From Blepharisma stoltei ATCC 30299 (taxonomy: Eukaryota > Protista > Ciliophora): DNA of 64,000 nt. The first letter of the stretch is position 1; every line of letters starts with the position of its first letter. The notes beneath the pieces were generated by a model, which worked only from the letters and a program-made list of their open reading frames with translations, was not told where the DNA came from and made no database searches. Where the stretch lies: the NCBI GenBank assembly GCA_965603825.1, contig CBFDEM010000001.1, positions 248,001 through 312,000 of the forward strand, given 5' to 3'. Both the position numbers and the translations under genes were made by a program. Positions 1-64,000 of this stretch are shown in pieces.

Positions 1-2554
1 GTTTCCATTTTCTATAAGCGAAATAGCTAAGCACAAGGGTAAGTAAAAACAGCACAAAGCCAATAACAATTACAATGACGATGCCATCCCAATCAACAGA
101 GACCATATTTTTCGCGAAGGGACAATCATATGAAGATGACCACTCATCAGATGGAGGAGATTTTCTATCTCCTCCAAATATCAAAGAAGTCCCTGTGACG
201 CTAGAAAATACACTTGGGTTGCTTGGGTCATATATTTGTACAGTAATAATAGCATTTTTTTGCATATTTACAATAGAAAACCCAAACCCAGACCTATCAT
301 TTGACCCATCTATAAACTTCACAACTCCACTTGCCCCAGTAAAATCAGCTGATCTGAGAGATTTGGTAAGGTCAGTACCTGAATTGAAGTCTTCACTGTT
401 TGAAATCATCTCCGCTACTGTATATGCAATTAAATAGACAGTATCATAAGCATACATCCCATAAACTGAATAGTCACTTTTATACTTGGCAGCATAATTT
501 GTTTCGAATTTACTGCCTGCATCACCAATAGCGCTTCTATATGTGATTCCAAAAGCCCCATTAAGCACTTCATAAATTTTTTTCGAGCTTGAGCTTTTCT
601 CAATCAAAGCTTCCAGTTCATCAGTCAGCCATCTTGAGCCAACCCAAGAATAATCAGACCCATAAAGCTCCTTTTTATGTGCAGTAAGTGCAACTTGGTA
701 GCCTACAGTGTGGTGGCCAATATAAATAATCACTTTAACTTGATGTCTGACTATGTTAGAAAGGGCTTCATCGACACTGTTTTTCGTTTTCGAAGTAAGG
801 CCTAAATTTGGGTCATAAGTAATTCCTCGCTTACTCACATCATTTTTTACAGTAATTCCAAGAGTCTTTATGTTGCTCATAAAGGAGGAATATACATCAA
901 TTCCGTATTCATCTAATGTATATATCACGCCAATTTTTTTCCAACCGATTTCTTGGATAAATAAAGCGAGTGCTACACCTTCTAAATCATCAGCTTCAAT
1001 GGTTCTTATGAGCTGAGGATAATTATCAGTGCTCGTTAAATTAGTTCATGTAGCCCCATAACTGATCAATGGTTTAGGATCTGAGGTGGCTGAAATCGCT
1101 TTTGAATATGCAACTGTTTCACTTGTGGTATACGGGCCTATATATGCTAAAATATTTAAGCTTGCAAGAGACTTTATATTTGATGCAGCTAAATCTGTAT
1201 TCATATAAGTGTCTTTATACTCAACAATAATTTGATAGTCACCCATAATTGTTAATGAGTTTACTTCAGAAACGCCAAGATCAAAGCCATTTTTTATAGC
1301 TGTAGCTCCAGCATATGTATTCCCATCCTGATCATGTGCAGGATATAATAAACAAATAGTAAGTAGCGGGATTTTGTCATTAGGAACTGTTGTAGTAAAG
1401 CCAGGCCAAATTATTGTGTTTTTAATAGTGACACTTCTTCCTGCTAAGTTCCAATAGCCTACATAATATTCTTGAAAATTTTGAATATTATAGATACTAT
1501 AGCTTGGGACTTTCATTCGGTTGGTATCAAATTTTATAGGATAATCCAAAGTAGGAGTTGAAGGGTTTGTTAAAATATAGTTCACAATTGCTTTCCCGGA
1601 AATCTTAGTTTGGGATAAATCTATTTGGGCTAGATATTGGCATATTAAAGTCAACGCTGAATAAATATTTCCCAAAAGGTGGCCTGATAAATATGCATCT
1701 TCAGGCGAAGAAAACCCAATTGCCCCTGATTTTAGTATCCCAAAAGTGCTTGAATCTAAGTCAGCATAGGAATTCATTGACACTTCTCCAAGATCAACCA
1801 TAGCATCGTCACAAAAAATTCATGCAAATCCTGATCCTCCCATAACACTTATATCAGCCGCATGCAGTAGCTGAGCCGCATGCATTGAATCCGTGCACAC
1901 TAAAATGACCCTTGCACCTGAGTTTTGTGTTGTCCCTTGCAATCTTGATGTAATAGTAACTCCAGAGTTTTTGTCATCTAAGTCTATAATAATTTCATCA
2001 AGAACTTTCATAGTATGACCAGTTATGAGCTCCTTGAATGAGTTTGCTCAGTTAATATGTGAGGGTTTTTCGTCATAAGCTAAACCTAGATTTTCCCACC
2101 CATAATTTGAAATTAAATCAAAAAATGCTTTAGACTCAGCTTGGTAGTTAGTTTCAAAAAATATAGTATTTTCGCATATAGATTCTTCATTACTGTTATC
2201 AAATGACCTTTGCACAACAATATGGACAAAGTCCATTTGAATAGCTTGGTAGGATAAAAACTGAGTGTAGGCGAGAGAATTTGTAGCATCGATTATAAGC
2301 TGAGTGTGGCTATCTAGGAAAGCAGGAGGGATTGCCCAGACTGATAAATCTGAAGTATCAGTTAAATTAATGCTTGCAATCAAAGTGCTTAAAGAAAAAG
2401 GTAATTTCAGTTCTAGCTTTACCCTGTTCTCCAATCCCATACCATTTCCATAAAGTCTCGCAATAAATCGTGAGTCTGTGTTTGTTGAATAAATAATGCC
2501 GAATGGGACTTGAATTGTTGCTGCAAAGGCTACAAAAATAAACCAAAAAAACAT
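1..2554 (-). CDS. Membrane receptor with two tandem Venus-flytrap (ANF-receptor/periplasmic-binding type I) domains and a TM helix; 3'-truncated by the window edge
   Basis: ORFs 2048-2554, 1820-2011 and 1046-1801 are one frame joined through TGA (Trp), and the frame stays open to base 1. Signal peptide MFFWFIFVAFAA. VFT motifs: YGWENLGLAYD, IIWPGFTTTVPND, AYIGPYTTS, PLISYGATW-TNLTSTDNYPQLIRT, IGWKKIGVIY, FTGASGVVKF. TM helix GIVIVIVIGFVLFLLTLVLSYFAY followed by RKWK. Confidence 0.85.
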
Positions 2555-2781
2555 ATTTATAAGGTCAAAGTTTAGAGGTTTTCTAATCTATGTATATAGA
2601 AACATTTAAAATAATGGGAACTTATGCATTATACTAATTTTTATATTTCAAACACCTTAAATAAAGTAGACAGTTTTTTTGGCCAGAAACTTATTTAAAT
2701 TTATAAGAATATTCTGCTCAGTAAAAATAAATCAAAATTATCACAAAATAATTGAAGTGATTAAATATTAATAAGGTTTTG

Positions 2782-3456
2782 CTAATGGATTATAGGAGCA
2801 TCTTTGAAATTTTCTCTGAATTTGTACTTGAAAAATGAAATGAGGACTATCAAAACTACGATGATATAGCAAGTATAGCTAACTATATGGATCATTAAAA
2901 TTGCCCACTCTTTGACTTCGTCGATTTCTTTGTCCCCATACATTAATTTTCAGCCTTCTTTATCGTTATCATATAAATTTTGTAAGAAGTCTAGTGATTG
3001 CTGTGTGGATAATAAAGCAAAAGTTCCTAGCACTGAAAATAATATAAAATCCGCTACTAAAAAATAAAGCGAAATCATCATGATATCATGCCCATATTCC
3101 CTTCTTATATTGGCTGCATAAATTTGATGATGCTCTTGGATGCTCTTAAAACTCCCAATAATCCCCAATATGCACCCCACAATTGCAACTAGGCTTGTGC
3201 CCATAATTCCTATCATCACCTTTGAATTCGTGTGTTTCCAGGTATACCAAGAAAATACCGCTAAAGAAAACAAAATCCCTATAAGGAGAAAGAAACAAAT
3301 TTTTAAAATGTTAAGGATCTCTTCTCCTCTTTGCACGTGAGGCTTTGGAACTTCAATTTCAAGCTTTGGCATAATCTTATCAGGCTCTTTTTCGTCTTCA
3401 AATGACTGATGGTGAAATGATGAGTGGATGTTTACCTTGTACTCCATTCCAGACAT
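2782..3456 (-). CDS. Four-TM membrane protein (tetraspanin-like topology), 224 aa
   Basis: ORF 2950-3456 extends through TGA to TAG at 2782-2784, adding a fourth hydrophobic helix (WAILMIHIVSYTCYIIVVLIVLISFF). Confidence 0.7.
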
Positions 3457-4069
3457 AATTTTCTCAGTTAAGTTAAAATAGAATTAAGATTATTAAAAGT
3501 AAAATGCTAATAAGCTTAATTTAAACAAATAAAGCTAAGAAAAGGCCAAAAAGGTAAAAATATTGACTGGGCAGGCATCAGAACAATATAATTGTCCATA
3601 GCTTTTACTTTTTGGACATAATCTTTTGCATTTTGAATCTCTGGATAGTAGAATTTAGGATTAGGATTAAAACAAATTTAGTCATAGCTTTTAGCAATAA
3701 TCGAAAGAAAATATGCCGTCTCGATGAGCTTCTTCAAAAGTTAAATAAAGTGAGCACTATTATCATTAATTTATCAGCTGTTCTCAGGCTTATGAATCTC
3801 TGCATTATTTCTTCTTTTCTTATTTACTTGGTACAAAATATATTTTATTATCAAATATATTCAAGCTTTCTGATAACTGTTGCATTTCTCTGTATATTCT
3901 TCAAACTTCTCATTATAGAGCACTATTTCTACTATTTCCAAATTCCTTAGATCCACATTCGAAATCCTGTTTAGTTTTTTTCTTTCCTGCCGTAAATTTT
4001 GCATCTTCATAAGCAGGAATCATTATAATCATTAATGTTATTACTAAGTAGCAAAAATACATACAAAAC

Positions 4070-5200
4070 TTATGGATTTAATTCTTGTGACCTACATCTC
4101 GCAAATGCTCGTCTAATCCTAAATGCTTTTGATTCGTTTTGGCTCTCAATATCCCCTTTCAAATTACACTTAAGAAGCTCTTGGGCAAGCGTTGTGCTTC
4201 TAAAATGTGGCGAATTTTGTATAAGAGAATTCATTTTTTGTTTTGCCTTTGGCGTCGCTAATGGAAAACTTCTTGGTGAAGAAGGCACAGAAGCTTTAGG
4301 AGTTAAGCAAGGGTGGGAAAAATTAGCAAGTTTATTTCTTGCCAATTCACGTGCATGGTAGGAAGACCTCAACATCTGCACAGCGGCTTGAGGGTATACC
4401 TGCTTAATATCCGAATTTTTTATTCTAGCTGCTTTTAATGTGTCTGATGTAACCACAACTGAAAACGCTGAAGGCTTGTCGAATAAAGCCGTTTCTTCTC
4501 CAATTCACGAGCCTTTTTCTAGTGTTGATAAAAACCGCTTGTATTGGCCTTGCTGAAAAAATATTTTACACTCACCTTCTAAGACTATTAAAATTTTTTC
4601 ATTGAAAACCCCTTGCTTTGTAATTACAGTTCCTCGGTTATAATACTCAATATCTAATAAATAAGCCAGCCTTTCTTTTTGTTGAGCTGGCATTTGTAAA
4701 AGACCAGGAATATACTGATCCACGATTTTTCTTTTTGTTTCCATGTTGGCGTTCATTTCTTTGCCTAATAGAGATTTGAAAATTTGGGCCTCAAGTCTAA
4801 GCAAGTGCATGTGTTCTACTGCAATTGCCGTCAAACTCCTCGTGAGATTTTTCAAAATTCCTCTTTCTCCAAGAATCGTCCCTTTTCCTAGAATATTTCC
4901 AGGTATCATGTCAGTTTTGCCCTTTTGAGAATGGTTATAAAGCTGCAGAGAACCAGATAAAATGACATAGATACAGTCACTTGGGTCTCCTTTGGAAAAT
5001 AATAATTCATTCTCTTTTAGTTCTACAACAGTAAAACTGCTTAATAAAAGAATTCGGTTAGTCATGGTTAACGTATCCATAACGCTTTGTAGAGGTTTTA
5101 GGTCGCTGAGTAAAGCATTGAGTTCTTCAATGTCTTCATAGGTTTTGGACTTTTTCTTAATTATGCGGATTGATCTTTTAATATTGGCTGCTGAATCCAT
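4070..5200 (-). CDS. Tandem cyclic-nucleotide-binding (cNMP) domain protein, 376 aa
   Basis: ORFs 4505-5200 and 4070-4456 are in frame through TGA. First domain: LFSKGDPSDCIYVILSG...ILGERGIL...RSLT. Second domain: ITKQG...IVLEGEC...GSW(TGA)IGEETAL. Confidence 0.85.
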
Positions 5201-5488
5201 TTTGATTTGTATGAAGGTTATGCGCTTGCAGATTAAATAAGTGAAGAATATATAAAAACTGTTTTCTAATAGTATACCCTTGGCTCTATGTACTTAAGAT
5301 ATATCAAAACTATTGAATTTTGAAGTATAAGAAATAATAAGCCGTTTTTATATATCTAAATCCACTTAATTAGTCTTATATATTGAAGACTCAATAAGTA
5401 TCTAAACAAAATCTTTCGAATTTTTAATATTAAATCTTTAATTCAGGACAGTTATAATAAAAAGCGTTATCTCTAAATCATTTACATC

Positions 5489-7273
5489 TTAATCAACAAG
5501 ATCTGGGACATTATCAGAGTTAATGGGGACTTTCCAATAGTTATTATTCAAGTAGTCTGTGTTTCCGAATTCTTCTAAAGTCGCTGTTTTTATACAAATA
5601 GTCGATGTAAATAAATCCTTATGTGTTGGATTTTCTTCCCCAAAGTCAAACATGTTTGAAAGCTCTTCAAGATCTTTTCCAGTCATTGGCTTGTCAGCAC
5701 ATAAACTAAATAGTTCTTACTCAGGGATATCGTCGCATTCTCCTTCATCAAATTCTTCCAAATCTTCTTCTTCTTCCTCATCTTTAAGGGCGTTTCTTTG
5801 GTTAATCAGTTTCTATATACAATTTACGTCTAAGTCAAGCTCAAGCCTTGGGCCTTCTTCTTCAGAGCTGTTTAAATCAAATAAATTAAACCTTGTGCTG
5901 CCTCCAAGGGTCTTTTTCTCTAATTCTAAGTAAGGGTCTAATAAGTTAATTTCAAAATTGTTTCAGCCTTCTGTATTCAGCAAAATGTCTTGGAGCTCTT
6001 GTATATATTTTTGCTTTGTTAATAAATTAGCGATTTTATACACATGGGCCATAATTCCTCTTCTAATCAAAACTGAGCCTTTTTGGATTTCTGGATTGTC
6101 AGCTAGATTTACAAGATATTTTGGTAGGACTTGGAATAGCTGGATTTTTAAATCAAGTGAGTCTAGCTGCAAAATTATTTGAATAAGGTTCAGATATACA
6201 GTCTGATAGGCGGAATTTCATTCATATTCAACAAAAAGTGTGGTTAAATGTTGAAGGATTTGGTGGTTTATTATTTCCTGACGCAAACTTGCATTATTTG
6301 ATGACACCAAAAGTATAATTACCTCAGCCAATATTATTTTGGCTTCACCAAGAGTCTTGATTTCTTCTCCAAAAGTTGATTTTATGTTAAACTGAGAGTC
6401 AGACTGCAGGATTCCTGCGAAAAATTCCATAAATTTGCAAAAAGCATCTGCTAGCCCTATACTGTCAATATTCATCCCTTTAATCATGAGGAGGCTTTTC
6501 AAAAGTTTTGCTGAAGATCTTGCTATGTATTTGTTCTGGTCGTTTAAATTTAGGAAAATTTTTTCGATGTTTTCTGAAGACGTAATTCTGGCTACTAAGT
6601 CAGCAGAATTTGAAGATCCTTTTTCTGAAATTAATCTCGAAAGTGTTGCTTCTGCGTTTATTGATACTATAGGATCACTGTCAGCTAATTTTGAAATAAG
6701 CCCATCAACTATACTAAGCCGCTCATTCAAATAGCTCTCACTTTGGCTGATACCAGTCAAGCACCTAAACAAAATATCTCCAATTGATTGACTATAAATA
6801 TGTGAAAGGAGGACTGTATGATAGCTGTTTGTGTAAACGAATTTCAAAATCGCTCCTTGATTTCTTGACAATAGGCCATCAAAAGCTTTCCGAAAATACC
6901 CAGCAAGCAGGTAATTTAGCTTTTCTGATTTGTTGAGAAAACTGAATAGTGTTTGAATAAGTGATTCGTCTTCGAATAGTAAGTCGAGGACACGGTTGAG
7001 ATCACCTGCAAAAAATTGGCTTGCTACCAGAGGAAATTTGTAAGCTCTTTTCTGGTCAGCATCTTCAGGAGGTTCTTCTGTGATCATTGTGAGTAAAACT
7101 TTTAGATGGTCTTTGGTAATACTGTATAAAATTTACTATTTTGCGAGCTGAACATTCCCACTCATAATTTCATCCTCTGTAAAATCGTTAGACAAAATTT
7201 CCTCTATTGAAGGATTGGAATTGAGGAACTCTTTGAATGATGCAACTCGATTGCGGCTGTTTATTCCGGACAT
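5489..7273 (-). CDS. SAPS / PP6 regulatory subunit (SIT4-associated protein), about 579 aa, 3 introns
   Basis: Motifs ITEEPPEDADQKRAYKFP, LNYLLAGYF, LGEAKIILAE, LFVEYEW(TGA)N and RRGIMAH. ATG at 7273. 15-nt introns at 7122-7136, 5813-5827 and 5706-5720. Confidence 0.88.
5706..5720 (-). other. 15-nt intron GTAAGAACTATTTAG
   Basis: Removes an in-frame TAA and joins to ORF 5489-5686. Confidence 0.8.
5813..5827 (-). other. 15-nt intron GTAAATTGTATATAG
   Basis: Removes an in-frame TAG in the SAPS gene and matches the intron consensus. Confidence 0.8.
7122..7136 (-). other. 15-nt spliceosomal intron GTAAATTTTATACAG
   Basis: Removal eliminates an in-frame TAG and joins the ATG 7273 exon to the SAPS ORF. 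Confidence 0.85.
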
Positions 7274-8222
7274 GTTAATTTATTAGATATAGAGCATGAA
7301 AATTCATTTTCATGCTATAATGTCTTAATTCAAATGCCTCAAAATTGCCACAGAGTAGAATTTTAAGGTTTTGATTTTAAATGAAAAGAAAAATTAGACA
7401 AATAAAATCAAAATGATTCTGAGATTTTAAGCTGGATATATATAAGTTATAAATTTTTTATCAAGATTTTGTGATTTTTATATCATTTTTACCGGTTAAT
7501 CTTTTCCTTTTATAATCTCTGTCATATTTTTAAATTTAAAGAAATTTATTTTAAAAATATAGCCCTTAATAGCATAATTGAATATCTGGAATATATTTAA
7601 TTATCTTGATAACTAACAGGATTATTTCATTTGGAATAATATTAAATAAGCTACTTATTCATGATTTACAATTATTTAAGTGTTTATCTTAGCACTTGAG
7701 CTTATCAAATTATTTTAATAAAATTTTTTTCTATAATCTAGGATTAATTATTTAAATTTAAACCTTTCTCCAATTATTAAATTAGTCATTCATAAATTCG
7801 CAATTCATTATTTTAAAATTTATATTTGCCCCATTTTTAATAACTTTAATAACTTTAAGAACCATATTTATTTTAGCTATTTAAATTATTTATGTTAATT
7901 GCTTAACAAATACTGACTTTCTTTCAGAGTTATAATTTACAAAATTTATTCCTAATTTTTACTTATTTTTTGCCAAAGATTATATTTTTATTATATCTTC
8001 AATTAGCTTCCATTAGAATTCGAAAAATTGGCTTTTCAAATTCCATAGAACTTTTATATCCCATCTTCATAACCCCATTTATGTTTAAATAATTTAAAAA
8101 TCTCCAACTAAGGCCACCTTCAAATTTGATATCTACTTTGAGAAAATCCATTTTCTCCTAGCCATTAAAAAAAAGAATCACTATCTTATCAGCTCGAATA
8201 TGGTGTGATTATCTAATAAATA

Positions 8223-9191
8223 ATGCTTATGTCAGAAATGCGATCGTCAGAAGAACCAAAACATACAGTCTTTTATCACACCGAAGGGAAACTTAAAAAA
8301 GGCTTCACCAAAAAAGGCCCCAAAAAGCCAGGCTCACCACCAGAATTCAAAAAAGACTCAGCCTCCTCCACGTCCGATAGTGACCCAGCCAAAGCACTTC
8401 CAATCCCCCACGGAGACAATCCATATGCCAAAGCCAAACAAGCTGAATACAAAGACAAAGATTACAAAAAGGCCGAGCTCTACTACAAGCAAGCCATAGC
8501 CCAAGGCGATAGAGTAGAAAGCGCAGTTAAGGACTTAGCCAGTTTATTGCACCAGCGAGGCAAAACCGCTGAAGCCTGCAAGCTTTTGGAGACCCACCGC
8601 GGTTTATTTGTAAATGATTTTGAAAAGTACCAAAACTTGTACAATACCATTTACAAGCAGTTAGACGAAACTGCTAGCTCTCTCAGCAGGATTTTAAAAG
8701 TTTCAGGGCTACATAAAGATGAAACTTCTGATAAAGTGAGGGAGCTGTTCAACAATTCTTCAAGAATTTTAGAAGTGGTGATGGGAACTGAAGAGGAGGA
8801 TGGGGACACAAATTATTACGCTTTCCTCAGATTCAATTCTCACTCTTCAGCTAGAAAAGCTTTAGAAGGCTTCAGAAACTGGACTCGGCACAGAGTGGAG
8901 TGGGTCAGGAAATCTGGAGAAATCATAGGAGACGCCCATTATGCCCGTCATAAAATGGAGGAATACAGAAAAGCTAACCCAACGTTCGACTATATCATTT
9001 TTGAAAGAGACCCTAAAGGCTACGTCCTTAGCTTGCCAATTGATGGACACAGCGCAAAAAAAGAAGACTTCTCTGAAGGCGAGCTTTCGGTCAAAGGGCT
9101 ACTTGGAAGCGAACTTTATGAGTCCATTTTTAATTATATGGACGCCTCGCCAATCAACTCTTTACGAGTGTCTGAAGTGCGTGTAAACTAA
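8223..9191 (+). CDS. TDM1/MS5(POLLENLESS3)/SDI1-like TPR protein fused to an RRM-like domain, 322 aa
   Basis: PHGDNPYAKAKQAEYKDKDYKKAELYYKQAIAQGDRVESAVKDLASLLHQRGKTAEA resembles the plant MS5/TDM1/SDI1 signature GDxPYxRAKxAQLxxKD...AINAGDRVDSALKDMAVVMKQ. RNP2-like LKVSGL and RNP1-like YYAFLRF lie downstream. Confidence 0.75.
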   Translation: MLMSEMRSSEEPKHTVFYHTEGKLKKGFTKKGPKKPGSPPEFKKDSASSTSDSDPAKALPIPHGDNPYAKAKQAEYKDKDYKKAELYYKQAIAQGDRVESAVKDLASLLHQRGKTAEACKLLETHRGLFVNDFEKYQNLYNTIYKQLDETASSLSRILKVSGLHKDETSDKVRELFNNSSRILEVVMGTEEEDGDTNYYAFLRFNSHSSARKALEGFRNWTRHRVEWVRKSGEIIGDAHYARHKMEEYRKANPTFDYIIFERDPKGYVLSLPIDGHSAKKEDFSEGELSVKGLLGSELYESIFNYMDASPINSLRVSEVRVN

Positions 9192-9264
9192 TATAAATAA
9201 TAAAAATTTATAGGAAAATATTTCTTCCATATGGAATTATTTATTCCATATATTGTGGAATTAA

Positions 9265-11574
9265 ATGGACGAGGACCAGACCAAGTGTTTAGAAGACGCA
9301 ATTTCTGTAGTTAAAGACGAGTCGTATCATATGCAGAGGGCTCTTGATTCTAATAACTTGAATGAGGCTTTAAAGCATGCTTCTAATATGATAGGTGAAC
9401 TTCGCACTTCATTATTATCTCCGAGGTCTTATTATGAGCTCTACATGCAGGTTTTTGATCAACTGAGCAGAATTGAGGCGTTTTTCAGAGAAGAGTCCCG
9501 CAGGGGTACAAGAATTGTAGAGCTTTATGAGAAAGTCCAGCATACCATCAGCATTCTTCCCAGACTTTACCTCTTAATCACTGTAGGCTCAGTATATATA
9601 CAAACCAAAGAGCTCCCAGCCAAGGATATATTGAAAGACCTCATTGAAATGGTAAAAGGTGTCCAACATCCACTAAGAGGGCTGTTCTTAAGATATTATC
9701 TTAATAAAGTGTGTAAGGACAAGCTTCCTGATAAAGGCTCAGATTTTGGAGATGGAGATGTCACTGATTCAATTGATTTTTTGGTGCAGAATTTGTCTGA
9801 AATGAACAGACTTTGGATCAGAATGCAGCATACAGGGTCTGTGAAGGACAAAACAAAGAGAGAAAAAGAAAGAAATGACTTGAGAGTGACTGTAGGAGAA
9901 AATATCAATAGATTGTCAAGCTTACAAGGAGTTAATATTGATGTATATCAAGAATTAGTGCTCCCTAAGATATTAGAGATTGCCGTTTCGAATAAAGATG
10001 CTATTTCTCAGCAATACCTGATGGATTGCATTATACAGGCGTTTTCTGATGATTTCCACCTACATACACTTCAGCCTCTGCTAGAAGCTTGCAGCAATTT
10101 GCAGCCAACTGTAGATATCCAATCCATTGTGATTACTCTTCTTAACAGACTTTCAGACTATGCAGGAGAAGCAGAGCTTGAAGTTGTGCAAAGAATTGAC
10201 ATTTTTGGCTTAATTAAGGCTTACATCGATAAAGTTGTTTCCGATCAAGAAAGTTCTCTTGATACAAAAAAGCTTCTTTTATTACAAGTCGCTTTTATGA
10301 AGCTCTCACTGAAGTGTTACTCATTAAATACAAACAACGTTAACACTATCCTAGAATCTTGCGTTTCACTTATTGACAAAAGTACCCCAGAAAACAGAAT
10401 CCATCCTGAATCTCTTAAATCGATAGTCAAGCTCCTTTCTTTCCCATTAGAAACTTTATCATTCGCTATTTTAACTCTAAACAACTATCCAAAACTAATG
10501 ACTTATCTGCCGTTTTCTTCAAGAAAGCAAGTCGCCTTCAAGATTGTTCAGTCAGTGGTTGTGAGCAAGAAAAGTCTTGATACGCTTGAAACAACAACTC
10601 AGCTGCTTGAATTTGTGTCACCTTTGCTATTTGATACAAGTGACTCAGAAGAAGGAGCTGATGCTTATGAGTTTGAAGATGAACAAAACACTATTGCAAA
10701 GCTTTCTCATCTTGTAAAGTCAGCTGATCTTGATACTCACTACAAAATACTGAGTCTTCTTAAGCAGAGGTTTTCGCAAGGAGGGGATAAAAGAATAAAA
10801 TACACTTTCCCATCACTTATATTTGCTTATATTAATTTCGCTAAACTTTTGAATGCTTCTGAAGATAGCTGGAATACTCATCTGGAGCAAGTGCTCGAAG
10901 TCTTAGCAGAATTAGTAAGCAAAACCTCAGAAAATAACCCTGATCTTGCCCTTAAGCTGAATCTGCAGTGCTTACAGCTAATAAATCAATTCAAAAATAA
11001 TAAATACCAGCACACAGCTCTTGAATTTGTAGAGCAAGCATTTTATGTTTATAAAGAAGAACTCGCTGATTCGTATGCAAAACATGCAGCCATTGATTTA
11101 ATATGTGCAACTTTGGTGACATTAAATTGTTTTGATGACGACACTTCAGATTCTCTTGTTAAATTATGCACTCAGCAAGCACTTAGACAGTTTAAGAAGC
11201 ATGACCAATGCACTGGATTAAGCTCTTGCACCCATTTATTTTATAATGAATTCAACCAAAATGAAAGAATCATCAGCGACTGCTTAGGAAAAGCTGTGAA
11301 AATTGCAGAAATATGCATTACTCATAAGAACTCAGTCAATTTATATTTAACTTTGATCAATAAATATCTTTATTATCTTTTACAAGGGGTAAGCACTCTT
11401 GAAGAAGACTCCGTGAATCAGCTAATTCAGGCGACTAAAGACAGTATTGCAACAGCTGAAAAAGAAGGAGATAATAGAGTTAGCATTAAGGATATCAAAT
11501 CGTATCTAAGAACTACTTTGAACTACATCAAAGCAAGGCAACAAGAAGGAAAACTTAGCGGAATTTCAGTTTAA
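9265..11574 (+). CDS. VPS35: Retromer subunit VPS35
   Basis: Motifs ALKHASNMIGELRTSLLSPRSYYELY, LPRLYLLITVG, GVQHPLRGLFLRYYL and EMNRLWIRMQH. Confidence 0.97.
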   Translation: MDEDQTKCLEDAISVVKDESYHMQRALDSNNLNEALKHASNMIGELRTSLLSPRSYYELYMQVFDQLSRIEAFFREESRRGTRIVELYEKVQHTISILPRLYLLITVGSVYIQTKELPAKDILKDLIEMVKGVQHPLRGLFLRYYLNKVCKDKLPDKGSDFGDGDVTDSIDFLVQNLSEMNRLWIRMQHTGSVKDKTKREKERNDLRVTVGENINRLSSLQGVNIDVYQELVLPKILEIAVSNKDAISQQYLMDCIIQAFSDDFHLHTLQPLLEACSNLQPTVDIQSIVITLLNRLSDYAGEAELEVVQRIDIFGLIKAYIDKVVSDQESSLDTKKLLLLQVAFMKLSLKCYSLNTNNVNTILESCVSLIDKSTPENRIHPESLKSIVKLLSFPLETLSFAILTLNNYPKLMTYLPFSSRKQVAFKIVQSVVVSKKSLDTLETTTQLLEFVSPLLFDTSDSEEGADAYEFEDEQNTIAKLSHLVKSADLDTHYKILSLLKQRFSQGGDKRIKYTFPSLIFAYINFAKLLNASEDSWNTHLEQVLEVLAELVSKTSENNPDLALKLNLQCLQLINQFKNNKYQHTALEFVEQAFYVYKEELADSYAKHAAIDLICATLVTLNCFDDDTSDSLVKLCTQQALRQFKKHDQCTGLSSCTHLFYNEFNQNERIISDCLGKAVKIAEICITHKNSVNLYLTLINKYLYYLLQGVSTLEEDSVNQLIQATKDSIATAEKEGDNRVSIKDIKSYLRTTLNYIKARQQEGKLSGISV

Positions 11575-11639
11575 TAACTAAAATCCTTAATTTATACTCA
11601 AATTTTAAATAAGAATCTGTGTTAAAAATATTATTTATA

Positions 11640-14558
11640 TTATTTTAGTTTTGACACAAGCTTGGCTTCTAGGAGATTGAGTCTCATACTAATGTTATCT
11701 AAAGATATGTCTTCTTTCTTCTTAGGGGTTATATTTCTAATTCTTTCTTCAATTTCCTCTCTAATTATGGAGCGTTCGTATTTTAATTTGTGTAGATGCT
11801 CTCTCATTCTGGCTTCTTCCTTAATTGAATTAATCTTCGGAGGTGTATACGGGGATGAGCATTTTTCTTCAATTGGAGTTATTGACCTTAATGGCATTAT
11901 TATAGGTGATCTTTTTTGCTTCTCATATCGATTTTCTCTTAGATCTTTCTTATTAAGAGCTCGATCTTTTGGCTTATTTAGCTTATTAGAATCAGTTGAA
12001 ATTTTTTTGGCTTCATTTCTATAGCTTTCCTCTTTTTCCTCTTTTTCCTCTGTTTCTAATACATCATCTCGATGGCTAGTTTTATTCATTCTCAGGCTTA
12101 CTTCTAAATCCTGAAGTTCGATTTGTTTTGAGTTTAAGCATGATTTTAACTTTTTAACTTCACTTAGCCAATCAGATGGGTCATAATCTTGATATTTTGA
12201 AAGGTCTTTTCTTGCTTTTTGGACTGAAAGCTCCATTTTGTTGAGCTTGTGACTAATGTTTTGCTCTCTTTGGGTTAAAGATGTCTGGGATAGAGAATTT
12301 GAGTTTCTGGAAGGCGTGCTAAGCCATTTGTAAAAAAATATTGCTTTTTGGTATTTTTTAAGCATAAAGCCTGTTATCTTCTCTTTAGCATTTTTATTCT
12401 TTATTATTGTTTTTCATGTGCTAAATATCTTTGATTTTAATTTTCAGCCCTTGCTTTTCATGTGAACCTTAATCAATTTGTTTTGAAGCGCTTTTACCTT
12501 TTCTTTATCAATATTTGACTTTAGAGGTGTCCTTTTCCTTTGTATATAATTTTTCATTGAGAATTTATCACTTGCATCAAGGTCAGATAAGGCAAGCGAA
12601 TTATTTTTTTTGCAGCAATTTTTTCAATTTTGAAGACATTTTTTGCTGACTCTTGAAATTCGCTTGTCGGCAAAATCCAAGGCATTTTTTGTTTGCTCAT
12701 GTCTTAATCTCACATTATTTTTCAGCAATTTCAGCCCTCTAATACTAGTATTTTGATCATAAATTGCATCAGCTATACATATTTTTTCTTTTTTTGGAAT
12801 AGCGATTGCAAAATGCCATGCACACCAAGCATGCATAGCTCTTTTTTTCAATATTTTCTTATAATGATTGCTTGTCATAGACACTGTATCAAATGATTCT
12901 TTTTGGTGATTATTTTTTGCATATAAACTTCATTCTTTCAGAATTTTCAAGCCTATAAAATGAGAATGATTTACAATTGCCCGTTGCTTTTTCAAAAGTG
13001 TTTTTCTGTTCATTAATGGATACATAATCATCCTCTGAAAAATCTTATGCTTTAGCCTATAATTTCTTTGGTCCTGCATATCTCTAATAAGCAACTCTTT
13101 TCCTGTGAATATTCTTCATGATTTAAAGCAAGCTTCAAAGTACAAAAATGCTTTTTTTTCTCGAACATCTCTTATTAGAAACTCTGTCTTACTAAATCAT
13201 TTAAGCGAATAAAAAATCTTTTTCTTTAAATCATAAATTTTTTTATTTTTCTTTTTGCTAGTCCAAGTTCTTATTTTTTTTTGTCTTTGGGTTCTCATAG
13301 CAAATTTTGTAAAAATAGTTCTCAATAGTTGATTTCTTTTAAATCTGTCTGTAACTATATTTAATCCTTCTCTAATTGTAATTTGCATAGCATTTGTGTC
13401 AGAGCTTTTGCATTTTATATATTCAAGATGGTCATCAAGCTCACCATTTTGCGCGATAGGCAGCATTAATGCTTCGTTTTTTTCTCTGCTGTTTTTTCTT
13501 TGGATTACAATTTTGTGAGTTTCTTCATCAATAATATTATATTCATGGCCTGAAGTATTCAGCTGGAAAAAATCAGAAGTATTAGGCGTGCTTCTTTGGT
13601 TTCCACTAAATGTGCTGACAAAATCTAATGGTCTAGTAAATGATGATGATTTGTCTTCAGTCGATAATACAAAAGAGCCTTGCAAATAATCCTGCTGCTT
13701 TTGCGGGTTTCTTCCTTGGAATAGATTTAAGCATTCTTTTGCAAGTTCTTCACAAAAATCTGTAAGCTTCACTATTTTATCTTTTTGGAGCACCAAGCAT
13801 TCACTTCAAGCCCAATCCCAATCTTTGCTTTCTGCAGGCATTCCATCTAAGATTTCATTAACTTTTGCAATCACCCATATTTTTACATCAGACCTAAATT
13901 CCTCAGGCAGCTGCAGCTGCAATGTCGACACAAAAAGCCCTACATCAACCCCTCTATAATCAGTCAAAAACTGATTTATAATCATCTGCCTATGCATCCT
14001 TAATTTTTTCTTCAAATTGTCGAGCTTAATAATGATTTCTTCATTATTCATGATAATATTCGTCAGTCCTTCTTGCTTCTTTATAATCTTATCAGCCAAC
14101 TGTCGGTCTTCTGGCTGGATTTCTTCTAAATCTAAATTTTCTAGGCAAGGCAAATAATAAATCAAATGGTGCTTGTATATAGGAATTGAGCAAATTGGGT
14201 TCACTGAAAGGTCAAGTTCTTCTATCTGTGGGAGTTTTTCGAAAACTTCAAGCGATTCTATGCGATCAATATTGTTGTTTGACAAATTCAAAATTTTCAA
14301 AGAGTAAAATTGCGTTAAATATGAGATGTCAGATATGTAGTTATCGGCGAGGTTTAAGTAGGTGATGCTATGGTACATAGGATTAAGAAGATCAATTTGC
14401 TTTATGTTTTTGTTGGGAAGTTGGATTCTTTTACTATCTGCCAGATGGGAGGATTTTATGATGGCTTGGGAGAGAGACATAATGGTGGTTTTTCGTGATG
14501 ATGTGGGATGGTTTGGAGAGTCATATGAATTTTGGTAGGATAATTCAAAAGATTTCAT
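11640..14558 (-). CDS. LRR + coiled-coil + Sfi1-like (Trp-containing) repeat protein, 972 aa
   Basis: Four track ORFs are one frame joined only by TGA. N-terminal SDS22-type LRRs with an LRR cap (LSVNPICSIPIYKHHLIYYLPCLENLD). Repeated F/LxxW motifs (CFKSWR, ILKEWS, AMHAWC, CLQNWK, IFSTWK, FFYKWL). Confidence 0.75.
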
Positions 14559-14729
14559 AAATATGCTTATTATAGCAAACTATTTTAATATGATTCAACT
14601 GAAAATGGATTATACAGATTTGGATGCAATTCAAATGGTAGAGATTGCAGAGGTTTTAATATAAAATTTGTTATTTAGTCGTTAATATAATCTATTTGGA
14701 AAATTAGCATTAATAGTAAATTATTTAAA

Positions 14730-15326
14730 TTAATTTAATCTAATGTAGCCTTCATAGTTTTCTTTTGTCTTAAGCCTCTTATACAAGAAGATTAAAAGTG
14801 GGGTAGTCAAAACTGATAAAGCAGCAAATTTCCAATAAGATAATACTGAGCTCTCCTTAGCTTTATAAATTGCATTTAAAGAATTATCTGAATCTTCTGG
14901 CTCAGTGCTTACACACTGGTCTTTTAAACATTGGCTTAAGCATTTATCTATGTTTATTGTAGTTTGCTGTTTGCAATAATTAGTGCAAGACTCAATACAC
15001 TCAGTTTCGTCCATATTAGCTTTCATCCAATTGGTGTAAATTACTTTTGAGGTTTCATCAGAGCATCCAGCAGATATTAAGCACTTGTTTTTATCTTCAA
15101 TTTGCAGTTCTTTGCTGCAATATTTTATGATTTCCATGGTGCAATTGGAAATTCCTTCAAAAGTCGATATCTTGGTCTGTGTGATAGCCATCGAATCAAT
15201 GATTTTAGTTGAGGTGGAAGAAGTACTACATCCGCAATCGTTCAAGCAGGTTTCAGATTTGCAGCTTAAAAGACAAGGCAGTTTGCATGCTGAAATAAAC
15301 CCTATTAAAAGAACAAAGAGTCTCAT
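14730..15326 (-). CDS. Cysteine-rich type I membrane protein
   Basis: Signal peptide, CxxxC clusters, C-terminal TM helix and a short tail ending YEGYIRLN. Confidence 0.7.
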   Translation of the reverse strand: MRLFVLLIGFISACKLPCLLSCKSETCLNDCGCSTSSTSTKIIDSMAITQTKISTFEGISNCTMEIIKYCSKELQIEDKNKCLISAGCSDETSKVIYTNWMKANMDETECIESCTNYCKQQTTINIDKCLSQCLKDQCVSTEPEDSDNSLNAIYKAKESSVLSYWKFAALSVLTTPLLIFLYKRLKTKENYEGYIRLN

Positions 15327-16312
15327 TTATTAAATTGAGTAATATTTCATATTTTGACTTTGGGATATTTTAAAATATGAATTGCTTATTTGAATCAATA
15401 ATTAGGATATAACTAATATATTAAATTGGATATAAATTATGTATAAATGAGGATAGGTAATGCATTTTACCAAATAGTTTGATTAAATCTCTCTTATTAT
15501 TGAGCTTTTTATACAAATTCAGTTTATATTATACAATATTTATATTTGAAATTAATAAAAAGACATGAAATTAATAAATTCTGCATATAAATCCATTTTG
15601 TTGGATAATTACGCGAATAATTATGCCAATTTTCATTTTAAATTTATATGAGTAAATGGTTAAGATAGAGTTCCCAAGCAATTCTATCAATCAAATTTTA
15701 TGGGTTAAACGTAATTTACCCAAGCGATAAATTCCGCTTGACTCAATTATTTATGTAGGAGGGTTTTTTCTTCAAAAGCTGCATATTTTCTATTTGAAAC
15801 TTTTTTATTTTCCACCTGTACTAAAATTTCATTGGGCCAGGATACCTTCATGAAGTTGTTCGAAGCGATCTTGAGACAAGCATCTAGAGCAATGTTAAGT
15901 GGCAGAAGCTGCTCGAGTCAATTTGCCCACAAGCCGAATCCATCTAGTTAAAGAGTATAATGATGACGTCTGCAACTTGGAACTCAAAACTTCGAAAAAG
16001 TCATTTAGAAGGAAAGTTCGTGTGACTGGCAGTAGCTCTGCTGAAGCAAGCATCCTGACAGTAAGAAACAAGATAGTAGAGGGTTCCGAGTTGACCCAAA
16101 CGAAAGCTGCAATGCCATTAGTTGGCCAAAACTAGCCGGAATTTGATCCTTTATATCAATATTTTCAGATTTCTGTGGCTCATATATAAAATTTTTTAAA
16201 TTTCTAACATTAAGCAAGATTTCGCTAAATAGTAAGTTCATTATCTTTTAAATAAGGCTATCAAATTAGTAATACAATAAATTTTAATATTATCTATTAT
16301 TTTAACCAAAAG

Positions 16313-17599
16313 ATGTCTTATCATAAAAAGAAAATTGATGATTTTCAGCAGCATCGAAAATTTCCTACAAAGCCCTTGATTAAAAGAAAATATCTTAATG
16401 AGCTTGAATCATCTGAATCTGACAGCACAGCCGATATTCACCCATCCGAAAGACCTCTTAAAGCCAGACTTGAGTCTTTTAAAACAAGAACCATATGGAC
16501 TTTGCTTATGTTTGGAGGATTTTTGCTAATTGTAGCTGCAGGTCATCTGTATTGTTGCTTATTAGTACTTTTGGCGAATACTTTTATTTATAAAGAAATC
16601 TTGTCGATCAAAAGAAATGAACAGAGGGATTCAAAGCTTCCTTTCTTTTATATAATAAACTGATACTTTTTTATTCTTACAGAGTTGTGCACAACTTCAA
16701 TTTTACTTGAAGAACGAATTTTACTATTAGGAGGCACAGCAATTGAGCTTTTATATCAATATCATTATGTAACTTTTTTCTCTCTTTATGTTCTAGGAAT
16801 TGTATTATTTGTGATTTCACTGAGAAAAGGGTCTTATAAATATCAGTTTATGATATTCGCATGAACCCATATAGCTTGCTTGCTTGTAGTCACACAAAGC
16901 ACTACAATTCTTATGAACATTTACACTGGATTAATTTGGTTTTTACTGCCTGCCCTATTAGTAGTCGTAAATGATTGTTTTTCTTACATTTTCGGAGTAT
17001 TTTTTGGAAGAATCCAGCTTATAAAGGTAGTTCCTGACAAAACTCTAGAAGGTTTCATAGGAGGCTTACTGTCTACAATAATTTCTGCTTATATCGTATT
17101 TATTATTTAGCTTTCTCATGCTTTGGCTCAATACGATTATTTCTTATGTCCTCAGCCAGAAATTATTTTAACGCCTTTTACAAGTCTAACTTGCAACTCT
17201 GAAGATATTTTAATGAAAAAAGAAAGAATTTTGCCTTGGGTATTTCAATACATCGGCTTAAGCACTATAAATGCTTCATCATTAGAACTTCATGCAATGG
17301 TGTTAGGGGTTTTCGCAGGGTTTATTGCACCTTTCGGAGGATTTTTCGCATCGGGAGTTAAGAGAGCATTTAATTTAAAAGTATTTGGAGATTCTATACC
17401 AGGACATGGAGGAATTACTGATAGAATGGACTGCCAAATTATGATGGGGATGTTTACTTTCGTATGGATACATTCCATTGTATTGAAGAAGCCACCCTCA
17501 ATTGCAAGTGTGATGGTTCAAGTTATGAGCATGGAGCATAATGACCAAGTGTATTTGTTAGAGCAATTGAAAGAAGCTTTAGAAAATAGAAATAATTAG
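16313..17599 (+). CDS. CDS1: Phosphatidate cytidylyltransferase (CDP-DAG synthase), about 423 aa
   Basis: Motifs WFLLPALLVVVND, PDKTLEGFIGG and APFGGFFASGVKRAF...IPGHGGITDRMDCQ. Joined through two TGA and intron 17096-17110. Confidence 0.93.
17096..17110 (+). other. 15-nt intron GTATTTATTATTTAG
   Basis: Removes an in-frame TAG in the CDP-DAG synthase gene. Confidence 0.85.
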
Positions 17600-17927
17600 A
17601 AGGTATGTAGAATGAGAAAGATGGTGTATATTCTAGTGCTAAGCTTTTATTTTACTTACTTATTTAAGCATTAATGACTTTCTCTAATCTTCGGCTGATT
17701 CATTTATTAACTGTTCATTTTAAGCATAGGTAAATTCTCTGAATTTCAATGCAAAAGCATTTATTTTTTATTCAATAATATCCTGACTAAAATATTTGCA
17801 AATGAAATTTGTTTGCTATAGACAGGAGAGCTATACAATCAATTCTTATCTAAATAAGCTACTATTATACCTATGATTATTAGTTTCTTCACTTTATGGC
17901 ATTATCCATTAATAGATCCCCTTTATA

Positions 17928-18525
17928 ATGAACCCAGAAGAGCATTTAATTTTACGAGTACCCGAAGACTGGCTAAGAGAGCTAGACCCAAATTCAAAGC
18001 TTGAAATCATCCCTGACAACAACTCAGATGAAGACCCTGGCCGATTCTTTCAAATCAAGCTCAACACACTGGAATCAGTTGGATTTTTACTAGACCTGCC
18101 TTGCATAGTTGAAACACATAAAACTCTGGACTACATAAACTGCTTCAAAACATCAGATATCTCCCAGCTGCTTTATATCGTCCCTGAGCACGAAAAAACC
18201 AATCCTAGAGCCAAAAGTAAGAAATAAAATAGAGACTTCTTTAAGCCGAATGCTAATCAAAGGCGAAAAATACAAAGTAAAGTCTGGAATTACCCCAGGG
18301 ACTCACAATATCACTTCAAGGTTCTTTAAGAGGGAAGTGGAAGAGAATCCAGAAGAAGTCTCCAAGGTTGAAGCCTTGATCAAAAATGTAATGGAGTGTG
18401 GAACTGCAAGGGTGGTCCAAGAAGAAATCATAGAGCTGCAAGAAGGGGAAAATGTGCCTGAAAATTATGAGACCACTTATGATCCTAAAACACTCGAAGA
18501 TGAAGAAATGGATATTGACTCATAA
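17928..18525 (+). CDS. TAF7: TFIID subunit TAF7 (TAFII55 N-terminal domain), about 193 aa
   Basis: Motifs EEHLILRVP, LLDLPCIVETHKTLD...FKTSDISQLL and SGITPGTHNITSRFF. A 16-nt intron restores the frame. Confidence 0.9.
18217..18232 (+). other. 16-nt intron GTAAGAAATAAAATAG
   Basis: Accounts exactly for the +1 frame offset between the two TAF7 ORFs. Confidence 0.85.
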
Positions 18526-18593
18526 TGGAACTGCTAAAGTAATACACATAAATAAGGCTTTAAAAAAATTAATAAATAAGCTTTTGATTATTT

Positions 18594-19118
18594 TTAATTG
18601 TTAGAGTTTGGAAGATGCTCAAGAGCTTCCCTTATCATTTGAAAAGAGCCAGGCAGATTCCTAAGTGGCTCACAAGAAGCACCTTTATTAGCCAAGCCAA
18701 TAAAATATGCAGGATCTTTTCCTTGCCTACTTGCTTCTACAATTGCATATTTTCCTTGGCTTGTGCACTGATTCAAATTTGTTTCTTGCATTTGCACTGT
18801 TTCATAAAATCCTGCAGACAAGTTATTGATAATACAAAAGGTGAGAACAGTGTTTCCTTTGTAGTCTCTATTAACATCTGCATGCATTTCTCTAACAAGA
18901 TAAGGTATTAGCTTTGCTTTATCAAAGGCAGCTACATACATTAGAGGTGTCATTTCGATGTCATTGACTGTGAAAACTAATTCATTGATATTAATGTTGT
19001 TTTCTGTTATAATTTCTCGGATTCTTGAAGAGTTTGAAGTCCTTAAGGCTTCAGAAAGCTGGGAAGTAACCCCACTGTTTACTTCAGAATGAGAGTCTTT
19101 GGAGTTGGATAAGCCCAT
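18594..19118 (-). CDS. Small ankyrin-repeat protein with N-myristoylation motif
   Basis: MGLSNS start; TPLMYVAA...ADVNRDYKGNTVLTFC. Confidence 0.75.
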   Translation of the reverse strand: MGLSNSKDSHSEVNSGVTSQLSEALRTSNSSRIREIITENNININELVFTVNDIEMTPLMYVAAFDKAKLIPYLVREMHADVNRDYKGNTVLTFCIINNLSAGFYETVQMQETNLNQCTSQGKYAIVEASRQGKDPAYFIGLANKGASCEPLRNLPGSFQMIREALEHLPNSNN

Positions 19119-19346
19119 TTATAAATTAAAGATTTTATGAGGAAACTAGAATGATGCAAAGCGCATATAAAGGATTTAAAGATAAAACAAGCTTGCTTAA
19201 TGCATTATAACAAGATGGTTGAGAATTAGTCTAATATAAAGGGATATTGGGATTTATTGCTTTTTCCACTTTAGGAGAGCTGAAGAGTTTCTACAAATTA
19301 ATCAATAATAAAAGATTAGCAACATTTATTTAAATTAAGGGCAATA

Positions 19347-20453
19347 TTACAGCATAGAGAGGAGCTTAGCTTTTTCTTTTTCTAGTTCTTGAAGCTCAAT
19401 TAAAATACTTTTCTCTCTTGAAGTTAATTGCTGCAAAATAGAATCCTCTTGATAAATCTTATCAATATTTACAGTTTTCACAATTGGACTAAACCTTGAT
19501 GGGATTTTAGTCGGGATTGTTTGAACTTCTCTGCTTGCATCGGCCAAAAACTGGTCAAATGATAAAATCGGTGATTTTTCTACTGGTTTTTCTGCCTTTT
19601 TGCTAGCTCTATGTAGTGAAATCCCAAGGTTTTTGGTGATAATGTCACTTATAGCTTTGCTTATCATATGCTCAGCATTTGCTCTTCTAAATGACATACT
19701 CATTGAGTTCTCATTAAAAGACCTATTATGCTCATCTCTATCCGAAATTGGCTGAATATGGCTGTCTGATGTATCTAAGCTCTTTTTCCTTGGTGGCTTA
19801 TGAGCTGACCCTGACAAATCCAGCTTTGGTATTAAATTTGATGATGGCGACTGGAATTCTCCAGGCTCTGAAACTAAATCTTCAATAGATAAAGCACCAT
19901 CAAATGGGCTGTCATTTATTTCTTTACTATAATCAATGTATTTTTCGACCTTCTGCTTTATTGGTGGTATTTCTAACCCTTCAAGCTCAAGCAACGTTTT
20001 GTTAGGTGAACTTGTAGGTGTAGTTTCTTTTTCGTGTTTAGTTGGTGTTAAGTCAATTAACGGAGCTTTTACAGGAGTAAAGTCAATAAGGTGATCGTTT
20101 TCAATATCATTTTTAGGCGATGCAATGGGAGTGGCCTCTTTGGAGGTTAATGAGGATGTGGTTTCTGTAGGTCTGTATTTATTCCTAATTTCTTGGATCC
20201 AGATCTTGATTTTTTCATCAGTCACGACTCTAGATTCACTTAACCTTTTTTCTTCTTCATCTGCCTGTTTTTTTGATAATGAGATTCCAAATTTGCTTTC
20301 TATTCGACTTAATGTGTCTTGAGGATTTGAAGACTTATCTTTGACTGGCTGATTGAGTAAATGTCGATATTTGCTCATATTGTTTCTGTGCTTCTCCACT
20401 AGTTTTTCTATATCGGTTCCACTGCTTATTTGTGTCATTATATGATTTTTCAT
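19347..20453 (-). CDS. Hypothetical, largely disordered protein
   Basis: 368-codon ORF from ATG to TAA. Contains LIDF/LIDL/LLEL short motifs resembling clathrin-box-type signals. Confidence 0.7.
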   Translation of the reverse strand: MKNHIMTQISSGTDIEKLVEKHRNNMSKYRHLLNQPVKDKSSNPQDTLSRIESKFGISLSKKQADEEEKRLSESRVVTDEKIKIWIQEIRNKYRPTETTSSLTSKEATPIASPKNDIENDHLIDFTPVKAPLIDLTPTKHEKETTPTSSPNKTLLELEGLEIPPIKQKVEKYIDYSKEINDSPFDGALSIEDLVSEPGEFQSPSSNLIPKLDLSGSAHKPPRKKSLDTSDSHIQPISDRDEHNRSFNENSMSMSFRRANAEHMISKAISDIITKNLGISLHRASKKAEKPVEKSPILSFDQFLADASREVQTIPTKIPSRFSPIVKTVNIDKIYQEDSILQQLTSREKSILIELQELEKEKAKLLSML

Positions 20454-20637
20454 AATTTTAATTTATATTGCATTTGAAGAGAGCTAATGCTAGTATAATA
20501 AATAGCATAAATAAATTTTGATTTCAAATCGTTTAAAAACTATTTTTTAACTAAATAAAAAGATAACCAAACTTACCCTCCTATCTAACTTTATTTATTG
20601 AGCCTATATCTAAATAGATGATTCAAAAAAATACAAT

Positions 20638-21336
20638 ATGGCCTTTGAGGAAGCAGAAGGTTTTAGTGAGATATTAAAAAGTAAAACATATTTAGTTGTC
20701 CTCATAGGAGCAGCCAACGTAGGAAAAACTGCTTTAGTCTACCGCTATGTTTTGAATGAGCTTCCAGTAGCCCTTACTTCAACTATAGGAGTTGAATTCA
20801 CGAAAAGAGTTGTTACAAGCATTTCTACAGGACAAAAAGTCCAACTCCACATATGAGATACAGCAGGCCAAGAACGGTTCAAAAGCGTCACAAAGCATTA
20901 TTATCGAGGTGCTGATGCCTGCATAATAGTGTACGATATATCAAACAAAGAATCGTTTGAAGAGGTACCAAACTGGCTTGCTGAACTTAAAGACAATACT
21001 CCTGAAGAATGCATTGTCTGTTTACTAGGCAACAAAATGGACTTGGAAGCAACTAATCATAGAAGGGTATCACGTGAAGAAGCCATGAGGTATGCAAATG
21101 CCCATGGACTTGTATACCATGAAACTTCAGCATTTTGGGATAGAGAAGTCCAGATGAATCCAGATAAAATTGTGGGTGGGATAGAAAAAATTTTTGATAA
21201 AACCATTGGGAACGCATTAGGTAGACATAGCCTCAAAGATGAGCCGAAAGAGTTACTTAAGCCGAGTGGAAAAGGAGTGAAATTGGATTTGCAGCAATTA
21301 TATACGTACCATAGTGATAATAGATGTGGCTGCTAA
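20638..21336 (+). CDS. Rab-family GTPase (divergent), 232 aa
   Basis: GAANVGKT, TIGVEF, IW(TGA 20854-20856)DTAGQERF, GNKMD, ETSA and C-terminal CGC. Confidence 0.93.
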
Positions 21337-21442
21337 TATGTTTAGCGCGAAAAATATTTAAATTAAAAGCTTCTTTTAATTTACTGTGTGTTAAAAACAA
21401 TTTACACCAAAATAAATATTTAATTTCACATTTAATTTATGA

Positions 21443-22393
21443 TTATTTTGGAAGCATTGCTGGCGCATCAGCTTTTTGTATCGCCAATGTTTTGATTTCT
21501 TTATTTTCAGACAAATCAAGTACTTGAAACCTCAATCTTGAGCTCAAATTTTTCGCAAGTTCTTGCAATTTGACCACATACAGATGAAAAGTTTCTTTGT
21601 ATCTTGGACTAGCAAATAAAGAATTGCACACACTTAATAAATAGCACAAAGCCTCTATTGAATCTTCAGATCCAAGCTCAAGCATATAACTGCAGCAGCT
21701 GCAAATAATTTTTGGCGGAATTAATTTTGCCTTAAACAGTTCCCCAATAAATCTCACACACCCCAGCACCTTTTTTCTGTCCGAAAACTCCCCATTCTCA
21801 TGAGAATTTTCAAACATTACTTGACAAGCAGTAAGTAGATTATTCCTGAAATAAGAAATCTGCCTTGAAATTTCTACGCACATCTTCGCATAGGTTTCTG
21901 CATATTTCCCTTCAGCTGATGCTTTTTCTAGAATTAGAAGGCTGAGACTTTCTGATGATTCAGGAGAAAGCAAAGCGAGAAGCTTATTTTGAATTGATTC
22001 TGCATTTGTAGGGGCTAGCTTATTTAAAAGGGATTTAAAGTTCTTCGTCAATTCGTCGTTGCTGGATTTTAATTTTTGTGGGGTGCTTCGCCATGCAGAA
22101 CCGACAGTTTTTAATTTGCGATCTAAAATTTTTAAAATTGCGTCGCTTTTGATCTGGGATGATTCTTGGGATTTGACAGAGAGGATTTCGTCGTAGCTAT
22201 ATGTATGCTTGGAAACCTTTTTCCAAACTCGCTTGGGCTTTTCTTTTGTTGTTGATGCTCGGTGGCTTGGCTTTCTGTAAGTGTTTTTTTGGCTGCTCTG
22301 AGATAAGTAGTTGGAATTGGTTCTGCCTCTGAGGCGCTTGGGAGTATAAAGTCCTTGGTCAAGGGTCTGAGAGGGATCAGAGTTGCTTTCCAT
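21443..22393 (-). CDS. MIF4G-domain protein (short eIF4G-like)
   Basis: FKSLLNKLAPTN, ILEKASAEGKYAETYAKMC, LGCVRFIGELFK and SRLRFQVLDL, with a putative eIF4E-binding-like YSYDEIL upstream. Confidence 0.88.
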   Translation of the reverse strand: MESNSDPSQTLDQGLYTPKRLRGRTNSNYLSQSSQKNTYRKPSHRASTTKEKPKRVWKKVSKHTYSYDEILSVKSQESSQIKSDAILKILDRKLKTVGSAWRSTPQKLKSSNDELTKNFKSLLNKLAPTNAESIQNKLLALLSPESSESLSLLILEKASAEGKYAETYAKMCVEISRQISYFRNNLLTACQVMFENSHENGEFSDRKKVLGCVRFIGELFKAKLIPPKIICSCCSYMLELGSEDSIEALCYLLSVCNSLFASPRYKETFHLYVVKLQELAKNLSSRLRFQVLDLSENKEIKTLAIQKADAPAMLPK

Positions 22394-22557
22394 AGATTAT
22401 TTATTATACATTAGACTTACTTAATAGATGCTGTTTCTTATGCAAGGGGGTCTATTTATAATTATAATAAGATGCTAATTCTTTCAATTAAACATTATGA
22501 CTATTATTTAATAAATTGGGTTATATTTAATAAGCGTAAGTTATATTTAAGTTACAT

Positions 22558-24291
22558 CTATCCTTTATTTGATTCTTCTTCATTTAATTTTTGTCAATCA
22601 ACTATTGATTTTTTCTTGAAGCAGAAGCATTTTGTTGTGGTTTCCTGCACAGATACTTCACTATCGCTTATTGGGGAAAGCCTCCCAGTTAAATGTGTGA
22701 TTTCATTATCTTCATTTGCTAAGAGCATTGAACTTGTATCAGAATCTGCAGACACTCGACTTTCTCTGCCTTTTACATCTTTTGTTTTCTGCTTAAACAA
22801 TACGTTATATGCAAATCTTTGATGAGTTGTGGTATTCTTTATCACATTTACTAATTGGACATAAAATAAAGGCAAAACTAAAAGAAATAGCACTCCGCTT
22901 ATTATACCAACAATAAACGATACAGTTTCACCGCAAGAGTGCCAAGGTTCATTTTCAAAGATTTCATGATACAAGCCATCACCTTGCACAATCTCTAATT
23001 CATCTAAAATTCCTATAATAAATGTATATAAAAAATCCGTTTCTATAACCAAAAGAAACAGAAAAAATGAAAAATGGTTGCTAAATAGAGAATACTTTTT
23101 CCCTACACAATTATGAATCCATGGGCAATGATGATCAAATTTTTTCACACATCTATTGCAATGCTGGCAATGCTTTATTTGGTACGATCTTCTAACCTCA
23201 CAATATGCACACACAAAATCGCCATTATATGTCTCATACAATCTAAAAATATTCATTTTGGGGTCTCTTTCTGCATATCCAGGATTTGTATTTGATGCAA
23301 TTTGAAACAATATAAAATTCGCCACAAATGAGACACAAAATGCAACCCCAAACCAAAATTCCAAGTGTGGTATTACAAATAAAAAAATTGATGCTCATCT
23401 CCCTACAAATACAAAAAGAAACACACAAAATGCTGCATATGAATTCGCAACTGGCTTTAAAGGTGTCCCAATCGGGTTGAAATTAGCAAATCATGACTGC
23501 GAGCTTAGGGCTTCTCGGATTTGAATTGATGCACCATGCTGCTCTGCAAGGTTTAATGCAGTGAAGCCTTCATTATTCCTGATCTCTCTGCTTGCTCCAC
23601 GCATGAGTAAATGTCTTATAATTCTGTAGCTTTTAGCCAATGTTGATAAATGTAAAGGTGTGTTTCCTTCGTTATCCTGCTCATTCATGTCTTGGCTTCA
23701 GGCAATTAGCGCAGTGGAGCTTTGTTCTTGGCCTTCAAAAGCAGCGGTATGAAGTGCAGTTCTCCCATCATTATCTTTGATGTCTAGCGGTATTTTGAAC
23801 TCTTTATGAAATCTCGCAATCAAAGCAAGCTGACCTGCAGATGCAGCAAGATGAATAACTCCTTTTCCTTTGGAATCCACAATTGTGCAGTCTGCTCCTA
23901 GTTTAAGATAACAATATGTTAGATTCTGAATATGATTTACCCTGCGACCTGCCATAATAGCAATATGAAGTGGGGTCCTTCCTTCATCATTATCTTTATG
24001 ATTAAGCAGGCGTTTAAATACTTCTGCGTAATTGTCTGGGTACTTATTTTTTATCTGAATGATATTTACAAATAGAACTGCTTGATCTAAAAACTCTAAT
24101 AGCTTTTGTTCTCTAATTACAGATAGTGCAATTTCATGGAAAACTAGATAAAAATCACTATTGTTGGATTCTGTGGAGAGCATATCTCATATATCGCCTG
24201 GAAATGAGTTTAATGTGTTATAATATCGAATTGGGTCCAGAGTTACTGTGGCTTGAGATAATTCTTCTAAAGGGTCTGCGATTTCAGACAT
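22558..24291 (-). CDS. Ankyrin-repeat DHHC palmitoyltransferase (Akr1/ZDHHC17-like), about 567 aa
   Basis: Ankyrin repeats ([24 protein letters not shown]) and [28 protein letters not shown] at 24291, several TGA, TAG at 22558-22560, two stop-free 15-nt introns. Confidence 0.9.
23081..23095 (-). other. 15-nt in-frame, stop-free intron GTATTCTCTATTTAG
   Basis: Removal restores the canonical DHHC spacing NCVGKNNHFSF. Confidence 0.85.
23926..23940 (-). other. Probable 15-nt in-frame, stop-free intron GTAAATCATATTCAG
   Basis: Matches the intron consensus. If retained it inserts VNHIQ into an ankyrin repeat. Confidence 0.7.
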
Positions 24292-24680
24292 TTCTTATCA
24301 TATTAAAAATTTAGCATCTATCAGAGTTTTAATAAAATAATGAACTTATATATCAGTTAAATATATAATAACTTTAGGCTCAAACTTTATCTATCGTTTA
24401 TTTTCGTTTTTATTTTAGCTATTCAAAACCTCTGCAATCAAATTTGACCAAAAAAATTAAAAGAATAAATTAATAGAAAAAAATTTATAGGAGGAAAGAA
24501 TTGTCTCTAATAATTAATAATTTAATAATATATTTTTAACAATTAAAGAACAAATTCTGCTAGCGGAATAAAATCTAATATAATCGCTAAATTTAAGATT
24601 TATATTTATTATGTGTAAGTATATGAACATTTAAACACATTTGATTTATTCAGAATTAAGATTTGAATACCATACAAAAA

Positions 24681-25607
24681 TTAAATTAAATTTTTGATAT
24701 CTGCTATTTTTGAAAGCCAAGGTACAGAAAATTTCTTCGCTATAAATCTTAGCGCAGAGGATCGAGGAGATTGTACAAGTTTACACAAACTTAAGGAGCA
24801 GTCTTGCAAAGCTTCTTCGGTATAGCCAATTTCTTTCAAAAGTGATAACAGCAACGAAATTGGTTTTCCCAATAATTTACTAGTTACATAAACAGAAGAA
24901 GCAGCTATTTCTGATGGTCTATACTTCAACATATTATAATCACCAAGTGAAAGTTCAATAAGATACCTTGAAAAGTTAAAAGAAAAGTTATCCATATTTT
25001 CTAATTGCGCATATCTTTCAAGGAATCTAAAAGGTGTTGCCACAGTTAGCTTGAATTCTAATTTTATTAGAATTTTGACTTCCATATTCAAAATTTCCTC
25101 AGAGGTAAAAGTATCCCCTGAAACATGTGTTAGATCTGAAGTGGCTGGAATTCAAGTTTCTTCGTATTTGCATGCTATAAAAAGTGAAGAAACCCCAATT
25201 AATTGCAATGAATTCAATTTGACCTGCACTTTTTCAAGGTATCTGTCTAATATATTGACTGTTAAAAAGAGAGTTTCAGAAGAAGCGTCTATTCTTGAGC
25301 CAACTTCAACGAGCCAATCTACAAGAATGGCTCTTAGGTGCTCATTAATTTCGATTTGCGTGTCCATATATCCTCATTTGGCTTTGTTAGTTGTGTCTAC
25401 TAACTGTAGATATGTGTATATTTCTTCGGCGTATTCTTCTACAGCTGAGGATGGCTTGGAGTCAGAGTCATTAAGATGGGATGGCTGGAGCACCAAATTG
25501 GTGATATCATTGCCAAAAGATCTGACACTTGAGTTTGGGTTTGAAATTTTCTGCTTCTGACAAAAATTCTCTTTGTCTTCTGAAGGATTTGGTATGTTTG
25601 ACTTCAT
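24681..25607 (-). CDS. Cyclin A/B-type, 308 aa
   Basis: D-box-like RSFGNDITN; cyclin box LRAILVDWLVEV, LQLIGVSSLFIACKYEE. Three ORFs joined by TGA. Confidence 0.93.
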
Positions 25608-25840
25608 AAGATTAAATTAAATTGATTGCCCCTTTTAAAACATTGTATGCTAGTAATTTGTTAAAACTTATCTGAGTTGTTATCATATAAAAATTGATTG
25701 CTCATCTGTAAAGCAATACAAAATATTCTGAACAAAATAGATAAACATAAGTAAAATTTAGAATTAGTTTTATAGGCATTCAGTGCTACTTATTTATAAA
25801 TTTAATCAATACCAAACTATCACATATTTAAAATTTACAT

Positions 25841-27028
25841 TTAAAATCATATAGATTTTCTTCCATGAGAAGTCATTGTCATCCTACTTGAAGGTGAATT
25901 TTCTCCTAGAATTATATAAAATGCACTAATTTCTTGGCTTATATCTTCAAGACAGCTAATGGTCTCCAACATTTTTTCCCTGAGTTTTTTAACTTCACTT
26001 TCATTTTTCGCATAAATCTCATTCGATTTCTCTACATTTTTTTCGATTTCTTCTATTTCTGCTTTAAATTTGGCCTTTTTTTCTTTTTGTTTATGTAAAG
26101 TTTCAAGCTGCTTATTTGCTTTGAAATTTAATTCATTGATCGTTGAGGTCAAAATACTAACAATATTCCTTTGGTCCTTTATATCATCTTCTAAATTTGA
26201 TACCATTTCCTTTAGCCCTGATTCAGTATCTCGAAGTTCATTAATTTGTTCTGTATTAAATGCTTCCATCCTATTTAAGTTATGAAGCTCTCTGTCGAAT
26301 TCTGGGGTTAATTTTTTTAGCAAAAATAGTTCGGTTTCTTTTTCTTCTTTCATCCAAATTGCTTCCTTTATTCGTATATTTGCCAACTCGATCTTCAAAA
26401 ATAGAGACTTGCTTTCTTCTTCTTTTTTCTCAAGCTGTGTTTGCAATTCTTTTAATGTGTTAGCGCTGTCTTTGATTAAAATATTTTTATCATTTGATTC
26501 TATTTTAAGATTTTGCATGCTCAATGAAAGATTTTCATCTATTTCTATATATTTTGAACACTTTTTATTTGCCTTATCTCTATATGCTTCAATATTTTTA
26601 AGCTCTTTTCTTTTTATCTTGATTTCTCTTTCTAAATTTTCCTTGTTTTTAATTTTCTGTTGCAAAATCTTTTCAAGCTTATCAATTTTTGTGTCTGCAT
26701 ATTCATCATTATGTCTGTTGTTAATTTTTTCTAATTGGCTTGGCTTAGGCAAACTGTCATTATTTCCAAAAAGTTGTATTTGTGTTTGGCCATAATCATT
26801 TATAACATCTTTTGTTACCAAAATACCTCGCCTTTTTTCTGGAGATGGGATATCTGAGTGATTTATAAAAGAATTTCTGAACGAGTGTGTTTCAAGTTTA
26901 TGAGACAAAAATCTATATTCGATGCAAAAATTATTTTCATCGATTGAGCTTCTATCTTCTTTTTGCTGAAATAAAGGCATATTTTCATTATACTGGATTG
27001 ATAAGCGGTCAACTGAAATTTCTTTCAT
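25841..27028 (-). CDS. Coiled-coil protein
   Basis: Long heptad-rich ORF ending TGA-TTT-TAA. Confidence 0.75.
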
Positions 27029-27677
27029 ATTTAATAATTATTATAACAATAATCTCAAAAAGACATTAACTGAATTTTCCATAAATAAATTTGAGGATAT
27101 GTTAGATCCAAGAAGACTTTTATGCTCAATAAGCAATTTTAATTAAAAGAGCTTACATATAGAATAAGAAGAGACAATGCTCTCCTACTTCCTACTTTCA
27201 TTATAGGTTAAGGTAATCATAAATACATACATAATTTGATACTTAATCTTCAATAGTGTTGGCTGTTTTGGAAAGAAAAAATCCAAGCAGTGCTTTTAGA
27301 CATTAATTTCAAATTATATTATTAACGAGCATTTTTATAGCCTGCAAACCTAGTTATTGATAACTTGGTTTCTAAATAAGTAGATCCTAATTAATCCTTA
27401 TTTATAGAGTTATACTTGTTTGTTGTATAAATATTAATTTTTGAAAAGGAGACATTTAATGATATGAATTATGGTGGGTAAATTAGACCGTATTTAGATT
27501 TCTTAAGTTTCTAAATTAGTAAGAAATACTTATTATCTTTATATGAGGTTAAAACTAATTCTTGAAATTTGTTCTAATATCACACCTATTAAAGCATAAA
27601 TTATCGCAAATGCTTCAAGTTTTTATTTATGTTGACTAAAATGATTTAATATCTCTATTTTCAGTAAATATAAGCGA

Positions 27678-28184
27678 ATGCTCAACGATGCTACGCTACA
27701 TAAGCAAATTCTTGCAGGATTTCAAAGAGAGCCAACAGTCGATGACAAATACGGTGTCCACTTCAAATACGAAGATCTGTTTTCTCGTCTTATGGCAGTT
27801 AAGATCGAAAGAGAAGGCAAGGCAAAAGCTTTGATTAGAAGACGGTCTCTCCCAAAGCAAGCCAGATACAATAAATATTTCGATTTAGACATTAAACAAA
27901 ATGAGGCACTTACTGAAAGAACAGTGCATCAAGAGCTTAACCACCAAAAAAATAGAAAATCACTAGCGTCATTAAAATATGGAATTCTTCAGCAAAAGCA
28001 GCAAGAAAATGTAAAAAGAAGTCTTTCCCCATATAGGCAGCCTGATAATGCAAACTTGGATGCCAGAAATAGACCGAAAAATCCATATGAGAAGAGAATC
28101 AAGTCTAGAGCAAAATCTTCAATTGAACAAAAAGAGAAAATCGAAAGATTAGACAATTTTCATCGTAAACTTATTAAAAACTAA
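27678..28184 (+). CDS. Hypothetical basic protein
   Basis: 168-codon ORF from ATG to TAA with coding-like composition. Confidence 0.65.
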   Translation: MLNDATLHKQILAGFQREPTVDDKYGVHFKYEDLFSRLMAVKIEREGKAKALIRRRSLPKQARYNKYFDLDIKQNEALTERTVHQELNHQKNRKSLASLKYGILQQKQQENVKRSLSPYRQPDNANLDARNRPKNPYEKRIKSRAKSSIEQKEKIERLDNFHRKLIKN

Positions 28185-28261
28185 TTTAAGTGCTTATATA
28201 TATTTATTTTGGAATTATAAGAAATTAGAGTACAGTCTATTATTTTTCGAAATATTATTTA

Positions 28262-31200
28262 ATGGAAGATCGATTTGCCCTAATACAGCCTAAAGAACCC
28301 AGCAGCCTTTTAAGTTTTCCAAAAAAGCGCACTTACACAGAGCTTCAAGCTGAGTCCAAACCAATTGGTCCTCCACCTCAAACAAAAGCCACAATTCAAG
28401 AAGAGTATAGCAAGCTAAAATTATCAATCGCGGGTGGCCAGACGCTAGAAACATACTTATCGTTAGAAGAGCAGCATTTGGAAATAGAAGACTATAAAAA
28501 ACACTCACAGCCTGAAGATCCATATCAACAAGCCACACCTGACTTTATTCTTAGAAAAAGGATAGAAATCAACGATACTTTGAGAAGTCGCTACAGAGTT
28601 TCTCCCAATGCAACAATGCTAAGTGGGATTTTGCCAGAAATTCATAGAGTTTGGTACAGCCTTGATAATATTTTGATACTCTGGGACTATACAAGGCCCA
28701 ATAGCATCATTGAGCACGCAGGATCGAATGATGTGATCGTTGGAGTTGCAATTTTGCCAAAAAACACTGAGCTCTTCACCAATAGAGTGTCTTATGTGCT
28801 TCTTGTAGCTACAAGGATAGACATGCAATTTATAGGTGTGGTCACAGAGCCAGAGTTTCGTTTAGTTTCAAGTGAAATGAATGTGACCACTGACGAAGTC
28901 GATATGGAATGCTTTACAACATTAAATAATGGCCGAATCTTAATAGGTGGCGCAGATGGGAATATAAACGAACTTAAATACACAACTAGTTCTTGGTTTT
29001 CCTCCACAAAAAAATATAAAAAAGAATGCATTTCAAGTAGTTTCCTGTCTTTATTCATCCCAGGATTTTTGAAAAGGCATATTAATCCAAACAGCGTAAA
29101 GCAGCTTAGCGTCGACTCTTCACGAAATATTCTTTATGCACTGATAAAATCCACTGTGAGCATTGCAAGCTACAGAATTGAAGTCTACGATCTAGGCATA
29201 TATGGAGACACAACGAGAAAAGTGGTAAATATCAATTCAAATGAACTGTTTCAACGGCTGAGAGAGCATTCTCCAAGACTTGCAAATTTAAGTGGGGAAA
29301 GACTTGAAGTCGTCCATATTTCAGCTATTTCGAGAGCTCTATCACTTGAGTATCATTTGATGGCGCTAACGAGGAATGGGATAAGGATTTATTTTACGTT
29401 TCATGAAGCACTCATTGAAATGGAGTATTATGATGAGGGCTATCTTAGAAGGCCACTGGATGAATACTCGATTAATATAAAATTTCCTCCAGCTTCTACA
29501 TATAAAAGAGATGAGAAAATCAATTCTCAGCCTTTTGCGTTAGGGATTACCTCAGACAAGCCATCAAGCTATGAAATTGCACAACTTATTGAAAACGGCA
29601 ACCTCATCATTTCAGAAAAAGGAGAAATGGAAGCAAAGCTGGTTAATATTGGCAGGTCTTTAAGCAGAATTGCTTTATTCCAAGGGGAAAAAGGAAGATA
29701 CATTCTTGAGCCAGATGAAACTGTAAGCTGCATAGAGGAGCTAAGTGAAGTTGACGTCCAATGCATGGCAGAAATCCCAGCTTCAATTAGAATGTCTCCA
29801 AATTGTGCTCAGCTCTGCAACTTCTTGCCAAGGAATGAATTCAGATCCACTTTACCTCTCAAATACTTAGGATGCAGATCTGGAGATCTATCTTTTCAAT
29901 GTTTGTCTAATCTTTCCAACATCTTATACAGGCCTCCCAGCAAGCTTCTAGTGTTAACATCTAGCGAGCTTTTAGAGTTTTCTGAAATTCGTCCAATTGA
30001 TCTTGTTTATCAAGCACTAATACAAGACCCCCCTAAAGACATCCAACAGATTCGAGACCTTTCCGAAAAATATGGGATTGTCCACGTTTGTGCGATGCTT
30101 GTAGCAATTCTTTCTTCTCCACTGATTTTATCTGCTGAAAATGGGGATATCCAAACGCCCCTCTCAAGCAAAGAAATGCAAAAAGCTTTTAATTTCTTCA
30201 GACAGATTGGAAATAACAAAATCTGGGACACCTATCTTCACTCTTATAGGCCTGAAGACCCACTAATGGCTCTTGCTGAATTCAAGGCTCTTTATATCCA
30301 TTTAGGACGAATTTTGCGGCCAGTTTGAAGCGAAAATATCACCTACTGGGAAGGCGATTATTCAAATCAAACTGAGCAGTTTCATTCTCCTCAGCTAAAG
30401 GAGCTAAAAGACAGGATGATACCCTTCATTAAGTTTATTAGAGATTCATATCCTGAAAGTATTGGCGACGTTGATAAAGGTAACATAAAAAGCTCAGAAG
30501 CATCAAAAGATCCTATTATCAATATCTATCAGCTATCAAAGCGCATATTAGATGGAATTGAGCTTTTAACTTTACTATCAGACGACTACTCGTTCAGAAA
30601 AGTCGTCAATGAGCTTACCAATGATGATCAAATGGTTCTTCAGTCCATAACCTTCAGAGACCTAATTTGCACTAGCCAAGGACATATTCTAGCAAAAGCT
30701 CTAATTGAAGCTTATATCACCCAGCTGAGAAATCCAAGAATTTCAAGAGCAAAGAAAGTGCAGCTGGAGGAGTGTTTGAGGAATCTAAATCAAAAATGCT
30801 CAAGTTTCTTCACAACCGCAGACTCTGAAATATATGTGGCTGAAGAATGCTTATCCAAAGCCAAAAGTGAAATGACTGAGCATAAAAATGAGTACATTGA
30901 AGAAGCCATGAAAAGATTATTAAGAAACGCAGCGTCAGTTGGACTGCAAAAAATTGTGGGAGAACTAAAGGAGTTGGAATTTTATAAAGGAATTATCCAC
31001 CTTTGCCTGCAAAAGGCTAAAGATATAGCAGATATCAAAGGCAAAGAATCTGGGTCTGAAGTGTATGATTGCTATCAATATATTTTCCAAATTTTACATG
31101 AAATTCAAGAAGCAATAGATCGATCAAATGTAGTGAGCAATAGCTTTGCTTCATATCCTGCTGACTTTTTAGCTAAGCTTCGAAGTGAAATTATAGACGA

Positions 31201-32491
31201 GTGCTGTAAGGTCAACGATAGGCAGCTACACTGGGCTTTGTTTACATGGTTTAATGATATCGGCTCACCTATGGACATTTTGTCTCTGGAAAGTCCATTT
31301 GTAAAAGAATTCATCGAAAAAACTTACAATTCCAATTCAGCTCCAGACTCCCCTTTGTTGGCTAAATACTGCATGAAAATGAAAGACTTTTTGACTGCAT
31401 TTAAAGAGTTCGGGCGAATTGCAATTCTTGATAAAGTGGACATTCCTGTTGAACTGAGAATGGAATACTTAGATTTAAGCTCTCTTTGCTTAGAAAAATA
31501 TATTGAAAATTTCAAGGGAACCCCTCAAGAAACTTCAAAGCTTAAGCAAGAAAAAGATAACTTGGAATTAAGGAAAGACTTGGCAAGAATACAGCTAAAT
31601 ATGATCAAAGAAATAGGCAGAAAAGTCAATGAAGTACAAAGTGAAGTGGACAGAAATGCACTAGGCACTGCATATGAGCTATTAAACAGAAACTTCTTGA
31701 CTGTAAGTGATCTTTGTGAAAATTTTGCCAAAAAATATGAATTACTGGATTCACAATTTGAATTGCTGCATTATGTAAAAGAAAACTCCAACATGGAGAA
31801 CCAAGATGTCATAAATTCTATGAAATCCATTTATATTCCTCTAATTAAGTCATTGGCTGATGACAATTGGCCCAATAAAATCATTTCGAAGCTTGAAGAA
31901 TTCGGAACCAAATACCCTTACGCATTTAATTTGTCTTATATTATAAGCAAAGCTGAGCCAATAAATGCTTCTAAAAATATTGTAAATAACTGACTTCCTA
32001 ATCTTGCTTTACAATTGCCCATTGAAGAAGGATACGCTGAGCTCTGGGATTATTATTATGGTTTTTATAAAGAGTCTAAAGATGATCCGCAAATGTGTTG
32101 GACACTATTGGCAAGACTTGAGTTTATATTAAAAACGTGGCTCAGAGATCTCAATAAAAAAGCAGTAGAAAGAAACTTGTGGAGCTCTTCGAAAGGGAAA
32201 GATTTAGCACCAAATTACAAGTTTGATGAGAGAGCTCAATCAATAAATGAATTTTTCATACAGGTTAATAATGATTTGCAGGTTTTGCCAGAAAGCAAAA
32301 GATTAAAAGCCGAAAATGAGTTCAAAAATTTGTTGGTGAGCTTTGATTCACTTAAAAAGGATACAAAAGGAAGACCTTCAGAGTCAGCACCTGGGTCCAT
32401 ATTGAGACCTTCTTTTAGAGGGAGGCTTAATTTTTCAGAGTCAAGACCACAAAGTGAAACTGGAAGTGAAAGAAGAAATGCGATGGGCTAA
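28262..32491 (+). CDS. NUP155: Nucleoporin Nup155/Nup170, about 1409 aa
   Basis: GILPEIHRVWYSLDNILILWDY, NGRILIGGADGNINELKY, RILRPVW(TGA), TFRDLICTSQG and LHWALFTWF. Three ORFs in frame through TGA. Confidence 0.93.
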
Positions 32492-32897
32492 ATAAGCAAG
32501 GTAATATGAAATAACTGAAATTTACATACTATAGATTAAAAAAGATTAAATATCATATAATTTTATTAGAAAATCAGCCTTATTTATTATTAAAAATTTA
32601 TATTTGATTTCCAAGTCTTGTTTTTCCAACAGCCATTAATAATTTCTCTTCAATTTTGCTTTGAAACATTCAAAAGCGAATTTATTTCCGCTTAAAATAA
32701 AAATTCTCAACCATTTTTAGTAGAAATAAAATGTTATCTTTCATTGTCTTATTTTTTACGTAAGTTATTTTCATAAATTAATTTCTCTAGTTATTTCTAA
32801 TCCCTTAATTGCTTAATCTCCCTCTCTACTCATTAATATTTTTTCTAATTCGTTTTATGTTCCACACGGATATGAGTTTATTTAAACATTAACAAAC

Positions 32898-33449
32898 ATG
32901 CTGTCTATATATTTTAAAACCAAGATGGAACTTGATCTTAAGCTCAGTCAAAGCACTGAATGTCCAATTTGTTTGGACATGCTATATGCCCCAGTCTCCA
33001 CTCAATGTGGGCATAATTTTTGCATGACCTGCCTTGAAGAAGTTGTTCGAAATCGATTTTATCATGCGAAATGCCCAATCTGTCGATCAATCCTCCCAGC
33101 CTCAGGTTACAGAGTAAACCACCTGCTTGAAAATTTCCTATCAATGCTTTTTCCCAAAGAATACCAATTAAGAAGCCAAAGCAGCAATAACCAAGCAGCT
33201 CTTAACTTACGCTACAGAATGAGAATAAAGCACGGCATCAAACTAGTAATAATAGTCTGCATTGGAATTGCAGCAGGATGGTACGCAAGAAGAGCGCTGC
33301 CTGAGCTAAAGCTTAGGGCTATTCTCAGACTTCTTTCCAAACTGCTTTCATTTATTTTCACAATCATCTGTGGGCATTACTCAGGGTTTGGCCAAATGCT
33401 CATTTCAAACTTTGTTACAACACTATTCAGATCAAGCATCGTCTGGTAA
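32898..33449 (+). CDS. C3HC4 RING-finger membrane protein (start may be ATG 32925)
   Basis: CPICLDMLYAPVSTQCGHNFCMTC...CPICR followed by C-terminal hydrophobic segments. Confidence 0.88.
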   Translation: MLSIYFKTKMELDLKLSQSTECPICLDMLYAPVSTQCGHNFCMTCLEEVVRNRFYHAKCPICRSILPASGYRVNHLLENFLSMLFPKEYQLRSQSSNNQAALNLRYRMRIKHGIKLVIIVCIGIAAGWYARRALPELKLRAILRLLSKLLSFIFTIICGHYSGFGQMLISNFVTTLFRSSIVW

Positions 33450-33506
33450 TCAACATTATCTATACTTATTTGAGTATCTTTAATTTTAATAAATTGATAA
33501 AATAAT

Positions 33507-34094
33507 ATGCCCAAACAAGTAATACAGCCGATTTCTCTCCTCAAACGAAATTTAAAGTCGAAGCAGCAAATTTTCCACGTTAAAAGTACCCCGAAAATCC
33601 TGTCAAAATATAAGTACAAGAGGAAAAGCTCTGTAGATCTCCAACAACAGTTCACGAAATCGGAGACCACAGAGATCCAAGCAATTGAATTTGAAGCCCT
33701 CCCGAAGACTTTGCAAGCGTATTTCAAGACTTCGCAGATGAAAAACCACATAAAGCCGGACAGATACGCTTCACAAGAGATTCCTGAATTTCACCACAAG
33801 GAAAAGCCAAGCTCGCCTCAGCAGCAAGTAAAGAGCACAACAGAGAAAGTGGAAGATGGGACTGTTTACTGTATATGTAATAGACCTTACCAGCAAGGAG
33901 AAATCATGTTTAAGTGTGAAGGATTTTGCGGCAATTGGTATCATCCGAATTGTATCAATATGCAGGCAAGCGAAACAGAGAGGCAGCTGAATACCAATGA
34001 GAGGTGGTACTGTCCAGAGTGCTTACAAACGGCGATTGAGGTCATGCAAGATTCGAACGTTGTCAAGGAAAGTAAAAGAATGAGGGCCAACTAA
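33507..34094 (+). CDS. PHD-finger protein
   Basis: VYCICNRPY...MFKCEGFCGNWYHPNCI...WYCPEC. Confidence 0.9.
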   Translation: MPKQVIQPISLLKRNLKSKQQIFHVKSTPKILSKYKYKRKSSVDLQQQFTKSETTEIQAIEFEALPKTLQAYFKTSQMKNHIKPDRYASQEIPEFHHKEKPSSPQQQVKSTTEKVEDGTVYCICNRPYQQGEIMFKCEGFCGNWYHPNCINMQASETERQLNTNERWYCPECLQTAIEVMQDSNVVKESKRMRAN

Positions 34095-34527
34095 TATAAG
34101 ATAATAGAATTAATATTGATGGTAAAAATAGGTGGTTGAGATAAGATACTATAGTGGATATTGAAAATGATTCTGAATTTTGATACTATTTGAAATAGAA
34201 TCATTCATAAAAAGAATGAATATGGAGTGGAGAATTTTTGGCATTTTCTTATTATATATAAATAAACTCAATTAGGAGATGTGCTAAGCAATTTTCGCTC
34301 AAATTATTTGAAATACGATGATAAAATTGTGAATTTGAATTATATAATATTTTATAGAATAATTTTTTTAGAATTTGTTTTTGAGAAACTTAATGGCTTG
34401 AGAAGCCAAAGGATAATTACCTGTTTGTACTTTCTTTTACATAATAAGCGTTAATTGGATTGTTGAGATATAAATTTATTTCCATATTGATAGTAGTTTC
34501 AGGAATTAACATTAATAACACTAATTA

Positions 34528-37473
34528 ATGAAATTAAGAACTCCACTTTCCTCAAAGTCATCTTCAATTAAACATTCACCAAAGCCATCCCAAGATTTGC
34601 AGCTATTGCAAGAGTTTATGAGATTTAGCCCGAAGGCCACAACAAAAGATTCACTTATAAAGCCAAACAAAAAATTAAATCGTTTGAATTCAGATGGGAA
34701 CATTCCTGACATCTATACTTCATCTCAGGCAGCAAATAAAATACTTTGTCTAGATCGAGCAAAAACCTCTCGAAACTTAAGCTCATATCAAAGTATATCA
34801 TATTTGCCTGAAAAAATCTCGAAACCTATTCCAAGACAAAAAACAATATTACTCGACACTTTAGGATTTACCCCAGAGAAGCCTGAACATAGACTTCCTT
34901 TAAATCTAAAGCAGCTTGGAAAATATTCACAAAAAGGAAGCATGCCCAGCAGTGGATGCTGCTCTCCTACATCAGATCTAAAAAGGTTTGAATCTGAAAA
35001 TTATGATTTTGGGTTGCCTGCAAGCAGAAAAGATGCTGAACTGCTTGTAGAATGGGTTGATGTCATGCTTTCTAAAGCACTACAAGAGCAGAATGATGAC
35101 CCTGACAAGCTATTTGAAAGTACTCATATGATTTATTCAACCTGTCTTAATGAAATAATCCGACAAGTAAGTGTTCAATGCAAAGAAAGAGGGATGCTCA
35201 TGGGAAAGGTCTGAAACGCCTATCAAGCTTTATTTGAAAAAGCCCTCAGCATCAGCAAATCAAAACTTGAATTGGTAGAAGAGCGGTATATTAATGACAG
35301 GAACCGCATTCACAGAATGTATGGCGAGCAAGTAAACGAGCTTGAAGAAAAGGTCAAAACTTTAAGCGAATCAGTCCAGCCACTAATGGAAGAGCTTGCA
35401 GCTAAAGAAGAAATTATAAGAACTAAAAACTTAAAAGAAGAAAAAATCGGACAAAGGGTCGAAATTATCCAAGATCATTATAAAGAAATCAAAAAAGAAG
35501 TGCTGATTCTTAGAGAAGAAAATAGAGTCTTAAAAGCAAAAATCGAGAACACTGAGGTAGTTTATGAAGAGGACACAAATGGAAACTTGAGAAGGAGGAA
35601 AAAGACACAAAAAAAAATTAAACCTAAAAATGAGCAAGATATTGAAAATGTTTTAAAAAGCGACCCTGTGCTGGAAAATATACAGGAGGTAAATATAAAT
35701 GAAAATATAGAAGCATTGTCAAAGAAAATTAAGATTAATGAAAAATGCGAAAGAGATATGTTCCAGCAAGATGATTTTAAAGATGCAGAAACTGAGATGC
35801 CAAGAGTTGATTATGCAGATAAAGAAATAATGACTGATGTGCAAGATCTTTGTGGTGATAGCATCGGAATTAAGAAAAGAAGAGCTAAACCGTCTCAGAC
35901 ACTTGCAGTAGATGGGGTCAGCAAAAGAGATGACGATGTCGAAATGTTTTTCAATCAAATTGCAAAAGAAGAAGACGATGTCCTCATTGTTGTTGGAAAA
36001 GATGACGACCCTGAAGTCCACGAAATGAAGAAAAAGCATAATCATATTAAAAAGCTTGTCTATACTTTACGAGAAGAAATCTTTGAAGAAATGAATTTCG
36101 AAGACATGCCCCACTCAAAGCTTTTAAACTTGCTATATAAAAGCTTCAACCAAGCACTAAAAGTCCTTTCAAACCATCCTTTAGAGTCTCTACCAGACAC
36201 CATCAAAGAAAGTGAGGAAATCACAGATGAAGAAGCCAACTTCAAAAGAAAGCAAAGACTTTTAGAAACAATTATATATGTAGAAGACGAAAAGAAAGTT
36301 ATCAGAGACACTGCAAGAGAAGCCCTAGCTACAATAAAACGAGTTATCGCGACTCCAGTCCATAAACTCAAAAATGTCATGTTCAAAAAAATGCTACTTA
36401 AATTAATCACACAATTTTATGAAGACAAGTATAAGGACTCTGAAGAAAAAGAAGAAGAATTTGGAGTCTATGTATTTCAAGCTTTAATTAAAAAGTTCAT
36501 AATGAAAAAAGCTGCGGAAAACAGATTTAACCATTTATTATCAAGCTGCATGAAGTATAAATCAATAAAAAGGGTCAGAGTTTTCGCTAGATTTATCGGA
36601 CTCTATGAGCCATATGATTCAGAAGACTTGAAATTTTATTTAGAGTGCCTCAATTTCCTCAACAATTCTCTATCAGGCAAAATGGTATCCAACAATGAAA
36701 GCGCAGAAAGCATTAAGGTACCGTTTGTGAGGTGCGTTGAGTGTATAAAACATTTTGAAAAGCGCATTCCTAGAGAAGAAATAAACAATCTCAAAGAGAA
36801 AATAGAAAAATTCAAAGAGCAGGATAAACAGAACAAGAATGGAGTCATAGATGTTGATACCTTCCTTGAATTTTTGGTTGATTTATATCATGCAAATAAG
36901 CAAGACCATATGAATTTTATGAGATGTATATATGAAGCTGCAGATTTAAATGAAGATGGCTATTTGGAAAAAAAAGAGTTTGAATTATTACTCAGGCATG
37001 TGTCCTGTGTGAAATTTTCACCTAAATTGGCAAAGCAGCTATTTGATGCCTATTGTGAATCGTTCTCATCAGATGAGGATGAAAATGTCAAAGCAATTTC
37101 CTTTGAAAACTTGTGCGAGTTAAATACAAAGCATCAAGTATTTACATTAGAATCAATGCTAAAGCTAGCTGAGGTGATAACTCAGCCGGAAGCTGATGCT
37201 AAATTGAAAGAAGTTCAGCACGATCTTGAAGACTATATAACTGAGATATATTGGAGATTCAGCGAGTCTACTGTATATGAAGACCATCTTGAAGAAATAC
37301 ATCACCTTGTTGAAGCATTAAGATATAAAATGCGAGTATATAGCAAGCCTGAAGGTGTGTGACTTGGGTTCAAGATTCTGGAAGAAGAATCTAAAAGGGT
37401 TATAATAAGCCAGAGACTTAGAGAGTCACTTCCATTGATTGGCCAATGTATTTTAGAAGAGGAGCTTTATTAA
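34528..37473 (+). CDS. Axonemal dynein light-chain (p28/AXDND1-like) domain + coiled-coil + EF-hand protein, about 981 aa
   Basis: EIIRQVSVQCKERGMLMGKVW(TGA) and EF-hand ADLNEDGYLEKKEF. Reads through TGA at 35212 and 37360 to TAA at 37471-37473. Confidence 0.8.
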
Positions 37474-37620
37474 TGGATATAACATACTCAATAACTTAAA
37501 GTAAATAGTAATATTATACAAGAGAACTGTCAAACTCATGCAACGACATTTAAATTGAATGATTTTTATTTCATAATTAAATCAAAAATCTTGTGTTGAT
37601 TTTCGATAAAGTTGAATAAA

Positions 37621-37962
37621 TTATCCCCATGGATACATATTTTCTCTACTGTACACTTCTCGGTGTTCTTGACACACTGCTAATGGTCCACAAAAGAGGT
37701 GGGTGATGCAGTCTCCACAGCAGGAACCATCTATCAGGTAACGATCTCTAATTTTTGTTCGGTTTATTGCTGCCCCAATACAACAACATAAAAATGAGCA
37801 GCAAAATGAATGATAGCAAGAATCTCCTGTTGCCTTGTGAACAGTTCAGGCTTGATATATGCAGCTTCCCCCTGGACAAAAAAGACACACAAATAAGCAA
37901 CTGCACATATTACTCATGCAGCCACAAAGTGGCTGCTCCCATCGTATCACATTTCTCGACAT
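37621..37962 (-). CDS. PLAC8-family cysteine-rich protein, 113 aa (absent from the ORF track)
   Basis: MSRNVIRWEQPLCGC...LFCPGGSCIYQAW(TGA)...NRTKIRDRYLIDGSCCGDCITHLFCGPLAVCQEHRE...stop. Confidence 0.9.
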
Positions 37963-38164
37963 TGTAAATATTATTAGAATAAAATGCTATAAATAACTCT
38001 TGATTAAGCAATAGTTTTCAATTAATATCACTCTTTTTGTAATGCTCTAATCAAAATATATAAGAAATGTCATTTATTAATGTATTTATTTTAGTTTTTA
38101 ATTTGCAAGTACCAGAAATTAATTGGATAGTGCAAAAGGTCAAGTTAAAATTAATTCAATTAAA

Positions 38165-38473
38165 TTATAGTTGTGGTATGTCTTTCGCTATTCTCACAAA
38201 ATCCGCTGGGATTTCAATTTTCAGAAGCTTGATGAGCAATATTGTGAAATAAATTGACGGTATGAAAATCAAAGCTCCTAAAACCCAAAAAGTTGAGCCA
38301 AGCATTGGGTTGATGTTTGTAACTTCTTCAATAAAACCAATAAGTATTAAAAAGCCACCAAAAACTACACCAGTAATGTATATAAGTAAAGTGCACGATG
38401 GAAAAGGTGGCATTGGCTCTACAGATATATGAGACATGTCGAGATGAGACCTTTGCCGATTAATTTCATTCAT
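38165..38473 (-). CDS. Small two-TM protein (TMEM230/TMEM134-like)
   Basis: Two hydrophobic helices; FWVLGALIFIPSIY. Confidence 0.6.
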   Translation of the reverse strand: MNEINRQRSHLDMSHISVEPMPPFPSCTLLIYITGVVFGGFLILIGFIEEVTNINPMLGSTFWVLGALIFIPSIYFTILLIKLLKIEIPADFVRIAKDIPQL

Positions 38474-38587
38474 ATTTTTATTTTAAACTTTTCAAAGTAA
38501 TATTTAAGAATTTAATCTTTAAGAATGTTAAAAAATTAATTATACAAAAGATTTGAAATATTAAAAGATGTCTAAAGTTAATCACGA

Positions 38588-39493
38588 CTAGAATTTAAGA
38601 TATTTATCTTCAGCTTTCTTAAGCTCGTCCATATTTTGCAGTCTGAAAATCTCTTTAACGCTCACACAATCCTTTTCTATAGGGACAAGCGATTGATTTT
38701 CATAGATGAGTTTGGTTGTATGCTGCATAGTTTTCACTGCACTTCTGATGTTGTGGTTAGCCCAAATAATCATATTCACTCCCCACTCTCTGAAACTGTC
38801 TGTAGGGGTTGTGTAGTATTTCGTTGGGACAATAAGAACTGGATGTCTGCGATTCCATTCTTTCATAAAAGCTTGGATTTCAGTAGGTTCACTTAACTTG
38901 CTATGCATAAGGATAGCATCAGCTCCAGCCTGTCTGTAAGCTTCAGCTCTTCTCACAGCTTCTTCAAGACCCCATCCTGCAATAAAAGCTTCTACTCTGG
39001 CAACAACTACAAAATCTTTATCACTTGCTTGTTCTTTGCAAGCTTCAATTTTTTTACTGAATTCTGTAATATCAGCAAGTTGCTGCTTGGCTCCATCTAA
39101 TAAAGAATTTGTCTTAGGGAAAAGTTTATCTTCAAGGCAAACACCTGCAATTCCTCTTTGTTCGAGTTTCTGAACAAGTCTTCTGGCATTGTTGAAATTT
39201 CCATATCCAGTATCGCCATCAAGCAAAATTGGAATTGATGTTCTATCTGACATGAACTCCAGGACATCTAGGACTTGTGTCCATGAAGCTTCGTTGCAGT
39301 CACGAACACCCAGCTGGGCAGATATAGAAAGGCCACTTCCCCAAATTCCTTTAAAGCCTGCTTCTTCAACGATGACAGCAGACATACCATTGTGGGCTTC
39401 CATGATAAACTGAAGCTCATTGCTGTGGAGCATATCTTTGAGTTGGGTGGTTTTTCTTTTGGTAGCGAAACTGCGAGCTAATCTGCCTAGCAT
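38588..39493 (-). CDS. pepM: Phosphoenolpyruvate mutase (C-P bond formation)
   Basis: Diagnostic [10 protein letters not shown] (EDK-X5-NS), plus [22 protein letters not shown] and IWANH. Confidence 0.96.
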
Positions 39494-40125
39494 TTATAAT
39501 CCACTTATTTTAAAAGGGAAATGTGTTGAAATAATATGATCAGATGGAATATTATGAAATATATTTATAGAGTTTGGTCTTGTATAAATCTGGTCAGCTT
39601 TTGGATTTTTTAGTTTGTGGCTAAAGGATGGTGAATCTGATAGTAGTGCTTAAATAAAATATTGAATTCAAATTTTAAATATATCAATGTGATTAAAGGC
39701 AAAATTAATATATTAAATTTGTTTGACAGTAAATTACTCTTTTTAAATTTTTTGAAATACTAATATATTTAGATACATTAAAAAGGCTAAAAAATTAAAA
39801 AATGTTAGTTTTTAAATATTTTGTAGTTCATTTATATTTTAAAGTTAATTTAAATTATTTTCAAATTTCAAAGCTTGTTTATATTAAATTTCACTTTACA
39901 GAGCCTTATTCTGTTAGGAGCTTCTATGCAAATCAAATTTTTACAAAACTTGCCATTTTTAAAATGTAGTACAGAATCTCCTTCTTGAGAGCCTAAAATC
40001 GGATAATTTTGCCCTCTTTTTCATTATAACGATCTAAATTTTGTATCCGGTTGAATTTAGTATAAGCTATATTATAATTCATATGCACATAAGCTAAATA
40101 AACGAAAAAACCAGGTAATAAAATC

Positions 40126-43008
40126 ATGGCAAGGCTGGATATGGATATTCAAGGACTTTCAAGCGAAGACGAGGCTCTTCCTGGTGAAAAAGATACTGAG
40201 TATGTTCCTGAGTCCAATGCAGGGAGGCCACCAACGATAGCACTTGTAGATTCCCAAACAAAACTTCAATTGCTAATGGACAAAATAGATGGCCTAACAC
40301 ACTCATTGAACCAATTTCAACAACGCCAAAACACAGCCACAAATATAGGAAAGAGAAGGCATGGTCCTGAAGGTGAGGATGAAAAAGATCTTGTGAGTAC
40401 TGATAGCACAATCTACACCGTAAAGTTGACTGAACAGCCGAAGAGTATTGTAAATGGGGTAATGAGGGAGTATCAATTAGAAGGCCTCAACTGACTGCTG
40501 AAAATGAATGCTTGCAAGGTGAGCGCAATTCTAGCTGATGAAATGGGCCTTGGCAAAACCCTCCAAACAATTTCTTTATTATCATATTTGATCTTGAATG
40601 GGGAAACCGCGCCAAGTATTGTTTTAGTTCCTAAAAGCACGCTTTCCAACTGGGTCAAAGAGTTTAAGCACTGGGCACCTTCTATCCAAGTGTTTGAGTT
40701 CTATGGGAACCTTGAGGAGCGTGAGCTGCTTAGACCAAAAGTCCCGAGGACGAACACTTATAATGTCTTACTCACCACTTATGAAATTGCAATGGCTGAA
40801 AAAACTATACTCAAAGGAGTAAAATGGAATTATGTTATCGTCGATGAAGCTCATCGTATCAAAAACGAAAAATCAGTGCTTTCTAAGATTGTCAGACTCT
40901 TTTCAACTAAGCTAAAACTGCTAATTACAGGAACTCCTTTGCAAAATAATTTGCATGAACTGTGGTCTTTACTAAACTTCTTGATGCCTGAAATTTTCGT
41001 GTCTTCTGATGACTTTGACCAGTGGTTTGACCTAAAACATGCCAATTCTGATAATCAAGATTACCTAGTCAGACAACTTCATAGAGTGCTAAGACCATTT
41101 ATGCTGAGAAGGCTGAAAAGAGAAGTAGAGTCTAAGCTTCCTCCTAAAAACGAACTCTACGTCTTTTTAGGGATGACTAAAACACAAAGAGAACTATATA
41201 AGACAATTCTCACAAAAAACATAGAAGTAATCAATGGATTTGGAGAAAGAAGTCAGTATATGAACACCATAATGCAGCTGAGAAAAGTATGCAACCATCC
41301 TTACTTGTTTGAAGGAATTGAGCCAGGACCACCATTTGTAGATGGGGATCACATTATTGATGCTTGCATGAAATTTAAATTTTTAGACAAACTCATCCCA
41401 AAACTGATCCAAAATGGCTCTAAAGTTTTGATTTTTACACAGATGACTCGTCTATTGGACATTCTCGATGACTTTCTCAATATGAGAGGCTATAGGTTTT
41501 GCCGAATTGATGGCAACACCCCATATCTTGATAGAGAATCTCAAATTGATGAATTCCAAAAGGCGGATTCAAGCATAAATCTCTTTATTTTGTCTACAAG
41601 AGCAGGAGGGTTAGGGATTAATCTTCAATCTGCAAATACTGTAATAATATATGATTCTGATTGGAATCCCCAGGTAGATTTACAAGCTATGGACCGAGCT
41701 CACAGAATAGGCCAAACAAGGACAGTCACCGTTTATAGATTTGTCACTGAAGGGACTGTTGAAGAAAAAATTGCTGAAAGAGCAGCAAAGAAGCTGAAAA
41801 TGGATCATTTAGTCATCCAAAAAGGAGCATTGGCTTCACAAAATAAAGCGCCGTCTGCACAAGAAATGAAGCAAATTTTGCAATTTGGAGCCCAGCAGGT
41901 TTTAAAAACAACTGGAGAAATTGCAGATGAAGACATAGATACACTTTTGCAATACGCACAAGAAAAAACGGATAAATTAAACGAAGAGCTCAAAAAATTA
42001 GAAGAAACTTTTAATTTAAAAGACCTGAGCTTTGATGGCGCTTTATTATACCAATTTGAAGGTGAAAATTACAAAAATGTGGAAAAAGAGCATATCAGTT
42101 TAGGAAAACGAAACAGAAAAGCAACTGGTGCTTATGACATGAAGAAAAGCTTACTAGCTCAAAAGAAAGACAAATCTAAAAGAGGCTGGAGAGCCTTAGT
42201 AGGTGGAGGACACCCACATCAGTTTTTTGACGACGAAGAGCTTGACAAATTAGACCAAAAAGAAGAAAACTGGAACGAATATTTAAACACAAAAACAAAA
42301 AGGCGAACTCGAGGCGACGCTGCAGCTGATAAGCCGCTAGCTTTTACTGATAAAGATAAAGCTTATAGAAAAGAGCTGCTAAATGAAGGCTTCGCGAACT
42401 GAACGAAACGAGAATTCAATAGCTTTATTAGTGGCTGCGAAATATATGGAAAAGACGAGCTTGACAGAATCCAAGAAGAAGTCGGCACCAAAACTTTAAA
42501 AGAAATAAAAAAATACTCAAAAGCGTTTTGGCAGCACTATGAATCAATGCCAAATGGGGCTGAACTTGTAGAAAGGATTGAGCAAGGACAAAGAGATAGG
42601 GAAAGGCTTTCTAAAATCGAAGCTATCCTTGGGAAGAAGAGGAATAGAATTGAAGCTGGCGAACCTCTTGACTATCCTTCGGATCCTAAGCCGACACATT
42701 TTAGCAGAGAAGAAGATCAGTTTTTGCTGAAGCAGCTGATAACGAGAGGGTACGGTAACTGGGACGATATGAAAAGCGAAATCCAGATGGTGCCAGAGTT
42801 CAGATTTAACATTTGGTTTCAATCTAAATCATGTGACGAGATTGAAAAAAGGTGTGACTATCTATTAGACATCTTAGACGAAGAAAGTGAAAGCCCAAGA
42901 AAGCACAGAGCTGTCGAAGCAGATAGCACAGACCAAAGCAGAACTCGCATCGAAGTGAACCCGGATTTCAAGTGGATCATTATATTCCCCAAAATAGTTT
43001 TAACCTAA
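40126..43008 (+). CDS. ISWI: ISWI/SNF2H chromatin-remodelling ATPase, about 960 aa
   Basis: MREYQLEGLNW(TGA), ILADEMGLGKT, DEAH, STRAGGLGINL and QAMDRAHRIGQ, then HAND-SANT-SLIDE (GFANW(TGA)TKREF; FRFNIWFQSK). Confidence 0.95.
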
Positions 43009-43016
43009 AACATTAA

Positions 43017-44189
43017 TTAGCTTTGGGTATTCTCTTGTTGGCACATCACCCCATCTTTCCACTCTCCTTCAATCACTTCTCCAGTCGACAGTGTCAAAGT
43101 GCCTCTTCCTTCTCTTTTGTCTCTCTTAAAAGTGCCTTCGAAAACATCTCCTGATTTCCAAGTATATCTACCCTTTCCATGAAAATCTTCATCATCGAAT
43201 TCTCCTTCATATACGTCTCCATTTTTGAACCTTAATTCTCCTCTTCCTTGCTTTTTCCCATTGGTGAATTCTCCAACATACACATTTCCAGAGGTGTATA
43301 TTCTTTTTCCGTTGCCAGATATGGCACCTTTATTGAAATCGCCTTCATACCTGCCCCAATCCTTCCAGCTATAAATTCCTTTTCCATGTGGCTTATCATC
43401 TTCCCAGTATCCTTCATAGGTGTCTCCATTGAAATGGGTGATTTTTCCATACCCTGTTCTTCTTCCGTCATCATCGAGCTCTCCTAAATATACGTTTTCT
43501 TTTGGGTATGAAGAATAGGATGAATAAGAAGAGTATCCTATTGACGAGTAGCCTCCATAGCTTGATGGTGAGATATAATTTCTATCGTATTCGTCTAAAA
43601 GTGGTTTAACCTGAGGGTTTTCTTCTAATTGAAATTTGACTGGGTTTATCACCTGATTGAAAAACTGCTCATCTAAAAAGGTAGCCAGATTTTTGTTGAT
43701 CTCAAGGGTTAGGTATTTATCTAAATGCATAAAAAGTGCTGAAAAAGTTTGCTTTAAATCTTTATAAATATTGTTTATCGTAAGTGCAAGGGCGCATAAT
43801 TTGTCTTCTTCATTTTCAGCTGACAGCATTGTTTTGGCTTTTTTAAAGAATGCTAGTTCGCTTCCTTGTTTTTTGCAAGCTAAACAGACCTGCCGAAGCT
43901 TTTCTTTATTGTTTACAAGGTTGTAAACGATTTCATTCACAAACATTTTGACTCGATTCACTTTTGTAATTTTAAAAATCGGTTCTCCTTCAAGTACAGA
44001 AACTGCCCAGCGGTCACAAACTTTTCAGGCTCCATTGATGATATCGTCTTCTTTGGTGGTGTCTTTTTGGAGCCAATTTAACTCTTCAAGGTCTTGGTGG
44101 ATTTCTGCCCAGTTGAGCTCGTTGTCTGCTAACTTAAGAATGGAAGTAAAGGTTTCAGGACATTTAGTTTGCACTTCTTGCTCTTCCAT
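43017..44189 (-). CDS. MORN-repeat protein, 390 aa
   Basis: About 7 YEGxWxxxKxHGKG-type repeats. The 5' end extends through a TGA to ATG at 44189. Confidence 0.88.
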
Positions 44190-44512
44190 TTTATTATAAG
44201 TTTGTGTTTTAAAGTTAATATTATAATAGTAAGTATCAGATTAGCATTTCAGTGGCTAAAGAGACATTGGTTATTTGATTGATCTCTAACTCTTTACAGG
44301 AAAAATTAAAACAATAATTTAAAAAAATGCACTTTATAACTTTACAGAGTATCGATTAAGTGCAATAAAATATTTTAATTATTAATCTTATATAATACTT
44401 AATTTCAAACATATTCCTTAAATGAAACCTCATCAGATAATGCAGTCTTCCTATAATGCCTAAAGCTGGAACTTAATTTCTAATTTTTACACATCATAAT
44501 TTGTAATATAAA

Positions 44513-45673
44513 ATGGACAACTTTAATGTTGCAATTTCCACATCTATTGCGATGCCATTTGCTATTGGATACTACATAGGCTTCCAAGAATGAAACAGAA
44601 TTTTCCCAGTGATTATTGCTTCGGCTCTTTCCTTTATCATCGGGTACAAATTAATCCCAGTTATCAAAGAATCCACTCTCGCTGCAGGACTCGGAGGACG
44701 AGATTTAAATAAAGTCAGCAACAAAAAGATGTAAATTTTATTCAGTCCTGAATCCCTAGGAATAGTTCCAGCGACCCTTTATTTAGTCACCATGATTTTA
44801 GCTCAGGTTCTGTTTGCAAGAGACCATGATGCGCAATTCCAATATAATTCTGCAACTTTATCTGTATGCTTTATGATTTTGCTTGGATTTTGTGATGACG
44901 TGCTGAATTTGAGATGAAGATATAAGTTATTGCTCCCTACAATTGCTTCATTGCCTTTGCTTGTGGCTTACTCAGGTACGACTGCAATAGTTGTCCCGAG
45001 GATGCTGAGAGACCTGCTTGGGTATTCTATTGAGCTTGGCTGCTTATATAGTTTATATATGATTTTGCTTGCAGTATTTTGTACTAATGCTATCAATATA
45101 TATGCTGGAATAAATGGCTTAGAAGCAGGCCAAAGCTTAGTTATTGGCTGTGCTGCTTTAACTCATAACTTTATTGTATATTCTATTTAGGAAATCACGT
45201 TACATATAAATGACCAAATTTACACACAACATCTATTATCTGCTTCATTGCTGATACCATTTATATTCAATACTCTAGCACTTCTAAAATACAATAAGTA
45301 CCCTTCAAAGGTTTTTGTAGGTGACACTTTTTGCTACTTCGCAGGCATGACACTAGCAATGGCTGGGATACTGGGTCATTACTCAAAAACGCTGCTTTTA
45401 TTCTTTATCCCTCAGATTCTCAATTTTATTTTTTCAATCCCTCAGCTTATTGGAATTGTTCCATGCCCTCGGCATCGTCTTCCTAAATACGACCCAAGAA
45501 CTGATACATTGGAATGTGTCCCTACCCATTTCACACTTATCAATTTTGTCCTATGGGTAACTGGGCCTCAGCATGAAAAGAATCTTTCGACAGCCTTAAT
45601 CTGTTTCCAAATCATGTGTTGCGCATTAGGATTCTATATCAGATATGAGATTTCTCAAATATTTTACTATTAA
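44513..45673 (+). CDS. ALG7: UDP-GlcNAc:dolichyl-phosphate GlcNAc-1-phosphotransferase, about 376 aa
   Basis: GRDLNK...[17 protein letters not shown](TGA)[32 protein letters not shown] and PCPRHRLP. Two 15-nt introns. Confidence 0.95.
44731..44745 (+). other. 15-nt intron GTAAATTTTATTCAG
   Basis: Removal eliminates a TAA and restores the conserved IPESLG. Confidence 0.9.
45176..45190 (+). other. 15-nt intron GTATATTCTATTTAG
   Basis: Removes an in-frame TAG in ALG7. Confidence 0.88.
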
Positions 45674-45766
45674 TAAAAGAATTATATGCGATAGATAGCT
45701 TAAATATAGCAGTAAAATGATGAAAACGAAAAGATTTAAATAAAGATATGATAATTAGTATTTAAT

Positions 45767-46417
45767 ATGCAAAATTTGCAGGACGAGGATTATGATTATC
45801 TCTATAAAATAGTGCTTGTTGGAGAAGCAGGAGTAGGTAAGACACATTTGCTTTCACGATACATAAAGGGAACCCTTCCAAAGAACCCAACATCTACTAT
45901 TGGTGTAGAATTCGCGACTCGCACTGTTCCGTTGCTTTCCGGAGGCACTGTTAGAGCTCAAATATGAGACACAGCTGGCCAAGAAAGATACAAATCAATT
46001 ACCAGTGCCCATTACAGAAGAGCAGTAGGAGCATTACTTGTGTATGACGTTACCAATGAAAGATCTTTTGTTAACTTGAAAAAATGACTTGCTGATCTCA
46101 AAGAAAATGCTGAGCCAAATATCGTGATTATGCTTGTTGGGAATAAAATTGACCTTGGATCAAATGATCCTACAGCCAAAAAGGTACCTTCTGATTTGGC
46201 TCAGAAGTTTGCGAAAGATCATGGGATGCTGTTTGAGGAAACAAGTGCGGTCACAACGACTAGAGTTAGAGAAGCCTTTGAGAATTTGTTGCAAGGTAAA
46301 AAATAAATAGAAATCTATATCGTCAAATCACGGTCTAACAAAGGAGCTAGACAAAATGAAAGCCAAGGGAACGTGCTAATTCCGAAGTTTGAGAAAAGAT
46401 CAGGATGTTGTAATTAA
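45767..46417 (+). CDS. Rab11-like GTPase, about 211 aa
   Basis: [21 protein letters not shown](TGA)[36 protein letters not shown] and C-terminal CCN. Confidence 0.93.
46296..46310 (+). other. 15-nt intron GTAAAAAATAAATAG
   Basis: Removes a TAA and restores the Rab C-terminus with its prenylation cysteines. Confidence 0.88.
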
Positions 46418-46447
46418 GTAATTTATATAAATATTATTAATTCTTGA

Positions 46448-47791
46448 TTATTCTGAATAGGCGTTTCTCATGTAATTTATTTCTTTCTCTATAACACATG
46501 CAATATAAACAAGCTTTGCTTCAAAAACCCTCTGCTTTATTTTTGTTTTTTCTTGATATTGAATATAAAATTTTTTGGTTTCTACTGTATCAATCCAAAC
46601 ATTTTCAATTGACGAAATTCGTATCGGATTTTGATCTTCTTCTCATATTGTCATTAAATTTAAGCTCGCTAATTCTTGTGATTCTATTGATTCTGTTGAG
46701 ACGAAATGCTTTGTGATTGTCAGAATCTTTTCAGTTTTCCCATCTTTCGTTATTTCTACTACTTCAAATCTTTTGCCTTGTGATAATGATCGCGGAGAAC
46801 CTGGAGGGCTGTCTTTAAACTTTTTTTTGCATAGCTTTAATTCTGTCGTTTTTAAGGTTTTTACATACATATCGATGTCAACTGGGCATTCTTCTGTAGT
46901 AAAATTTTCATCAATTTCGACGTCCATCCTGAATTCATGGGTATAAGGACTGATGGATCAAGAAAATTTTCTTGATAAAATTCCCATAAGATCACGTAAC
47001 TTTTGTTTTGGGTTAACTGAAAGAACGGTTCAGTTTGAATGAAATAGCACTTTTATTACTGTGCCTTGTGAAATCTCTGATAAACGCCTAAGAGATGCTG
47101 ACTTTATCTTTGAGTCTTCAGAAATATAAGTGGAACTACAACAAAATGCTAGTGCATCAGCAGTCAAATCAGATAATGTTGTGTTTTCGTCTATAAAGAA
47201 ATCTGTATCTGGCACCATTTCATAGTCGTCCATAAGTCAGATCTCATAAGCATTTGGATTTGTGCCGTTCGGTAATGGTGTGGTTTTTGCAAGTGGAGAT
47301 TTTAAATATTTCGAAATTATTGCTCTTTTGAGATTTGCAACTGTTATATTTGGGGAGATCATTATGTCGATAGAATTGGTAGTTTCAAAGAAATAAACAT
47401 GAATTAAAATTTGATTTTCTGATGGTTCAGATTCAAATTTTGATTTATTTTTAATTGATTCTGTCAGTGAAGAAACTTGAGGCTGGTTTGTACTTTGCAA
47501 ATATTCTTCATCTTTTACAATTTCTATATTCCTATTCCAATCAAGATTTGCTGTATCAGATGTGCGATTTTCTTGGCCAAGCCCTTCAGAAAAAAAATCA
47601 GAGTCTGACCGATACCTCTGCAAATTGGAGGTAAATGAGTTTTTCGGAGTTGATCCAAGAAGATTTGATGGGAAACTTTGGTACTTCATTAGTATATCCT
47701 CACTCATTTCTGGACTAGCAGCATATTGATCCATCATGCCCATGTTGATCTTTACAACCTGTTTCAATTCTGCAGCTTCTGAGAATTCCAT
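46448..47791 (-). CDS. SIN1/Avo1/MAPKAP1-like TORC2 subunit (CRIM, RBD-like, PH), 447 aa
   Basis: CRIM-like NPNAYEIW(TGA)LMDDYEMVPDTDF. C-terminal PH-like segment FEVVEITKDG...ISSIENVW...KKFYIQY...RVFEA...IEKEINYM. Four TGA in frame, TAA at 46448-46450. Confidence 0.7.
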
Positions 47792-48696
47792 ATATTTAAT
47801 TAATTGAATAAAATTATCTACACTAAAATGGTTTCGTCAGAAACCGGCTTAAAGAAATTGCTTTATAACATTCAATAACCTATTAGAGCTTATAGCTAAT
47901 GTATGCCATTGCTGGAAATATTCAAATTTGAGTAGCACAAAATATATATTAGTGAAAATGCATAAGTAATCAATTTTAGAATAATGATTACTTCGGTGCC
48001 TATGGATTACTCTTTATATTTGCAAGCTGATATTTTAATGCTTTTATTCGAAGTTATATTTTCAGAATGCTACTTATATGAAGGCGTGCTTAATTCTTCA
48101 GCTTGTTCTTGGAGTTTTTACGGTTTCACTAAGCATTTGTTTTTTAGTATTTGCTATCCTGATATATTGAGCAAAAGTTATTTTATGCATAACCTTTCTA
48201 TAGCCAAGTTTTAGTTTCATCATAAGTGGATAATCTTTGTCAATCCGAGCGATAAACCCATTATTGATCTCATTAAAACTTCGTAAAAATTGTACAAATG
48301 ATAAGAGAGAGCATTACAGAGATTTCTTCTTCGAATTTCCATGTAGCAATTCCATCTTCCTGATATAATCTATTAGAGCTAAATATCTTATCGCCCTGTC
48401 TGGTCGAGTGCTATATCTAATTTAGTTAAATGCTATTGAACTTTTTTTATTATTGTAAAATACCAGATGATAGCTTTCATACTCTATTTCTTTAAAAAGA
48501 GTTATTTAGCTCAAAGAGTGCTTGGACGTTAAAGCTTTAAGGATATTAAAATCGCAATTTATATTATACTAAAGATAAGAAAATTCATTTTCTGCATATA
48601 ATGAATTGCAAAAAGAATAAATTAATTCTAATAATTTTGAATAGAAATTTATTTCTTTGATCTTTTAATATAATAATCTTTTATAAAAAGTTTAGA

Positions 48697-48999
48697 TTAT
48701 TCTAGAACTGCAAGTATTTCTGAATCCTTATAGATTGAATATTTTTCATCCTTGAAATCGACTGAGGTTCCACCATAAGGAGGCAGTAAGACTTTTTGAC
48801 CAACTTTGACAGCAATTTCTTGGAAATTTCCTTGCTCATCATATGATCCTGGGCCAATAGCAATGACTTCTCCTATTTGCATGTCTTTTTCTTTTGTCTC
48901 TGGCAACAGAATACCACCAGCAGATTTATTTGGAACTTCAAATCTTTTAATCATGACTCTGTTTAGTAAAGGTGTAATCTTTCTAAAATTTGAAAGCAT
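48697..48999 (-). CDS. HSP10: Mitochondrial co-chaperonin HSP10
   Basis: PLLNRVMIKR...KSAGGILLPE...GEVIAIGPG...VKVGQKVLLPPYGG. Confidence 0.95.
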   Translation of the reverse strand: MLSNFRKITPLLNRVMIKRFEVPNKSAGGILLPETKEKDMQIGEVIAIGPGSYDEQGNFQEIAVKVGQKVLLPPYGGTSVDFKDEKYSIYKDSEILAVLE

Positions 49000-49270
49000 T
49001 ACCGTAAATTTTATTATTATTATTCTATTAGAAATATGGAAACGTTTAAAAAGATTATTATGGCAGATTTATGCTATTTTTATCAGATGATTTTATAATT
49101 CTTTTATTAAAAAAGCTTGATTGAAGAAATTTTAGGCCAATTAAAAAATATAATTAGAAAATAGAGCTATTAGCGTATGCTCTTTCTGCTCTAATTTATT
49201 ACTTAAATAAAAATTATAATTTGTTGTAATTACTTTGATTCATTCATACTAATAAAAAAAAATTAATATT

Positions 49271-50170
49271 ATGACAGAAAATATAAATATCAACAATTTA
49301 ATGTCTTTTTCAATATCTCAAGAAAGCCCATTTGCAACTAACTATTCATCTTTTCACAACTTTTCCCCTCCAAAAGGATATGGCACTAAAAGCTTAAAAG
49401 CCAAAATGAGCACTGCAATATCACCTGACTCGCCAAAGAGTTTCCAATTAAAGCATGTCCCAGTTGTTACTAATGAGCTTAAAGCTGAAGAGCTATCCAA
49501 AGGATATTATACAATGAACTCATCTGATGCCTTGAAGCTATATCCACCCTCATCTATTATTACACAAGAAAAAAGAAAATTTAATTATCAGGATTTCAAT
49601 ACTAAAGGACACCGAAATGATTTTGACTTTTCTACTCTTAAGCCAAGTCACTTGTGTGACTTACTTGCGGATAAGAGACCAGACGTAAAAAATAAGTCTC
49701 CTTTTTATTCTGTATATGAAAATCAACTAAAGCATGATGGATTCGGATTAAATCGAGGCCCTTTTACTGTGGATTCCAACCAAAGTTACAGAGTGCAAAG
49801 ATTCAGTGAAAAGCTGCAAAGCACTCTTGAAGAAAGGCTAAGAAGAACTGAGAAACATTGGAACATTCCATTGATGCATGTAAATAAGAGCGAAAAAGAG
49901 CTGAAATTCGATAAAAATTTACTCAAGAAAACTCTACCTACTTCTCTTTGGGCAAACAAATTGAGTATGGAAAGATTTTTAAAAAAGCCAATAAAAGAAG
50001 AAAAAAACAGCCCAAGAAATGCCAGACTTGACAGCGGCAAGAATGATATTAACCGATTTGAAAAAGCTCTGAATAAAAGAGGAGATATATCGATGGGATT
50101 TACCGAAATGAATACCTTTGAGTATTTAAAAAAGCCCAAAAAAGCAGGATTAAAGATACCAATGAGTTAA
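49271..50170 (+). CDS. Hypothetical protein
   Basis: 299-codon ORF from ATG to TAA. Confidence 0.7.
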   Translation: MTENININNLMSFSISQESPFATNYSSFHNFSPPKGYGTKSLKAKMSTAISPDSPKSFQLKHVPVVTNELKAEELSKGYYTMNSSDALKLYPPSSIITQEKRKFNYQDFNTKGHRNDFDFSTLKPSHLCDLLADKRPDVKNKSPFYSVYENQLKHDGFGLNRGPFTVDSNQSYRVQRFSEKLQSTLEERLRRTEKHWNIPLMHVNKSEKELKFDKNLLKKTLPTSLWANKLSMERFLKKPIKEEKNSPRNARLDSGKNDINRFEKALNKRGDISMGFTEMNTFEYLKKPKKAGLKIPMS

Positions 50171-50367
50171 TTATAAATCATTGAGGTTTGATTTGCACAT
50201 ATTTACTAATCAAATAAAAATTATTTTGAATATAGTGTTAACTTCTTAGATATATACATGATAAATAGCTGTAAATAATATATCATTAATTTAGCTAACC
50301 TTCGAAAATTCATTCTCTTGAAAATTTTTACTGAAGAAACTTCCATAAATTTCGTATAGCAAACATT

Positions 50368-50628
50368 TTAAATGTTATTCTGTATATGAATAAATGCATT
50401 TTGCAAAGTATTTGTCGCAAGCGATTGCGCTTTTGAAGGAGCTGCTGACTCTTCAAGAGCCGAAACTTCTTCTCTTACTACAAATAATGGGATGCCAATA
50501 TTATTATTGTACTTTTTATGTTTTGGGACATTTACTTGGTAATAAACTCCATTATCTTCTTCGTTTGGCATACTATTTTCAGCAGGAACAATAAACTTTG
50601 GTCTTTTGATAGAGCTAGTGCATCCCAT
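50368..50628 (-). CDS. Small protein with dual acylation motif (MGCxxS)
   Basis: MGCTSS start; 86 aa from ATG to TAA. Confidence 0.6.
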   Translation of the reverse strand: MGCTSSIKRPKFIVPAENSMPNEEDNGVYYQVNVPKHKKYNNNIGIPLFVVREEVSALEESAAPSKAQSLATNTLQNAFIHIQNNI

Positions 50629-50739
50629 ACCTTTTTGTGTATTTTATTTACACATCTTTAATATGATTTGTAGCAGATCTTAATTTTAATGGAGTATTAC
50701 ATCTATTCCTTACTCTATTTATAACTTTAAAACTTTGGC

Positions 50740-51585
50740 TTATGCCTTGAAAAGGCATGCCACTTTTTCATAAGTGTAAAGGGTGATAAAAGTCGATGGG
50801 AGGATTCTCACCAAGTTTCCAAAAAATCCTGCATAAAATCCTTTCAGACCTTCTGCTTGTGCAGTATATTTAATTAAACTCCAGAGCCCTTGGAATCTTT
50901 TTTCTTCTTTTTTGTTGTGGAGGTACAATCTTGACCTCATAACTTCATGTGGGTAGGAAAATAAGCTTGCCATGATTTTGGGGATTGAGGTACAGTAAAG
51001 CATTTCTATTGCTGTTGGAGATAGCTCGTCTTGACAAAATTGTCCTTTAATATACTCATAGAGTGGGAATTGGACGGTGACGTGAATTATGCCGAAGATT
51101 GAGGCATTGCATCCTTGGAAGAAAGCTAGAAAGCCTTCATTTTGTACAATGTTCTTGAGTGAAAGGAGAACAGATTGGTATTGGGCTGGGTTTACTTGCA
51201 TCCTTGCCCTGACTAGCCAAAGTGGGTTACTGACTATTGTTGCTGTAAGTCCTGCGATTGAGGCTCCATAAATATTGCTCAAAAGTTTGCTATCAATTTT
51301 TGTATTAAAATACGATCTTAGACCATTGTATAAGGGGAAATAAATACTCCATGTGAAAGGAGCTGCTATTATTGAAGCATTTAGCCCTTGGTATAAAGCA
51401 CGAGTTCCTTCAGTGCGATAAATTGTATAAACCGCTGACAGAAGGCCTCGATACTGAGGATTGTAAAGTCCTTGAACTTGCAAGCGAGTTCTTGCAGTAT
51501 CTAAAGGAGCGCAAACTGAAACACTGGCAATGCCAGCACATGTTCCGGAGATAAAGTCGCTTGGAGAAAGGAATTTACTATCCAT
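50740..51585 (-). CDS. Mitochondrial carrier (NAD+/folate transporter, Ndt1/SLC25A32-like)
   Basis: Three PX[DE]XX[RK]XR-type motifs: PLDTARTR, NPLWLVRAR (Trp variant typical of this subfamily) and YPHEVMRSR. Confidence 0.92.
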   Translation of the reverse strand: MDSKFLSPSDFISGTCAGIASVSVCAPLDTARTRLQVQGLYNPQYRGLLSAVYTIYRTEGTRALYQGLNASIIAAPFTWSIYFPLYNGLRSYFNTKIDSKLLSNIYGASIAGLTATIVSNPLWLVRARMQVNPAQYQSVLLSLKNIVQNEGFLAFFQGCNASIFGIIHVTVQFPLYEYIKGQFCQDELSPTAIEMLYCTSIPKIMASLFSYPHEVMRSRLYLHNKKEEKRFQGLWSLIKYTAQAEGLKGFYAGFFGNLVRILPSTFITLYTYEKVACLFKA

Positions 51586-51809
51586 AAATCTAATAAATTA
51601 TTTGTTAATATGAGTGAATTTTTACAATGCAATATTTATTGAGAAAAATTATTTATAAAAATTCAGCCATAATAGAACCCGAAGGGATTGTGTTACGAGT
51701 CAGTTAAAAAATTATTAAAGAACATAAAAGATATTGGCTTATTTTTTTATTTAATTAAAACTCACCATTTTAAACGAAGTTAACATAAAACTACAACTGA
51801 TCAAATTTT

Positions 51810-52931
51810 CTATTGAGTCAAAATAAAATCAGCAAAAACCGTGCAGTGGTCAGAGGGCCATTTATCTTCAGTTTCAGCATACCCAGTCACTTCGCAAACT
51901 GGAGGAGCTTCAATGTTTCGGAACATTATTCTATCTAATCTTTCTGAAGGCTCCCAGCTGGGATAAGTGAATCCGTCTTCTTCTCCATTGGCACTTTTCC
52001 ATGCATCATCTAATTTTCCTCGACTTAAAGGCTCTTGGCTTATTCCTTCTAGCAGACGCATTGGCTGTGGATATTTTTCTTCAGAATTCATATCTCCAAT
52101 TAGCAGCTGTGCTGTAAATTTATCATCTTCAGAATCAATAAATCTCAGAATTTCGCTGGCCTGCTTAACTTGTCCCTTGAGATCATAGGTTAAGTGAGTA
52201 TTGTAAACTAGCAAATTTTTCATAGGATGAGAGATTGTTGCTCTCAAACATGAACGGCTATTCCCATCTGAATCGGACTTTGATAGCTGGATGTGTTTAA
52301 TGTTGGAAATTGGGAATCTCGATATAATTCCAATGCCCTCAGTAGAGCCATCACTATAATGCATTGAGTCATGCAAATATGAGTAAGGATATTCTGGGAT
52401 TAGCTCTAAAATATCCTTCATCATATCTCTTCCTTGAGCTGAATAATTCGACCCAGCCACGTTTTCTATAAATTTCGTAAGCACTCTTTCAACTCCATAT
52501 AGCCCATATAGAGGGTCTCTTTTTGCTTCTTGGACTCCTATGATGTCAGGATTTACTTCCTTAATTTGCTGTGCGATCATATGCATTCTTTCGTCCCACT
52601 TTTTGTGTTTTCCAAAAATAGCTAAATTATAGCTTTGAACTCTTAGAATGCTTGGAGCTCCTTCTTATGAAATACCTGGATAAAACACATATATCAATGG
52701 AGATACTGCATTGATAATGAAAGTAAAATACGTTGAATCATCAATTATGTCAACCCAACCTGATAAATAGGGTGCTTTCAATTCAAAAGAAGAACTAGGG
52801 TCTTCTAATAAATCGCAAACCGATCTGAATGAGGATTACCTTTTAAGCGCTTGAAAAGTCAACGATCGGAAGTTGAAAATGGAATAGGTTCTGGACTCCA
52901 ATAAAACTTTTAGTGAATCTTGGGTTTCCAT
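51810..52931 (-). CDS. Endonuclease/exonuclease/phosphatase (EEP) family protein with an N-terminal PB1-like domain, about 363 aa
   Basis: LRVQSYNL, PDIIGVQE, YNTHL, LIGDMNS, RLDRI and PSDH. ATG at 52931 joined via two 15-nt introns. Confidence 0.85.
52661..52675 (-). other. 15-nt intron GTATTTCATAAGAAG
   Basis: Removes an in-frame TAA just upstream of the EEP motif LRVQSYNL. The acceptor is AAG rather than YAG. Confidence 0.65.
52825..52839 (-). other. 15-nt intron GTAATCCTCATTCAG
   Basis: Removes an in-frame TAA. Confidence 0.75.
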
Positions 52932-53505
52932 CTTTATCAGAAATTTAGAACTTTGTAGTGTCTATTTACAGTGGAGGATATTTTACTAATTCTAAGCAAA
53001 TTATATAATTTTTAGCTCTAGAATATAAAATCTCTATAAAATTTGAATTAAATTAATAGTTAATTAGAATATCAAATACTAGAAGACATTAATTCAATCA
53101 TATAAATTAAAGAATGCAAACTCTAGGCATAAAATTGCCTTTTAAAATTTGTTTAACATAATAAATAATAAAAAAATTAAATTTTAAAAATGGACCACTT
53201 AATAGAGAAGTTTTGGAGAAAAAGCATTATTTTGACGAACTACTTCTAGACTCTCAAAAACTATTAAATATTTCTCTATGAGAATTATTAATTATTTAAA
53301 ATGGAATAAAGTCCTACTAACCAATTGAACAAAACTTCATCATATTATTCTCCCGAATCTGAAAAATTTTAAAATTTTCCTCAAATAATGCAAGTATGTT
53401 ATTCAATATTTATTATTATTTATTTTGGCCATTCATACATTTTTCTATTTTCAAATCAAATAAAGGCATCTTTCCATTTCTCTTATACAAAAATATCAAT
53501 CTGAC

Positions 53506-55012
53506 ATGGAAATCTCTGAAACTGTCAAGGTCCCTCGAGAGGCTTACAGATTTTGGCCTTCAGGAGAGCAAATATATTATGGCAAAGACAAAAAGATGCA
53601 AAGATTAATTTTTGATGGGGTTGAATTTACTCCATTTGAAGAACAAAATCTAAGGCAGCTAGAAGCAGAAATTCAAAAAGCTGGGATCATACTTCCAGAA
53701 GGATGGAAAAGGAGCAACACTCTAAGATTTTTCTATGGCACAGACTGGAAGCCTAAATCAGCTTTCAAAGCACTCACAGATCATTTGGAATGGAGAAAGG
53801 AAATCATGCCGAACGGCTACATATCACTTTATCCTCAGCTTAGTGACCTTCTCGTAACCAATATTTAGAATTCTGGCTGTCTTTATATTCACGGGAGAGA
53901 CCACTTTTTCCGTCCAATTCTAATTATGAACCTCACAAAATTCAATTTTAAACAGGTAAAATCTAATTTAGTACTCCCATCATGACTATGTAGTTTTGAT
54001 CTGCTTTCTTCTGGAATTCATGGTCCAAAATATGCTACTTCCAGGTCAGATTGAAGCTTGGGTTTGCTTTTCAGACTTAGGCCGAAAAGGCCTTTCTGAT
54101 CTGCCTACTTCTGCTTTGAAAAAGGTAATCAAGGATTTGCAAGATAATTTTAGATGCAGATTAGGGGTGAATTATGTGATTAACGTCCCTTCAGGGATCA
54201 ATTTTCTCTGGAAATGCATCAAACCTTTTATGGACAAAGTTACTGTAAAAAAAATAAAACTTACAAGTGATAACGCTCCTAAAGAACTTTTTACACACTG
54301 CAACAGGAATCAAGTTGAGCAAAAGTATGGAGGGACAGCTCCAAATTTGACCAATTATTGGCCCCCTATGATTCCGCCAGGGCCATATCAGTCTCCATCT
54401 GCAAATTACTTAGACAATAGAGACAGTTATTTTGAGCATCATCCAAATGTGCCACAGAATATCAAGTCTGAAGTAATAGAAGATCCTAAACCTTATGATA
54501 GTGAAGAAGAAAAAGTTATTCGCAAAAAGAAAAATTCGAAAAGGAAAAAAGTCAAAGAAATAGAAATCCCAGCAGACAATCTCGAACATAAAGTCCAAGA
54601 AGATCCAATACTTGACGTAATTTCACAAGAAAAACAAAAAATCGTAGATGAGGAGGTGAATAATTGTGAAGAAGAAAAAATTGAAGTAGTTGAGGTTAAA
54701 GAAAAGCGGAAAAAGAGCAAAAGAAAGAAGCAGGAAAGCGTGGAAGATGTAAAAATGATTGATGATATAGCAATTGATCTGGAAATAAAGGATAAGGAAA
54801 CAGCTGATAATGGAGAATTCATATCAGTGCAGAAGAAAAAAGAAAAACTCAATGCAATTATAATAGAAGATATTCAAAATGAGCCAATACTGACCGAGAG
54901 ATTGATCAATGGCGATATGGTAATAGTTGAAAATGAAGGATCGCATATAGGATGCTCCATGTTTAGAACAGGCGGAAAATGCAGCCAAGATTCCTTTTGC
55001 TTAGTATTCTAA
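53506..55012 (+). CDS. CRAL-TRIO/Sec14 lipid-binding protein, about 491 aa
   Basis: TLRFFYGTDW, GCLYIHGRDHFFRPILI, LQDNFRCRL...INVP and QVEQKYGGT. One 15-nt and one 16-nt intron. Ends in CaaX-like CLVF. Confidence 0.9.
53854..53868 (+). other. 15-nt intron GTAACCAATATTTAG
   Basis: Removes an in-frame TAG. Confidence 0.87.
53956..53971 (+). other. 16-nt intron GTAAAATCTAATTTAG
   Basis: Explains the +1 frame offset to ORF 53996-55012. Confidence 0.87.
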
Positions 55013-55117
55013 TAATCATAAAGCAATTTGTTATGGAACCCTTTAAAAATGCCACAAAATGGGCAAAACTAATAATTAGGCTTTGAAAACATACTTATAA
55101 GCGATCTTTGTAAGATT

Positions 55118-55477
55118 TTATTCTTTTTTAAGACCTCTGCCGAACCCTCCTCTTCTGACTCTATCCTCGTTTTCTCTAGGCTTCTTTACAGCAGGTGCTT
55201 TGTAGATATCTGGTCTAATATTTGAAGGTAATCCAAGATATTCGCACATAGCTAGTATTCCTTTCTCATTTAAGTAATAATAGAACCACTGCCAGTTGAA
55301 CTTTTCTTCAATGAGACCTCTTGATTTTAAGCTTTTGCAAATCATCATGATCTTGAGGTTAGGGACTGCGATGTCTTGGTGTCTTGGAAGTCCTGCGTCT
55401 TTTCTAACGACAAGTGTTCCCTCTTTAAGCAAGTATTGATAGATCTGTCTCTTCTCACTCTTGGAAACTAGCACCAT
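55118..55477 (-). CDS. RPS10: 40S ribosomal protein S10 (eS10)
   Basis: IYQYLLKEGTLVVRKD...VPNL...SLKSRGLIEEKFNWQWFYYYLNEKGI. Confidence 0.96.
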   Translation of the reverse strand: MVLVSKSEKRQIYQYLLKEGTLVVRKDAGLPRHQDIAVPNLKIMMICKSLKSRGLIEEKFNWQWFYYYLNEKGILAMCEYLGLPSNIRPDIYKAPAVKKPRENEDRVRRGGFGRGLKKE

Positions 55478-55878
55478 TTATAAGCCACTCTTTACTTATA
55501 GCTATTCACTTTAATACAGCCTGAAAAGCCTAGATATTGGTTTTAGAGGAATTTTTGAGGTTGCAGCTCGCAAAAAATCCGATTTCATACAATTTTTTGA
55601 TTATATGAATACAATTAATTAAATATTGAATTAGCTGTTTAGATTATGCAATCGATTGAAGGAAAGTCAAAAAATTCATTATATTTTCATAATAATAACA
55701 AATTTCAGCTTATTTTAGGTGCTAAATCATTTGCGTCTTGCTTGGAGGCTCCACTTTGCTACTCAGTTCTAGATCATATGCATTTTATTAATAGCACTAA
55801 AATTTATTTTTAAGATTGCTCGTCAGATATGTTAATTTTAAGCTGAAAATTCATTTGTTGTGTTTGAATTAAATACTT

Positions 55879-56214
55879 TTAAAGAATTGGCGGAGGAATC
55901 ACCACCGTGAGGCCATTAAGCTGGCTCGTGCATTTCAATTGGCATGACATTCGTTTTACATAATCTTTTTCAGGATAATTTATGTTATTTGGAAGCTCAC
56001 AAAGCACATCTTCTTCTATTTCTGTTGGCTTAGGGAGTAAAGGTTGGTATTTTTTAGCTATATAAACTCTGCATGTTGTGCAGGCAAGTTGGCCTCCACA
56101 ATATCCAAATATCTCACCATCTTGATTAGCAAGGCTCATTAAGCTTTGTCCAATTTTCCCCATTGCTTCCCATTTCTGTTTATCCTGTATAAATTTTATA
56201 AGGATTTTGGACAT
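55879..56214 (-). CDS. 2Fe-2S ferredoxin (adrenodoxin type)
   Basis: CGGQLACTTC...EEDVL...RMSCQ. Confidence 0.9.
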   Translation of the reverse strand: MSKILIKFIQDKQKWEAMGKIGQSLMSLANQDGEIFGYCGGQLACTTCRVYIAKKYQPLLPKPTEIEEDVLCELPNNINYPEKDYVKRMSCQLKCTSQLNGLTVVIPPPIL

Positions 56215-56278
56215 TTATTATTAGCTTTCAAAACAATATTTTCTAAAATTATTGATTAAGAGCAATAATAAATTACTA

Positions 56279-56857
56279 TTAAAGCTGCCCTGATTCCTTA
56301 ATTTTTATGACTTTTGAAGGTCTTCCTGATCTGTTTCCAAAGCTTTCAATTCTTTGAACCACGTCATATCCTTCAAGGACTTCCCCAAATACCACATGTC
56401 TTCCATCAAGCCAAGATGTTTCGACAGTAGTTATAAAAAATTGAGAGCCATTAGTATTTGGACCAGCGTTGGCCATAGATAATAATCCAGGACCAGTATG
56501 CTTTAATGCGAAGTTTTCATCTGCAAACCTTATTCCATAAATTGATTCCCCTCCTGTCCCATCAAAATTCGTAAAATCTCCTCCTTGGATCATAAATTGA
56601 GGTATGATCCTATGAAAAGTGCTTCCTTTATAGCTGAGAACAACACCATTTGAATTTTTTCCGTTTTCACCTGTGCATAATGCTCTGAAATTTTCTACTG
56701 TTTTTGGCACAACTTTACCATATAAGCCCATTACAATTCTGCCTGCATCTTCATCGTCGATGGTAATATCAAAGTAAACCTTATGGGTGATCTCCGCATC
56801 CTCGTGAACCCTACTGAACACAATCAGTAATAGGCATGAAAATATAAGCAACCTCAT
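56279..56857 (-). CDS. CYPB: Cyclophilin B-type peptidyl-prolyl isomerase (secretory)
   Basis: Signal peptide; [40 protein letters not shown] and [10 protein letters not shown]. Confidence 0.95.
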
Positions 56858-56936
56858 CTTAAAATTATTAATGGTATTGCTAATTAGATTAGATAAAAAA
56901 TTGTAGAAGGTATATTTTTAAAATAATTGAAAGTAA

Positions 56937-58139
56937 TTATTGGCTTATTTTTATAATAAAATCATTAATTTTTGGACCAAGCATCTTAAAAACTGAGCAT
57001 AGCTGAATTGATGAGCTTGCATTTTCAATATTTTCATATACACTCCATATATCATTTCAAGGCTCAACAAGATTGCATTCTAAATTGCCATAAAATGCCC
57101 TACTTTTCTTTTCATACTCGTTTTTCACAAACTCCAGATCATTTGCCATTTTTTCAATTATTTCGTTTTTATTCTCTATTTCTTTCAAAATCATCTCTTT
57201 TTCCATTTTCAGGCTGCTTCTCTCCTCCTGCATCTTTGAAATCACCGCTTTCATATAATTTTTACCTGCAGCTTTTACTTGCATCAAAATCATTTCTTGT
57301 GAATCTTTTGACAGATAATCTTCTTCAGTTTTCTCTATACTGGGGAGTTTCGTTCCTAATTTTATTAATTTTGTGCATGATTCTCTCGCAAGGGTTTCAA
57401 GCACTGAATTGTCTGAAGATAGTATTGCATTTAAAAGTTCTCCGATCTTCATCTCTGCGTCCAAAATATCGTTCCCATTTAGCTTTATTTTCGGTCTTCA
57501 ATCAAGAGCTCCTTGTATTTCATATTGAGAAACTTCTTCTGACCTTAAATTATTAATAAGCTGTGTATAAGCAATTTTACTATAATGCTCAGCCTCTTTT
57601 AGCTTAGCTCTAGCAATTTTCATTATTCCATTAATAGCTGACATTGATGCAACTGCATTTTCTGAATTCTCAGACAATTGACTCACACTGGCTATTCAAT
57701 TATCAGTCTCAAAATAAACTCGTTTGTGCGCTTCAAGAGCGTTCTGTAAATGATTTATCTAAATAATTTTTACCATTCTTTCTTGCTTTTTTATTTTTGC
57801 TCTGTAAAGCAAATATCGTCTTTCATCGTGTCTAACTTCGGGTACAGAGTTAATGACGTTCATAAATTCATCTTTGTCTTTTAATTCTTCTTGGGTTTTT
57901 GCTAATAATTCTGAAAGTCTCCCGTTCTCTATTTTAAGGTTTTGAATTTCTTTGAGTAAAGGCTGGGATTCTTTTTTTGGTATTTCTTCATTGGAAGATA
58001 AGCTTGGATGAAGTTTATTTGAGGAGACATCATTTTTCTTCAGCTTTAAAGATTTACTTGGTGCTGCAGATTTTTGTTCGGGTATTTTAGGGGCAGATTT
58101 TTGGTCAGGCATTTTAGGTACAGGCGCTTTAGGCTTCAT
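56937..58139 (-). CDS. Coiled-coil hypothetical protein, about 395 aa
   Basis: Three ORFs in one frame, joined by a 15-nt intron and TGA codons, ending TAA at 56937-56939. N-terminal short repeat PK(M/I)P(D/E)QKSA x2. Confidence 0.7.
57759..57773 (-). other. 15-nt intron GTAAAAATTATTTAG
   Basis: Removes an in-frame TAG and matches the consensus. Confidence 0.8.
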
Positions 58140-58342
58140 AAAGTTAAATTTAAATGAATTTGCATTTATTCTAAATTCTTTAATTATACTGGCTTTTTAA
58201 AGTTTAAAATGTGAGAAAAGCGATATTTATTATTAATTATTATCAAAAGATTAACTAAATTCTACGAAGAATAAAAAGCAGTTGGAAAAAAATTCCAATT
58301 ACCACTAGAACAATGTTATTTACTATTAATTTTAATACTTAA

Positions 58343-61300
58343 ATGCCACGCACAGAGAAGATAGCAAGAAATCTCAAACGTTTGGCTGATGAGGCTAAAG
58401 ATAAGCAAGCGCTACTTGAAAATCACCCTGAATATTTTAGATTGGACCATCCAGACCAAGCTCAAATCCACCAAGACTGCCAATCTCTCCACAAGAAACT
58501 ATCTCTTTTCCAAGAGCAAGATTTAAAAAACGCTCTTGAGCTGCTCTTAACTTTCTACTGCAAAAGTGGCTCAATTCCTTACATTTCTGGCCTCCACGAG
58601 ATCCTTGCACCCTTTTTTGTGCTCCGATTCACGACGTTAAAAACTGTATACGGTGCATTTTCAGCTTTCATTGACAAAATGATGCCAAGACTATTTACCA
58701 AAGATTCATCTATTAGTTACTCATATAAAATTTTTCAACGATTATTACTTTATCATGACCCTTTGCTTTCTAACACCTTACAGTCCACCTTGCCTAATAA
58801 TTCGTCAATTATCGAGAAATGGTTTTATACGTGTATGTCAGCATGCTTAGATATTACTCAGCTGCTTGAGTTCTGGGAATGGTGTTTGAATGAGAATAAC
58901 CCAATGTTTCCGTATTATTTTGCTATTGCTTTACTGATGAAAAATAGAGATTTATTAACGAAAAAACATAAAAAGAAGATCAACTTAGAAATTCATATAG
59001 CAGATAATGATGAATTAACGGCGATTATTGATGATGCTCAAGCGCTGCAATCCTCAACCCCAAAGTTTTTTAATAGGCTTATTAAGAAACTTACTATCCA
59101 AAAAGAACTGCCAAGCTCTTTAGATGCGTATTCTCTAGAGAATACCCAAATTTTGCCAATTTCCGCAAAAGAGGTAAGGAAGCCTAAGCCAGGATTTTTC
59201 GTTATAGATGTTCGAAGGCATAAATATTATGAACAAGGCCATTTCCCACAAAGCTATAACCTCTCAGTAGATCTCCATATATCAACTGGTAAGATTTCTA
59301 ATTAGCACAGAGGAACTATGAAGTGTTCTTTCTGGATTTTCCGCTTATTACCACAACAAAAACAGCACTGCTTGCCATTTTGCATTTACATCAGGTCCAT
59401 CCCAAAAAGAGTTTTTATATGCGAGTACTCTAAGCCTAGATGTAGTTCGTAGAGGTATTGAAAGGGTAAGTTTCATAGTGACTGGGATAGATGACGATCC
59501 AGACCATGATGCAAGTGCCTGTGTCCGCTGCAAGTTAAATAAGAATTTAATAGAAATAGGAAAAGAAGGAGGAAATCGGCCGAAAAAGATACTGAGTACT
59601 ATGTGGCAGCATTATTTGATGGATGATCATCTTGATAAAGCTCCACTACAAACAGCTGATGGCCAGAAGTCTACAAGCAGATTAAACGATATTTCTCCGA
59701 AATCTACTGAAAGGTTTGTCGAAAATTCAGAATTGACGGTCCATGAAGCTGTGAAATTCATGTGGACTTCAAACTTGCCTGTAGCTGAAGATTGGTTTCA
59801 AAGGAATTTAGAACAAGACCCAAGATGTGCAATTCATTATGCTGAAGCTGGATTTTTGAAAGCAGTTATTTTAGGAGATAATCAGTCAAAAGAAGCAGTT
59901 ATTGAAAGACTAGATAACGCTGAAATGATTGCTGAAAAATTTGTGAAAAAATGAGAAACAGAAGGCAACAAGGTTTTAGAAACAAAAGGAACAATGCTAA
60001 GTCCTAACGAAGCAATGAAAATTATTAAAGCCGCTCAAAATCTTAGACTTGCTTTGGTCGTCAAAGCTGAAGCGACTTTATTTAAATCAGGCAACCAAAT
60101 ACTTAAAAATAAACTAAGTTTGGGTTCTATGAATTTCAGAAGGGCTTGAAAAATTTACCAAAAAGCCAATAAAATTGCAGAAGCACAAAAATGGGTAGAA
60201 AAGCAGTATTTTTCACCTGAAGAAATCAAAGGATTGCAGACTCAAATTGAAGGAGATATCAATAATTTTATCCAGTTTGGAGAAGGGGTTATCTGTTTAG
60301 GACTTTCAATGGCCCCTAAAACCATGTCAAAGCTCGCCAATATCATAATTGGATTAGATGGAGACCAAAGCAGAGGATTAAAAATTTTGTATGACTGCAT
60401 CAACTCTAAAAAAGGAGTTCGGGTGCCTTTAGCTTTGATGTTCGTGCTGTTTTGGCTTTTAATTTACATCCCAGAATTCATACCTGGCAAGCATGAGCGC
60501 TATCGCGAAGCTCATGACCTAATAAGATTTGCCTTGCATTATCTCCCTCAAAGCCCTTATTTTTATTGACTAGAGAGCTATATGAATCAACGCCAGGGAA
60601 ATTTGGAGAGAGCATTAAAATTATTAAATAGGGTGATAGCGTATTCAGGAAGAACAGGAATTGATGAAAATCCAGGGAGATTGTCCTTTGAAAGAGGCTG
60701 GGTTCTATTCCTGTGCCAAGACTGGGAGTCAGCAAGGCAATGCTTCGAAATATCAATTGAAAAAGCAAGCGACACCCCTTTCACACATTTGCTATTAGGG
60801 GTTTCTTACTGCATGCTAAATGAGCTACAGCTTGCTGAAGACACTTTAGAAAGTATAGCTTCATATAATAAAGAGTCGAGCTCAGTTGAAGAAAAATGAA
60901 TTCATAAAAGAGCATCAAGCTACTTAGGGAGAAGGTGGTTTCAGCTGTTTCCTTTTGAAATTTCTTATGTCACCGACTATTTGCAAGGTCTGAAGTATGA
61001 TTGACTGGAGTCTTCTTATGATTATCTCACCTCAATTGACATTGAAGATTCTGAAGAAAAGGATGAAATCGTCATAAGCATGCTTCTTCAAGGCGCAATC
61101 CTTAGACACCTAGGAAGACTAAGAGAAGCCGTTTTAATTCTTGAAGCAGGCATCAAGCTCGAACAAGACGTAAAAAAAGAAATATGAGTAGTTCCCCACA
61201 TCTATTACGAACTCGGCATCGTCTATGTGAAAAGCCGAGACTGGACTACCTCTTCTGCTTATATTCGCAAAGCCAAAAGCTTCAAAAGGAGCTACGAGTT

Positions 61301-61379
61301 TAAAGCTTCCCTGAGTTTCAAATTGAACGCTACTTTGGAGTTGATATTACAAGAAGAAAATAAGGAGTTTAAGAAGTAA
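58343..61379 (+). CDS. TBC1D23-like (pseudo-TBC + rhodanese) fused to a TTC39/IML2 TPR domain, about 1004 aa
   Basis: TBC: QIHQDCQSL, YISGLHEILAPF, LLYHDPLLS. Rhodanese: FFVIDVR...YEQGHFPQS. IML2/TTC39: IQFGEGVICLGLSMAP...IGLDGDQSRGL and WVVPHIYYELG...KAKSFKRSYEF...LSFKL. Needs an intron at 59289-59310 and several TGA read as Trp. Confidence 0.75.
59289..59310 (+). other. Putative atypical 22-nt intron GTAAGATTTCTAATTAGCACAG (alternative AG gives 17 nt)
   Basis: The only nearby GT..AG combination that restores the frame of the rhodanese domain. Confidence 0.5.
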
Positions 61380-61403
61380 TTTGAAAAGTAAAACTCAATT
61401 AAA

Positions 61404-61745
61404 TTATGATGTAAATTTGGTGACTGCTTTAGTTCCTTCACTTACAGCGTGTTTGGCAAGTTCTCCAGGGAGGATAAGTCTGACGGAGGTTTGAACTTCT
61501 CTGCTGCTGAGGGTTCTCTTCTTTTCGTATCTCACGAGTTTGCTTGCTTCAAAGCAGACTCTTTCGAAAATATCGTTGATGAATGAGTTCATGATGCTCA
61601 TTGATCTCTTGGAGATTCCAATATCTGGGTGGACTTGTTTTAAGACTCTGTAGATATAGAGTGCGAAAGTCTCTGATCTCTTCTTTCCTTTCTTCTTGTC
61701 TACGCTTTTGACGGCTGATTCTCCTTTCTTACTATCTTTAACCAT
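61404..61745 (-). CDS. H2B: Histone H2B
   Basis: [16 protein letters not shown]...[12 protein letters not shown]...[33 protein letters not shown] at 61745. Confidence 0.97.
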
Positions 61746-61777
61746 TTTATGATATTGCAAGTTGCATTTTTCAAGAA

Positions 61778-61820
61778 TTTATATACAAAAATAATCCTAA
61801 AAATGGATTTTGATTGGCTG
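61778..61820 (-). promoter_or_regulatory. Putative H2B promoter: CCAAT box (CAGCCAATCA) and TATA box (TATATAAA)
   Basis: Minus-strand CCAAT at 61813-61817 and TATATAAA at 61778-61785, about 35-70 nt upstream of the ATG, an arrangement typical of histone promoters. Confidence 0.5.
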
Positions 61821-62170
61821 ATTTTTCATATCTATTTAGATATGGATAATAAAATTTTACAATGGAAAATTATTTGCCAAGAAGGAAAATGCAAAATAGA
61901 GCACTTATGTATGGGAATAGAAAATTAATCGAATTAGAATTATTACTTTTAGAATATTTTAGCTTTAATTTTTTTACAGAATCAATTATCTTTGTTGAAA
62001 TCATAACTTTATTGAAATGCTTATGGATACTTAAAATTTGATTGATTTTATATATTTACCTTAAGGATAACATTATATCCTTGAACATTTAAAACCAAAT
62101 TAATTTTTAAAATTCCCTATTTTTCCATTTTCACATATTTAATACACTTTAACTTTTGATTTTTAACGTG

Positions 62171-62866
62171 TTATTTTATTGTAAACTTAACATTAGCACT
62201 CGAGAGAGTCGCTTCATTTGGGTTGGTCATCCCACAAGTCCCAGAACAGACCTGCAGAGTCCCAGTATAGTTTCCAACTGGATAAGAACTGTTAGTCTTG
62301 ATTTCAAACTTCGCAGAATAGCTGCCAATTTCAAATCCTTCATTTAAATAGGAAGATGAAAATGGCTTTAGCGTTGTATCTGGAGGATTGACCGTCAATT
62401 TTACTTGCCCAGTCCCTGTTGTATTGGTAACAGCAAAAGTCATTTCAACCTTAAAAGTGGTTCCAACAGACCCTGAAGTAGGAACTACATAAGTATTCGA
62501 GATGCTTGCAGCTCCTCCTACTATTGTTGGGCATGAATTTAATAATTCACAAAAGTAAATGGGATCTGGATTGGCCTTCTGGACATCTGAAATAAATGGG
62601 TTAAACCCTGCCCCAGAGCATAAATAGATGCAGATTTGGTAAGTTAAGGAATCTGCAAGGTCTTTGCATAAAACAGTGCAATTTGAAGGAATTGTTGGCC
62701 CTGTTACGTTTTGGTACAACTGGCTTAAATTTTCATTGCCGAACGTCACGCACGTAGAGCACATGTCAACTCCTTTCAAATATTTGCTTAGTTTTAATTG
62801 AGTGACTGGCTTTGAGGTTATTGTTGCCAATAACATAACTAAAGCTGCAAGTCTTATTAAAGACAT
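62171..62866 (-). CDS. Countin-like secreted protein (saposin-B domain + beta-sandwich)
   Basis: Signal peptide; six-Cys saposin pattern CSTC...CTVLC...CIYLC...DPIYFCELLNSCP, then a V-x-P-x-S-G-x-x-G-T-T-F / TGTGQ beta domain as in Dictyostelium countin. Confidence 0.82.
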   Translation of the reverse strand: MSLIRLAALVMLLATITSKPVTQLKLSKYLKGVDMCSTCVTFGNENLSQLYQNVTGPTIPSNCTVLCKDLADSLTYQICIYLCSGAGFNPFISDVQKANPDPIYFCELLNSCPTIVGGAASISNTYVVPTSGSVGTTFKVEMTFAVTNTTGTGQVKLTVNPPDTTLKPFSSSYLNEGFEIGSYSAKFEIKTNSSYPVGNYTGTLQVCSGTCGMTNPNEATLSSANVKFTIK

Positions 62867-63012
62867 TTATTATAATTTAGTGCTAAAATAAAGGAGAATT
62901 ATTATTTTAACTTAAAAATATTATGCTTATGTATTTTGATTTCTAGCCAAAGGAAGCTAGATTCTAAAATATATAATTGCATAAGGTTTTATGAATTATA
63001 ATAAAAATTTTA

Positions 63013-64000
63013 ATGATGGTCAATAAAACCTTAGAAAAAAGAGCCAAAACAATGATTGAAGAAGTCAAAAAGAAACAAAACAAAGAGAATGAGAAAAAAT
63101 TAGCAAAAGAAGAAATGAAAAAAACTGAAAAAAAGCAAATTGAGATAAAAGTTAACAAAATTGAAGAAGTCAAGGTAATTCAAAATTACGATAATTTAAG
63201 AAATAATTCAGAAGCAACAGAAGATCAAGAATTATATTTTCCAGATCCTATTTTGCACTTGTCTAAGCTTCTGCATATTAACACTTCCCGGCAATGCTTA
63301 GTTTGAGCCCATTCTGATTCTTTCGCAAGTTACCCGCCTTATTTAAAAGAAAATACTTCAAAAATTCTTTTATTTACATCAGGCTGTGTTATTGTCGCTT
63401 TAAATCCTTCAAACTCAAACCAATTTTTTTTCTTTGGTCACACAAACACAGCTGAATTGTTAGTGCTTTCTGAAGACCAAAAGCTCCTTGTATCAACCCA
63501 GAATGAACCTTGCACAATTTTCATATGGTCTTTAAGAACCAGAAAACCGCCCAAAAAAATAGAAGTCAAGAGAATGACTCGAATAAAAAGCTTGATTTTT
63601 AATCCTACAGGACAGAAACTGTTATTATCAGGATTAGATGATCTTAACCGTGACGTCTTATTGTTCTATGACATTTCTTCAATTAGCAAGTCCAAAGAAG
63701 CTGCAATAATTGGACAGCAATTAAGCGATTTTCCTATAAATGCAGCTATTTTTTATCCTAAAGATGACAATAGGGTTATTAGTTGTGGTAAAGGAAATAT
63801 CAGGTTTTGAAGAATCAAAAATGGTTGCATGCCAGGAACAACTGTATCAATTGGTCCACACTCAAAAGAAGAATGAATGGCTTTAGAATGTGTGCAAACA
63901 GGAAGTTTTCATAAATTAATTGTTGGAGGATCATCTGGGGTTCTTATACAAATAAGTTTAATTGCGAAAGAGCTTGAAGCTTCATATAATTTGCATCAGG
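63013..64000 (+). CDS. WD40-repeat protein, WDR90/POC16-like; 3'-truncated by the window edge
   Basis: LLFTSGCVIVALN...QFFFFGHT...LLVSTQ...IFIW and VISCGKGNIRFW(TGA)RIKNG. The frame is open through TGAs to the window end. Confidence 0.75.

What the first reader, a model, noticed from the sequence alone, without database searches (positions are those of the whole stretch)
8223..9191. Ciliate homologue of the plant meiotic-exit factor TDM1/MS5 (SDI1 family) fused to an RRM
Seen: GDNPYAKAKQA..DKD...AIAQGDRVESAVKDLA, followed by an RRM-like segment (LKVSGL...VRELF...YYAFLRFNSHSSARKAL). Established: the GDxPYxRAKxAQLxxKD...AINAGDRVDSALKDMA block is the hallmark of Arabidopsis TDM1/MS5/POLLENLESS3 and SDI1/2. 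These are generally described as plant proteins without an RRM, and TDM1 ends meiosis by sequestering eIF4F in P-bodies. Inference: the module may be far older than plants, and here it is wired directly to an RNA-binding domain. That would fit an undescribed mRNA-targeted translational repression system, possibly limiting nuclear divisions during conjugation. This is my best candidate for a novel system in the window.
Basis: partly seen in the sequence, partly recalled or inferred. Interest (0 to 1): 0.8.

Follow-up and report, generated by a model that had tools for sequence, protein, structure and literature searches.

The report
Ciliate TPR–RRM protein with plant MS5-type block
A real, transcribed Blepharisma gene joins an RNA-recognition motif to a ~90-residue helical block that is truly related to the conserved start of plant TDM1/MS5/SDI1 proteins. 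The block is also common in bacteria, and the gene is one of at least 15 copies, so it is not a dedicated meiosis-exit factor by any evidence here.

Summary
Window 8223-9191 (+) is an intact 322-aa ORF, covered by unspliced ~1.1-kb transcript-like contigs. It encodes a disordered N-terminus, a TPR-like block (aa 58-150), an RRM (aa 157-228, Pfam 32.9 bits against a cutoff of 20.7) and a conserved C-terminal extension.

The block is specifically related to the N-terminal block of plant MS5/TDM1/POLLENLESS3/SDI1:
- hhalign gives 98.9%, E 2.7e-17.
- A plant-side profile scores the ciliate protein 33.5 bits, against at most 24.6 bits for any solved generic TPR.

- The block is closer to one in large bacterial CSD–TPR–STAND NTPases (45% identity, E 2e-35). 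In a quick tree the plants group with bacteria, apart from the protist TPR–RRM proteins.
- The rest of the plant TPR domain is absent here.
- Blepharisma stoltei has at least 15 paralogs. Stentor, Fabrea and Tetrahymena also have members.

My reading is an RNA-tethered TPR adaptor family. This is an inference. A meiotic-exit or eIF4F-sequestering role is untested and not favoured.

The scan noted the same architecture on three other pieces of this genome; these are probably paralogs.

The parts
8102..9218 (+). Transcribed unit: about 1.1 kb, unspliced, 5' UTR up to ~120 nt, 3' UTR ~6-27 nt
   Evidence: Contigs of runs X1-X4 lie at 8186-9198, 8112-9197, 8102-9218 and 8106-9208. There are no joints, and there is no cover of 7400-8100 or 9220-9520. 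The runs are only guessed to be RNA.
8223..9191 (+). Coding sequence, 322 aa plus TAA stop
   Evidence: It is identical to protein P0001, and 81% identical to a named B. stoltei paralog.
8223..8393 (+). N-terminal Lys/Ser/Pro-rich region (aa 1-57), predicted disordered, containing S38-P39
   Evidence: pLDDT is under 50 for aa 1-57. These alignment columns are not conserved across the family.
8394..8672 (+). MS5/SDI-type TPR block (aa 58-150): LPIPxG cap, helix 0 (PYAKAKQAEY), then two TPR-like hairpins including GDRVESAVKDLASLLHQ
   Evidence: Helices at 67-77, 81-94, 98-111, 115-129 and 133-145, with pLDDT 88-93. hhalign against plants: 98.9%, E 2.7e-17. hhalign against bacteria: 99.9%, E 2.1e-35. 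Reciprocal plant-profile score: 33.5 bits.
8691..8906 (+). RRM (aa 157-228); RNP2 = L158-K-V-S-G-L163, RNP1 = N197-Y-Y-A-F-L-R-F204
   Evidence: Pfam RRM_1 32.9 bits against a cutoff of 20.7. The model shows a beta-alpha-beta-beta-alpha-beta order. The top Foldseek PDB hits are RRMs (TIAR, HuR, Y14, RBM39), probability 1.00, TM by target about 0.6.
8907..9188 (+). C-terminal extension (aa 229-322): GDAHYARHKMEEYRKxxPTFDY, two short strands, and an LLGxxLYxxIF helix; no known family
   Evidence: Strongly conserved in the 4-paralog subfamily and in Stentor and Fabrea. Model confidence is lower, pLDDT 47-69. No Pfam hit. Eleven further paralogs match the family profile only up to about position 237 and differ after the RRM; in the sequences I read they keep the terminal LLGxxLF.

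Best explanation
The locus is an ordinary, intact, expressed nuclear gene of Blepharisma stoltei. It encodes one member of a ciliate protein family of at least 15 paralogs in this genome. Members also occur in Stentor and Fabrea, and there is a divergent one in Tetrahymena. The fixed architecture is a disordered N-terminus, an MS5/SDI-type TPR block, an RRM and a C-terminal tail. Three things are shown here. First, the ~90-residue block belongs to one specific TPR subfamily. The same subfamily forms the conserved N-terminal block of plant MS5/TDM1/POLLENLESS3/SDI1 proteins, and it sits just after a cold-shock domain in ~1500-1800-aa bacterial STAND NTPases. Second, the RRM has a genuine RRM fold. 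Third, the gene is covered by transcript-like contigs. The rest is inferred. The protein probably works as a bivalent adaptor: the RRM holds an RNA, and the TPR block docks a protein partner. Family members would then direct the fate of particular RNAs, such as translation, storage or decay. The Ser/Pro-containing disordered N-terminus is a likely point of regulation. It is a paralogous branch of the module's family, not an orthologue of TDM1. Nothing ties it to meiosis.
For: Gene and transcript. Family: 64 word-index hits of 200-340 aa; the named ones are Blepharisma, Stentor and Fabrea. The exhaustive profile search gave 802 hits at E<=1e-3, including Tetrahymena TTHERM_00092800. There are 15 matches in the window's own genome, 4 full-length and 11 without the same tail. 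RRM. Plant link: 90 plant contigs were fetched with a DRVDSALKDMA pattern. One ORF lies in a 90%-identity cluster with a Sphagnum fallax protein, and its Atlas neighbours are named Pollenless3 and SDI1-like at 0.96. The ciliate block's own Atlas neighbours include the same SDI1-like cluster (0.91) and a Streptophyta cluster (0.95). The ciliate profile scores plant full blocks 59-70 bits. hhalign: 98.9%, E 2.7e-17. BLASTP: 1e-13. Reciprocally, the plant profile scores bacterial and protist blocks 42-51 bits and P0001 33.5 bits, against at most 24.6 bits for any PDB chain and 13.3 bits for OGT. Bacterial link: hhalign 99.9%, E 2.1e-35; 43 loci across Chloroflexota, Cyanobacteriota, Pseudomonadota, Acidobacteriota, Spirochaetota and others. 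A cold-shock domain lies just upstream in 10 of 20 bacterial proteins by Pfam, and the upstream-region profile hits solved CspB/CspA. An AAA_16 STAND NTPase lies downstream. Plant function comes from the literature: TDM1 binds eIFiso4G2 and is taken to P-bodies by SMG7 (PMC13284301), and SDI1 binds MYB28 (PMC5055385).
Against: No experiment bears on function. RNA binding is not assured. The canonical RNP2 aromatic position is Lys (20 of 21). RNP1 position 5 is aliphatic in 19 of 21, although it is Phe in this protein. The ciliate block profile is close to the TPR consensus. It also scores OGT's TPRs at 48.8 bits, and plant scores fall to 15-37 bits once the 11 residues used to fetch the plant contigs are masked. 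The claim of specificity therefore rests mainly on the reciprocal plant-side test, the non-TPR cap motif (PxGxxPYxxAK) and the Atlas features. The plant sequences were fetched by a motif recalled from memory, which biases the forward scores. The taxonomy of most family members is unknown, because they come from unnamed metagenome proteins.
Confidence: 0.55

Rival explanations
1. The RRM is a protein-binding pseudo-RRM of the UHM or Y14 kind. On this reading the family is a purely protein-protein scaffold with no direct RNA contact.
For: RNP2 position 2 is Lys in 20 of 21 members. RNP1 position 5 is Ile, Leu or Val in 19 of 21. A conserved extension follows the RRM and could cover its sheet. 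Y14 and CBP20 are among the Foldseek hits.
Against: RNP1 positions 3 and 8 are aromatic in 19 of 21 and 21 of 21 members. This particular protein also has Phe at position 5. Pfam RRM_1 is above threshold, and the closest solved sequences are RNA-binding RRMs: HuR, nucleolin, RBM39. The bacterial relatives carry another single-strand nucleic-acid binder beside the same block.
Confidence: 0.25
2. One reading: a functional counterpart of TDM1 that ends meiotic or post-meiotic nuclear divisions during conjugation by repressing translation through sequestration of eIF4F.
For: The block is shared with TDM1. TDM1 acts through eIFiso4G2 and P-bodies (PMC13284301). The RRM would place the block on mRNA.
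Against: There are at least 15 paralogs in one genome. The block is nearer to bacterial blocks than to plant ones (against 46), and plants group with bacteria in the tree. The remainder of the plant TPR domain is absent. The plant family itself has non-meiotic members: SDI1 binds a transcription factor. Contigs are present in all four runs laid, with a roughly constant word-depth ratio to the neighbouring Vps35 gene. That is a poor measure of expression.
Confidence: 0.07
3. There is no specific kinship. The block is a generic consensus-like TPR pair that resembles the plant motif by convergence.
For: The ciliate block profile scores OGT at 48.8 bits and designed consensus TPRs at 49-86 bits summed. 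Pfam sees only generic TPR models. Masking the fetch motif cuts plant scores to 15-37 bits.
Against: From the plant side the order is clear: bacterial and protist blocks score 42-51 bits and P0001 33.5 bits, while the best PDB TPR scores 24.6 and OGT 13.3. The alignment is collinear over 87 columns and includes the non-TPR cap PxG(D/E)(S/T)PYxxAK and the C-terminal (D/E)N(L/V)LxxLxK. Only 802 of 1.84 billion representatives reach E<=1e-3 with the family profile, and every hit I inspected carries the signature.
Confidence: 0.05

Closest known systems
Plant MS5/TDM1/POLLENLESS3/SDI1 family (Arabidopsis At4g20900, At5g44330, At5g48850, At1g04770, At3g51280)
   Same: They share the ~88-residue N-terminal block: PxGDxPYxxAK, AIxxGDRV(D/E)SA(L/V)KD(M/L)A and (D/E)NxLxxLxK. 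Identity is 34-36%, collinear with a single one-residue gap.
   Different: Plant proteins continue with further canonical TPRs and have no RRM. The ciliate protein replaces that region with an RRM and its own tail. The TDM1-specific T16-P17 site could not be matched. Plant blocks group with bacterial ones rather than with the ciliate family. The literature describes the family as conserved in plants (PMC4752240).
Bacterial CSD–TPR–STAND NTPase giants (~1300-1800 aa; e.g. in Thermogemmatispora aurantia, Tengunoibacter tsumagoiensis, Oscillatoria, Anaerolineae; uncharacterised)
   Same: This is the closest relative of the block: 45% identity, hhalign E 2.1e-35. It also sits beside a small single-strand nucleic-acid-binding domain.
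   Different: These are bacterial. The nucleic-acid binder is a cold-shock OB fold upstream of the block, not an RRM downstream. More TPRs and an AAA_16/nSTAND NTPase follow. The neighbouring genes encode AAA_16 plus a protein kinase, or AAA_16 plus a Swt1-like HEPN.
Helical-repeat plus RRM proteins such as SART3/Prp24 (HAT repeats + RRMs); from my own knowledge, not tested
   Same: The same design principle: an alpha-helical repeat protein-docking domain joined to an RRM.
   Different: No sequence relationship was found. Repeat type, domain number and size all differ.

Membership tests
Plant MS5/TDM1/POLLENLESS3/SDI1 family | Conserved N-terminal block (PxGDxPYxRAK ... AINxGDRVDSALKDMA ... 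LDNxLxxLYK) | tested here: met
   hhalign 98.9%, E 2.7e-17, 87 columns. BLASTP 58 bits, E 1e-13 against a Sphagnum member. The plant profile scores P0001 33.5 bits, against at most 24.6 bits for any PDB TPR. The plant sequences are named through Atlas clusters Pollenless3 and SDI1-like.
Plant MS5/TDM1/POLLENLESS3/SDI1 family | Downstream canonical TPR repeats that complete the TPR domain (the region Pfam calls TPR_1/TPR_2 in the plant clusters) | tested here: not met
   BLASTP of P0001 against the 665-aa Sphagnum protein aligns only the block. In P0001 the following residues are an RRM. The plant and bacterial proteins do show a second weak TPR match downstream.
Plant MS5/TDM1/POLLENLESS3/SDI1 family | Closest relatives are family members (orthology to TDM1) | tested here: not met
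   Ciliate to bacterial: E 2.1e-35 at 45% identity. Ciliate to plant: E 2.7e-17 at 34%. In a quick ML tree of 91 columns, plants fall inside a clade of 46 bacterial rows plus P0164 behind a 98% SH-aLRT branch, apart from the protist TPR-RRM rows. The alignment is short, the tree is unrooted and it is the quick search only.
TDM1 subfamily | N-terminal five-residue motif with the T16-P17 CDK site (PMC4752240) | not testable with these tools
   No TDM1 N-terminus was available by reference. P0001 has S38-P39 in a disordered, non-conserved region, which cannot be equated with it.
TDM1 / SDI1 | Binding to SMG7 and eIFiso4G2, the APC/C, or MYB28 | not testable with these tools
   Known only from plant experiments. 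No complex prediction was run, because I do not claim binding.
RRM (Pfam PF00076) | Profile match above the curated threshold | tested here: met
   32.9 bits against 20.7, aa 159-217.
RRM (Pfam PF00076) | Beta-alpha-beta-beta-alpha-beta fold | tested here: met
   AF2 strands at 157-163, 182-192, 195-204 and 224-228, with helices at 169-174 and 207-215, pLDDT 82-91. Foldseek top hits are RRMs, probability 1.00.
RRM (Pfam PF00076) | Canonical RNP2/RNP1 aromatic residues that stack on RNA | tested here: inconclusive
   RNP2 position 2 is Lys (20 of 21). RNP1 position 3 is Tyr or Phe (19 of 21). RNP1 position 5 is Phe here but aliphatic in 19 of 21. RNP1 position 8 is Phe (21 of 21).
Bacterial CSD–TPR–STAND NTPases | Cold-shock domain, extended TPR array and AAA_16/nSTAND NTPase | tested here: not met
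   P0001 shares only the block and has no CSD or NTPase match.

The most novel reading that the evidence does not exclude
The ~90-residue MS5-type block may be an ancient, cross-domain docking module for RNA-protein machinery. In bacteria it sits next to a cold-shock domain. In ciliates it is fused to an RRM. In plants, where it has no nucleic-acid binder of its own, it is found in TDM1, which binds eIFiso4G2 in P-bodies. If the block contacts a conserved translation or RNA-decay component in all three, the ciliate family would be a set of directly RNA-tethered translational repressors. The biochemical role of the TDM1/SDI1 block would then become testable in simpler systems.
Probability: 0.2. 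Interest if true: 0.75.

Novelty: new variant of a known kind. Interest (0 to 1): 0.55.

Why it matters
Papers describe TDM1/MS5 and SDI1 as a plant family of unknown biochemistry beyond "a TPR protein". Its most conserved block turns out to belong to a wider subfamily. That subfamily has hundreds of members in bacteria and protists, and twice it sits beside a single-strand nucleic-acid-binding domain. This gives plant researchers a defined, separable module to mutate. It also gives a concrete hypothesis for the block's role: docking to RNA-protein machinery. For ciliate biology it defines an unstudied, expanded family of putative RNA regulators in giant heterotrichs and names a Tetrahymena gene (TTHERM_00092800) that could be knocked out. 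It does not by itself show any new mechanism.

Tried and rejected
1. Two word-index searches aimed at plant proteins found nothing (a bacterial block segment; protein P0129). This reflects the 5-residue word index and length filter, not absence. All three searches of that tool are used.
2. Searching paper text and one supplement for the motif strings found nothing relevant.
3. Masked-motif control. Masking the 11 residues used to fetch plant contigs leaves 15-37 bits. I do not treat this as decisive, because the ciliate profile also gives OGT 48.8 bits. I used the reciprocal plant-profile test instead.
4. Possible internal repeat. GDAHYARHKMEEYRK (aa 236-250) resembles GDNPYAKAKQAEYKD (aa 64-78). 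Family C-segments score about 0.5-1 bit (one at 4.3) on the N-motif profile, against a shuffle 95th percentile of -0.3 and 99th of 1.85. This is not significant and I dropped it.
5. The whole-model shape search of the ESM Atlas returned only the family's own ciliate cluster (TM 0.33) and generic RRM proteins.
6. Expression timing could not be settled. The runs are stored as contigs, so no levels or time points can be read. The PNAS supplement holds no RRM or TPR entries. TTHERM_00092800 appears in no searchable paper.
7. PADLOC on the bacterial giants gave only weak CSD and TPR-CSD model matches.
8. Plant genomic contigs are spliced. I used single exons by reference (A2) and did not join exons. 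Longer plant ORFs came only from the transcript-like contigs L051, L058 and L081.

Full report
**The locus.** The window comes from the 64-contig macronuclear assembly of Blepharisma stoltei. My evidence for that is a scan note, the own-genome search, which places the window at contig 1, 248001-312000, and a named B. stoltei protein that is 81% identical. Positions 8223-9191 (+) form a single open frame of 322 codons ending in TAA. The frame has no TGA, so the Blepharisma reading of TGA as Trp (PMC9942806) does not matter here. G+C rises to 0.41-0.50 over the gene, between spacers of 0.17-0.23.

Contigs of four runs of one 2022 study cover 8102/8186 to 9197/9218. They show no joints and do not cover either flanking spacer. 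The next gene is covered by separate contigs. The runs are only guessed to be RNA, but this pattern is what transcript assemblies give. I read it as an unspliced ~1.1-kb mRNA with very short UTRs. The neighbours are unrelated: Vps35 downstream (779.8 bits) and a SAPS-like gene upstream on the other strand.

**Anatomy.** The AlphaFold model built from a 21-sequence family alignment (mean pLDDT 69.6) shows four parts:
- A disordered N-terminus (aa 1-57).
- Five to six helices at aa 67-145, with pLDDT 88-93.
- A beta-alpha-beta-beta-alpha-beta unit at aa 157-228, with pLDDT 82-91.
- A less confident extension to aa 322.

Pfam calls RRM_1 at aa 159-217 (32.9 bits, cutoff 20.7). For the helical part it gives only sub-threshold generic TPR models (TPR_19, 22.8 bits against 25). 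The top Foldseek matches of the model in the PDB are RRMs: TIAR, HuR, Y14, RBM39 and CBP20, with probability 1.00 and target TM about 0.6.

The RNP motifs are only partly canonical:
- RNP2 is L-K-V-S-G-L, with Lys at the usual aromatic position in 20 of 21 family members.
- RNP1 is N-Y-Y-A-F-L-R-F. Position 3 is aromatic in 19 of 21 and position 8 in 21 of 21.
- RNP1 position 5 is Phe here but aliphatic in most members.

**The family.** The word-index search found 64 proteins of 200-340 aa with the same layout. The named ones are from Blepharisma, Stentor coeruleus and Fabrea salina. Conservation is strong across three regions:
- The block: LPIPKGxSPYALAKxAEYKxRDLxKAExYYxQAIxxGDRVESAIKDLASLLHQRGKT.
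- The RRM: FNSHSSARKTLEGF.
- The tail: GDAHYARHKMEEYRKxxPTFDY ... LLGxxLF.

The exhaustive profile search of 1.84 billion representatives gave 802 hits at E<=1e-3 and 381 at E<=1e-10. Among them is Tetrahymena thermophila TTHERM_00092800 (418 aa). It matches through the block and the RRM core, so the fusion seems to predate the split of heterotrichs from other ciliates.

The window's own genome has 15 matches. Four are full-length, including this gene and its 81%-identical paralog. Eleven match the family profile only up to about position 237 and differ after the RRM. The scan's first readers noted the same architecture on three other pieces of this genome. I take these for some of those paralogs.

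**Is the block really the plant MS5/TDM1/SDI1 block?** No tool returned plant proteins directly. I scanned the metagenome collection with a degenerate DNA pattern for DRVDSALKDMA, a motif recalled from memory. It returned 90 contigs. Their translations are plainly plant genes with an intron after ...RAKxx. Two transcript-like contigs encode a 665-aa protein. It sits in a 90%-identity cluster with Sphagnum fallax KAH8936634.1. Its Atlas neighbours are named "putative Pollenless3" and "SULFUR DEFICIENCY-INDUCED 1-like", both at 0.96. The ciliate block's own Atlas neighbours include that same SDI1-like cluster (0.91, 181 of 256 features) and a Streptophyta cluster (0.95).

Using single exons and these ORFs by reference, without joining exons, I obtained:
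- The ciliate profile aligns to plant full blocks end to end at 59-70 bits.
- Profile-profile comparison gives 98.9%, E 2.7e-17, over 87 columns at 34% identity.
- Plain BLASTP gives 58 bits, E 1e-13.

Two cautions apply. The plant set was fetched with 11 residues that resemble the ciliate sequence. Masking them lowers the scores to 15-37 bits. The ciliate profile is also close to the TPR consensus: it gives human OGT 48.8 bits.

The discriminating test is therefore the reverse one. A profile of the plant exon block scores bacterial and protist blocks 42-51 bits and this protein 33.5 bits. Those sequences had been collected independently of the plant motif. The best of all PDB chains reaches 24.6 bits, and OGT reaches 13.3. 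In addition, the alignment includes the non-TPR cap PxG(D/E)(S/T)PYxxAK. Taken together, I accept a specific relationship.

The block is abundant in bacteria. Many hits of the exhaustive search are 1300-1600-aa proteins with the block near residue 500. One cluster includes a Parabeggiatoa MAG protein. A scan of one genome per prokaryotic species found 43 loci. They lie in Chloroflexota (including cultured Thermogemmatispora and Tengunoibacter), Cyanobacteriota, Pseudomonadota, Acidobacteriota, Spirochaetota, Nitrospirota, Planctomycetota and others.

These proteins carry further TPRs and a C-terminal AAA_16/nSTAND NTPase. Just upstream of the block they carry a cold-shock domain. Ten of 20 match Pfam CSD on their own, and the profile of that region hits solved CspB/CspA chains. 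Adjacent genes encode AAA_16 plus a protein kinase, or AAA_16 plus a Swt1-like HEPN.

The pairwise profile comparisons rank as follows:
- Ciliate to bacterial: 45% identity, E 2.1e-35.
- Bacterial to plant: 37%, E 4.6e-27.
- Ciliate to plant: 34%, E 2.7e-17.

A quick maximum-likelihood tree was built from 190 rows and 91 columns. It used the quick search only and is unrooted, and many forks are unresolved. It places the three plant rows inside a clade of 46 bacterial rows plus P0164. A branch of 98% SH-aLRT separates that clade from the protist TPR-RRM rows. Plant and bacterial proteins also share a further TPR after the block, which the ciliate proteins lack. So this gene is not an orthologue of TDM1. 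It is a separate branch of a module family that spans bacteria, plants and protists. Whether plants acquired the module from bacteria cannot be decided on 91 columns.

**How it probably works.** The shown facts are the architecture, the homologies and the transcript-like cover. The rest is inferred. TPR pairs are protein-docking surfaces. In plants, proteins built on this block bind specific partners: TDM1 binds SMG7 and eIFiso4G2 in P-bodies and also the APC/C, and SDI1 binds MYB28. An RRM next to such a block suggests an adaptor that brings a partner to an RNA.

The independent pairing of the block with a cold-shock domain in bacteria makes a link to nucleic acid more credible. The many paralogs with different tails suggest diversification of targets or partners rather than one dedicated switch. 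I put the adaptor reading at about 0.4-0.5. A pseudo-RRM scaffold gets about 0.25, because of the degenerate RNP2. Pure convergence of a generic TPR gets about 0.05.

**Novelty and verdict.** The papers I could search describe the family as conserved in plants (PMC4752240). None links it to ciliates or bacteria. That is limited evidence of absence. I class the finding as a new variant of a known kind: a known plant module in a new architecture, with an unexpectedly wide distribution. It is a useful lead for TDM1/SDI1 biochemistry and for ciliate RNA biology. It is not evidence of a new system. Interest 0.55.

Noticed in passing
window 8200-8223 (+): There is a seven-codon upstream ORF in the 5' UTR (ATG GTG TGA TTA TCT AAT AAA TAA, with TGA read as Trp in Blepharisma). 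Its TAA stop overlaps the main start codon (TAATG). It lies inside three of the four transcript-like contigs.
   Followed up: no
L121:4207-9300 (+) with L121:9249-11654 (+); L118:3955-9288 (+) with L118:9278-10795 (+): Bacterial giants (1698 and 1778 aa) carry a cold-shock domain, the MS5-type TPR block and a STAND NTPase. Each is followed by a second AAA_16 protein fused to a Ser/Thr kinase (Thermogemmatispora) or a Swt1-like HEPN (Oscillatoria). This looks like an uncharacterised signalling or conflict module. PADLOC gives only weak CSD and TPR-CSD matches.
   Followed up: partly
G000 contigs C2, C39, C21, C28, C13, C52, C16, C36, C24, C54, C63 (loci L139-L142 read): Eleven further B. stoltei paralogs keep the block and the RRM. 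They replace the GDAHYARHKMEEYRK tail with other sequences, and in the sequences I read they retain a terminal LLGxxLF motif. So there are two or more subfamilies.
   Followed up: partly
L134:3001-4254 (+) (protein P0154) and relatives P0138, P0152, P0166: A distinct clade of 330-470-aa proteins has a KDYAGLLHMRG variant of the block and a divergent RRM-like region. They lie on gene-dense, apparently intronless eukaryote-like contigs of unknown organism, so the fusion may reach beyond ciliates.
   Followed up: partly
window 9265-11574 (+): A full-length Vps35 retromer gene (Pfam 779.8 bits) starts only 74 nt after the stop of the TPR-RRM gene. In all four runs the contigs cover it only from 9528 on, possibly because the tool filters out human-like reads.
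   Followed up: no
window 8928-8972 (aa 236-250): GDAHYARHKMEEYRK resembles the start of the block (GDNPYAKAKQAEYKD). The resemblance scored no better than about the top 3-5% of shuffles, so it is probably chance.
   Followed up: yes
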